Notes: generated by a model not told the origin, from the letters alone. A stretch of 35,856 nt of DNA from Acidobacteriota bacterium (GCA_020200025.1 JAIVJN010000050.1:1-35856), one strand, 5' to 3'; shown: positions 1-35,856, counted from the first letter of the stretch. A program made the numbers and translations.

Positions 1-106
1 GTGCTGAGGTACTTAGGTGCTCAGGTACTTAGGTGCTCAGGTACTTAGGTGCTCAGGTACTTGGGTGCCGTGTGCCCGTGTTCCGCCTGCCGACCGCGAG
101 TGCAGC
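1..106. repeat. Tandem 16-nt repeat AGGTACTTAGGTGCTC, 4 copies at 7-70 (last copy degenerate). It may continue beyond the left window edge. Short CCGCCTGCCG and GAGTGCAG words follow.
   Basis: Direct reading: 7-22, 23-38 and 39-54 are identical and 55-70 is AGGTACTTGGGTGCCG. The same GGTRC words recur at 560-660, 23461-23528 and 27031-27230. The overlapping 77-aa ORF (17-250) is a repeat artefact. Confidence 0.85.
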
Positions 107-147
107 CGGCTGGTTCTTAAACCACACTTCCCACGAGGAGGATTCCT

Positions 148-540
148 ATGGGTTCATCCGATCCGCTGTTGGCGCCCTTGCCGGATGCTGAACGCCGCGA
201 GGTTGGCGGCGTCACGCTCGACATCGTTCGGACGGGCGCGTCACGCGTGAAGCGTGTCGTCTACCCCGCCGGCTTCCGCTGGTCGACGCACATGAAGCCC
301 ATCGTTGGGGGCGATCGGTGCATGCACACCCATGTCGGCTTCCTCGCCCGCGGAAGCGTGCACGTCGAGTACGAGGACGGGTGCACCCTCGAGCTGACCG
401 CGCCGCAGGTGATGGCAGTCGAGCCCGGTCACGACGCGTGGGTCGTCGGTCAAGAGCCCGCCGTGCTCATCGAGATCGATTTCGAAGGCGACAGCGTCGA
501 ACGGCTGGGCATGCCAGCGCGGCACAGAGAGCATCGTTAG
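148..540 (+). CDS. Cupin-fold protein of unknown function (130 aa)
   Basis: The ATG lies 8 nt downstream of GAGGAGG. The His-rich beta-barrel pattern (CMHTHVGFLARG ... VEPGHDAWVVGQEP) resembles cupin_2 proteins. The gene is flanked on both sides by word-repeat elements. Confidence 0.75.
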   Translation: MGSSDPLLAPLPDAERREVGGVTLDIVRTGASRVKRVVYPAGFRWSTHMKPIVGGDRCMHTHVGFLARGSVHVEYEDGCTLELTAPQVMAVEPGHDAWVVGQEPAVLIEIDFEGDSVERLGMPARHREHR

Positions 541-730
541 GAGTGCAGAGTTCAACGAACAGGTGCGATGTCCAGGTGCGACAGGTGCGTTAGGTACTCA
601 GGTACTTGGGTGCGGGTGCGGGGCGCGCACACCTAAGTACCTAAGTACCTGACGCACCTCTACCCCGCCTGCCGTCTGCCCCCTGCCGTGTGCGTGTGCC
701 GTATGCCGCCTGCCGCCGTCTGCCGTACGT
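541..730. repeat. Composite intergenic element: a GAGTGCAG module, a GGTRC-word imperfect palindrome around a GCGCGC core, and a CTGCCG-word array
   Basis: The arm at 560-622 is the imperfect inverse of 629-662. The 16-mer at 575-590 is the exact reverse complement of 23510-23525 and 27198-27213. The 14-mer at 541-554 is the exact reverse complement of 24511-24524. Confidence 0.85.
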
Positions 731-747
731 CCACGAGCCCTTAGCGT

Positions 748-753
748 TATGAT
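748..753 (+). promoter_or_regulatory. Possible -10 hexamer TATGAT directly upstream of the cobA GTG (candidate leaderless transcript)
   Basis: TATGAT lies 6 nt before GTG 760 and there is no Shine-Dalgarno sequence. A similar TATACT-6nt-GTG arrangement precedes pyrK. Sequence pattern only. Confidence 0.3.
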
Positions 754-759
754 CCGGCT

Positions 760-1710
760 GTGCCACGCGCGACCGTGTATTTGATTGGCGCCGGCCCAGG
801 AACTCCCGATCTCATCAGCGTGCGAGGACTCCGCTGTTTGCAGGCGGCGGACGTCGTCATCTACGACCACCTGGTCCACCCGCGGCTGTTGAACGAGGCG
901 TCACCACGGGCCGAGAAGATCGACGTCGGACGCGCGGCGCCCGAACGGCTCGATCAAGAGGCGATTTGCTACCTCATCAGCGAGAAGGCACGCGAGGGTC
1001 AGCTCATCGCGCGCCTCAAGTGGGGCGATCCCTTCGTCTTCGATCAGGGCGGCGTCGAAGCGCTCTTCCTGCACGAACAAGGGATCCGATTCGAAGTCGT
1101 GCCCGGTGTGCCTGCCGCAGTGGGCGCGCCGGCGTATGCCGGCATTCCCCTCACCTACCCGGGTGGTGGCGACACGGTGACCTTCGTTCGCGGCCACGAA
1201 TCGGAGGGACGACAGCCCGCGCGTGTTGACTGGCGGGCGCTGGCGTCTCTCGATGGCACGATCGTGTGCTACGCGGGACCGCGCCAGTTGCCCAAGATAC
1301 TCGATGCGCTCCTTTCGCACGGGCGTCCCGGTGACGAAACCGCCGCCATCATCGTGAACGGCACCCTCCCCTCGCAGTCGACGACGACCGGCACGCTCGC
1401 GGAGCTGGCGCGCACCGTGCGCGAACAGTGGCAAGCGTCGCCCGCCCTGCTCGTCGTGGGCGACGTGGTCGGGCTGCGCGAGCATCTCCGATGGTTCGAC
1501 GAACGGCCCCTCTTCGGCCGCCGGGTGCTCGTGACGCGCTCACGCGATCAGGCCGGAGAGACGATTGGATCGTATTCACGAGCGCCAATGGCGCCAACGC
1601 ATTCCTGGATCGGCTGCTGGCCGGCGCGCGCGATGTGCGTGCCCTCGCCGACGCCAAGCTGTGCGCGGTGGGCCCCGGCACCGGCGGCAGGCTGGCACGT
1701 CTCGGGTTGA
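760..1710 (+). CDS. cobA: Uroporphyrinogen-III C-methyltransferase (CobA/SUMT) domain fused to the start of HemD. The ORF leaves the HemD frame near 1562, so its last ~50 codons are out-of-frame read-through.
   Basis: N-terminus VYLIGAGPGTPDLISVRGLRCLQAADVVIYD, and later GDPFVFDQGGVEALFL, are typical SUMT motifs. The HemD start RRVLVTRSRDQAGE appears at ~1519-1560. Confidence 0.85.
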   Translation: MPRATVYLIGAGPGTPDLISVRGLRCLQAADVVIYDHLVHPRLLNEASPRAEKIDVGRAAPERLDQEAICYLISEKAREGQLIARLKWGDPFVFDQGGVEALFLHEQGIRFEVVPGVPAAVGAPAYAGIPLTYPGGGDTVTFVRGHESEGRQPARVDWRALASLDGTIVCYAGPRQLPKILDALLSHGRPGDETAAIIVNGTLPSQSTTTGTLAELARTVREQWQASPALLVVGDVVGLREHLRWFDERPLFGRRVLVTRSRDQAGETIGSYSRAPMAPTHSWIGCWPARAMCVPSPTPSCARWAPAPAAGWHVSG

Positions 1711-2198
1711 AAGTGGATCTCATACCCGAGGATCATCGGGCCGAAGGGATCGTGGCCGCGATGAGCGAGCTCGGCGGCCTCGAGGGTTGTCGTGTGCTCT
1801 TCCCAAAAGCCGACATTGCGCGAGATGTGGTCCCCGAGCAACTGCGCGCCGCCGGTGCCATCGTCGACGAAGTCGTGGCCTACCGCACCATCACCGCGGA
1901 GCCGGACGCTCATCTCGACATGTATCGGCAGCTCCTCGACCGGCGCATCGACGTGGTGACGTTCTCGAGCGCGTCGGCGGTGCGGGCGTTCGTCGCCATC
2001 TACGGTGACGAGCAGGCGGCCGATCTCCTCAGCCACACCGCTGTCGCCACCATCGGGCCAGTCACGGCGGACGCGGCGGCCCGCTATCAGATCCAACCGT
2101 CGATCATGCCGGAGACCTCGACGATACCGGCACTGGTCGACGCGATTGTCGCGCACTTCCGCGCCGCGGCGCCCGCCGCCCCCGAGCTGCTGACGTGA
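1560..2198 (+). pseudogene. hemD: Uroporphyrinogen-III synthase (HemD) portion of the cobA-hemD fusion. It sits in a different frame and lacks roughly 40 N-terminal-domain residues.
   Basis: The frame-0 translation DDWIVFTSANGANAF ... VVTFSSASAVRAF ... ATIGPVTA matches the HemD (HEM4) layout. It is joined directly to RDQAGE of the other frame at ~1561-1565. Confidence 0.8.
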
Positions 2199-3180
2199 CG
2201 CAAATCGCCACCACTCTGGCGCTTGCCCGCCGGATGCGGCGACTGCGCCGCTCGACAGCCATTCGCGGTCTGGTTCGCGAGACGAGACTAGCTGTCGATC
2301 AATTGATTTACCCGCTGTTCATCTGCGCGGGCCACGGCGTCCGACGTGACGTTCAGTCGATGCCTGGTGTGGCGCAGCTTTCGGTGTTCGCGAGGCCGCG
2401 GCCGCCCACGGGCAAGGCATCCCCGCCGTGCTGCTCTTCGGTCTGCCGCCGACCAAGGACGATGACGGCACGGCGGCCTACGACATGCGGGGACCGGTGC
2501 AGCAAGCCGTCGCGGCGCTCAAGGCCGCCCTGCCCGATCTTCTGGTGATCACCGATGTCTGCCTGTGCGAGTACACGTCGCACGGCCACTGCGGCGTTCT
2601 CGACCAAGCCGAGATTGCCAACGACCTCACCGTCGAGCGCCTGGTCCGCACCGCGGTCTCGCACTCCGTGGCAGGAGCAGACATGGTGGCGCCGTCAGAC
2701 ATGATGGATGGCCGCGTCGCCGCGATTCGCACGGCGCTCGACGCGCGCGGCTTCGAGCGAGTGGCGATCATGGCCTATGCCGCGAAGTACTGTTCCGGCT
2801 TCTACGGCCCCTTTCGCGAGGCCGTCGATTCGGCGCCGATGTTCGGCGACCGGCGCAGCCATCAGATGGATCCCGCCAACGCCGACGAGGCGCTGCGCGA
2901 GGTCGAGCTCGACATCGCCGAAGGCGCGGACATCGTGATGATCAAACCGGCGATGCCGTACCTGGATGTTCTCTGGCGCGTCAAATCGCGTTTCGGCTAT
3001 CCCACGGCCGCCTACCAGGTGAGCGGCGAGTACTCGATGATCAAGGCCGCGGCGCGAAATGGCTGGATTGACGAAGAGCGTGCGATGCTGGAATCGCTGA
3101 CCGCCATCCGCCGCGCCGGCGCCGACATGATCGTCACCTACTTTGCGCGCGACTTCGCCCGCGCGCTCGGAAAGGGTTAA
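2195..3180 (+). pseudogene. hemB: Porphobilinogen synthase (HemB/ALAD) with a reading-frame break near 2385-2395. The N-terminal ~65 aa are in one frame and the remainder is in the 2428..3180 ORF frame.
   Basis: The N-terminal frame gives [38 protein letters not shown]. The second frame gives [53 protein letters not shown]. Only a few nt appear to be lost or gained. Confidence 0.85.
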
Positions 3181-3187
3181 CAGGCCC

Positions 3188-4957
3188 ATGCGCGAGGCGG
3201 TGCAACTCGGTGTCAGAACCGGTAGCCATGAGCGTGCCTCTCGTCAGGGCGCCTCCTGCGGCCTGCTCGTTGCGGTGCTGCTCGTTGCGGTGCTGCTCTC
3301 AGCGGCCGGGTGCGCAGGCGGTCAAAGCCCACCGGCGCCTAGTGCCGACATCATCATCAGAGGCGCCACGATCGTCGATGGCTCGGGAACGTCGGCGCGG
3401 CGCGGGGACGTCGCCATCAAGGACGGGACCATCGTCGCCGTCGACGAGCAACTCTCCATTGAGGCGGAGCGGGTCATCGATGCCAAAGGCCGCGTGCTGG
3501 CGCCCGGGTTCATCGACCTGCACAGCCACTCGGATATCCCGCTGGTGACCGACGGGAACGCGCAAAGCAAGATTCGGCAAGGCGTGACTACCGAGGTGAT
3601 CGGCGAATCGGGCTCGGTGGCGCCGCGCAAGGATGCGGCACCGGGATCACCCTGGACCGATTTCGACGGCTATTTCGCAGCGCTCGAAAAGAACGGCATC
3701 TCGGTGAACGTGTTGTCGTACGTCGGCCTCGGCACGGTGCGCGAGCTCGTCGTCGGTGAAGAAGACCGGCCGGCTACCGCCGAGGACGTGCAAGGGATGC
3801 GCGCCCTCGTGCAACGCGCACTTGATCAAGGCGTATTCGGCGTGTCCACTGGCCTCATCTATCCCCCGAACGCCTACGCCTCGCTCGACGAGCTCGTGGC
3901 ACTCTCGCAGCTAGCCGGTGCAGCGAACGGCTTGCACGCCTCACACCTTCGTTACGACGGTGCCAAGCTGCGCGAGGGGTTGGAGGAGATCATCGCAATC
4001 GGCGAACGCGGTGCCGTTCCCGTTCACATCTTCCACGTGAAAGTCACCGGAGCACGAAACTTCGGTCGCATGAAAGAAGTGATTGAGATCGTCGAGGCGG
4101 CACGCGCCCGTGGCGTGACCGTCAGCGCTGACCAGTATCCCTATGTAGCCAGCAGCACCAGCCTCACGGCGACGATTCCGCAGTGGGCGGAGAATGGTGG
4201 CAGCGACCGCCTGATCGAGCGCCTCAAGGATCCGAAACTGCGCGCCCGCATACGCAAGGACATGGAGGATCCCAACCCCACCTGGGAGAATCGCTACCAG
4301 TCGGCCGGAACGTGGGACAACATCCAGCTTGCCTCGATCGGCCGCACGCGCGGCGGTAACGGGACGAGCCAGTCGCCCAATCGAAAGTACGAGGGCATGC
4401 GCATCGGGCAAGCCGCGAAGCTGGCAGGCAAGGATCCCTTCGCCTTCGTGTTCGACCTGCTGATCGAGGAGAAGGGATCGGTCGGTTGCGTGTACTTCAT
4501 CATGTCGGAAGATGATCTGAAACTGGCGCTGCGCCAGCCCTGGGTCGGCATCGGCTCCGATGGCTCGGCGCTGGCGACCGAAGGACCGCTGAAGACGGGC
4601 GTGCCGCACCCGCGCAACTTCGGGACGTTTCCGCGCGTCCTGGGACGATACGTACGCGAGCAGCAGGTGATCAGCCTGGAGGAGGCGATTCGCAAGATGA
4701 CGTCGCTCCCCGCCAGCATCCTCGGATTACCCGACCGCGGCACGATCGCGGCGGGAAAGCAGGCCGACCTCGTGCTCTTCGATCCGGGCACCGTCACCGA
4801 TCGCGCGACGTTCGAAGACCCGTTCCAGTATCCCGTCGGCATCGATACGGTCATCGTCAACGGCGAGGTCGTGCTCGATGACGGGCGGCATACGAACGCG
4901 CGACCGGGTCGGGTGCTCAAGCGGAGAGACAATCGCTCCACCGATTCTCGGGATTGA
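3188..4957 (+). CDS. N-acyl-D-amino-acid deacylase (D-aminoacylase) family amidohydrolase, probable lipoprotein
   Basis: The sequence IIIRGATIVDGSG..DVAIKDGTIVAV..VLAPGFIDLHSHSD and the C-terminal GSDG..HPR.FGTFPRVLGRYVRE match the D-aminoacylase layout. The N-terminal hydrophobic segment ends in AAGC (lipobox-like). Start chosen at ATG 3188. Confidence 0.85.
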   Translation: MREAVQLGVRTGSHERASRQGASCGLLVAVLLVAVLLSAAGCAGGQSPPAPSADIIIRGATIVDGSGTSARRGDVAIKDGTIVAVDEQLSIEAERVIDAKGRVLAPGFIDLHSHSDIPLVTDGNAQSKIRQGVTTEVIGESGSVAPRKDAAPGSPWTDFDGYFAALEKNGISVNVLSYVGLGTVRELVVGEEDRPATAEDVQGMRALVQRALDQGVFGVSTGLIYPPNAYASLDELVALSQLAGAANGLHASHLRYDGAKLREGLEEIIAIGERGAVPVHIFHVKVTGARNFGRMKEVIEIVEAARARGVTVSADQYPYVASSTSLTATIPQWAENGGSDRLIERLKDPKLRARIRKDMEDPNPTWENRYQSAGTWDNIQLASIGRTRGGNGTSQSPNRKYEGMRIGQAAKLAGKDPFAFVFDLLIEEKGSVGCVYFIMSEDDLKLALRQPWVGIGSDGSALATEGPLKTGVPHPRNFGTFPRVLGRYVREQQVISLEEAIRKMTSLPASILGLPDRGTIAAGKQADLVLFDPGTVTDRATFEDPFQYPVGIDTVIVNGEVVLDDGRHTNARPGRVLKRRDNRSTDSRD

Positions 4958-5021
4958 GATGGGGCTGCTGCCGCAATGACATTCGTGTCCGCGCCACGCG
5001 CTCACATCGCTTGATCTCGTC

Positions 5022-6326
5022 GTGCGAAGCCAGAAGCCGATCAAATCGACCAAGCTGTTCGCCCGGGCAGAGAACGTGATGCCGGGCGGCGTGAGCAGCC
5101 CGGTGCGTGCGTTCAAGGCGGTCGGCGGCACACCGAGGTTCATCGCGCGGGCGTCAGGTGCGCGGCTCACCGATGTCGACGGCAAGGCGTATATCGACTA
5201 CGTGATGTCGTGGGGTCCTTTCATCCACGGCCACGCGCCTCGCGGCCTGGCTGCGGCGTTATCGCGGCAGGCGCGGCTCGGCACCAGCTTCGGGGCTCCG
5301 ACCGCACAAGAAGTGGAGATGGCCGAGCGGGTGCGCGAGCTCGTGCCGTCGATGGCCCGCGTCCGCTTCGTCAGCTCCGGGACCGAGGCGACGATGAGCG
5401 TCGTGCGGGTGGCTCGCGCGGCAACGACGCGCGAGAAGATCATCAAGTTCGAGGGCTGCTACCACGGTCACGCCGATGCGTTCCTCGTCAAGGCCGGATC
5501 GGGCGCGCTGACACTCGGATCTCCTACGAGCCCGGGCATCCCGGCAGGAGCGGTCTCGACCACGCTCGTCGCCGCGTACAACAATCTTCCGTCAATCGAA
5601 CAGCTTTGCACCGTCCACCGCGCCGAGATTGCGGCGATCATCATCGAGCCGGTCGCTGGCAACATGGGAGTCGTCTTGCCCGAGCCCGGGTTCCTTGCCG
5701 GACTTCGTGAGCTGTGCACGCGCGAGGGCATGCTGTTGATCTTCGACGAAGTGATGACGGGGTTTCGGCTGGCGCCGGGCGGCGCCCAGCAACTCTTCGG
5801 CATCACTCCGGATCTGACCTGCCTGGGCAAGATCATCGGCGGCGGCTTGCCGGTGGCGGCGTATGGGGGGCGGGCCGATCTGATGGACCTGGTCTCCCCA
5901 AGCGGTCCCGTCTATCAGGCCGGCACGCTGTCGGGCAATCCCATGGCGATGGTGGCGGGCCTGTGGGCGCTCAAACGGCTCTCGAAGGGTTTGTATGCGA
6001 CGCTGAGCGGACTCGGCGAGCGCCTGGCACTCGGCTTGTCGGATGCGGCCCGACGTGCCGGCGTGCCTCTGCAGGTCAACGCGATCGGATCGATGATCAC
6101 CCCGTTCTTCACCGCCGCGCCGGTGCGCGACCTGACGAGCGCACTCACGGCGGACACCCGCGCGTTTGCGACGTTTTTCCAGCGGATGCTCGAAGCGGGC
6201 GTCTACGTGCCGCCGTCGCAATTCGAATCGTGGTTTATCTCGACGGCGCACACGCGGAAGGATATCGATCAGACGATCACTGCAGCGCGCGCGGCGATGG
6301 AGAAGGTGGCGGCAGCCACCGGATAA
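5022..6326 (+). CDS. hemL: Glutamate-1-semialdehyde 2,1-aminomutase
   Basis: The sequence LFARAENVMPGGVSSPVRAFKAVGG and FDEVMTGFR..GKIIGGGLP is the classic HemL/class-III aminotransferase signature. Full length, 434 aa. Confidence 0.95.
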   Translation: MRSQKPIKSTKLFARAENVMPGGVSSPVRAFKAVGGTPRFIARASGARLTDVDGKAYIDYVMSWGPFIHGHAPRGLAAALSRQARLGTSFGAPTAQEVEMAERVRELVPSMARVRFVSSGTEATMSVVRVARAATTREKIIKFEGCYHGHADAFLVKAGSGALTLGSPTSPGIPAGAVSTTLVAAYNNLPSIEQLCTVHRAEIAAIIIEPVAGNMGVVLPEPGFLAGLRELCTREGMLLIFDEVMTGFRLAPGGAQQLFGITPDLTCLGKIIGGGLPVAAYGGRADLMDLVSPSGPVYQAGTLSGNPMAMVAGLWALKRLSKGLYATLSGLGERLALGLSDAARRAGVPLQVNAIGSMITPFFTAAPVRDLTSALTADTRAFATFFQRMLEAGVYVPPSQFESWFISTAHTRKDIDQTITAARAAMEKVAAATG

Positions 6327-6361
6327 CCGGGTTACTCTCGCGCGACCGCGGAGCAACCCGG
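6327..6361. terminator. Hairpin between convergent hemL and the 6369..7142 gene
   Basis: CCGGGTT (6327-6333) pairs with AACCCGG (6355-6361), and an inner CTCGCG/CGCGGAG stem lies between them. No U-tract. The position between two stop codons suggests a bidirectional terminator. Confidence 0.45.
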
Positions 6362-6368
6362 CCTTCTG

Positions 6369-7142
6369 TTATCTGATCGTCAGCGGCTGGTCGATGCGGA
6401 TGCGGAGCACGGTGCCGGCGGGGAGCCGCACGTCTTCGCCTTCGGTGGCCGCGACGACGGTCACCGTCGCGCGAAGCGGATACGAGCGCCCGTTCACGGA
6501 GATCTGGTCGAAGGTGAGCGTCAGGCTTCCCTTACGCTCGACTCGCCCGGCCTCTTTCACATCGCTCACGACGCCGCGCACGCGCGACCCGGCCGGAATG
6601 AGCACGCGACCCTCCTCGCGGAGGTCGACTTCGGTCGTGGCTTCGAAGCGATCCTCGACCTGTGCCGTGTTCGAGCTGAGCGCCGTCTCCAGGCGAACGT
6701 CGAGCTCGGTGCCGACCGGGATCGTGCCGCGAGAGGACCCCGATCGAGACGAGGTGGAGGACGACGAGCGCGAATCGCCGACCGGCGCGGTGGAGGTCGA
6801 CGCATACGCGCCAGACGCGCCATCGTCGCCGCGAGCCCGTCCGCGCAGATTCTCGAGCTGGTCACGGACGTCGAGGAACGCCGCGCGCGGCACATTCCGC
6901 TCCTTGCGCTGCTTCACTTTGAGATAGATGACTTCTTCCTGGAGCTCATCCAATTGGGATTGAAGGGTACGCGCCGCCGCGGCGTCGCGCCTGCGGAGCG
7001 TCGCGATGTCGGTGCCGATGTCGTTGACCGTCTCCTGCAACCGCTCGATGTCGGCCGAGGACATGTCCTGTGCGGCGACGGGCGCCGTCAGGATCACCGT
7101 CGTCGCTATCGCGAAAAGCGCCTGCCACACTTTGCCGCGCAT
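6369..7142 (-). CDS. Secreted hypothetical protein: signal peptide, coiled-coil segment, Ser-rich linker and a C-terminal beta-rich domain
   Basis: A strong AAGGAGG lies 7 nt upstream of the ATG. The N-terminus ends in VAAQD. The heptad-like segment is DIERLQETVNDIGTDIATLRR..LDELQEEVIYLK. The C-terminal pattern is IPVGTELDVRLETALSS..IPAGSRVRGVV. Confidence 0.8.
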   Translation of the reverse strand: MRGKVWQALFAIATTVILTAPVAAQDMSSADIERLQETVNDIGTDIATLRRRDAAAARTLQSQLDELQEEVIYLKVKQRKERNVPRAAFLDVRDQLENLRGRARGDDGASGAYASTSTAPVGDSRSSSSTSSRSGSSRGTIPVGTELDVRLETALSSNTAQVEDRFEATTEVDLREEGRVLIPAGSRVRGVVSDVKEAGRVERKGSLTLTFDQISVNGRSYPLRATVTVVAATEGEDVRLPAGTVLRIRIDQPLTIR

Positions 7143-7254
7143 GAGAGCCTCCTTGCTCGGTGACGGTCGCCGAGAGGACAGCTCTGTCCCCTGACGATCT
7201 CATCAGTGAGACGCCCAACCGTCGAAATCTGGCGACGGCGGGCGGCTCTGTGAG

Positions 7255-7320
7255 CTACAGCAAGATTTGGGCCTTCACAGGCCCCAGGCTACGGGCTTCA
7301 GGCTCCGGGCTTGGGGCTAC
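7255..7320. repeat. GGCT/GGCC word repeat abutting the rseP stop codon
   Basis: The run CAGGCCCCAGGCTACGGGCTTCAGGCTCCGGGCTTGGGGCTACAGGCT has words spaced 7-8 nt apart. The last word supplies the final rseP codons and stop. Related words occur at 9829-9926. Confidence 0.5.
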
Positions 7321-8630
7321 AGGCTGATGCGGGTGAGATCGTTGTAGATGACCGTGACCATCAGCATCATCAGGAGGACGAAGCCGGCCAGCAGCATCTT
7401 CTCCTTGAGGTGCACGCTGAAGTCGCGGCGTGCCACGGCCTCGAGCCCCATGATGGCGATGTGGCCGCCGTCCAGGATCGGAATGGGCAGCAGGTTCAGC
7501 AGGCCGAGATTCAGGCTGATGGTCGCCATGAGCGAGAAGAGCGCCACCCACCCGAGCTGGGCTGACTCGCCGGAAATCTGCGCGATTCCCACCGGGCCCA
7601 TGAGTTGACGCGGCGAGGCGGCACCGACGAGCAGGTCGCGCAGAGTGATGAGGATCATCGTCGCGGTCTCGATGTTGCGCGTGACGCTCAAGGAAAACGC
7701 TTCGAGCGGGCCCGGCTGGAACGAGATCGTGGGGTTGGCGATGCTGATGCCGACCATCGCACTCTCGCCCCGCTGTTCCGGTGTGACGTCGAGGGTCTGC
7801 TCGGTTCCCTCGCGCCGGATGACGAAACGTACCGGTTGTCCCGCGCGCGACGAGATCGCCTCGGAGACCTGCGAGCTGAACACCATCCGCTTGCCGTCGA
7901 TCGAGATGATGACGTCGCCGGCCTGCAGCCCGGCTCGTTCGGCGGGCTCGCCCGGGGTTACCGTTCGCACACTGGGATAGACGTCGGGCTGGACACCAAT
8001 CGTTCCCACTTCGAACCGCGTATCGGAGCGCGTCGTGAGAGTCGTGGTGGCCGGCCGCACCTTGAGGCGTTCCTCTCGTCCCGCGCGCATGATGGTGACA
8101 TCGATCTCACGATCGGGTCGCGACGAGATCGCCATGTCGAGCTGTTCCCACGTATCGATGTCGAGACTGCCAACCCGCACCACGACGTCGCCCGGTCGAA
8201 TGCCGGCCTGCTCGGCGGGGGACCCCGGCTGCACGACACCGATGGCCGCCGGCTGGTCGAGAAACGCGAGCGTCTCAGCACCCTGCATCAACACGATGGC
8301 GAGCAGGATGACGGCAAGCGCAAGGTTCATGATCGGTCCCATGACCAGAATCTGGAACCGCTGCCACTTCGTCTTCGAGAGAAACTCGTCGGGACTGCCC
8401 GTGCGCTGGTCTTCGACGGTCTCGCCGGCCATCTTGACGTAGCCGCCGAGGGGAATCGCGCTGATGCAGTATTCGGTGTCGCCGCGGCGCACCTTGAGCA
8501 GCTTGGGCCCGAAGCCGAGCGAGAACGTCAGCACCTTGACGCCGTGCCAGCGAGCCATCAGGAAATGTCCCAGCTCGTGGACGAACACGAGCACGCCGAG
8601 GACGAAGGCGAACGCGAACAAGGTCGTCAA
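7317..8630 (-). CDS. rseP: RIP zinc metalloprotease RseP (site-2 protease) with PDZ domains
   Basis: It has the HELGHF motif near the N-terminus, two PDZ-like segments and C-terminal NLLPIPILDGGH. It sits in the conserved position after dxr. TTG start. Confidence 0.93.
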   Translation of the reverse strand: MTTLFAFAFVLGVLVFVHELGHFLMARWHGVKVLTFSLGFGPKLLKVRRGDTEYCISAIPLGGYVKMAGETVEDQRTGSPDEFLSKTKWQRFQILVMGPIMNLALAVILLAIVLMQGAETLAFLDQPAAIGVVQPGSPAEQAGIRPGDVVVRVGSLDIDTWEQLDMAISSRPDREIDVTIMRAGREERLKVRPATTTLTTRSDTRFEVGTIGVQPDVYPSVRTVTPGEPAERAGLQAGDVIISIDGKRMVFSSQVSEAISSRAGQPVRFVIRREGTEQTLDVTPEQRGESAMVGISIANPTISFQPGPLEAFSLSVTRNIETATMILITLRDLLVGAASPRQLMGPVGIAQISGESAQLGWVALFSLMATISLNLGLLNLLPIPILDGGHIAIMGLEAVARRDFSVHLKEKMLLAGFVLLMMLMVTVIYNDLTRISL

Positions 8631-8703
8631 GGTTCACTACCTCTCGTCAGTCAATTCTAGCCCGAGGTGGCTGCTCGACCCGGGCGGCCTCGGGCGGGCC
8701 GGA

Positions 8704-9816
8704 TCAGCCTCGAAGGCCTTCGCCGGCGCGAAGCGGCGCCGGAGGGCGCGCGTGCCACGCTCTTGCCAATTCGGCCGCGTGCGCCCGGGCCCAGCGGTCC
8801 ACCGAACGGACCGCATCGAGTGTATCCGCCATCGCCGGCACGTGCGCATCCATGGTCGCCGCAATCAGCTCAGAGATCGCGGTGAAATCGAGTCGTCGCT
8901 CGAGAAACGCCGCCACGGCGATCTCGTTGGCCGCGTTCAGCACGATCGGCAGACTGCGCTCGGCTTCGAGCGCGCGATACGCGAGCCGCAGGCAGGGGAA
9001 ATCGTCCCACGGCGGCTCATGAAACTCGAGACGAGCACAGGTCGTGAGGTCGAGGTATGGCATGGGCGCGTCCCACCGCTCCGGGTAGGAGAATGCGTAT
9101 TGAATCGGCAACCGCATGTCGGTAATCCCCATTTGAGCGATCACCGAGCCATCACAGAGCTCGATCATCGAGTGCACGATCGATTGCGGGTGAATGAGCA
9201 CGCTCATTTGTGAGCCGGGGACGCCGAACAGCCAGTGCGCCTCGATCACCTCGAGCCCCTTGTTCATGAGCGTCGCGGAATCGACGGTGATCTTCGGGCC
9301 CATTTGCCAGGTCGGGTGCTTGAGCGCCTCTGCGGCGGTCACCTGGCGCAAGCTCGCACGATCGCGTCCGCGGAACGGGCCCCCCGACGCCGTGAGGATC
9401 AGCCGTCGCACGTCACCAGGCGACCGTCCGTGCAAGCACTGATGAATGGCGTTGTGCTCGCTGTCGACCGGCAGAATCGGCACACCCTTCCGCCGGGCCG
9501 CCTCCATGACGAGCCCACCAGCCATGACGAGCACCTCCTTGTTCGCGAGCGCGATCGTCTTACCGGCGTCAATGGCGGCGAGGACTGCGTCGAGGGCGGC
9601 TGTCCCGGACGAGGCGCACAACACGAGGTCGACGTCCGGATGTGTCGCCACCGCGACCAGTCCCTCGGCGCAGCGCGCCACCTGTTCTGCGAACAACGCA
9701 GCGTTGCTGCCGGCGGCGAGCGCGACGACGCGCAGCTTGGTGGCGTGCGTCTCGACGACGGCCAGCGCGCTGGCGCCGATCGATCCCGTCGATCCCAGGA
9801 TGGCGAGGTGTTTCAC
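8704..9816 (-). CDS. dxr: 1-deoxy-D-xylulose-5-phosphate reductoisomerase, apparently about 30 residues short in the N-terminal NADPH-binding domain
   Basis: The motifs ILGSTGSIG, ALANKE, PVDSEHNAI, HPTWQMGPKITVDSATLMNKGLEVIEA and VLIHPQSIVHSM are all present. By my count ANKE is at residue ~91, versus ~120+ in the reference enzymes I recall. Confidence 0.93.
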   Translation of the reverse strand: MKHLAILGSTGSIGASALAVVETHATKLRVVALAAGSNAALFAEQVARCAEGLVAVATHPDVDLVLCASSGTAALDAVLAAIDAGKTIALANKEVLVMAGGLVMEAARRKGVPILPVDSEHNAIHQCLHGRSPGDVRRLILTASGGPFRGRDRASLRQVTAAEALKHPTWQMGPKITVDSATLMNKGLEVIEAHWLFGVPGSQMSVLIHPQSIVHSMIELCDGSVIAQMGITDMRLPIQYAFSYPERWDAPMPYLDLTTCARLEFHEPPWDDFPCLRLAYRALEAERSLPIVLNAANEIAVAAFLERRLDFTAISELIAATMDAHVPAMADTLDAVRSVDRWARAHAAELARAWHARPPAPLRAGEGLRG

Positions 9817-9828
9817 AGTGACTCACTC

Positions 9829-9926
9829 AGGCTTGACGGCCTGGGGACCTGGAGGCCCTGGGTCCGGAAGCCCCATTTTGCCTTTCGAAGTCCAACCCGC
9901 GAGCCTCCAAGCCGCCGAGCCTGACC
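9829..9926. repeat. GGCT/GGCC word dyad in the cdsA-dxr spacer
   Basis: The left arm is CAGGCTTGACGGCCTGGGGACCTGGAGGCCCTGGGTCCGGAAGCCCC. The right arm GAGCCTCCAAGCCGCCGAGCCTGA carries the complementary words. Confidence 0.5.
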
Positions 9927-9941
9927 GTGCGCGAGGCGTCA

Positions 9942-10526
9942 TCACAACGATCGCAGATAGTAGTAGAACACCGGCGTGGCAAAGAGCAGGGCGTCGATCC
10001 GATCGAGCACGCCCCCGTGGCCCGGAATGAACGTCGCGCTATCTTTCACGTTCGCGGCTCGCTTGAGCATCGACTCGAAGAGATCGCCAAAGATGCCCGT
10101 CGCGACGATCAAGACGCCGATACCCGCAAGGGACGCGGGGGCCGCGATCGGCAGCAGAAACCGGCCGCCGACGACCAGTGCCAGCGGGCCGAGGACGAAG
10201 CCGCCGATAGCCCCCTCGCGCGTCTTCTTGGGGCTGAGCCTCGGCGCCAGCGGATGTTTCCCGAACAGGCGACCGGCGTAGTACTGGCCCGAGTCACTCG
10301 CGATGATCGTCAGGACGAGCAAGATGACGGCCTCACGCCCAGCGACGCCGTGGAGGGCCACGAGAGCCCCGAGCGGCAGGCCGATATAGACCGGCGCGAG
10401 GATCGCCGCGGAAGCGTCGTGCAGCGTTGCGGCTCCCGATCGATTCGAGGCCATGATGTCGATTGCGGCGGCGACAAGCGCAAAGCCGAGCACCGACTCG
10501 ACCGGCACCCAGGGGAACGGCACCAT
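9942..10526 (-). CDS. cdsA: Phosphatidate cytidylyltransferase (CdsA), 5'-truncated with about 80 N-terminal residues absent
   Basis: The C-terminal signature is SDSGQYYAGRLFGKH..SPKKTREG..GDLFESMLKRAANVKDS..IPGHGGVLDRID. It is only 194 aa, and the ORF begins exactly where the uppS homology stops. Confidence 0.85.
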   Translation of the reverse strand: MVPFPWVPVESVLGFALVAAAIDIMASNRSGAATLHDASAAILAPVYIGLPLGALVALHGVAGREAVILLVLTIIASDSGQYYAGRLFGKHPLAPRLSPKKTREGAIGGFVLGPLALVVGGRFLLPIAAPASLAGIGVLIVATGIFGDLFESMLKRAANVKDSATFIPGHGGVLDRIDALLFATPVFYYYLRSL

Positions 10527-10528
10527 GG

Positions 10529-11053
10529 CCTGATGCCGCTCTCGATCGCCCGTCGGGCGGCGTCCACGATCTCGGCGCGACCGCCGTAATTGAGAGCAAT
10601 GTTGAACAGCATGCCGCGGCTCGACGCCGTCTTCTGCGCCGCTTCGTCGAGCTCGGCTCGAATGTCCGGCGCCAGCTCGTTGACCCGTCCGATGACGTTG
10701 AAGCGAATATCGTTGGCAAGCAGCGTCGTCAGCTCGGAGCGCAGATAGCGTTTGAGGAGCAGCATCAACGTGCTGACCTCGGTCTCGGGACGCTTCCAGT
10801 TCTCGAGCGAGAACGCGTAGAGCGTCAGTACACCGATGCCGAGCCTGGCCGACGTCTCGACCGCGGCCCGCACCGCCTCGATGCCGGCGCGATGCCCTTC
10901 CACACGCGGCAGGTGGCGCTTGGCGGCCCAGCGCCCATTGCCGTCCATGATGATGGCGATATGACGCGGCAGGCGGTCGAATTGCACCTGCCGGGCAAGG
11001 GCCTCGTCGGGACTTCCCGGCGGCAGCCAGTCAACGAGCTGGTCGAGTCCCAT
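10529..11053 (-). pseudogene. uppS: Undecaprenyl-diphosphate synthase (UppS), 3'-truncated after ~175 aa. The computed ORF then reads out of frame through cdsA to 10310.
   Basis: The sequence is HIAIIMDGNGRWA..GH..G..LTLYAFS.ENW.RP..EV..LM ... NYGGRAEIVDAARRAIESGIRP. The expected C-terminal part (the RTSGE..SNFLLWQ region) is missing. The true start is ATG 11053; ORF upstream of that overlaps truA and is spurious. Confidence 0.85.
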
Positions 11054-11171
11054 GCACCATGTCGGAGGAAACACCGATGGTACTGGGATTGACCGGACAC
11101 TGCAACTGCGGTCGGGCCGAGCCGCGAAGCGGCGAGGTCCACCGCGAGCGGAGCGAGCCGAGCGAGGCCCC

Positions 11172-11960
11172 TCAGTAGTCCACGCTCCACAGCGTGAGGC
11201 CATGCGCGGGCGCTCGTTTTCCCGCTTGGCCGCGATCCTTCGAGGCCAGGATGCGCGCCACGTCGGCCACTTGCCGACGTCCACGCCCGACGTCGACCAC
11301 CGTCCCCACGATGGCACGTACCATGTGGCGCAGAAAGCCCGTGCCGGTGACGTCGTAGCGAAGCAGTCGCGACCCATCATCTGAGAGGTGCGCCAACATG
11401 CTCAGCGGATCGGCTGCCGCGCTCACCTCCGCCCATGACGACGACAGCAGCTCTCGTATCGTCGTCGAAACCGACCCGCCGGCGGATTGAAACGCCGCGA
11501 AGTCGTGACGGCCCACCAAATGCGCCGCGGCGGTGCGCATGGCGTCGACGTCGAGAGGGGCGGAGACGTGCCACGCCAGGCCGCGTGCGAGCGGTGGCAA
11601 CGATCGCCCGTGCCAAATGGCATAGCGATAGGTCTTCCGTCGCGCGTCGCGCCGGGCGTCGAACTGCAGAGGCGCATCGACCACGGCCAACACGCGAACA
11701 TCCGGCGGCAGCGTCGCGTTGAGGGCGCGCTGGACCTCGTCGAGTGGCCGCGACGAGGGCCACACGACGCTCGCCACCTGTCCGGCGGCATGCACGCCCG
11801 CGTCGGTGCGGCCCGCGCCGATGACCGTCACCGGCCTGCCGGCGAGGGGCACGCAGGCGTCTTCGACAACTGCCTGCACCGTCCGCACCTCGGGCTGGCG
11901 CTGCCATCCTGCGAAGCCGCCGCCATCGTACGCGATTGTGAGCCGCAGGACGCGTAACAC
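11172..11960 (-). CDS. truA: tRNA pseudouridine(38-40) synthase TruA
   Basis: The sequence is LTIAYDGGGFAGWQRQ ... GAGRTDAGVHAAGQV ... HDF..F ... FLRHMVR. Full length, 262 aa, GTG start. Confidence 0.93.
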   Translation of the reverse strand: MLRVLRLTIAYDGGGFAGWQRQPEVRTVQAVVEDACVPLAGRPVTVIGAGRTDAGVHAAGQVASVVWPSSRPLDEVQRALNATLPPDVRVLAVVDAPLQFDARRDARRKTYRYAIWHGRSLPPLARGLAWHVSAPLDVDAMRTAAAHLVGRHDFAAFQSAGGSVSTTIRELLSSSWAEVSAAADPLSMLAHLSDDGSRLLRYDVTGTGFLRHMVRAIVGTVVDVGRGRRQVADVARILASKDRGQAGKRAPAHGLTLWSVDY

Positions 11961-11963
11961 AGT

Positions 11964-12078
11964 GAGGGAATTAGGGAGTGAGGGAATCAGGGAATGCGGG
12001 CATACTGCGTTCCCGCATCGGCCACCTGCCCATTCCTGTCACTCCGGTATTCGGCCACTCGCTCACTCCTGTCATTCC
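11964..12078. repeat. 8-nt-periodic GGGAA/GGGAG word array and its inverted complement around a 7-bp hairpin
   Basis: Five 8-nt units occupy 11964-12003 (GAGGGAAT TAGGGAGT GAGGGAAT CAGGGAAT GCGGGCAT). Six complementary units occupy 12031-12078 (CATTCCTG TCACTCCG GTATTCGG CCACTCGC TCACTCCT GTCATTCC). The central stem is ATGCGGG/CCCGCAT. Confidence 0.8.
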
Positions 12079-12653
12079 ATCATTGTGCGCCTGGATCCGG
12101 GCTTCTCGAGTGGCCGACCCTGCGCGCACAGGGGACACGCTTCCGGCAAATACGTTGGGAGCTCGATGGACAGAAGCGCCCGGAATGGCACGTCGAGCCC
12201 GTGGGCGCCGCCGCTACGATCGACGATCGCGCACGCGCCCACCACGGTCGCCCCCGCGGCACGCGCCACCTGCATCGTTTCCCGCGTCGAGCCGCCAGTC
12301 GTGACGACGTCCTCGACGATGAGCACGCGGTCGTCTGGCTCGAGGGCGAAGCCGCGGCGGAGCGTCAGGCTGCCGTCCTGTCGCTCCGCAAACAAGGCTC
12401 GCACGCCCGCCGCCCGCGCCACTTCCTGACCGATGACGATACCGCCGAGCGCGGGAGAGAGAATGACGGTGGGCTCGAGAGTGCGGACCGCCGCGCCGAG
12501 GCAGGCGCCGATCGCTTCGGCGTCGCGCGGATGCTGCAGCACGAGCGCGCACTGGAGATAGCCGGGGCTATGCCGGCCGGATGAGAGCTGGAAATGGCCG
12601 TCGAGGAGTGCACCCGAGCGGCGAAAGCGCGACAACAGCTCGTCTTCGCTCAT
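12072..12653 (-). CDS. pyrE: Orotate phosphoribosyltransferase
   Basis: It has the PRPP-binding motif VLIVEDVVTTGGS and the N-terminal GHFQLSSGRHS. Length 193 aa. The last codons and stop lie inside the 12031-12078 repeat arm. Confidence 0.93.
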   Translation of the reverse strand: MSEDELLSRFRRSGALLDGHFQLSSGRHSPGYLQCALVLQHPRDAEAIGACLGAAVRTLEPTVILSPALGGIVIGQEVARAAGVRALFAERQDGSLTLRRGFALEPDDRVLIVEDVVTTGGSTRETMQVARAAGATVVGACAIVDRSGGAHGLDVPFRALLSIELPTYLPEACPLCAQGRPLEKPGSRRTMME

Positions 12654-12871
12654 CGAGCGGTAGTATAGCGAGCGAGCTGGAACGCGTGTCGTGGCCGCGA
12701 TGGACCGCTTCGCGCCGAGGGCCGGGGAGCGCGCGTGACCCAGCGTGCCCGCGAACTTTGCCGTCGTAGCGGGCGTCTACTCGTCTCAGGGGCACGGCGC
12801 GCCCAGCCGGCATTTTTCTTGCTGATTCCTCGCTGCCGTCCATCCGTTCTTCGTAGTGGAGTACCAGGCAC

Positions 12872-14542
12872 ATGTGTGACTACAAGCGCCTTGCGATCGG
12901 CCTGGCCATGGCCGGCCTGTCCGTTTTCGGAGCAGACCCTGTTCGCGCGCAGACAGCCGTCGACACCTCGGCGGCGGCGGTGCAGCCATCAGGTCCGGTT
13001 CGGCGGTTGAGCATCGACGAAGCCGTCGCGCTCGCGCTCGAGCAGAACCTCGACCTGCAGGTCGAACGTTTCAACCCGCAGATTCAGGACTTTGCCATCT
13101 CGGCCGCGCGAAGCGGGTGGACACCGAACTTCCAGTCGCAGTTGCTGACGCGCGATTCCAGCAGCCCGAACGACACGTTTCTGTCGGGGTCGATCGCGAC
13201 CTTGAGCCAGCAGAGTACGACGTCGTCGATGGGTGTCGGGCAGCTGCTGCCATGGGGCGGCGGCTCCTACAACCTCGGGTGGGACAGCGGACGCATCGAG
13301 ACCAACAATGCCGCACAGAATCGCAATCCGCAGCTCAACTCGACGTTCTTCCTCAACTTCACGCAGCCGCTCCTTCGCAACTTCCGGATGGATCCGACGC
13401 GGCAGCAGATCCAACTGAGCGAGAAGAATCGGGAGATTGTCGACGTGCAGCTGCAGCAGTCGATCTCGGTGACGACGAGAAACGTGCGCAATGCCTATTA
13501 CGATCTGATGTTCACGATCGGCAATCTGCGCGTGCAACAGCAGTCGCTCGAGCTCGCGCAACGATCGCTGCGCGAGAACCGGGCGCGCGTCGAGATCGGC
13601 ACCATGGCGCCCATCGACATCGTCGAGGCCGAAGCCGAGGTCGCCCAGCGTGAAGAGAACGTCATCGTCGCCGAGGCGTCGATCGCGCGAGCCGAGGATC
13701 GGCTGCGCGCGCTCGTCTTCGATCCGGCGAACCCCGATTTCTGGACGGTGAAGCTCGAGCCCACTGAAACCGTCACCTTCCAGCCGATCGCGGTTGACTC
13801 GGAAGCCGCGGTCAGAAATGCGCTGGCGAAGCGCACCGACCTCACGGCGATTCGAAAACAGGTAGAGCTGAGCGATGTCAACGTTCGCTTCTTCAAGAAT
13901 CAACGCCTGCCCGACGTCAACGCCGTCGTCAACTATTCGGGTCTCGGTCGTGGCGGCACCATCCTGGAGGACCCCGATGGCCCACTGCAGCCTTTGCCGT
14001 CGCAAATCGTCGCCCGGCAGTCGTTCGGCACGGTGCTGGGCGATGCGTTCGGCAACGCGTTCCCGACCTGGTCACTGGCGTTGCAGGTGAACTATCCGCT
14101 CGGCCGGTCGAACGCCGAGGCCAACTACGCCAGATCCCGCCTGCAGGTGTCTCAAGTGCAGAAGGACGTGGCAAGCACAGAGCTTCAGGTCGCCACCCAG
14201 GTCCGCGACCTCGCACGCTCGGTACAAACCAACGGCAAGCGAGTCGAGGCGACGCGGGCCTCACGCGCACTGTCCGAGAAGCGGCTCGAGGCGGAAGAGA
14301 AAAAGTATCAGGCCGGCATGACCACGCCGTTCCTCGTGTTCCAGGCGCAGCGCGATCTCAATCAAGCCCGCAACAACGAGCTGCAGGCCCTGCTCGATTA
14401 CGCGCGCTCGGTCGTCGATTTTGAAACCTCACAAGAGGCGCCGCTCCAAACCGGAGGGGTTGCCGGGAGCACCAGCACGCTCTCGAACACATCCAGCGGG
14501 ACGACGGGGACCGGGACCACGGGCCGGCAACAGCGGCAGTAG
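12872..14542 (+). CDS. TolC-family outer-membrane efflux protein
   Basis: It has a signal peptide ending VRAQ. It shows the two-fold repeated coiled-coil/beta layout typical of OEP/TolC proteins (LSIDEAVALALEQNLDLQ ... YQAGMTTPFLVFQAQRDL). The C-terminal tail is low-complexity. Confidence 0.85.
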   Translation: MCDYKRLAIGLAMAGLSVFGADPVRAQTAVDTSAAAVQPSGPVRRLSIDEAVALALEQNLDLQVERFNPQIQDFAISAARSGWTPNFQSQLLTRDSSSPNDTFLSGSIATLSQQSTTSSMGVGQLLPWGGGSYNLGWDSGRIETNNAAQNRNPQLNSTFFLNFTQPLLRNFRMDPTRQQIQLSEKNREIVDVQLQQSISVTTRNVRNAYYDLMFTIGNLRVQQQSLELAQRSLRENRARVEIGTMAPIDIVEAEAEVAQREENVIVAEASIARAEDRLRALVFDPANPDFWTVKLEPTETVTFQPIAVDSEAAVRNALAKRTDLTAIRKQVELSDVNVRFFKNQRLPDVNAVVNYSGLGRGGTILEDPDGPLQPLPSQIVARQSFGTVLGDAFGNAFPTWSLALQVNYPLGRSNAEANYARSRLQVSQVQKDVASTELQVATQVRDLARSVQTNGKRVEATRASRALSEKRLEAEEKKYQAGMTTPFLVFQAQRDLNQARNNELQALLDYARSVVDFETSQEAPLQTGGVAGSTSTLSNTSSGTTGTGTTGRQQRQ

Positions 14543-14560
14543 GCCTCGGCCCTCGTCGGA

Positions 14561-14573
14561 CCGCCTTCGGCGG
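14561..14573 (+). terminator. CCGCC-TTC-GGCGG hairpin just downstream of the TolC-like stop
   Basis: A perfect 5-bp GC stem with a TTC loop lies 19 nt after TAG 14540-14542. No U-tract. Confidence 0.45.
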
Positions 14574-14574
14574 T

Positions 14575-14790
14575 GGGACGGCTCACCTTCATTGGCCGTG
14601 GGACCGCGTCGCGCGGTGGGAATCGAACAATCCCTGCCGCCGAGCGAAGCGAGGTGGTCGCACCGCGAGGCGAAGCCAAGCGGTCCTACCGGCGCAGCCG
14701 GTCCCACCGAAGCCACGCAGCGGCGAGCCCCCCGGCACGAAGCGCCGCCCGCGAGTGGCAAAGCCGGGCGCCCGGCGCGAAGTGCCGCCT
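14575..14790. repeat. Structured spacer with GTGGGAC/GTCCCAC word dyads and a series of C-GAA-G mini-hairpin motifs
   Basis: GTGGGAC-type words at 14573-14620 face GTCCTAC/GTCCCAC at 14683-14708. GCGAAGC occurs at 14644-14650 and 14670-14676. CGAAG also occurs at 14708, 14738 and 14778. CCGGGCGCCCGG at 14764-14775 is a perfect palindrome. Confidence 0.5.
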
Positions 14791-14809
14791 GTCTGCTATA
14801 TTCCCCGCG

Positions 14810-15607
14810 GTGCCGAAGTTAACAGTCACGGTGATTACGCGGAACGAAGCGGCGCACATCGCCGCCGCCCTCGAATCCGTCGCGTTCGCCGACGAGATTC
14901 TGGTCGTCGACAGCGAGAGCACCGACGACACGGTCGCCATCGCCCAACGGTTCACCGACCGCGTGCTCGTGCGGCCGTGGCCGGGCTACGTGGTGCAGAA
15001 GAACTTCGCCGCCGAGCAGGCCAGTCATGACTGGATCCTGTCGCTCGACGCGGACGAGCGCGTCTCGACACCTCTCTCTGACGAGATCCGTGACCTGCTC
15101 AGGGGCGCTCCGGACGTCTCAGGTTATCGACTCCCGCGCGTCACATTTCATCTGGGACGTTGGCTGCGCTCCACCGACTGGTATCCCGACTATCAGCTTC
15201 GTCTCTACGATCGGCGACGCGCGCGATGGGTCGGCGGGCACGTGCACGAATCGGTGACCGCCGATGCGCCCGTGCGCAAGCTGCGCGGTGAGCTGCTGCA
15301 TTACGCGTATCGCGACATCGCACACCACCTGCAGACCATCGACCGGTATACGACGTTGGCGGCCCACGAGATGCACGAATCCGGTCGGCGCGCCGGATGG
15401 CTCGACGTCGTCGTGCGCCCTCGTCTGGCGTTCTTTCGTAACTACGTCCTGCGCGGCGGCTTCCGTGATGGCATGGCCGGCCTCATCGTCTCCACGATGA
15501 ATGCGCAGTATGTTGGTCTCAAGTTCGCGAAGTTGTGGGAGCTGTGTTCGCACTCCACATCGACACCGCGCGCACCTGGCGTGGGGGACAGAATCAGGTC
15601 CTCCTGA
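14810..15607 (+). CDS. Family-2 glycosyltransferase (LPS-core type, WaaE/KdtX-like)
   Basis: The sequence is LTVTVITRNEAAHIAAALESV.FADEILVVDSESTDDT ... LSLDADERVS. GTG 14810 is chosen as the start because the upstream part of the ORF is the repeat spacer. The 3' end overlaps the next gene by ~70 nt. Confidence 0.8.
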   Translation: MPKLTVTVITRNEAAHIAAALESVAFADEILVVDSESTDDTVAIAQRFTDRVLVRPWPGYVVQKNFAAEQASHDWILSLDADERVSTPLSDEIRDLLRGAPDVSGYRLPRVTFHLGRWLRSTDWYPDYQLRLYDRRRARWVGGHVHESVTADAPVRKLRGELLHYAYRDIAHHLQTIDRYTTLAAHEMHESGRRAGWLDVVVRPRLAFFRNYVLRGGFRDGMAGLIVSTMNAQYVGLKFAKLWELCSHSTSTPRAPGVGDRIRSS

Positions 15608-16647
15608 CGGTGCTCGGGCTCAGGGCACGCGAGCATCGGGCGCTGCTGGTGGCGCACCCGGCGGGTGAGCTCTATCGCCGCGCGCGCGAGGGGCCCGACC
15701 TGGTGCCACTTGCGCCGCGGACCGAGGTGGACCTCTCGGCGGCGTGGAAGCTGTCCCGCATCATCCGGCAGTGGAATCCCACCGTCGTTCATGCGCACGA
15801 CCCGCACGCCGTCGCCATGGCCGGTTTGGCGCTCTCCTTCGGCGCCCCCACACCAACACCTCGACTCGTCGCCTCGCGGCGAGTCGACTTCCATCTCCAG
15901 ACCCACTCGTTCTCACGATGGAAGTATCGGCAGGTCGATCTCTTCATCGCGGCCTCCCGCGCCATCCGCGACATCCTGGTCGATGACGGCATTCCCGCCA
16001 CGCAGATCACCGTCGTCCACGACGGCATCGACGTGGACAAGATCTCGCGGCTGCCAACCATCGAAATCCGTGCCGAGTTCTGGCTGCCTCACGGCGTGCC
16101 CCTCCTGGCCAATGTCGGCGCCCTCGTCGCCCACAAAGGCCAGAAGCACCTCGTGGAGGCGATGCGCCACGTGCTGCAGGACGTGCCGGACGTTCATACG
16201 GTGGTGTTCGGCGAAGGCGAATTGCGACCCGCCCTCGAGAAGCAGATTCGCGAACGGCGCCTCGAGAAGCGCGTGTTGCTCGCTGGGTTCCGCGAAGACG
16301 TGTTGTCGCTGGTGAAGTCGGCCGACCTGTTCGTGATGAGCTCGGTGACCGAGGGGCTCGGCTCGACGGTGCTCGACGCGATGGCCATGGGTCTGGCCGT
16401 TGTCGGCACGAATGCGGGTGGGATCTCCGAAGCGGTCGTCCACGGCGAGACCGGTCTGCTCGTCTCGCCAGGTGATCCTGAGGCGCTCGCAGAGGCCATC
16501 GTCTCACTGCTGAAGGCACCTGATGTGAGACGCCGCATGGGTGAGGCGGGACGCACACGGGTGCTCGAGCACTTCGGCGTCGGTCGACTCGTCGAGGGCA
16601 CGCTGGCGGCGTATACGGCGGTCACCAAGCGGGCCGGCGTCGCCTGA
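15535..16647 (+). CDS. Family-4 (GT-B) glycosyltransferase
   Basis: The N-terminus is LHIDTARTWRGGQNQVL. The C-terminal sugar-donor motif is LFVMSSVTEGLGSTVLDAMAMGLAVVGT..GGISEAV.HGETGLLV. The start may be GTG 15535 or GTG 15544. Confidence 0.85.
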   Translation: MGAVFALHIDTARTWRGGQNQVLLTVLGLRAREHRALLVAHPAGELYRRAREGPDLVPLAPRTEVDLSAAWKLSRIIRQWNPTVVHAHDPHAVAMAGLALSFGAPTPTPRLVASRRVDFHLQTHSFSRWKYRQVDLFIAASRAIRDILVDDGIPATQITVVHDGIDVDKISRLPTIEIRAEFWLPHGVPLLANVGALVAHKGQKHLVEAMRHVLQDVPDVHTVVFGEGELRPALEKQIRERRLEKRVLLAGFREDVLSLVKSADLFVMSSVTEGLGSTVLDAMAMGLAVVGTNAGGISEAVVHGETGLLVSPGDPEALAEAIVSLLKAPDVRRRMGEAGRTRVLEHFGVGRLVEGTLAAYTAVTKRAGVA

Positions 16648-16686
16648 GACCGTCAACCTATCCCGTAGCTCACCTGAGACGGGTAC

Positions 16687-16739
16687 GTAGGGCGGGCCTT
16701 CACGGCCCGCTCTTGGCGCACCGTAAAGGTGCGCCCTAC
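16687..16739. terminator. Nested double hairpin between convergent GT4 and TIGR02757-family genes
   Basis: The outer stem is GTAGGG/CCCTAC. It encloses GCGGGCC-TTCAC-GGCCCGC (16692-16710) and GGCGCACC-GTAAA-GGTGCGCC (16715-16735). Confidence 0.55.
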
Positions 16740-16745
16740 ATCAGA

Positions 16746-17654
16746 TCAAGTGCTCTGGTCTAGACGAGGCCGGCAGGCGCCTTTGAGCGGACAGTGCGCG
16801 GCGCCTTGAGCGCGGCCGAAGCCGCACGCGTGCATCATTCCCAGGTGACAGAGCGAGAAGTCGTACTTGACCGGATCGTGCGGGTCGAGCGCGCGCAGCG
16901 ATCGTGTGATGTCGGCGGCCATTCGCCACCCGGGGCTGCGGTAGCGCGTCAGCCGCAAGCACTGCGCAACGCGGATCACATGCGTGTCGAGGGGAATGAC
17001 GAGCTGAGCGGCCCGCACGCGCGACCAGACGCCCAAGTCCACCCGATCGTGGCGCACCATCCAGCGCAGGAACAAGTTCAAGCGTTTGCAGGCACCGCCC
17101 GCGGAAGGCCGAGCGAAGAAATAGCTGACCCCGGGCCGGCGCGCAGTGCGGCCGTACACGGCCTGCACGTCGAGCAAGCACGCCCGCCGCGAGAAGGCAT
17201 CGAGCGCCGCGCCGACATCAACGGCGTCAGGCCTGAATGCATCGGTGAAGAAGCCTTCAATCGAACCGGCTTCGTCGATCATCTGATGGAGCACCCAGAC
17301 CAGCGCCGCCATGTCGGGACCGCGCGTCCAGCGATGGACGAGATGATCGAAGGCGTGCCGGTCGCGGCCGGGGGCAAAGGCGCGGACGTAGGCGGCCGGC
17401 GACGCGCCCATGACGGCGAGCACACCTTCGATCGAATTGAGCACGCTTTGTACACGGCCGAAAGCCAGGGCCGCTGCGAGAAAGCCGACGACTTCGCGAT
17501 CGTCCGGCTGGTGAAATCGCCGTACGATCCAAATGGGATCGGAGACGACACCCTCGGCATTGTAGCCGCCGTAGAGCTCGTCCAGCTTCGGTTGAAGAAG
17601 CGCTCGATTTGACCGTCGATCGATGCGGATCGCGCCGGCCTGGCTTGTATTCAC
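16746..17654 (-). CDS. TIGR02757 (DUF2400) family protein, function unknown
   Basis: I recognise these family-typical segments: DPIWIVRRF, FLAAALAFGRV, KRLNLFLRWMVR, IPLDTHV, and DPVKYDFSLCHLGM..C near the C-terminus. GTG start. Confidence 0.8.
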   Translation of the reverse strand: MNTSQAGAIRIDRRSNRALLQPKLDELYGGYNAEGVVSDPIWIVRRFHQPDDREVVGFLAAALAFGRVQSVLNSIEGVLAVMGASPAAYVRAFAPGRDRHAFDHLVHRWTRGPDMAALVWVLHQMIDEAGSIEGFFTDAFRPDAVDVGAALDAFSRRACLLDVQAVYGRTARRPGVSYFFARPSAGGACKRLNLFLRWMVRHDRVDLGVWSRVRAAQLVIPLDTHVIRVAQCLRLTRYRSPGWRMAADITRSLRALDPHDPVKYDFSLCHLGMMHACGFGRAQGAAHCPLKGACRPRLDQST

Positions 17655-17670
17655 ACTCGTGACTGGCTCG

Positions 17671-18756
17671 CTATGTGCGGAAAGCGGGGTTCGGTTGGAT
17701 CAAGACAAAACACAGAAAGCAAAAGGCAGAAGGCGGGCGGCCGGATCGGGACGCAAGCTGCCGATCCAGGGCCATCAGCGCGTCAAGAATCGTTTCGGCC
17801 GCACGCTGAAAGAACACAGGATCGATCTTCTCCGGAGCGTCGGTCGGCTTGTGATAGTCCGCATGGTCCTCGACACCGAAATACACGAACGGAATCTTGG
17901 CTTCATGAAAGGCGCCGTGGTCCGATTGGAACGTCCAATCGTCCGCGCCGGCCGTGGCCTGGTCATGGCCGAAGAGCAGCCGAACGTTCGATCGGGCAGC
18001 AACCGGCTCGAGCGCGCCTCGAAGCGACGGGTAATGACGGAGGCCCGAGACGTACAGCTCGCCCGCGTCTCCTCTCGCGACCATATCCAGGTTGACGTTG
18101 AGCGTCAATCGCTCGCGCGGGATAGGTGGCGACGACACGAAGGCTCGGGCGCCCTGCAGCCCCTGCTCCTCTGCGTCAAAGAAGACAAAGAAGGTCGTGT
18201 GCTGGAAAGGCAGACGACGGCACCGGCGGGCCAACTCGAGCACAGTCGCGACGCCGGACGCGTTGTCGTCAGCCCCCGGATAGATCTGACCGTCGCGCAC
18301 GCCAAGGTGGTCGTAATGAGCCGAGACGACGATGACAGGCAGGCTTGGGTCGGCACCGGGGCAAGTGGCGGCGATGTTCGCGCCCTCGGTCTGCTCGCCG
18401 TTTCGCGACCTGAAGCGAAACGGCAGCACATAGTCGCTACCGATTGCAGAAAGCCCCGTCTCCTCGATCGCCGAGACCAACCAGGAGCGCGCCTTGTGTC
18501 CGCCAGCCGTCCCTGTTCGTCGTCCTTCCATCTCAGGCGCGGCCAGCGCCTTCACGGTGGCCATCAACCGCTCAGCAGTGATCGCGTGGACCGCGCCCGG
18601 CGGAACGGCGTCGCGCTGCTCGGCCACGGTTTGGAGCGCCGCAAGGGTCACCGTGCCCGCCGTCACGAGCACCAGTAGACATGCGCCCAGATGCGGCACG
18701 AGCTGCACTCTCGATTTGCAGACGCCGGCTCTCAGTGGGCACGCTCCTTTTTCCAT
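17671..18756 (-). CDS. M28-family zinc aminopeptidase, secreted or membrane-anchored
   Basis: The sequence is VVSAHYDHLG..GADDNASGVATVLELAR ... FFDAEEQGLQGA ... NLDMV. Start chosen at ATG 18756 (MEKGACPL...), ahead of a hydrophobic segment. The 5' end abuts the pyrC breakpoint. Confidence 0.8.
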   Translation of the reverse strand: MEKGACPLRAGVCKSRVQLVPHLGACLLVLVTAGTVTLAALQTVAEQRDAVPPGAVHAITAERLMATVKALAAPEMEGRRTGTAGGHKARSWLVSAIEETGLSAIGSDYVLPFRFRSRNGEQTEGANIAATCPGADPSLPVIVVSAHYDHLGVRDGQIYPGADDNASGVATVLELARRCRRLPFQHTTFFVFFDAEEQGLQGARAFVSSPPIPRERLTLNVNLDMVARGDAGELYVSGLRHYPSLRGALEPVAARSNVRLLFGHDQATAGADDWTFQSDHGAFHEAKIPFVYFGVEDHADYHKPTDAPEKIDPVFFQRAAETILDALMALDRQLASRSGRPPSAFCFLCFVLIQPNPAFRT

Positions 18757-19813
18757 CAGGCACGACCTCCCGAGCGAGACGATCGAAAACGATCGGTACC
18801 GCGGTCTCGAGGCCGACGATGCCGAAGGGCGCGCGGTCGAACTCGACGTTCTTCTCATCGTAGTGATGCGGCGCGTGATCCGTGGCGATGACGTCCACGC
18901 TGCCGTCGCGGATACCCTCGATCATGGCGTCGCGATCCCGTACTTCGCGCAACGGGGGATTCATCTTGACGTTGGAATCGTAGGGAATGGGCGCGCCGAG
19001 CAGGTCGTCGGTGAGGGTGAAGTGATGGGGTGCCACTTCGCACGTCACCTTGACGCCTCGGCTCTTCCCTTGCCGCACCGCCTCGAGCGTCGTCCATGCG
19101 CTCATATGCGCGATGTGAACGTGACCGCCCGTCATCTCGGCCAGCAGAATGTCGCGCGCGGCGGTGATCGACTCGGCGACGCCGGGAATGCCCTTCAGGC
19201 CCAGCTCCGATGCCTTTGCACCCTCGTGCGCGCAGCCGTCGCCTTTCAAGCTCAGGTCTTCGCAGTGTTCGATCATCGGCATCTGGAACATGCTCGTGTA
19301 CTCGAGCGCGCGCCGTGCGAGTAATGCCGTGGACACCGGGTAGCCATCATCGCTGACGGCGACGCAGCCCGCCTCGCGAAGCTCCGCGATGTCGGCCAGC
19401 TGTTCCCCTTTCTGCCCGCGCGAGACGGCGCCGATCGGATAAACCCGAGCCAACTGCGCGTCAGCGGCCTTCTGCAGAATGAGACGCGTGACGCCGGCGT
19501 TGTCGTTCACGGGATGTGTGTTGGGCATGCAGGCCACGGCGGTAAAGCCGCCGGTCACAGCCGACAGCGTCCCTGTGGCAACCGTCTCCTTGTGCTCGTG
19601 GCCGGGCTCGCGCAGATGCACGTGCATATCGATGAGCCCGGGACAAATCACGAAGCCCGCCGGGAGGGTCATCACCGCTCCGCCGTCGGCAAGACTCACC
19701 GGCAGATCCCGCCCGACCTGGCCGATGCGGTCACCGTCGATGAGCACGTCGGCCGCGCCGTCGACGCCGTTCGCCGGGTCGACGACACGGCCTCCCTTAA
19801 GCAGCCGTTTCAT
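18757..19813 (-). pseudogene. pyrC: Dihydroorotase (PyrC), 3'-truncated by roughly 75-80 residues. The computed ORF continues out of context to 18572 across the M28 gene start.
   Basis: The sequence is PGLIDMHVHLREPG ... DHAPHHYDEKNVEFDRAPFGIVGLETAVPIVFDRL, after which homology ends. The start MKRLLKGG at 19813 overlaps the pyrB stop. Confidence 0.85.
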
Positions 19814-20768
19814 GTTCCGCTCCGCCTGCCAGGAGATAGAGCACGGCCATACGCACCGCAACGCCGTTCGCGACTTGATCGAGAATCACGGAGAACGGGC
19901 CATCGGCTACTTCGGACGCGATCTCGACGCCGCGGTTGATCGGACCCGGGTGCATGATAATCACGTCATCTTTTGCGCGAGCGACGCGCGCCTGCGTCAT
20001 GCCGAAGGTGGCGAAGTACTCGCGCACCGACGGGAAGAACCCTCCTTCCATGCGCTCGAGCTGAATGCGTAGCATCATGACGACGTCGGCGTCCTCGACC
20101 GCGGCGTCGACGGACGTCGTCACCCGCACGCCGAGCGTCTCGATGCCGCGCGGGATCAGCGTCGGCGGGCCACACACCCATACCTGGGCGCCGAGCTTCG
20201 TGAGCAGGAGGATGTTCGACCGCAGCACGCGGCTGTGCAACAGGTCGCCGACGATGGCGATCTTCAGATCGGCAATACGGCCCTTGCGCTCACGAATCGT
20301 AAAGGCATCGAGCAGCGCCTGCGTTGGATGCTCGTGCATCCCGTCGCCGGCGTTGATGATGGCGGCGCGGCAGATGCGAGATAGCAAATGACACGCGCCC
20401 GACGACGAGTGACGTAGCACGATCATGCTCGGCGCCATCGCCTCGATGTTGAGCGCGGTATCCACCAACGTTTCGCCTTTGACCACGCTCGACGACGCGA
20501 TCGCCACGTTCAACGTGTCGGCGCTCAGCCGCTTCTCGGCAATCTCGAACGACGTGCGCGTGCGCGTGCTCGGCTCGAAGAAAAGGTTGACGACCGTGCG
20601 TCCACGGAGCGTCGGCACCTTCTTGATGGCGCGCTGGCCGACTTCCTTCATGGCTTCGGCGGTATTCAGGATGAGCACGATCTCACCGGGGCTGAGCGAG
20701 GCGATGCCGAGAAGATCTTTGTTCCGCAGAGCCGTGATCGGCTCACTGGTCGCATGAACGACATCCAT
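19797..20768 (-). CDS. pyrB: Aspartate carbamoyltransferase catalytic subunit
   Basis: The motifs STRTR, HPTQ and HPGP are present ([35 protein letters not shown]). Length 323 aa. The ATG overlaps the pyrR stop (ATGA). Confidence 0.95.
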
Positions 20769-21361
20769 CAGGCTCCTCCTCCCTGGCGATCGATCGTCAC
20801 CTCGTCGGCGCCGTCGATCTCGTGGAGCCGGACCTGTACGCTTTCGTCGCGCGCCGTCGGCACGTTCTTGCCGACGTAATCGGCCTTGATCGGCAGCTCG
20901 CGATGACCGCGGTCGATGAGCACAACGAGCTGAATCGCCTTGGGGCGGCCGAAATCGATGAGCGCATCGAGTGCCGCCCGCGTCGTGCGACCCGTGTAAA
21001 GCACGTCGTCGACCAAAATGATGGTGCGGTCGTCGATCGAGAAGGGGATCTCGGTTCGACGAACGAGCGGTTGAGGGCCGACCTGATGCCGCATCAGATC
21101 GTCACGATAGAGTGTGATGTCGAGCGCGCCCGTCGACACCTCCTCACCGGCGATGTCTCGGAGCGCATGAGACACGCGCTGGGCAAGCGGCACGCCACGG
21201 CTACGGACCCCGACGAGCGCGAGATTACCGACGCCGCGGTTTCGTTCGACGATTTCGTGGGCAATGCGCGTGAGCGCGCGGGAGATGCGATCCGCGTCCA
21301 TGACTACGGGCATGGGCGGATCGTTCGATAGGTCGGCATGCGCACCTCTTTGCGAGCTCAC
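20768..21361 (-). CDS. pyrR: Bifunctional pyrimidine operon regulator / uracil phosphoribosyltransferase PyrR
   Basis: The sequence is [28 protein letters not shown] ... DITLYRDD ... [19 protein letters not shown]. An alternative start is ATG 21313. Confidence 0.9.
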
Positions 21362-21405
21362 TGGCCCGCAATTAAAGAGCTGGCGTCAGTGTAGCACGGT
21401 GGTTC

Positions 21406-21447
21406 AAGACAACACGAAGAGTAAGGGCGTGATCTTCGTGTTGTCTT
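21406..21447 (-). terminator. Perfect 15-bp stem hairpin 3 nt downstream of the 21450..23210 gene stop
   Basis: AAGACAACACGAAGA (21406-21420) and TCTTCGTGTTGTCTT (21433-21447) are exact reverse complements, separated by a 12-nt loop. The stem is noticeably AT-richer than its surroundings. No U-tract. Confidence 0.6.
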
Positions 21448-21449
21448 CG

Positions 21450-23210
21450 TTAGCGGCCGTAACTGGGAATGAAGGTGATGGGACGCGAGCCGGTGAAGCT
21501 CGACGTGAACAGATCCGCTCGCGCGTAACCGTCCATATCACGACCGACCGGAAGACCCAGGTAATAGAGGACGGTAGGTGTCACGTCGAGCACCGACGCG
21601 CGTGAAGGGCGGCCGGGCGCCACCGCGGCACCGTAGGCGAGGAGAAAGCCGTCCGGCGCACGCTCGTGCGTCCCGCTGATCGCGCGATTGCCGACCAGGC
21701 GTTCCAGCAGACGCTTACCGGGGCTGAGGGGCTCCATGCCGAAGGCCGAGACGACGAGCAGCAGATCGGCGGGCTCGAGCGCGATCAGCGCTCGCTCCAC
21801 GATCTGATCCAGAAACGCATAGTACTGCTCGAGCACCCGACCGAGCTGGCGTCGCTCGGCATCGGTGACGTCACCGAAAGGCGTCGGATTGGCATAGCGC
21901 AGATAGTGGTGCCCCACGGCATCGACACCCGGAAAACGGACGGCGAGAAATCGCGCACGCCCGTTTCGATCGAGCGCGTTCCGGATCTGCAGGTGGATGC
22001 GGTCGGCAAGAAGTGGCTCCGGCTCTCGCCGCGACTCCACATCGCCGGCTGGCGACGGGGTCACCAGCGTGGCCAGCGCGAGCGGATCCGGCGAGACGGA
22101 AACCGCCATGGCCTCCCGGATGTCGGCGACAAGCGCTGGCGGTGATATCTGCATGGCTCCTTCGGAGTCCAGTTGCCCGTCGTCGAGGCGGTGAAAGAGA
22201 TCGCTCACCAGGAAGCCGTTGACGACCGGCGCGGGGTGTGTGAGCGGCCACCCGACGACGCCGACCGCCACACCTAAATCCGTCAAGATGCTCCAGATGG
22301 GCCGAGCCCGAAGCGATTCGGCAGTATGCCCTTCCTCGAAGAGAAACCCGAAAGAGACGAGCGCCTGCGCGAAGCAGTAGTCTGGCAGGAGCTCGATCAC
22401 GGCCCCGCCCTGCTGCGCTCGATAACGGGCCGACGAGCGAACGCCGTTCGCCATCGGCTGGCGGCCGGTCGCGATCGCGCTCCACACCGGATCGGCTTGT
22501 GTCGGCCGCAGCGTGGCCAGGTGCAGGACGGCGCCGCCGTCGACGATGCGTCCGAAGCCGGGCAGTCGGCCGGCCGCCACCGCCGGGGCGATGACGTCGA
22601 GCGATGCGCCGTCCAACATGATGAGCACCACGCGTGGACCGTCGGGTGCAGGAGGTCCGCCCAAGGTCGGAACCTGCGCGTCGGGAACATCGATGGCCAG
22701 CCTGCCCGTACCACGCGCCATCACCGGCAGTCCGATCGAAACGACCATCATGCCGACCAAGACCGTGGCGCTGGCGCGCCCGCCACGCCGACCGACATGG
22801 GCCAACGCGAGGACGAAAAATCCGATGGCCGCCGCCGTCACGGCGATCGCCCCCGTCGTCATGCGACGCGCGGTCTCGGCGTCGAGCACAGGACCAAATC
22901 CCCGCAGGTTGAGCCACATCAGGACGGCACCGCCGGCTGCTGCCGCAGTACACAACCACGACAGCAACCGCACGCTCAGCCACCCAGGCGAGAGCACCTC
23001 GGACCCAAAAAGTTGCCGCATGACGATGACGCTGTAGAAGAGCAACGCGAGATTGACACCGTACGCCAGGCCGAGGATGGCAGCAAGGGGAACGAGGGCG
23101 GCGGGCCGCAACGGAAACCCCGGATTCAGTTGCAGGACGATGACCGTGAGGTAGCCAGATGCCAAGGCACCCGCAATGACCGCGTTCGAGAGCATGCGCA
23201 GGAAACGCAC
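21450..23210 (-). CDS. Membrane-anchored alkaline-phosphatase-superfamily protein (type I phosphodiesterase/nucleotide pyrophosphatase-like)
   Basis: The N-terminal ~190 aa contain several hydrophobic helices. The rest reads VVLIMLDGASLD ... DPVWSAIATG ... FPGVDAVGHHY ... LLVVSAFGM, which fits the AlkP-core metal-ligand layout. Confidence 0.8.
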   Translation of the reverse strand: MRFLRMLSNAVIAGALASGYLTVIVLQLNPGFPLRPAALVPLAAILGLAYGVNLALLFYSVIVMRQLFGSEVLSPGWLSVRLLSWLCTAAAAGGAVLMWLNLRGFGPVLDAETARRMTTGAIAVTAAAIGFFVLALAHVGRRGGRASATVLVGMMVVSIGLPVMARGTGRLAIDVPDAQVPTLGGPPAPDGPRVVLIMLDGASLDVIAPAVAAGRLPGFGRIVDGGAVLHLATLRPTQADPVWSAIATGRQPMANGVRSSARYRAQQGGAVIELLPDYCFAQALVSFGFLFEEGHTAESLRARPIWSILTDLGVAVGVVGWPLTHPAPVVNGFLVSDLFHRLDDGQLDSEGAMQISPPALVADIREAMAVSVSPDPLALATLVTPSPAGDVESRREPEPLLADRIHLQIRNALDRNGRARFLAVRFPGVDAVGHHYLRYANPTPFGDVTDAERRQLGRVLEQYYAFLDQIVERALIALEPADLLLVVSAFGMEPLSPGKRLLERLVGNRAISGTHERAPDGFLLAYGAAVAPGRPSRASVLDVTPTVLYYLGLPVGRDMDGYARADLFTSSFTGSRPITFIPSYGR

Positions 23211-23224
23211 AGGGTGATTCTAGA

Positions 23225-23530
23225 CGTCACACGGCAAACGTCATACGGCATACGGCAGGCGGCAAGCGAAGGCGGCAAGCGGCATACGGCAGTCCACGGG
23301 GGACGGGGGACGCGGCATACGGGACCGGCAGGCGGCGAACGGCAGGCGGTAAGCGCGCGGCGGCGGGCGGCACGCGGCAGGGCGGCACGCGGAAGGCGAA
23401 ACCGTCCGGTGGGCGGGTGTTTCGGTGCGATCGGCGCGCGGGGAGCCCCTCATTACGCAAGCACCTGTCGCACTCGTCGCACCATCGCACCCAAGTACCT
23501 GAGGACCCCACGCACCTGTCGCACCTGACT
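23225..23530. repeat. Approximately 300-nt intergenic element: a long CGGCA-word array followed by a GGTRC module (C-rich strand)
   Basis: More than 15 CGGCA words at 7-9 nt spacing span 23229-23400 (e.g. CATACGGCATACGGCAGGCGGCAAGCG). A GCGCGC core lies at ~23435. GCACCTGTCGCAC words span 23461-23528 and include the shared 16-mer at 23510-23525. Confidence 0.8.
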
Positions 23531-23539
23531 CCGGTCGCC

Positions 23540-23545
23540 TATACT
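23540..23545 (+). promoter_or_regulatory. Possible -10 hexamer TATACT immediately upstream of the pyrK GTG (candidate leaderless start)
   Basis: TATACT lies 6 nt before GTG 23552, the same geometry as upstream of cobA. Pattern only. Confidence 0.25.
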
Positions 23546-23551
23546 TTTCTG

Positions 23552-24367
23552 GTGTCCTTGGTCGACCTGGCTGCCCTCGTGCTCGCGAGCCGACGTTTGT
23601 CGACCGACTACAACGTACTGACGCTAGCGGCGCCGCAGATTGCCGAGGCGACACACGCGGGTCAGTTCGTGATGGTCAAGCCGGCCAAGACCGCTGACCC
23701 TCTGCTCCGGCGCCCTTTTTCCGTCTTCGAAGTTGTCCGCGACGCAGAGGGTCGGGCAACGGCCATCAGCATCCTCAACAAACGCGCCGGACGCACGACC
23801 GGTCAGTTGTTCGACGCGGCGGAGGGCGATCGGATTCACTGCCTCGGGCCACTCGGCAAGCCGTTCACGGTAGTGTCGCCGCCCATGCAGGCATGGATGG
23901 TGGCAGGTGGCGTCGGCCTGGCGCCGTTCGCCACGTTGGCCGAATCTCTCTTCCGCGTGCAGACACCAGCGACGCTCTTTTACGGAGCGCGAAGTGCCGC
24001 CGAGCTCTTCTATCTCGATTTCTTCGAGCGGCTGGGCGTTCGACTGGTGCTCGCAACCGAAGACGGCAGCCGCGGTGTGCGCGGGCGTGTCGACGTTCCA
24101 CTGGCAAGCGCTCTGGCCGATCTCTCCGGTCCCGTGCAAGCCATGGTGTACGCCTGCGGGCCCGAGCCGATGCTCGCCGCGGTCGCGACGCTGGCCGCGC
24201 GGTTCGACCAACCTTCCGAGGTGTCCGTGGAACGCGTCATGGGGTGCGGCATGGGCGGCTGCTACAGTTGCGTTCTCCCCGTGCGCCATGGCGATGAGCA
24301 CGCCAACCTGGTGCGCTCGTGCATCAGCGGCCCGGTGTTCGACGGCGCGGAAGTGGTGTGGGAGTGA
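23552..24367 (+). CDS. pyrK: Dihydroorotate dehydrogenase (class 1B) electron-transfer subunit PyrK
   Basis: It has FAD/NAD-binding ferredoxin-reductase-like motifs (GQFVMVKP, RRPFSV, MVAGGVGLAPF). The C-terminal 2Fe-2S cysteines are MGCGMGGCYSC. Start set at GTG 23552 because the upstream part of the ORF is repeat DNA. Confidence 0.85.
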   Translation: MSLVDLAALVLASRRLSTDYNVLTLAAPQIAEATHAGQFVMVKPAKTADPLLRRPFSVFEVVRDAEGRATAISILNKRAGRTTGQLFDAAEGDRIHCLGPLGKPFTVVSPPMQAWMVAGGVGLAPFATLAESLFRVQTPATLFYGARSAAELFYLDFFERLGVRLVLATEDGSRGVRGRVDVPLASALADLSGPVQAMVYACGPEPMLAAVATLAARFDQPSEVSVERVMGCGMGGCYSCVLPVRHGDEHANLVRSCISGPVFDGAEVVWE

Positions 24368-24534
24368 CACGGCACACGGTCAACGGCAGACGCAGACGGC
24401 AAGCGGCAAGCGGCAAGCGGCAAGCGGCCGACGGTAGGCGACGGGCGACGAAGCAACTCCGAACTCTAAACTGAACTCTTCACTTTGCACTCTGCACTTT
24501 GCACTCACTCTGAACTCTGCACTCTGCACTCGGT
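24368..24534. repeat. Word-repeat element filling the pyrK-pyrD spacer: a CGGCA module including (GGCAAGC)x4, then a CTGCACT module
   Basis: 24398-24425 is four exact GGCAAGC heptamers. 24457-24532 carries CTGCACTC/TTGCACTC words. 24511-24524 is the exact reverse complement of 541-554. Confidence 0.85.
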
Positions 24535-25467
24535 ATGACTCTCTCCGTCCGCCTCGGCTCACTCGAGCTTCCAAATCCGGTGATCGCTGCCAGCGGCTGC
24601 TTCGGCTACGGCGTCGAGTACGCGCAGGCGGTCGATCTCTCGAGCCTGGGAGGCCTCGCGACGAAGGGGCTCTTCCTGACCGAGCGTCAGGGCCATCCGC
24701 TGCCGCGGATCGTCGAGACCCCGTCAGGGATGATCAATGCCATCGGCTTGCAGGGCATCGGCGTCCATCGCTTCATCCAGGAGAAGCTCCCCGAGCTCCA
24801 CGCGCGCGGCGCTCGCGTTTTTGTCAATATCTGCGGCACGACGCTCGACGAGTATGTCGAGGTCGCCAAAGCGCTGTCGCAGGCAGAAGGGGTGGCGGCC
24901 CTCGAGCTGAACATCTCGTGCCCGAACATCAAGGAAGGGGGCATCCAGTTCGGTTGTAGCCTCTCGGGCACCCACGACGTGACGCGGGCCGTTCGACAGG
25001 CGACCCACCTGCCGGTGATTCCGAAGCTGACGCCCAACGTCACCGACGTCGCCTCGTTCGCACGCGCCGCCGAGGAGGGCGGGGCCGATGCGGTGTCGCT
25101 GGTCAACACCTTCCTGGCGATGGCACTCGACGTCGAGACCCGCCGCCCGAAGATCGCGAATGTGCTCGGCGGGCTGAGCGGTCCCGCGATCCGGCCGATT
25201 GCGGTCCGCATGGTGTGGGAGTGCTACCAGCTCGTCAAGATTCCGATCATCGGGATGGGCGGCATCATGGAGGCGCGCGACGCGCTCGAGTTCATCATCG
25301 CCGGCGCGACCGCCGTTCAAGTCGGCACCGCAAACTTCGTCGATCCGTTCATTTGGCCCAAGCTCCTCGACGGCATCGCCGACTACATGCGCCGCCACGC
25401 CGTCACGCGTCTCTCGGACCTGGTCGGTCGGGTCGATCTGACGCCGCGCGCCGAGGTGCACGCGTGA
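24535..25467 (+). CDS. pyrD: Dihydroorotate dehydrogenase catalytic subunit (class 1B PyrD)
   Basis: The sequence is NPVIAASGCFGYG ... ALELNISCPN ... PKLTPNVTD ... GGLSGPAIRP ... IIGMGGI. Full length, 310 aa. Confidence 0.95.
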   Translation: MTLSVRLGSLELPNPVIAASGCFGYGVEYAQAVDLSSLGGLATKGLFLTERQGHPLPRIVETPSGMINAIGLQGIGVHRFIQEKLPELHARGARVFVNICGTTLDEYVEVAKALSQAEGVAALELNISCPNIKEGGIQFGCSLSGTHDVTRAVRQATHLPVIPKLTPNVTDVASFARAAEEGGADAVSLVNTFLAMALDVETRRPKIANVLGGLSGPAIRPIAVRMVWECYQLVKIPIIGMGGIMEARDALEFIIAGATAVQVGTANFVDPFIWPKLLDGIADYMRRHAVTRLSDLVGRVDLTPRAEVHA

Positions 25468-26168
25468 ACCGGATTCTCGCCGCTCTCGACGTCGACTCCC
25501 GTGCCCGGGCGCTCGACCTGGCGTCGCGGCTCAGAGGCGCCGTCGGCGGGTTCAAGATCGGCAAGCAGCTCTTCACCGCCGAAGGGCCGGCGATCGTTCG
25601 TGAGTTGGTCGAATGCGGCGATCGGGTTTTTCTCGACCTGAAGTTTCACGACATTCCGAACACAGTTGGCGGAGCCGTCCGCGCAGCCGCTAACACCGGC
25701 GCGTGGATGGTCAACGTCCACGCCTCGGGCGGACGCGCGATGATGCGCGCCGCCGCCACAGCCGCGATGCACGCTGCGGAGAGCGCGAGCGTTCGAACGC
25801 TGGTCATCGGCGTGACGGTGCTGACGAGCGTGGACCAAGCGGTCCTCGGCGAGATCGGCGTCGGCGGACCGCTGCTCGACCACGCGGTGCGACTCGCGCG
25901 GCTGGCGCAATCGTCGGGCCTCGACGGTGTCGTCGCCTCGGCGTACGAAGTGCGCGCCATCCGCCAGGCGTGCGGCGACCAATTTCTCACCGTCGTTCCC
26001 GGCATTCGCCCGCGTCTTTCGGGCCAGGATGATCAGGCTCGCACCATGACACCGGCGCAAGCCATCGAGGCGGGCGCAAGCTATCTGGTGATCGGACGCC
26101 CCATCACGGCGGCCGCCGATCCGCGTGCCGCCGCCGAGGCGATCGGCGCCGAGCTGGTCACGGCGTGA
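25464..26168 (+). CDS. pyrF: Orotidine-5'-phosphate decarboxylase
   Basis: The sequence is LDV......A..L........FKIG..LF ... FLDLKFHDIPNTV ... PGIR ... LVIGRPIT. The GTG start overlaps the pyrD stop (GTGA). Confidence 0.93.
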   Translation: MNRILAALDVDSRARALDLASRLRGAVGGFKIGKQLFTAEGPAIVRELVECGDRVFLDLKFHDIPNTVGGAVRAAANTGAWMVNVHASGGRAMMRAAATAAMHAAESASVRTLVIGVTVLTSVDQAVLGEIGVGGPLLDHAVRLARLAQSSGLDGVVASAYEVRAIRQACGDQFLTVVPGIRPRLSGQDDQARTMTPAQAIEAGASYLVIGRPITAAADPRAAAEAIGAELVTA

Positions 26169-26455
26169 CCACCCCAGCCATCGTCATGTTGTACAGCAAG
26201 CCAGGTTGTCATCTGTGTGACGACGTGCGCGAGCGCCTGGAGGCGCTCCGCGCTGAGGGCGGCTTCACGGTCGACGACATCGACATCACGAAGAACCCGG
26301 CGCTCTTCGAGCGCTATCGTTACGAGATCCCCGTCGTGTTCGTCGATGGAGTCGAGATCGGGCGAGGCCGAATCGAGCCGACGCAGCTGAGGGAGCGGCT
26401 GCGCCGGGTGGGCGAAGTGCCAGGGCCGGGGGCGGGGCTCGAGCCTCCCCCCTAG
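26165..26455 (+). CDS. Glutaredoxin-like small thioredoxin-fold protein (DUF836-type)
   Basis: It has a CHLC redox motif in LYSKPGCHLCDD, followed by YEIPVVFVDG. The start overlaps the pyrF stop, and ATG 26186 is an alternative start. Confidence 0.8.
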   Translation: MTTPAIVMLYSKPGCHLCDDVRERLEALRAEGGFTVDDIDITKNPALFERYRYEIPVVFVDGVEIGRGRIEPTQLRERLRRVGEVPGPGAGLEPPP

Positions 26456-26458
26456 GGG

Positions 26459-26914
26459 TCAGGGGTCGAGTACGTAGTGGCGCGGCGTCGGCCTTCGGGT
26501 CGCGTCGGCGGACGCGCCATCGCCTTTCGCGCAGGCTTCGTCGCAGTGCCCCTCCACGCTGATTCGCGTCGAGCTCCACCGCTTGAGCCAGTCAGCGTTC
26601 TTCTGCAACAACGGTCGAGCATCGGCGCGAAGCGTCGACTCGTCGAGGTCGAAGAAGGCGTCGCCCAAGGGGCGCTCGGCATTCAACTGCTCGAGCGTCT
26701 TCTGCGCAAAGAGCTGCTCTTCGGTCGGCGCCGGCGCAGGCGCGGGCGTCGGGGGAGGTGGTGGAGGCGGTGGCGGTGGCGGCGCCGGCGCCGCGGCTGG
26801 TGGTGGCGGTGGTGGCGGCGCAACCGCTGGCGCCTTCTTCGCGCATGCGGCAGCCCCGAGGCTCAACACAAGGCACAGCGACAGGGCCCCTGCCGTCTTT
26901 CCAAGCACACTCAT
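26459..26914 (-). CDS. Pal/OmpA-family lipoprotein with a Pro-rich linker. The OmpA-like domain is incomplete after GHCDE.
   Basis: It has a lipoprotein signal (LSLGAAAC) and a ~35-residue Pro/Ala linker. The sequence then reads FFDLDESTLRADARPLL.KNADWLKRW...RISVEGHCDE. The expected RGT.EYN.ALG.RRA peptidoglycan-binding segment is absent. Confidence 0.75.
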   Translation of the reverse strand: MSVLGKTAGALSLCLVLSLGAAACAKKAPAVAPPPPPPPAAAPAPPPPPPPPPPPTPAPAPAPTEEQLFAQKTLEQLNAERPLGDAFFDLDESTLRADARPLLQKNADWLKRWSSTRISVEGHCDEACAKGDGASADATRRPTPRHYVLDP

Positions 26915-27030
26915 CGTCTTGCTTCTCCCGGGGCGTGCATCGTCACTGCGCGCCAGCGTCGCTCCCGCCCCTCGCTCGCAGTTATCGGCGCGAGCGCGTG
27001 GCAGATTACAGGGGGACTGACACTTTTTGC

Positions 27031-27230
27031 AACAGGTGCGTGACAGGTGCAACGGATGCGACAGGTACTTCGGTGACAGGTGCGACCGGTGGTCAGGTAC
27101 TTAGGTGCTTGTGCGACGGGTGCGACAGGTACGTCGGTGCCTGGGCGACGGGTCCGGGGCTGGGTGCGGCGCGCGCACCTAAGTACCTAAGCACCTAACG
27201 CACCTGTCGCACCCGTTCAACGCACCTGTG
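27031..27230. repeat. Second copy of the GGTRC-word imperfect palindrome with a GCGCGC core
   Basis: The G-rich arm at 27031-27168 carries GGTGCGACA, GGTACTTA and similar words. The core is GGCGCGCGC. The inverted arm spans 27174-27228. 27162-27205 aligns to 614-659 with 3 substitutions and one 2-nt indel. The right end overlaps the last codons and stop of the 27217..29547 gene. Confidence 0.85.
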
Positions 27231-29547
27231 AGAGAGGCCTGAGATCAACATCGAAGACCCGCAACCCCAGTCGGCGACGGTCGGCGACTGCGTTCCGCTC
27301 GGCCGGCACGAACGTCTGGTCGGTCTCGATGGTCACAACGCCTTTCGCCTCCTGCAGCGCATCCACCGGGATCGTGACGCTGATCAGGTGATCCGCGCCG
27401 ATGGTTTCCGAGGTCAGTGTCCGTGAGCCGGCTCGGACCTGGACGGTTGACGCGCCGTCGAAATACCGCCGGGGCGATTCGACACGCATGACGAGCTGCA
27501 GCGGGCTCACTGTACCCGTGACAATGAGGGTGGCGCGGTCGCTCATCCAGTGCCAGAGGCCGACCAGCGGGTTGTATTCCGCCTCGTGCCACCCTTCCGA
27601 GAAGCCCCACACGGGCACGCCAACCGATTGCACATCGAACTGCTCGATGGCCGTCGGGATGACCAGGTCGCCCGCCGTGGCGTTCGATCGGAGTACGAGC
27701 TCGCCCAGTCCCGCTCCAGCCCCGAAGGCTGAGGCCGGCAGATCGAATACGTGCAGAAAGAATCCAGGCGGCGACTCCCATTCGGCCACGATGCGGCCGT
27801 CGATCGTTGCGGCGAAGTGCGCGATGGCAGTGGCGGCCGCCGACAGGTTACGCCCACCGACCAGCATCCGGCCGGCGTCATGACGGCGGCGGACCCACCC
27901 GTGGGCGCCGCCGAGGTGCGGTCCTTTGCCCATGAGACGAGCGATGCCCGCGGTTTCAGGAGTGAGCGACCACCCCTCGCCCGCGAACCAGCCGGGCGCC
28001 GCCATGCGATACCACAGCACATCTCCGGGCCGCATGCCACCGACGCTCGACAAGCTCTCGTAGTCCCAGCGAAACGCCACGTGATCGCGCCGGCTGGCCG
28101 GATCGATCAACGCGAGATCGCTCCGGCGCGGATCGGCCAGAAACCACAGCGGCCTGGTGCGACCCTGACGCCAGTACTCAACCGCCTCCAGCCATTCGCG
28201 CCGCGGCGGCGAGGCAAGCTGTGGATGAACCGGCACATCCTCCGCCTGCAGCGGCCGGCGGAACGTCTGGTGCATTCCCAGGGCGCCCGGTCGACTGTCC
28301 AAGGTGGCAAGACGCATCTCTCCGAGCGCCCGGGCCGTCGGGCTCGGCCGGGCGCCGTACGCGGCCATCACTGGCGCCGCAATCGCCACGGCCCACAGGC
28401 TGAGCGCCCCGGCCGCCGGCAGCACCGCCGCCTCGGCAACGAATGCGACGCCGGATGTCGCCAGAAAGCTCACTGACGGCACGAGGGGAAGGGCGTAGCG
28501 GACGAAGGTCGTGTCCTGAAACAGCAAGTGGAAGACCAAATAGGGAACGCTCGTGATCGCAACGACGGCCAGCGCTCGTCGCTCGCGCAGCAGCAGCCCG
28601 ACGATGCCAACTGCGGCGAGTGAGAGGATGACCCCCCCGAGCACGACCGAGTCCCACGGATAGATGAATGTTCGAAGCAGACCGAACGCCAGCAGTCGCG
28701 GCGTCGGGTTCGAATACAGCATCTCGACGCCTGCGAAATCCTCACCCGCCTGGCTGCCGAGGGCAGCCCAATACGGGCCAATCCCTCCGCTCGCGGCAAT
28801 CAGCGGTACCGCCCACACCGTCGCTCCGATCGCGAACGTCATGGCGCTCCCCAGCATGGCACCGGCGACGCCGCGACCGATGCGATCGAACAGGACCGCG
28901 ATCAGGAGCGGCGCGGTCAACCACGCCGTTTGCGTGCGAAAGCCGAGGGCCACACCCATGAGCAGTGCCCCGAGAACGATCATGCGGCCCGAGGCGGCCG
29001 TCGACTCTCGATCGAGCCTCCGGTCGCCGTCATCCCCTGGGCGCTGCCGCCACCACGCCAGCGCCAGGCACGCCTGCGCCGCGGTTGCAATCGCCAGTCC
29101 CGGCATGTCGCTCATCGGCCGGGCGGCCATGTACCAGAACAGCGGACACGCGGCGGTGAGCGCCGTGGCCGCCAGCGCACGCGGTTGCAGCGTGCTCCAG
29201 GGCTGCTCCGTCCTCCCTTGGCGCGACGGACCCCACGCCGCAAACACGCGGTAGAGCGCGAGTAGCGCCAAGGCTCCGGCCATGAGCGACAGTAGACCCA
29301 GCGTTCGGGCTTCCACACCCGACGCCGGTCGTCCTGCTGCGAACGGCCGCGCCAGCGCGACTGCCACCTTGCCGAGACCGATATATGCGGGATAGCCGGG
29401 CGGATGCGGACGGTGATCCGCGACATCGAAATCGCGGATGCCCAGCGCAAAGTTGACCGAGTCGATGTCTTCGAGCGCCGAAGGCAGATAGGGAAGATGC
29501 GCCAGCGCAAAGACGAACGCTAACGCGGCGACGAAGGGCCGCGTCAC
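27217..29547 (-). CDS. DUF2723 / TMEM260-like GT-C fold membrane glycosyltransferase with a large C-terminal extracytoplasmic domain
   Basis: The N-terminal motif is EDIDSVNFALGIRDFDVADHRPHPPGYPAY. Many hydrophobic helices follow over ~420 aa, then a ~350-aa soluble beta-rich part. The GTG start overlaps the LarE-family stop (GTGA). Confidence 0.8.
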   Translation of the reverse strand: MTRPFVAALAFVFALAHLPYLPSALEDIDSVNFALGIRDFDVADHRPHPPGYPAYIGLGKVAVALARPFAAGRPASGVEARTLGLLSLMAGALALLALYRVFAAWGPSRQGRTEQPWSTLQPRALAATALTAACPLFWYMAARPMSDMPGLAIATAAQACLALAWWRQRPGDDGDRRLDRESTAASGRMIVLGALLMGVALGFRTQTAWLTAPLLIAVLFDRIGRGVAGAMLGSAMTFAIGATVWAVPLIAASGGIGPYWAALGSQAGEDFAGVEMLYSNPTPRLLAFGLLRTFIYPWDSVVLGGVILSLAAVGIVGLLLRERRALAVVAITSVPYLVFHLLFQDTTFVRYALPLVPSVSFLATSGVAFVAEAAVLPAAGALSLWAVAIAAPVMAAYGARPSPTARALGEMRLATLDSRPGALGMHQTFRRPLQAEDVPVHPQLASPPRREWLEAVEYWRQGRTRPLWFLADPRRSDLALIDPASRRDHVAFRWDYESLSSVGGMRPGDVLWYRMAAPGWFAGEGWSLTPETAGIARLMGKGPHLGGAHGWVRRRHDAGRMLVGGRNLSAAATAIAHFAATIDGRIVAEWESPPGFFLHVFDLPASAFGAGAGLGELVLRSNATAGDLVIPTAIEQFDVQSVGVPVWGFSEGWHEAEYNPLVGLWHWMSDRATLIVTGTVSPLQLVMRVESPRRYFDGASTVQVRAGSRTLTSETIGADHLISVTIPVDALQEAKGVVTIETDQTFVPAERNAVADRRRLGLRVFDVDLRPLSQVR

Positions 29548-30443
29548 TGGATGGGTCGGAGAAGGAGCGCCTCGTTGAGACTGCCGAGACGGTAGCCCTG
29601 TAGATCGAGGCTCACGTACCGGTAGCCGATCGCTTTCAGCTCGCGGACGATTTGCGCGCGGACGTCCGGGTCGAGCGCGCGCATCATCTCAGCGGGTCCG
29701 AGCTCGAGGCGCGCAAGGGTGTCGTGGTGGCGCACGCGACACACGCGGAAGCCCAGGTCGAAGAGCACGGCTTCGGCGCGCTCGATCATGCGCAGCTTCT
29801 CGTCCGTCACCTCGCTGCCGTACGGAATGCGCGACGACAGACACGCCGAGGCGGGCTCGTCCCATGTCGGCAGCCCTTGCTGCCGCGACAGCAGCCGAAT
29901 TTCGTCTTTCGTGAGATTGGCGGCGTCGAGCGGGCTCACGACGCCGTGCTCATGTGCGGCCTGCCGCCCTGGACGATAGTCGCCCCGATCGTCGGCGTTG
30001 CTGCCGTCGACGATCGCGGCAATGCCCCGCGCACGAGCGATCGCACCGAGCATCGTGTAGAGCTCCTGCTTGCAAAAGTAGCAGCGGTTCGCGGGATTCG
30101 CGCGATAGTCCGTGCGCTCGAGCTCCGACGTGCGCACGATCTCGTGCTGCAGATCGAAGTCGCGGGCGATGCGTGTCGCGAGCGCGCGGTGGCGCTCCGA
30201 GTAACTGGGGCTGTCGGCCGTGATGGCAACCGCGCGGGAGCCGAGGACGGCTTTGGCGGTGACCGCCAGATATGCGCTGTCGACACCGCCGCTGAAGGCA
30301 ACGATGACCGAGCCCATGTCGGCGAGGAGACGCCGCACGGCCTGCCCCTTGGCGTCAACTCCCTCAGGGAGCTCCCGATGGTTTCCCGAGGCCGCTGGTG
30401 AGGGCTTCTCCGACCCCGTGTAAAGCGAATTCGCGGCCGTCAT
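29544..30443 (-). CDS. larE: LarE-family PP-loop ATP pyrophosphatase (TIGR00268-type, putative sulfur transferase)
   Basis: The PP-loop is VAFSGGVDSAY. The sequence continues NRCYFCKQELY, DGSNADD..DYRPG and ASACLSSRIPYG, which gives three conserved Cys. Confidence 0.85.
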   Translation of the reverse strand: MTAANSLYTGSEKPSPAASGNHRELPEGVDAKGQAVRRLLADMGSVIVAFSGGVDSAYLAVTAKAVLGSRAVAITADSPSYSERHRALATRIARDFDLQHEIVRTSELERTDYRANPANRCYFCKQELYTMLGAIARARGIAAIVDGSNADDRGDYRPGRQAAHEHGVVSPLDAANLTKDEIRLLSRQQGLPTWDEPASACLSSRIPYGSEVTDEKLRMIERAEAVLFDLGFRVCRVRHHDTLARLELGPAEMMRALDPDVRAQIVRELKAIGYRYVSLDLQGYRLGSLNEALLLRPIQ

Positions 30444-30452
30444 CGCGAACCG

Positions 30453-30701
30453 CTACTCCTCGGTGCTGTCTTCGTCGCTGCCGTCTTCCTCGATCTCTGC
30501 CGCGTCCTCATCGCCCTCTTTTTCGTCGTCGTCGAAGTCGTCATCCTCGTCGTCGTCATCGGCGGTTTCGAGCTCGACGGGCGAATCGCTGGCGACGCGC
30601 AGCAGGGCGCCACACTCCGAACATGACAGCTCGTCGCCGATGTCGACGTCTACTTCGTCGATATCGATGTCGGAATCACACTCGGGACACATCACCGCCA
30701 T
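30453..30701 (-). CDS. LysW-like 4-Cys zinc-ribbon protein with a long poly-acidic C-terminal tail (83 aa)
   Basis: AGGAG lies 8 nt upstream of ATG 30701. The ribbon is CPEC-x18-CSEC and is followed by LLRVASDSPVELE, as in LysW. About two thirds of the 37-residue tail is D/E, and it ends STEE. Confidence 0.75.
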   Translation of the reverse strand: MAVMCPECDSDIDIDEVDVDIGDELSCSECGALLRVASDSPVELETADDDDEDDDFDDDEKEGDEDAAEIEEDGSDEDSTEE

Positions 30702-30790
30702 GTACGCGCTCCTCGAAGCGAAGGATGTTCGGAGTATAACGAGAAGCTGATACATTCTGCAACGAATGGCCGGGCTGGCGGTGCGGTCTC

Positions 30791-31504
30791 ATGACGTCAA
30801 CGACACCCTCATCCAAGACGGTTCTCATCGCCGACGACACGGCGTTTGTTCGCGACCGCTTCAAGGTGGCGCTCGAAGGCGCCGGGCACCGGACCGTGAC
30901 CGTGGCGAGCGCGGCAGAGTTGCTGGCGCGCGTTCGCGCCGATCTCGAAACGCTGGATCTCCTGGTCATCGACTTGCGCCTGCCTCGCACGACCGGCGTG
31001 GACGTGATTCGCAGCATCCGCAAGATGGACGACGGCCGGCTGCCGATTCTGGTCTTCAGTGGCACGGTAAGCAGCGCGCAGGAGGTCCGCGAGCTGGAGG
31101 CGCTCGGGGTCGCCGGCTACGTGAACGAATACAGTGCCGTGCAACACATTTTTCCGTCGCTGGCGCCACACCTCTTCCCAGAGGATTTCAACCGGCGGGA
31201 AGGACCGCGCGTCGTCTTGAGCATCCCCATCGCCTACCGTTTCGGCAACACCATTGCCGCCGCGCTGACGCTCAACCTGAGCCGCGGCGGGCTGGCGATT
31301 CGGACGACGAGCGCCCTCGAGAAGGGGGCCTTGCTACGCCTGCGCTTTCGCCTTCCTGGCTCGAAGCGTGACATCGACGCCGAGGCGATGGTGTGCTGGA
31401 GCGATCAGCGGACCGGCATGGGATTGCAATTCCAGAAGGTCGAGGCGAACGATCAAACGTCGATCGACGATTTCGTCGACAGCCATTTCTTCCAGCCGCG
31501 CTAG
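30791..31504 (+). CDS. Response-regulator receiver domain fused to a PilZ (c-di-GMP-binding) domain
   Basis: The REC part reads VLIADD ... LLVIDLRLP ... PILVFSG. The PilZ motifs are RREGPR (RRxxxR) and NLSRGG (D/NxSxxG). Confidence 0.88.
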   Translation: MTSTTPSSKTVLIADDTAFVRDRFKVALEGAGHRTVTVASAAELLARVRADLETLDLLVIDLRLPRTTGVDVIRSIRKMDDGRLPILVFSGTVSSAQEVRELEALGVAGYVNEYSAVQHIFPSLAPHLFPEDFNRREGPRVVLSIPIAYRFGNTIAAALTLNLSRGGLAIRTTSALEKGALLRLRFRLPGSKRDIDAEAMVCWSDQRTGMGLQFQKVEANDQTSIDDFVDSHFFQPR

Positions 31505-31554
31505 TGTCGGTCGGCGCGCCCACGATCCAGAAGGCCTGCTCCCATTGCGCGCGC

Positions 31555-33699
31555 TCAGACCTGTCGCCGCAGGCGGATCGCATTCGCGACCACGATGAGC
31601 GACGTGCCGGTGTCGGCGACGACCGCCATCCACAGGGAGGCGAGGCCGGAGACCGCGAGCAGCAAGAAGATGACCTTGAGGGCGAGCGAGATCGCGATGT
31701 TCGCCCGGATGTTGCGAACGGTCGCGCGGCTGAGGCGCAGCGCGTAGGTCACCTTCGACAACTCGTCGGTCATGAGGGCGATGTCGGCCGTCTCGAGCGC
31801 TGCGGCGCTCCCCATCGCACCCATCGCGATGCCGACGTCGGCAGCCGCAAGGGCCGGCGCATCGTTGACGCCATCGCCGATCATCGCAACGGCACCGACC
31901 TGAGCGCGAATCGCGCGCACGGCGGCGACCTTGTCTTCCGGCAGCAAACCCGCGCGCACATCGTCGACATTCAGCCGCGCGCCCACCGCTCGGGCGGTCG
32001 CCTCATGGTCCCCGGTCAACATCGCGACCGTTGTGATGTCGTGACGGTGGAGTGCGGCAATCACACTGGCGGCGCTGTCCCGAACCTCGTCGGCAACGCC
32101 GAGCGCGCCGATGACCTGGCCGTTGCGCGATACGATCACCGGTGACATCCCGCTCGACACGAGGGAGTCCACCAACGTGTCGGCCGCAGCGGTCATCAGG
32201 CCGCGATCGCGAAATAGTCTCGCGTTGCCGCATATGACGCCGTCGCCGTCCAGTCGTCCTTCGGCCCCGAGGCCGGGCAAGGCGCGAACGTTGGTGGCGT
32301 GGACGAGTGGCACGCGCATGTGGTGAGCGGCACGGACGATCGCCGCAGCGATCGGATGCTCCGAGCGCGATTCGATGCTCGCGGCGGTCGCGACGAGCAC
32401 GCGTTCATCGACGCCGATTGGACTGATTGCCAGGACACGCAGGACACCCTTGGTGAGCGTTCCCGTCTTGTCGAAGGCGATGGCTCGAACCGCGGCGAGC
32501 CTCTCGAGGTGCACTCCACCCTTGATCAGCACGCCCTGTCGAGCTCCTCCCGCGAGAGCCGAGACGATCGAGACGGGCGTCGAGATGACGAGCGCGCACG
32601 GGCAGGCGATGACGAGCAGCACCAGGCCGCGGTAGAACCACACGGCGAACGGGGCGGCAGCGACGAGCGGGGGCACGGTCGCCACGAGAATCGCGAGAAC
32701 GATCACCGCGGGCGTGTACCAGCGCGCGAAGCGGTCGACGAATTGCTGCGCCGGAGCGCGCTCGGCCTGTGCCGTCTCGACGAGATGGATGATTCGCGCG
32801 AGCGTGGTGTCCCGGCGATGGCGCGTGACCGTGACGTCGAGGGCGCCATGACCGTTGATGGTGCCGGCAAAGACCTCGTCGCCGGCACCCTTGTCGACCG
32901 GCAGCGACTCGCCCGTGATGGGCGCCTGATTGACGTCCGACTGGCCCGCGAGCACCACGCCGTCGAGGGGAATTTTCTCGCCCGGACGCACGACCATGAC
33001 GGCACCGAGCGCCACCTGATCGACGTGACGGCGTTGGTCGTGGTCGCCGACCTTGATGCGCGCCTCGATCGGTGTCAGGTTCATCAGCGCGCGGATGGCT
33101 TCGCGCGCCCGATCCATGCTGCGCGACTCGAGCCACTGCGCGATCGCAAACAGAAACACCACGGTTGCCGCTTCCGCCCATTCGCCCAGGCCGATGGCGC
33201 CGGCCACCGCCACCAGCATCAGCACGTTGATGTCGAGCGTGCGCTGTCGGAGGGCGCTCACCGCCTTGCGAGCCGGGTACACTCCGCCGGCGAGTATCGC
33301 GGTGACGTAGGCGACGACACGCCAAGCCTCGGGCGCGCCGAAGGCGTCAGCCACGAATCCGAGCACCAACATCGTCGCCGAGGCCAGCACGAACAGCCCG
33401 CGCGAGCGCGACGAGGGCGTGACGATCGGTTCCTCGTGCTCGAGCCACGCCCGCATGCCGGTCTGCGCGACGGCATCGGTGATCGCGGCAGAGGTGAGGA
33501 GAGCCGCGTCGTACTTGACGTGTAAGCGCTGGCCGACCACGTCGGCGACGAGCTCCTCCATGCCGTGCATGGGACGGAGCCGCCGCTCGAGGATGGTGAC
33601 CTCTTCGCTGCAGCAGAGGCCGTCCACTTTGAAGACGGACTCGGCGTGCACTTCACATCGCGTACAGCGAACCTCCGCCGTCGCGCTGGCAGTGCTCAT
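31555..33699 (-). CDS. Heavy-metal translocating P1B-type ATPase (Zn/Cd/Pb-type CPC pump)
   Basis: The motifs are ITGESLPVDK, ACPCALVISTP, FDKTGTLT, SEHPIA and GDGVNDAPAL. The N-terminal metal-binding region carries CTRC and LCCSEE. Length 714 aa. Confidence 0.95.
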   Translation of the reverse strand: MSTASATAEVRCTRCEVHAESVFKVDGLCCSEEVTILERRLRPMHGMEELVADVVGQRLHVKYDAALLTSAAITDAVAQTGMRAWLEHEEPIVTPSSRSRGLFVLASATMLVLGFVADAFGAPEAWRVVAYVTAILAGGVYPARKAVSALRQRTLDINVLMLVAVAGAIGLGEWAEAATVVFLFAIAQWLESRSMDRAREAIRALMNLTPIEARIKVGDHDQRRHVDQVALGAVMVVRPGEKIPLDGVVLAGQSDVNQAPITGESLPVDKGAGDEVFAGTINGHGALDVTVTRHRRDTTLARIIHLVETAQAERAPAQQFVDRFARWYTPAVIVLAILVATVPPLVAAAPFAVWFYRGLVLLVIACPCALVISTPVSIVSALAGGARQGVLIKGGVHLERLAAVRAIAFDKTGTLTKGVLRVLAISPIGVDERVLVATAASIESRSEHPIAAAIVRAAHHMRVPLVHATNVRALPGLGAEGRLDGDGVICGNARLFRDRGLMTAAADTLVDSLVSSGMSPVIVSRNGQVIGALGVADEVRDSAASVIAALHRHDITTVAMLTGDHEATARAVGARLNVDDVRAGLLPEDKVAAVRAIRAQVGAVAMIGDGVNDAPALAAADVGIAMGAMGSAAALETADIALMTDELSKVTYALRLSRATVRNIRANIAISLALKVIFLLLAVSGLASLWMAVVADTGTSLIVVANAIRLRRQV

Positions 33700-33847
33700 C
33701 GGGCCCGGCCGGCGACGGCGCGGCGCGCCTTGCGGCCGACCGTCGTTTCCTGGACGTGTCGCAAGCCTTGCTTGAAGAGCGTCGTAATGTGCCGGTCGTC
33801 GAGCGCGTAGTAGACCTGGGCGCGGGTTCGGCGCGTTTCGGGATCAT
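33696..33847 (-). pseudogene. Remnant of an ArsR/SmtB-family metalloregulator. Only the wing and C-terminal helix are recognisable, and there is no in-frame canonical start.
   Basis: The frame ending in TGA and overlapping the ATPase ATG (ATGA) reads ..ETRRTRAQVYYALDDRHITTLFKQGLRHVQE. This matches the RR.G..VYY.L wing plus C-terminal helix of ArsR proteins. The nearby ATG 33847 is in a different frame. Confidence 0.6.
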
Positions 33848-33862
33848 GGCTGCAGCCCCCTG

Positions 33863-33889
33863 AACATATGAGCAGATGCTCAGATGTAA
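33863..33889 (-). promoter_or_regulatory. AT-richer promoter-like region (TTACAT-15nt-TATGTT on the minus strand) overlapping a 22-bp imperfect dyad; candidate ArsR-type operator
   Basis: CATATGAGCAGATGCTCAGATG (33865-33886) pairs at 9 of 11 positions, with core TGAGCA-GA-TGCTCA. It lies just upstream of the arsR remnant / ATPase unit. Confidence 0.45.
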
Positions 33890-33917
33890 GGATAGCACGA
33901 GCCGGCCGATAGGCTCG

Positions 33918-34385
33918 TTACAACGTCGCGAGCGTCTCCGTCACCTTCGCGTAATCGGGCTCCTTCCGTGCGTCGTCGAGCACCTCGCGGTGGCGGATGA
34001 TGCCGTCCGGGCTGATGACGAACACCGATCGCTTCGCGATGCCCTTGAGGCCGACCATGTCGGGGTTGACGACGCCGTAGGCCGCGATCACCTCTTTGTT
34101 GAAATCGCTGAGCAACGGGAAACCAAATTTCTGCTGGTCGTTCCACGCCTTCAACGCAAAGAACGTGTCGACGCTGATCCCGAGCACCCGCGCCTTTGCC
34201 GACGAGAGTTGCGTGAGACTGTCGCGGAAGGTGCAGAGCTCCGTCTCACAAACCGAGCTGAAGGCGGCCGGAACGAACGCAAGGACCACGGGCCCTTTGG
34301 CGAGCTCGTGGCTCAGCGTGATCGGTTGGCGGTCCTGATTGGGCAGAGTGAATTCTGGCGCGGTCGATCCGATGTCTGCGGGCAT
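33918..34385 (-). CDS. Peroxiredoxin (AhpC/TSA-redoxin family)
   Basis: The sequence is APEFTLPNQD..ITLSEL..GPVVLAFVPAAFSSVCETE ... LGISVD..F.LKAW ... FPLLSDF. GGAG lies 8 nt upstream of ATG 34385. The ORF-track start at 34415 is probably too far upstream. Confidence 0.88.
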   Translation of the reverse strand: MPADIGSTAPEFTLPNQDRQPITLSHELAKGPVVLAFVPAAFSSVCETELCTFRDSLTQLSSAKARVLGISVDTFFALKAWNDQQKFGFPLLSDFNKEVIAAYGVVNPDMVGLKGIAKRSVFVISPDGIIRHREVLDDARKEPDYAKVTETLATL

Positions 34386-34448
34386 GATGACTCCAAGGTG
34401 AAAAGGACTAGACACGATACGAGGTCCAACAGAAGATTGCGCGCCCGC

Positions 34449-35856
34449 CTAGGGCACCAGCAATAGGCGGTGCGCGCGGGCACTTTCGACAGCGCTCCGG
34501 GTGAAAGGCTGCGGGAGATAGCGACCCTCGCGCCAAATCTCGTTCTGATCGAAATAGTGCGGGCTCAGAGGATGGCCTGACTGCCCGGCGGGCCGTGCAA
34601 CGCGTGACCGATCCCAGTCTCCCACATCGAGAATCTGCCGCCACGAGGGATGCTCCCACGCCTCGAAGGGCCGCAGCCGATGATAGCTGACGCGCAGCAC
34701 GGTCGTGCCATCGCCGATCATCTCGATGGGTCCGCGGTTGAAGAGCCAGCCCAGCGGCCGGGCGACATTGGCAATCGGGTGCTCGAAGCGAGCCACGTGC
34801 ACGCGCGACCAGGCCCAATCGTCCTCCGCACCATATCGTTCTCGGAGCCGCTCGGCTGCGTCGAGCGCCGCCAGCAGATACACATCGTCGCGCGTCTCTC
34901 GGCGCTCCACCGTTCCAATGTCGTCGAACCAGTGGCTTCGCGGTTCATCGAGCAGGGCGAACAGTCCGGCAAGACGCTCGGCGCCCGCCCATTCATAGAA
35001 ACGGTTGAAGAGCGGCTCGCCCAACTCGTCGACGAAGGTGCGCCGCCACAAGGCGTGTTCGAGCGCTTGATACATCGCCACAACGGGACGAGCGTCGACG
35101 ACCCGATCCCAGGCGGCGACGCGCTCGAGCAGGTCGAGGGCTGCACGATCGGCTTGTCGACGCTTTCCCTCGGCCAGCGCGTCCGTGGCGCCGGCGAGCA
35201 CGCGCTCGGCGGCCAGGCTGCGGACGTCTGTCTGAAGGCGCGCCGCCAGATCGAGGTCCATCGGCTCGGACTCCGAGAGCACGCTGGTCAGGCGCGTGGC
35301 ACGAAAGGGTGCGGCCCAGTCGCGCGTGATGAGGCCTGCCCACGTCCGATCGACTTCGTTGTTGGCCGAGATGAGGAAGCCGGATTCCGGGTTCAACGTA
35401 CGGGGCAATCCGGCCGCCGGCGCCCGGCCCGTCCATTCGCCTTCACCGGCCCAGCCGTCGACGGGCTGAGTGCCGTCTCCCGAGGCGCGAAGCGGCAAAG
35501 CACCAGACATCGCATAGCCGATGTTGCCGTCGATGTCCGCATAGACGACGTTCTGCGACGGCAAGTCGAAACGCTCGACCGCCGCGATGAACTCGGCCCA
35601 CGTGCCCGCGCGATTGAGCGCCTCGAAGGCGGCGGCCATTTCACCATCGAGCGCGGCCCATTGCAGGGCGTAGGCGCGTTGCTCGCCGGACCGATCGCCC
35701 GATGGCGAGAGCCACGCCGGCGGGGCTTCCCAATCGAGCCCCACGTCAGCGAAGACGGCACCGTGGCGCGTGTGCCAGATCTCGAACGGTTCGGGATCGG
35801 CCCGGCCGCGCACCGGAATGTCGCTCGTCTCCACGCGCACCGGCACCCATTCGCCC
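34449..35856 (-). CDS. Penicillin-acylase (peptidase S45, Ntn-hydrolase) family protein. The C-terminal ~465 aa are present and the N-terminus lies outside the window.
   Basis: The sequence PSQNVVYADIDGNIGY, ESGFLISANNEV and the C-terminal GQSGHPLSPHYFDQ are typical of penicillin/AHL acylases. The ORF is open to the right window edge. Confidence 0.88.
   Translation of the reverse strand, partial: GEWVPVRVETSDIPVRGRADPEPFEIWHTRHGAVFADVGLDWEAPPAWLSPSGDRSGEQRAYALQWAALDGEMAAAFEALNRAGTWAEFIAAVERFDLPSQNVVYADIDGNIGYAMSGALPLRASGDGTQPVDGWAGEGEWTGRAPAAGLPRTLNPESGFLISANNEVDRTWAGLITRDWAAPFRATRLTSVLSESEPMDLDLAARLQTDVRSLAAERVLAGATDALAEGKRRQADRAALDLLERVAAWDRVVDARPVVAMYQALEHALWRRTFVDELGEPLFNRFYEWAGAERLAGLFALLDEPRSHWFDDIGTVERRETRDDVYLLAALDAAERLRERYGAEDDWAWSRVHVARFEHPIANVARPLGWLFNRGPIEMIGDGTTVLRVSYHRLRPFEAWEHPSWRQILDVGDWDRSRVARPAGQSGHPLSPHYFDQNEIWREGRYLPQPFTRSAVESARAHRLLLVP

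Follow-up and report, generated by a model that had tools for sequence, protein, structure and literature searches.

Positions 541-730 hold a spacer element that belongs to a lineage-specific, non-coding repeat system in a Vicinamibacterales (Acidobacteriota) genome. We observed its composition from short tandem words, the dispersal of one ~60-nt module (M1), a polarity that places G-rich forms before C-rich ones, unit-wise instability between strains and a lineage-specific expansion. The window, i.e. the whole stretch of DNA analyzed, is a complete contig of 35,856 bp (66% GC), and nearly every long spacer in it is built of arrays of 7-9-nt words (elements A-H; 541-730 is element B). The lineage stands out as extreme in that a handful of such words make up most long spacers, a strict mirror polarity is tied to gene ends, and turnover is seen at the strain level. 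Interest in the system stems mainly from the mirror polarity over several word families together with empty orthologous sites. The first-pass annotation, which described 541-730 as a composite palindromic element with modules recurring at distant loci, overlooked this polarity, the presence of arrays in almost all long spacers and a published parallel in Xanthomonas and Nostoc.

The host was assigned through PyrB to Vicinamibacterales, soil bacteria that are widespread and for the most part uncultured. The PyrB of the 99%-identical sister assembly GCA_046262045.1 carries the NCBI name Vicinamibacterales bacterium, and so do the next relatives (85-92% identity). Element B lies in the gap (541-759) between two genes of the heme pathway, a conserved cupin-like gene (148-540) and cobA-hemD (start 760), both part of an operon-like hemC-cupin-cobA/hemD-hemB cluster. 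The cupin stop codon occupies 538-540, and the words of element B begin 1 nt later. Since the sequence of 541-759 does not differ at a single base from that in the independent sister assembly, an assembly artefact is ruled out for this spacer.

Three word families were distinguished in the spacers: GGTGC/GGTAC (family 1), CGGCAnG (family 2) and AGTGCAG/AGTTCAG (family 3), with complements of each also present (Table 1). The seven GGTRC words of element B are spaced by 13, 9, 9, 8, 8 and 6 nt. Thus, the GGTGC/GGTAC words proposed to recur every 8-9 nt at 560-622 do exist, and their spacing (6-13 nt) is only approximately regular. The rest of the proposed layout (a 14-mer, a GCGCGC core, an inverted arm and a CTGCCG-word array) is borne out by the word positions. 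The last of these modules contains seven TGCCG/TGCCC words (starts 670, 677, 684, 697, 704, 711 and 721; period mostly 7), and the surrounding tract (660-735) has 35 C and 21 G in 76 nt.

Table 1. Parts of element B, copies of module M1 and the remaining spacer elements (window positions unless indicated otherwise)
Feature	Position	Strand	Basis or description
Element A, hemC-cupin spacer, cut by window start	1-100	+	(GGTGCTCAGGTACTTA)x4, GTGCCG words, GAGTGCAG
Element B, two family-3 G-form words (GAGTGCA GAGTTCA; GAGTGCAGAGTTCA)	541-554	+	same words as reverse complement of CTGCACT array 24472-24531
Element B, G-arm of family-1 words (GGTGC/GGTAC), M1 copy	558-620	+	alignment; nhmmer 68 bits
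Element B, seven GGTRC words	starts 562, 575, 584, 593, 601, 609, 615	+	sequence
Element B, long imperfect hairpin/cruciform	arms 583-619 and 623-659		37-nt arms, 84% complementary, around GCGCGC 623-628
Element B, GCGCGC core	623-628		sequence
Element B, C-arm: partial M1 copy, inverted; family-1 C-form words GTACC/GCACC	629-662	+	reverse-strand M1 match 659-623, 30 bits
Element B, three GYACC words	starts 637, 645, 654	+	sequence
Element B, family-2 C-form heptamer array CTGCCGn, ~8 units	665-729	+	TRF period 7/14
TATGAT, 5 nt, then GTG start of cobA-hemD	749-762	+	-10-like box, putative leaderless placement
Element H	7277-7325	+	CAGGCTn heptamer array
Element G	9817-9941	.	G-rich words, then C-rich CCGAGCC/CCAAGCC
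Element F, PRT-truA spacer	11961-12071	-	GGAGTGA/GGGAATn words, then complements; half-spacer GC skew +0.48, then -0.43
Element C, between divergent phosphodiesterase and pyrK promoters	23225-23530	+	family-2 G-form CGGCAnG 23225-23400, then family-1 C-form words
M1 copy	23528-23479	-	nhmmer
Element D, within pyrK-pyrD junction	24368-24534	+	(CGGCAAG)n G-form, then (CTGCACT)n C-form; z = +2.4
Element E, past stop of TMEM260-like gene	27035-27229	-	M1 copy 27229-27168; long inverted family-1 arm 27035-27170; strong hairpin, z = -5.5
M1 copy	27229-27168	-	overlaps stop codon of TMEM260-like gene
M1 copy, sister assembly	L001 913-976		nhmmer; just upstream of window position 1

The claimed recurrence of short words proved to be real. 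Exact reverse complements of the 16-mer at 575-590 are found at 23510 and 27198, and that of the 14-mer at 541-554 at 24511. Allowing up to two mismatches, the 16-mer has five matches and the 14-mer six, far above the dinucleotide-shuffle expectation (0.09 and 0.12, respectively), and none of 100 shuffles attained either of the observed counts. Occurrence at the frequency expected from composition can thus be dismissed for the shared k-mers. Word enrichment in the spacer elements points the same way (24 GGTRC words versus 3.8 expected, p = 3e-13; seven TGMACT words versus 0.5 expected, p = 1e-7; overall range of p values 1e-13 to 1e-4), and the family words are nearly restricted to spacers. 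TRF periods across the elements are 7, 8, 9, 14 and 16.

Longer similarities hold only in part. The reported match between 614-659 and 27162-27205 is confirmed as near-continuous identity across the core and the right arm with one 2-nt gap; over the wider stretch that we aligned (600-672 and 27148-27222) the mean column identity is 82%. A conserved module order was also suggested, with a GGTRC palindrome between arrays of other words. What is found at 1-100, at 541-730 and, read as the reverse complement, at 23225-23530 is M1 or GGTRC words preceding CTGCCG words. The statement that the reverse complement of 541-730 equals 23225-23530 plus the tail of 24368-24534 goes too far, because only ~50 nt (23479-23528) are truly homologous and the remainder is a word-level likeness.

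The part of element B that is shared at the sequence level is M1 (consensus ACAGGTGCGwTGnnCrGGTGCGACAGGTGCGwTAGGTrCTnAGGTACTTrGGTGCG). Four copies, ~90% identical (nhmmer scores 68, 68, 68 and 48 bits), are present in ~41 kb of this species. All are intergenic, three of the four start 0-25 nt past a same-strand stop codon, and their flanking arrays differ in both family and length; in element C the minus-strand copy forms part of the family-1 C-form words. The copies have irregular stretches in common, which could not arise by independent slippage, and therefore M1 has been copied, spreading to at least four loci. Full-length M1 is confined to the window and the sister assembly; all other loci compared contain the generic GGTGCGACA part alone, scoring at most 28 bits.

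The elements obey a common rule of order. On the top strand, every G-rich form stands ahead of every C-rich form in elements B, C, D and E, with one trailing exception in element A. We compared the GC skew of spacer halves at related acidobacterial loci (16 G-first versus one C-first) and at high-GC control loci obtained likewise (18 versus 19), and the difference is significant (Fisher p = 0.002). With deposited gene calls the related loci give 12 G-first and one C-first. Adjacent TRF array pairs are G-first in 22 cases and C-first in four (binomial p = 5e-4), and G-form arrays in environmental contigs begin 4-22 nt past same-strand stop codons. As the polarity is strand-symmetric, it may be restated in terms of genes: for either gene orientation, G-rich sequence directly follows the stop on the sense strand, and C-rich sequence directly precedes the start or promoter. 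Replication slippage by itself leaves this rule unaccounted for. One candidate explanation is selection at gene boundaries, where G-first hairpins would hide the C-rich arm from Rho and 5' regions would be kept G-poor; another candidate is a generating mechanism that adds G-rich units at 3' ends.

Comparison with the sister assembly, whose loci (L001, L247 and L248) are 99.3-99.8% identical to the window, revealed turnover of whole units. Element A differs by one 16-nt unit, element D by four heptamers (seven CGGCAAG in the sister versus four here, plus one CGGCGGG) and element E by one octamer and a 57-nt word block, while the sister strain has 168 nt more of CAGGCYn words in element H. No change was seen in elements B and C. 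Array unit numbers could serve as strain markers.

In close relatives the arrays are missing. Two syntenic relatives, L249 and L250 (PyrB 87-88% identical), have compact spacers without arrays at the orthologous positions. The pyrK-pyrD spacer measures 2 nt in L249 and the genes overlap in L250 (167-195 nt here); the divergent promoter spacer measures 67 and 39 nt (342 nt here), and the TMEM260-OmpA spacer 96 and 70 nt (302-348 nt here). The arrays of the window are therefore recent lineage-specific expansions rather than conserved regulatory sequence. A comparison between genera is offered by L242, which retains the architecture with changed words: its syntenic cupin-cobA spacer (cupin 81% identical) consists of (GTGCTGC)n, a GC-rich center and (CAGCACn)n (folding z = -9), and its other spacers of (GGGGCGGGT)n followed by (CCCCACCTG)n. 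Three further cupin homologs (L244-L246; 72-74% identity) were set aside as paralogs in other contexts, not orthologous loci.

GGTGCGnnn arrays also occur in many other Vicinamibacteria/Acidobacteriota MAGs, often as G-arm/C-arm palindromes. A scan of genome contigs with the 15-mer GGTGCGACAGGTGCG returned at least 120 matches, mostly due to chance, and among the matches listed 13 Acidobacteriota/Vicinamibacteria loci were informative. A 31-nt species-specific pattern had no match in JGI metagenomes. The looser 23-nt pattern gave at least 120 loci, and this set was used cautiously because many of the loci are coding and because the GC3-based gene caller extends ORFs across stop-free 9-mers. 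Its coding matches comprise (APV)n or (GAx)n linkers that follow signal peptides and, in phage-like contigs of low GC, collagen-like G-A-T repeats. In relatives, short-read contigs stop at array spacers, and L249 has an N-gap within an array, which hints at a high copy number. Arrays break both short-read assemblies and gene calls in Vicinamibacterales MAGs. The genome-wide copy number is an extrapolation from the ~41 kb of this species.

Folding differs between elements. The predicted RNA fold of 575-668 has a free energy of -63 kcal/mol, and element B folds more stably than shuffled sequences on either strand (z = -3.2 and -3.6). Because its arms are 8-nt tandem arrays, pairing is also possible in registers shifted by one unit (8 nt). 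The proposed per-copy folding check gave a divided answer: strong structure is predicted for elements B, E, A and H and for the spacers of L242 (z from -2.6 to -9), whereas elements C and D are less structured than shuffles (z = +2.4 to +2.6). We therefore dropped the hairpin as a feature common to all elements. Moreover, B and E pair different segments, and no single structure is common to the copies. The hairpin of element B is followed by CTCTACCCCGCC rather than by a U-tract, no intrinsic terminator-like site was found in 541-730, and consensus scans of element B for sigma-70 promoters and terminators returned nothing convincing.

In our view, there is about an even chance that element B is slippage-driven repeat DNA with a copied module, its hairpin likely marking a transcript boundary before a leaderless cobA promoter. 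Arrays would lengthen and shorten through replication slippage, modules would spread by copying (gene conversion or a transposition), and the repeats would fill whatever spacer DNA stops and promoters do not need. The G-arm begins 1-20 nt past the cupin stop, and the C-rich array ends ~20 nt ahead of TATGAT, itself 5 nt from the cobA GTG. Given this placement, cupin-side transcripts would fold the hairpin, lacking a U-tract, and then continue into a C-rich, G-poor tract. The hairpin probably ends the transcript arriving from upstream, or stabilizes it, and shields the leaderless promoter of cobA-hemD, a REP/BIME-like role for a non-REP structure. Our confidence in this role is low, since the arrays are missing from relatives and several elements have no structure or probably no transcript. 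The absence of arrays from close relatives argues against a conserved function and would fit neutral or selfish DNA equally well.

The leaderless character of the transcripts in this clade is suggested by -10-like boxes located only 5-6 nt from start codons. These are TATGAT-5 nt-GTG at cobA (kept as GTATGATCC in L242), TATACT-6 nt-GTG at pyrK and TAGAAT before the phosphodiesterase gene; the layout at pyrK and the phosphodiesterase gene is also present in L249 and L250. The arrays reach as far as the -35 positions. Since element C precedes each of the two divergent promoters, it may escape transcription.

The four ~90% identical M1 copies, which occupy unrelated loci and in three cases begin 0-25 nt past a stop, might also be taken as traces of a non-autonomous, REPIN- or MITE-like mobile element. 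M1 and its inverted copy would then be the ends on which a RAYT/Y1 or other transposase acts, its gene lying elsewhere in the genome, and the arrays would be subterminal binding-site repeats. Copies in inverted orientation, the lineage-specific load with empty orthologous sites in relatives, and the breaks of relatives' contigs at array spacers, including the N-gap in L249, are in line with such mobility. However, no transposase is found among the window's housekeeping genes. The copies share one module between differing flanking arrays, and they have no GTAG/CGTC tag, shared termini or target-site duplications. REPs have not been reported in Acidobacteria (PMC3733652). Furthermore, the G-first rule covers unrelated and species-specific words, which a single transposase would not explain. 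On balance, we regard mobility as an unlikely explanation.

It might be argued instead that the repeats are a selected, genome-wide system of RNA-level punctuation. G-first hairpins and C-rich tails would signal transcript ends or Rho loading in both directions, or would offer multivalent binding sites to the ribosome or to an RNA-binding protein. The polarity does follow gene ends in any gene orientation, arrays adjoin stop codons and promoter -35 regions, and folding is strong in B, in E and in the spacers of L242 (z from -3 to -9). In addition, the Xanthomonas analogs are reported to be transcribed (PMC4692102), and MacGregor suggested that TAACTGA heptamers act post-transcriptionally (PMC4679880). 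AGGUG words resemble a Shine-Dalgarno sequence and CACCU resembles an anti-SD; SD-like words are, however, limited to one family. Punctuation is also difficult to reconcile with close relatives that lack arrays at the same junctions (including the overlapping pyrK/pyrD), with words that vary by species and unit numbers that vary by strain, and with element C lying upstream of promoters and element D being unstructured. This possibility, too, appears doubtful.

Arrays of double-stranded DNA sites for an abundant protein (a nucleoid-associated protein, an uptake-sequence receptor or a recombination hotspot factor), with the inverted arms setting direction, would agree with the conserved GGTGC pentamer cores between variable spacers and with the presence of this core across many Vicinamibacteria MAGs. 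Polar motifs in mirror orientation also recall DUS/USS inverted pairs and Chi/KOPS-type octamers, though only as leads. We consider such sites improbable: periods of 7-9 nt would place successive sites on different faces of the helix, the word families are several and unrelated, the near confinement of words to spacers is unlike uptake sequences or Chi, and there is no candidate protein.

A long shot, directed at the polarity itself, is that the arrays are healed breaks. Where a spacer had broken, units would be added to the 3' ends on either side, through slippage synthesis or through an enzyme akin to telomerase or reverse transcriptase that copies a short template, and the ends then joined head to head, much as in fused telomeres, to yield (G-words)n(C-words)m. 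If so, the spacers of this clade would be break scars written in a small vocabulary, and the dissimilar word families flanking element D would represent independent additions.

An artefact, either an assembly error or decayed coding sequence (an Ala-Pro linker or collagen-like repeats), is hardly credible: the window does carry many internal deletions relative to the sister assembly, and GGTGCGACA 9-mers occur elsewhere in coding repeats (collagen-like G-A-T and (APV)n linkers), but the identity of 541-759 in the independent assembly refutes it for element B, 7- and 8-nt periods with stops in all frames exclude coding, and gene callers put no gene at 541-730. Decayed coding sequence, CRISPR, tRNA-related elements and a riboswitch were all considered and rejected.

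The arrays and the copied module can be set against known repeat systems. The suggestion that the element belongs to no described family stands: Rfam gave no matches at gathering score, plasmid BLAST had no match, and the literature consulted holds no description of such repeats in Vicinamibacteria or Acidobacteria. The resemblance of 580-662 to mir-3622 (40 bits versus a gathering score of 78) was discarded as a chance hairpin similarity. The element is akin to a known, though unexplained, type of bacterial repeat DNA, and it is better described as long SSR arrays of 7-9-nt units plus one copied ~60-nt module than as the REP/BIME- or MITE-like dispersed modular family proposed at first. Of that proposal, the extragenic, palindromic, modular and dispersed character remains valid, whereas membership in the REP or MITE class does not. 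MITEs have terminal inverted repeats that define their ends, duplicated target sites and full-length copies that are colinear, and all of these are lacking here.

REPs are 20-40 bp long, with 5-13-bp stems, a GTAG/CGTC tag and a RAYT association (PMC3733652). Here, the arms are 37 nt of tandem words within a composite of ~190 nt, the copies are not colinear, no GTAG/CGTC tag is common to the flanks of the four M1 copies, and the window contains no RAYT gene. The location of the copies, intergenic and mostly just past genes, is nevertheless that of REPs. More generally, the elements share with REP, REPIN and BIME sequences an extragenic, palindromic and dispersed nature, often just 3' of genes, as well as mosaics of alternating orientation and proposed roles in termination or mRNA stabilization (PMC3733652, PMC2817692, PMC3116915).

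Long SSR- or STRR-type arrays likewise consist of head-to-tail units of 5-11 nt beyond chance and show unit-number polymorphism between close strains, although element B is invariant. One of them, the GGGGAYT repeat of Nostoc/Anabaena, presumably corresponds to STRR1. BOX of Streptococcus pneumoniae (boxA-boxB(n)-boxC) is likewise modular and intergenic, with variable tandem modules and complementary ends forming a stem-loop; its modules are, however, 45-59 bp long as opposed to 7-9 nt, and it has neither a sequence relation to our elements nor G/C polarity.

Short tandem repeats are generally scarce in bacteria (PMC12699852), and the few repeat-rich lineages are still unexplained. Long SSRs with 5-11-nt units are summarized as dominated by heptamers, phylogenetically sporadic and ascribed to polymerase slippage, with units not a multiple of 3 confined to non-coding DNA (Mrazek 2007 via PMC4679880). 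The ten repeat-richest genomes named in that summary include no Acidobacteria, and it describes neither mirror polarity nor mosaic architecture. TAACTGA heptamer direct repeats are known from Beggiatoaceae, Cyanobacteria and Bacteroidetes (MacGregor 2015, PMC4679880). They resemble the present elements as short intergenic heptamer arrays by start codons, without a nearby canonical ribosome-binding site or known function; in contrast, they consist of one AT-rich word, almost solely in direct repeats, only upstream of starts and without an inverted C-form partner (PMC4679880).

The closest published analog is the intergenic G-rich heptamers of Xanthomonas and Nostoc (Rehm et al. 2015, PMC4692102). 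Those repeats, Xanthomonas GGGAATC and Nostoc/Anabaena GGGGAYT, are tandem 7-nt units, ~90% of them intergenic, and G-rich on the coding strand after stops and on the non-coding strand ahead of starts. Such repeats seldom lie between divergent genes, include some inverted pairs, and keep their position while varying in length and sequence between close species; most are reported transcribed, without known function (PMC4692102). Within the window, 11961-12000 uses GGGAATC/GGGAATT words, as in Xanthomonas. The placement of the G-rich strand near the 5' neighboring ORF in any orientation is common to both systems. The four or more G-tracts needed for a G-quadruplex are found in element F (11961-12000) alone, while words of families 1-3 have no GGG; most words therefore cannot form G-quadruplexes. 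The purpose and polarity of intergenic heptamer repeats can now be approached by comparative genomics and a few transcriptome experiments. Unlike the Xanthomonas and Nostoc heptamers, the system described here combines several word families in one genome with mixed 7-, 8- and 9-nt periods, pairs each G-array with a C-form partner on the far side of the spacer, includes a copied 60-nt module, and belongs to another phylum with a much heavier load, extending to most long spacers.

Comparison with the sister assembly GCA_046262045.1 (loci L001, L247 and L248; 99% identical) revealed nine segments that are absent from the window contig (see the table). Several of these deletions lie inside essential genes and produce frameshifts or fusions (hemD, dxr, cdsA/uppS, the M28 peptidase/pyrC junction and the OmpA-like gene). 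The window contig is either misassembled or a degenerate variant, so its gene calls should be treated with caution. The truA-uppS spacer of the sister strain contains a large palindrome (L247, reverse complement, 5700-5960), the arms of which form a perfect 31-nt inverted repeat, GGGCCTCGCCGCTTCGCGGCTCGGTGGGCGG, with approximately 200 nt between them. Only the right arm is left in the window (~11117-11130).

Assemblies are broken by the word arrays, the tandem 7-9-nt units that fill gene spacers. Short-read contigs of relatives (L243 and the two JGI contigs of P0004) end 26-96 nt past the cupin stop codon, window position 1 falls within an array, and on one scaffold an N-gap lies within an array (L249 17950-18050). 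Such breakage suggests that the array copy number is high.

Repeat words also occur within coding sequence. The hemC reading frame of the sister strain holds CACGGCA-type heptamer words (CGCGGCACACGACACACGGCACACGGCACACGGG; L001 38-75), which translate to an RGTRHTAHGTR loop immediately preceding the conserved motif (G)LFVKELE. From time to time, word arrays may enter reading frames, in unit numbers divisible by three. The GCACCnGTC or GGTGCGnnn 9-mer, free of stop codons in all six frames, is coding in other Acidobacteria (L033 925-1040; L126; L132/L140; L081), where it encodes low-complexity linkers, (APV)n or (GAx)n, immediately following signal or lipoprotein peptides, and also appears in an E2 lipoyl linker. 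Collagen-like Gly-Ala-Thr repeats carried by low-GC, phage-like contigs match GGTGCGACAGGTGCG too, and any k-mer census of the GGTGC-word repeat family will pick up false positives from them. A period-3/period-42, (CGG)n-like repeat in the OmpA-like gene (window 26726-26834) is probably a Gly/Ala-rich linker.

The -10-like hexamers TATGAT, TATACT, TAGAAT and TACAAT are placed 5-6 nt before start codons, and at these starts (in the window and in its syntenic relatives L249 and L250) the Shine-Dalgarno sequence is absent. This arrangement points to frequent use of leaderless mRNAs in the Vicinamibacterales group of the window. The cupin gene, by contrast, has a strong Shine-Dalgarno sequence, GGAGGA.

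Positions of selected features
Feature	Locus	Position	Remark
Missing segment, 113 nt	window	1560/1561	present in sister assembly
Missing segment, 134 nt	window	~6458	present in sister assembly
Missing segment, 168 nt	window	~7325	present in sister assembly
Missing segment, 90 nt	window	9671/9672	present in sister assembly
Missing segment, 473 nt	window	~10530	present in sister assembly
Missing segment, 239 nt	window	~11125	present in sister assembly
Missing segment, 270 nt	window	~18772	present in sister assembly
Missing segment, 232 nt	window	~26540	present in sister assembly
Missing segment, 283 nt	window	33816/33817	present in sister assembly
-10-like hexamer sites	window	749-762, 23540-23555, 23217-23244	5-6 nt from starts
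-10-like hexamer site	L249	7528-7594	5-6 nt from start
-10-like hexamer site	L250	7420-7458	5-6 nt from start
Collagen-like GGTGCGACAGGTGCG matches	L133, L134, L137, L142, L143		also other low-GC metagenome loci

GCCGTCTGCC in the CTGCCG array (window 670-685 and 716-726) resembles the Neisseria DNA uptake sequence, GCCGTCTGAA, and the arrays of locus L105 contain the core of the Haemophilus USS, AAGTGCGGT; both likenesses are probably coincidental. The words at window 11961-12000 (GGGAATT/GGGAGTGA/GGGAATC) include at least four G3 tracts, so that a G-quadruplex could form in this spacer, but not in element B (the cupin-cobA spacer, window 541-730). Among these same words, GGGAATC is exactly the unit of the Xanthomonas heptamer repeats examined by Rehm et al. 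(PMC4692102).
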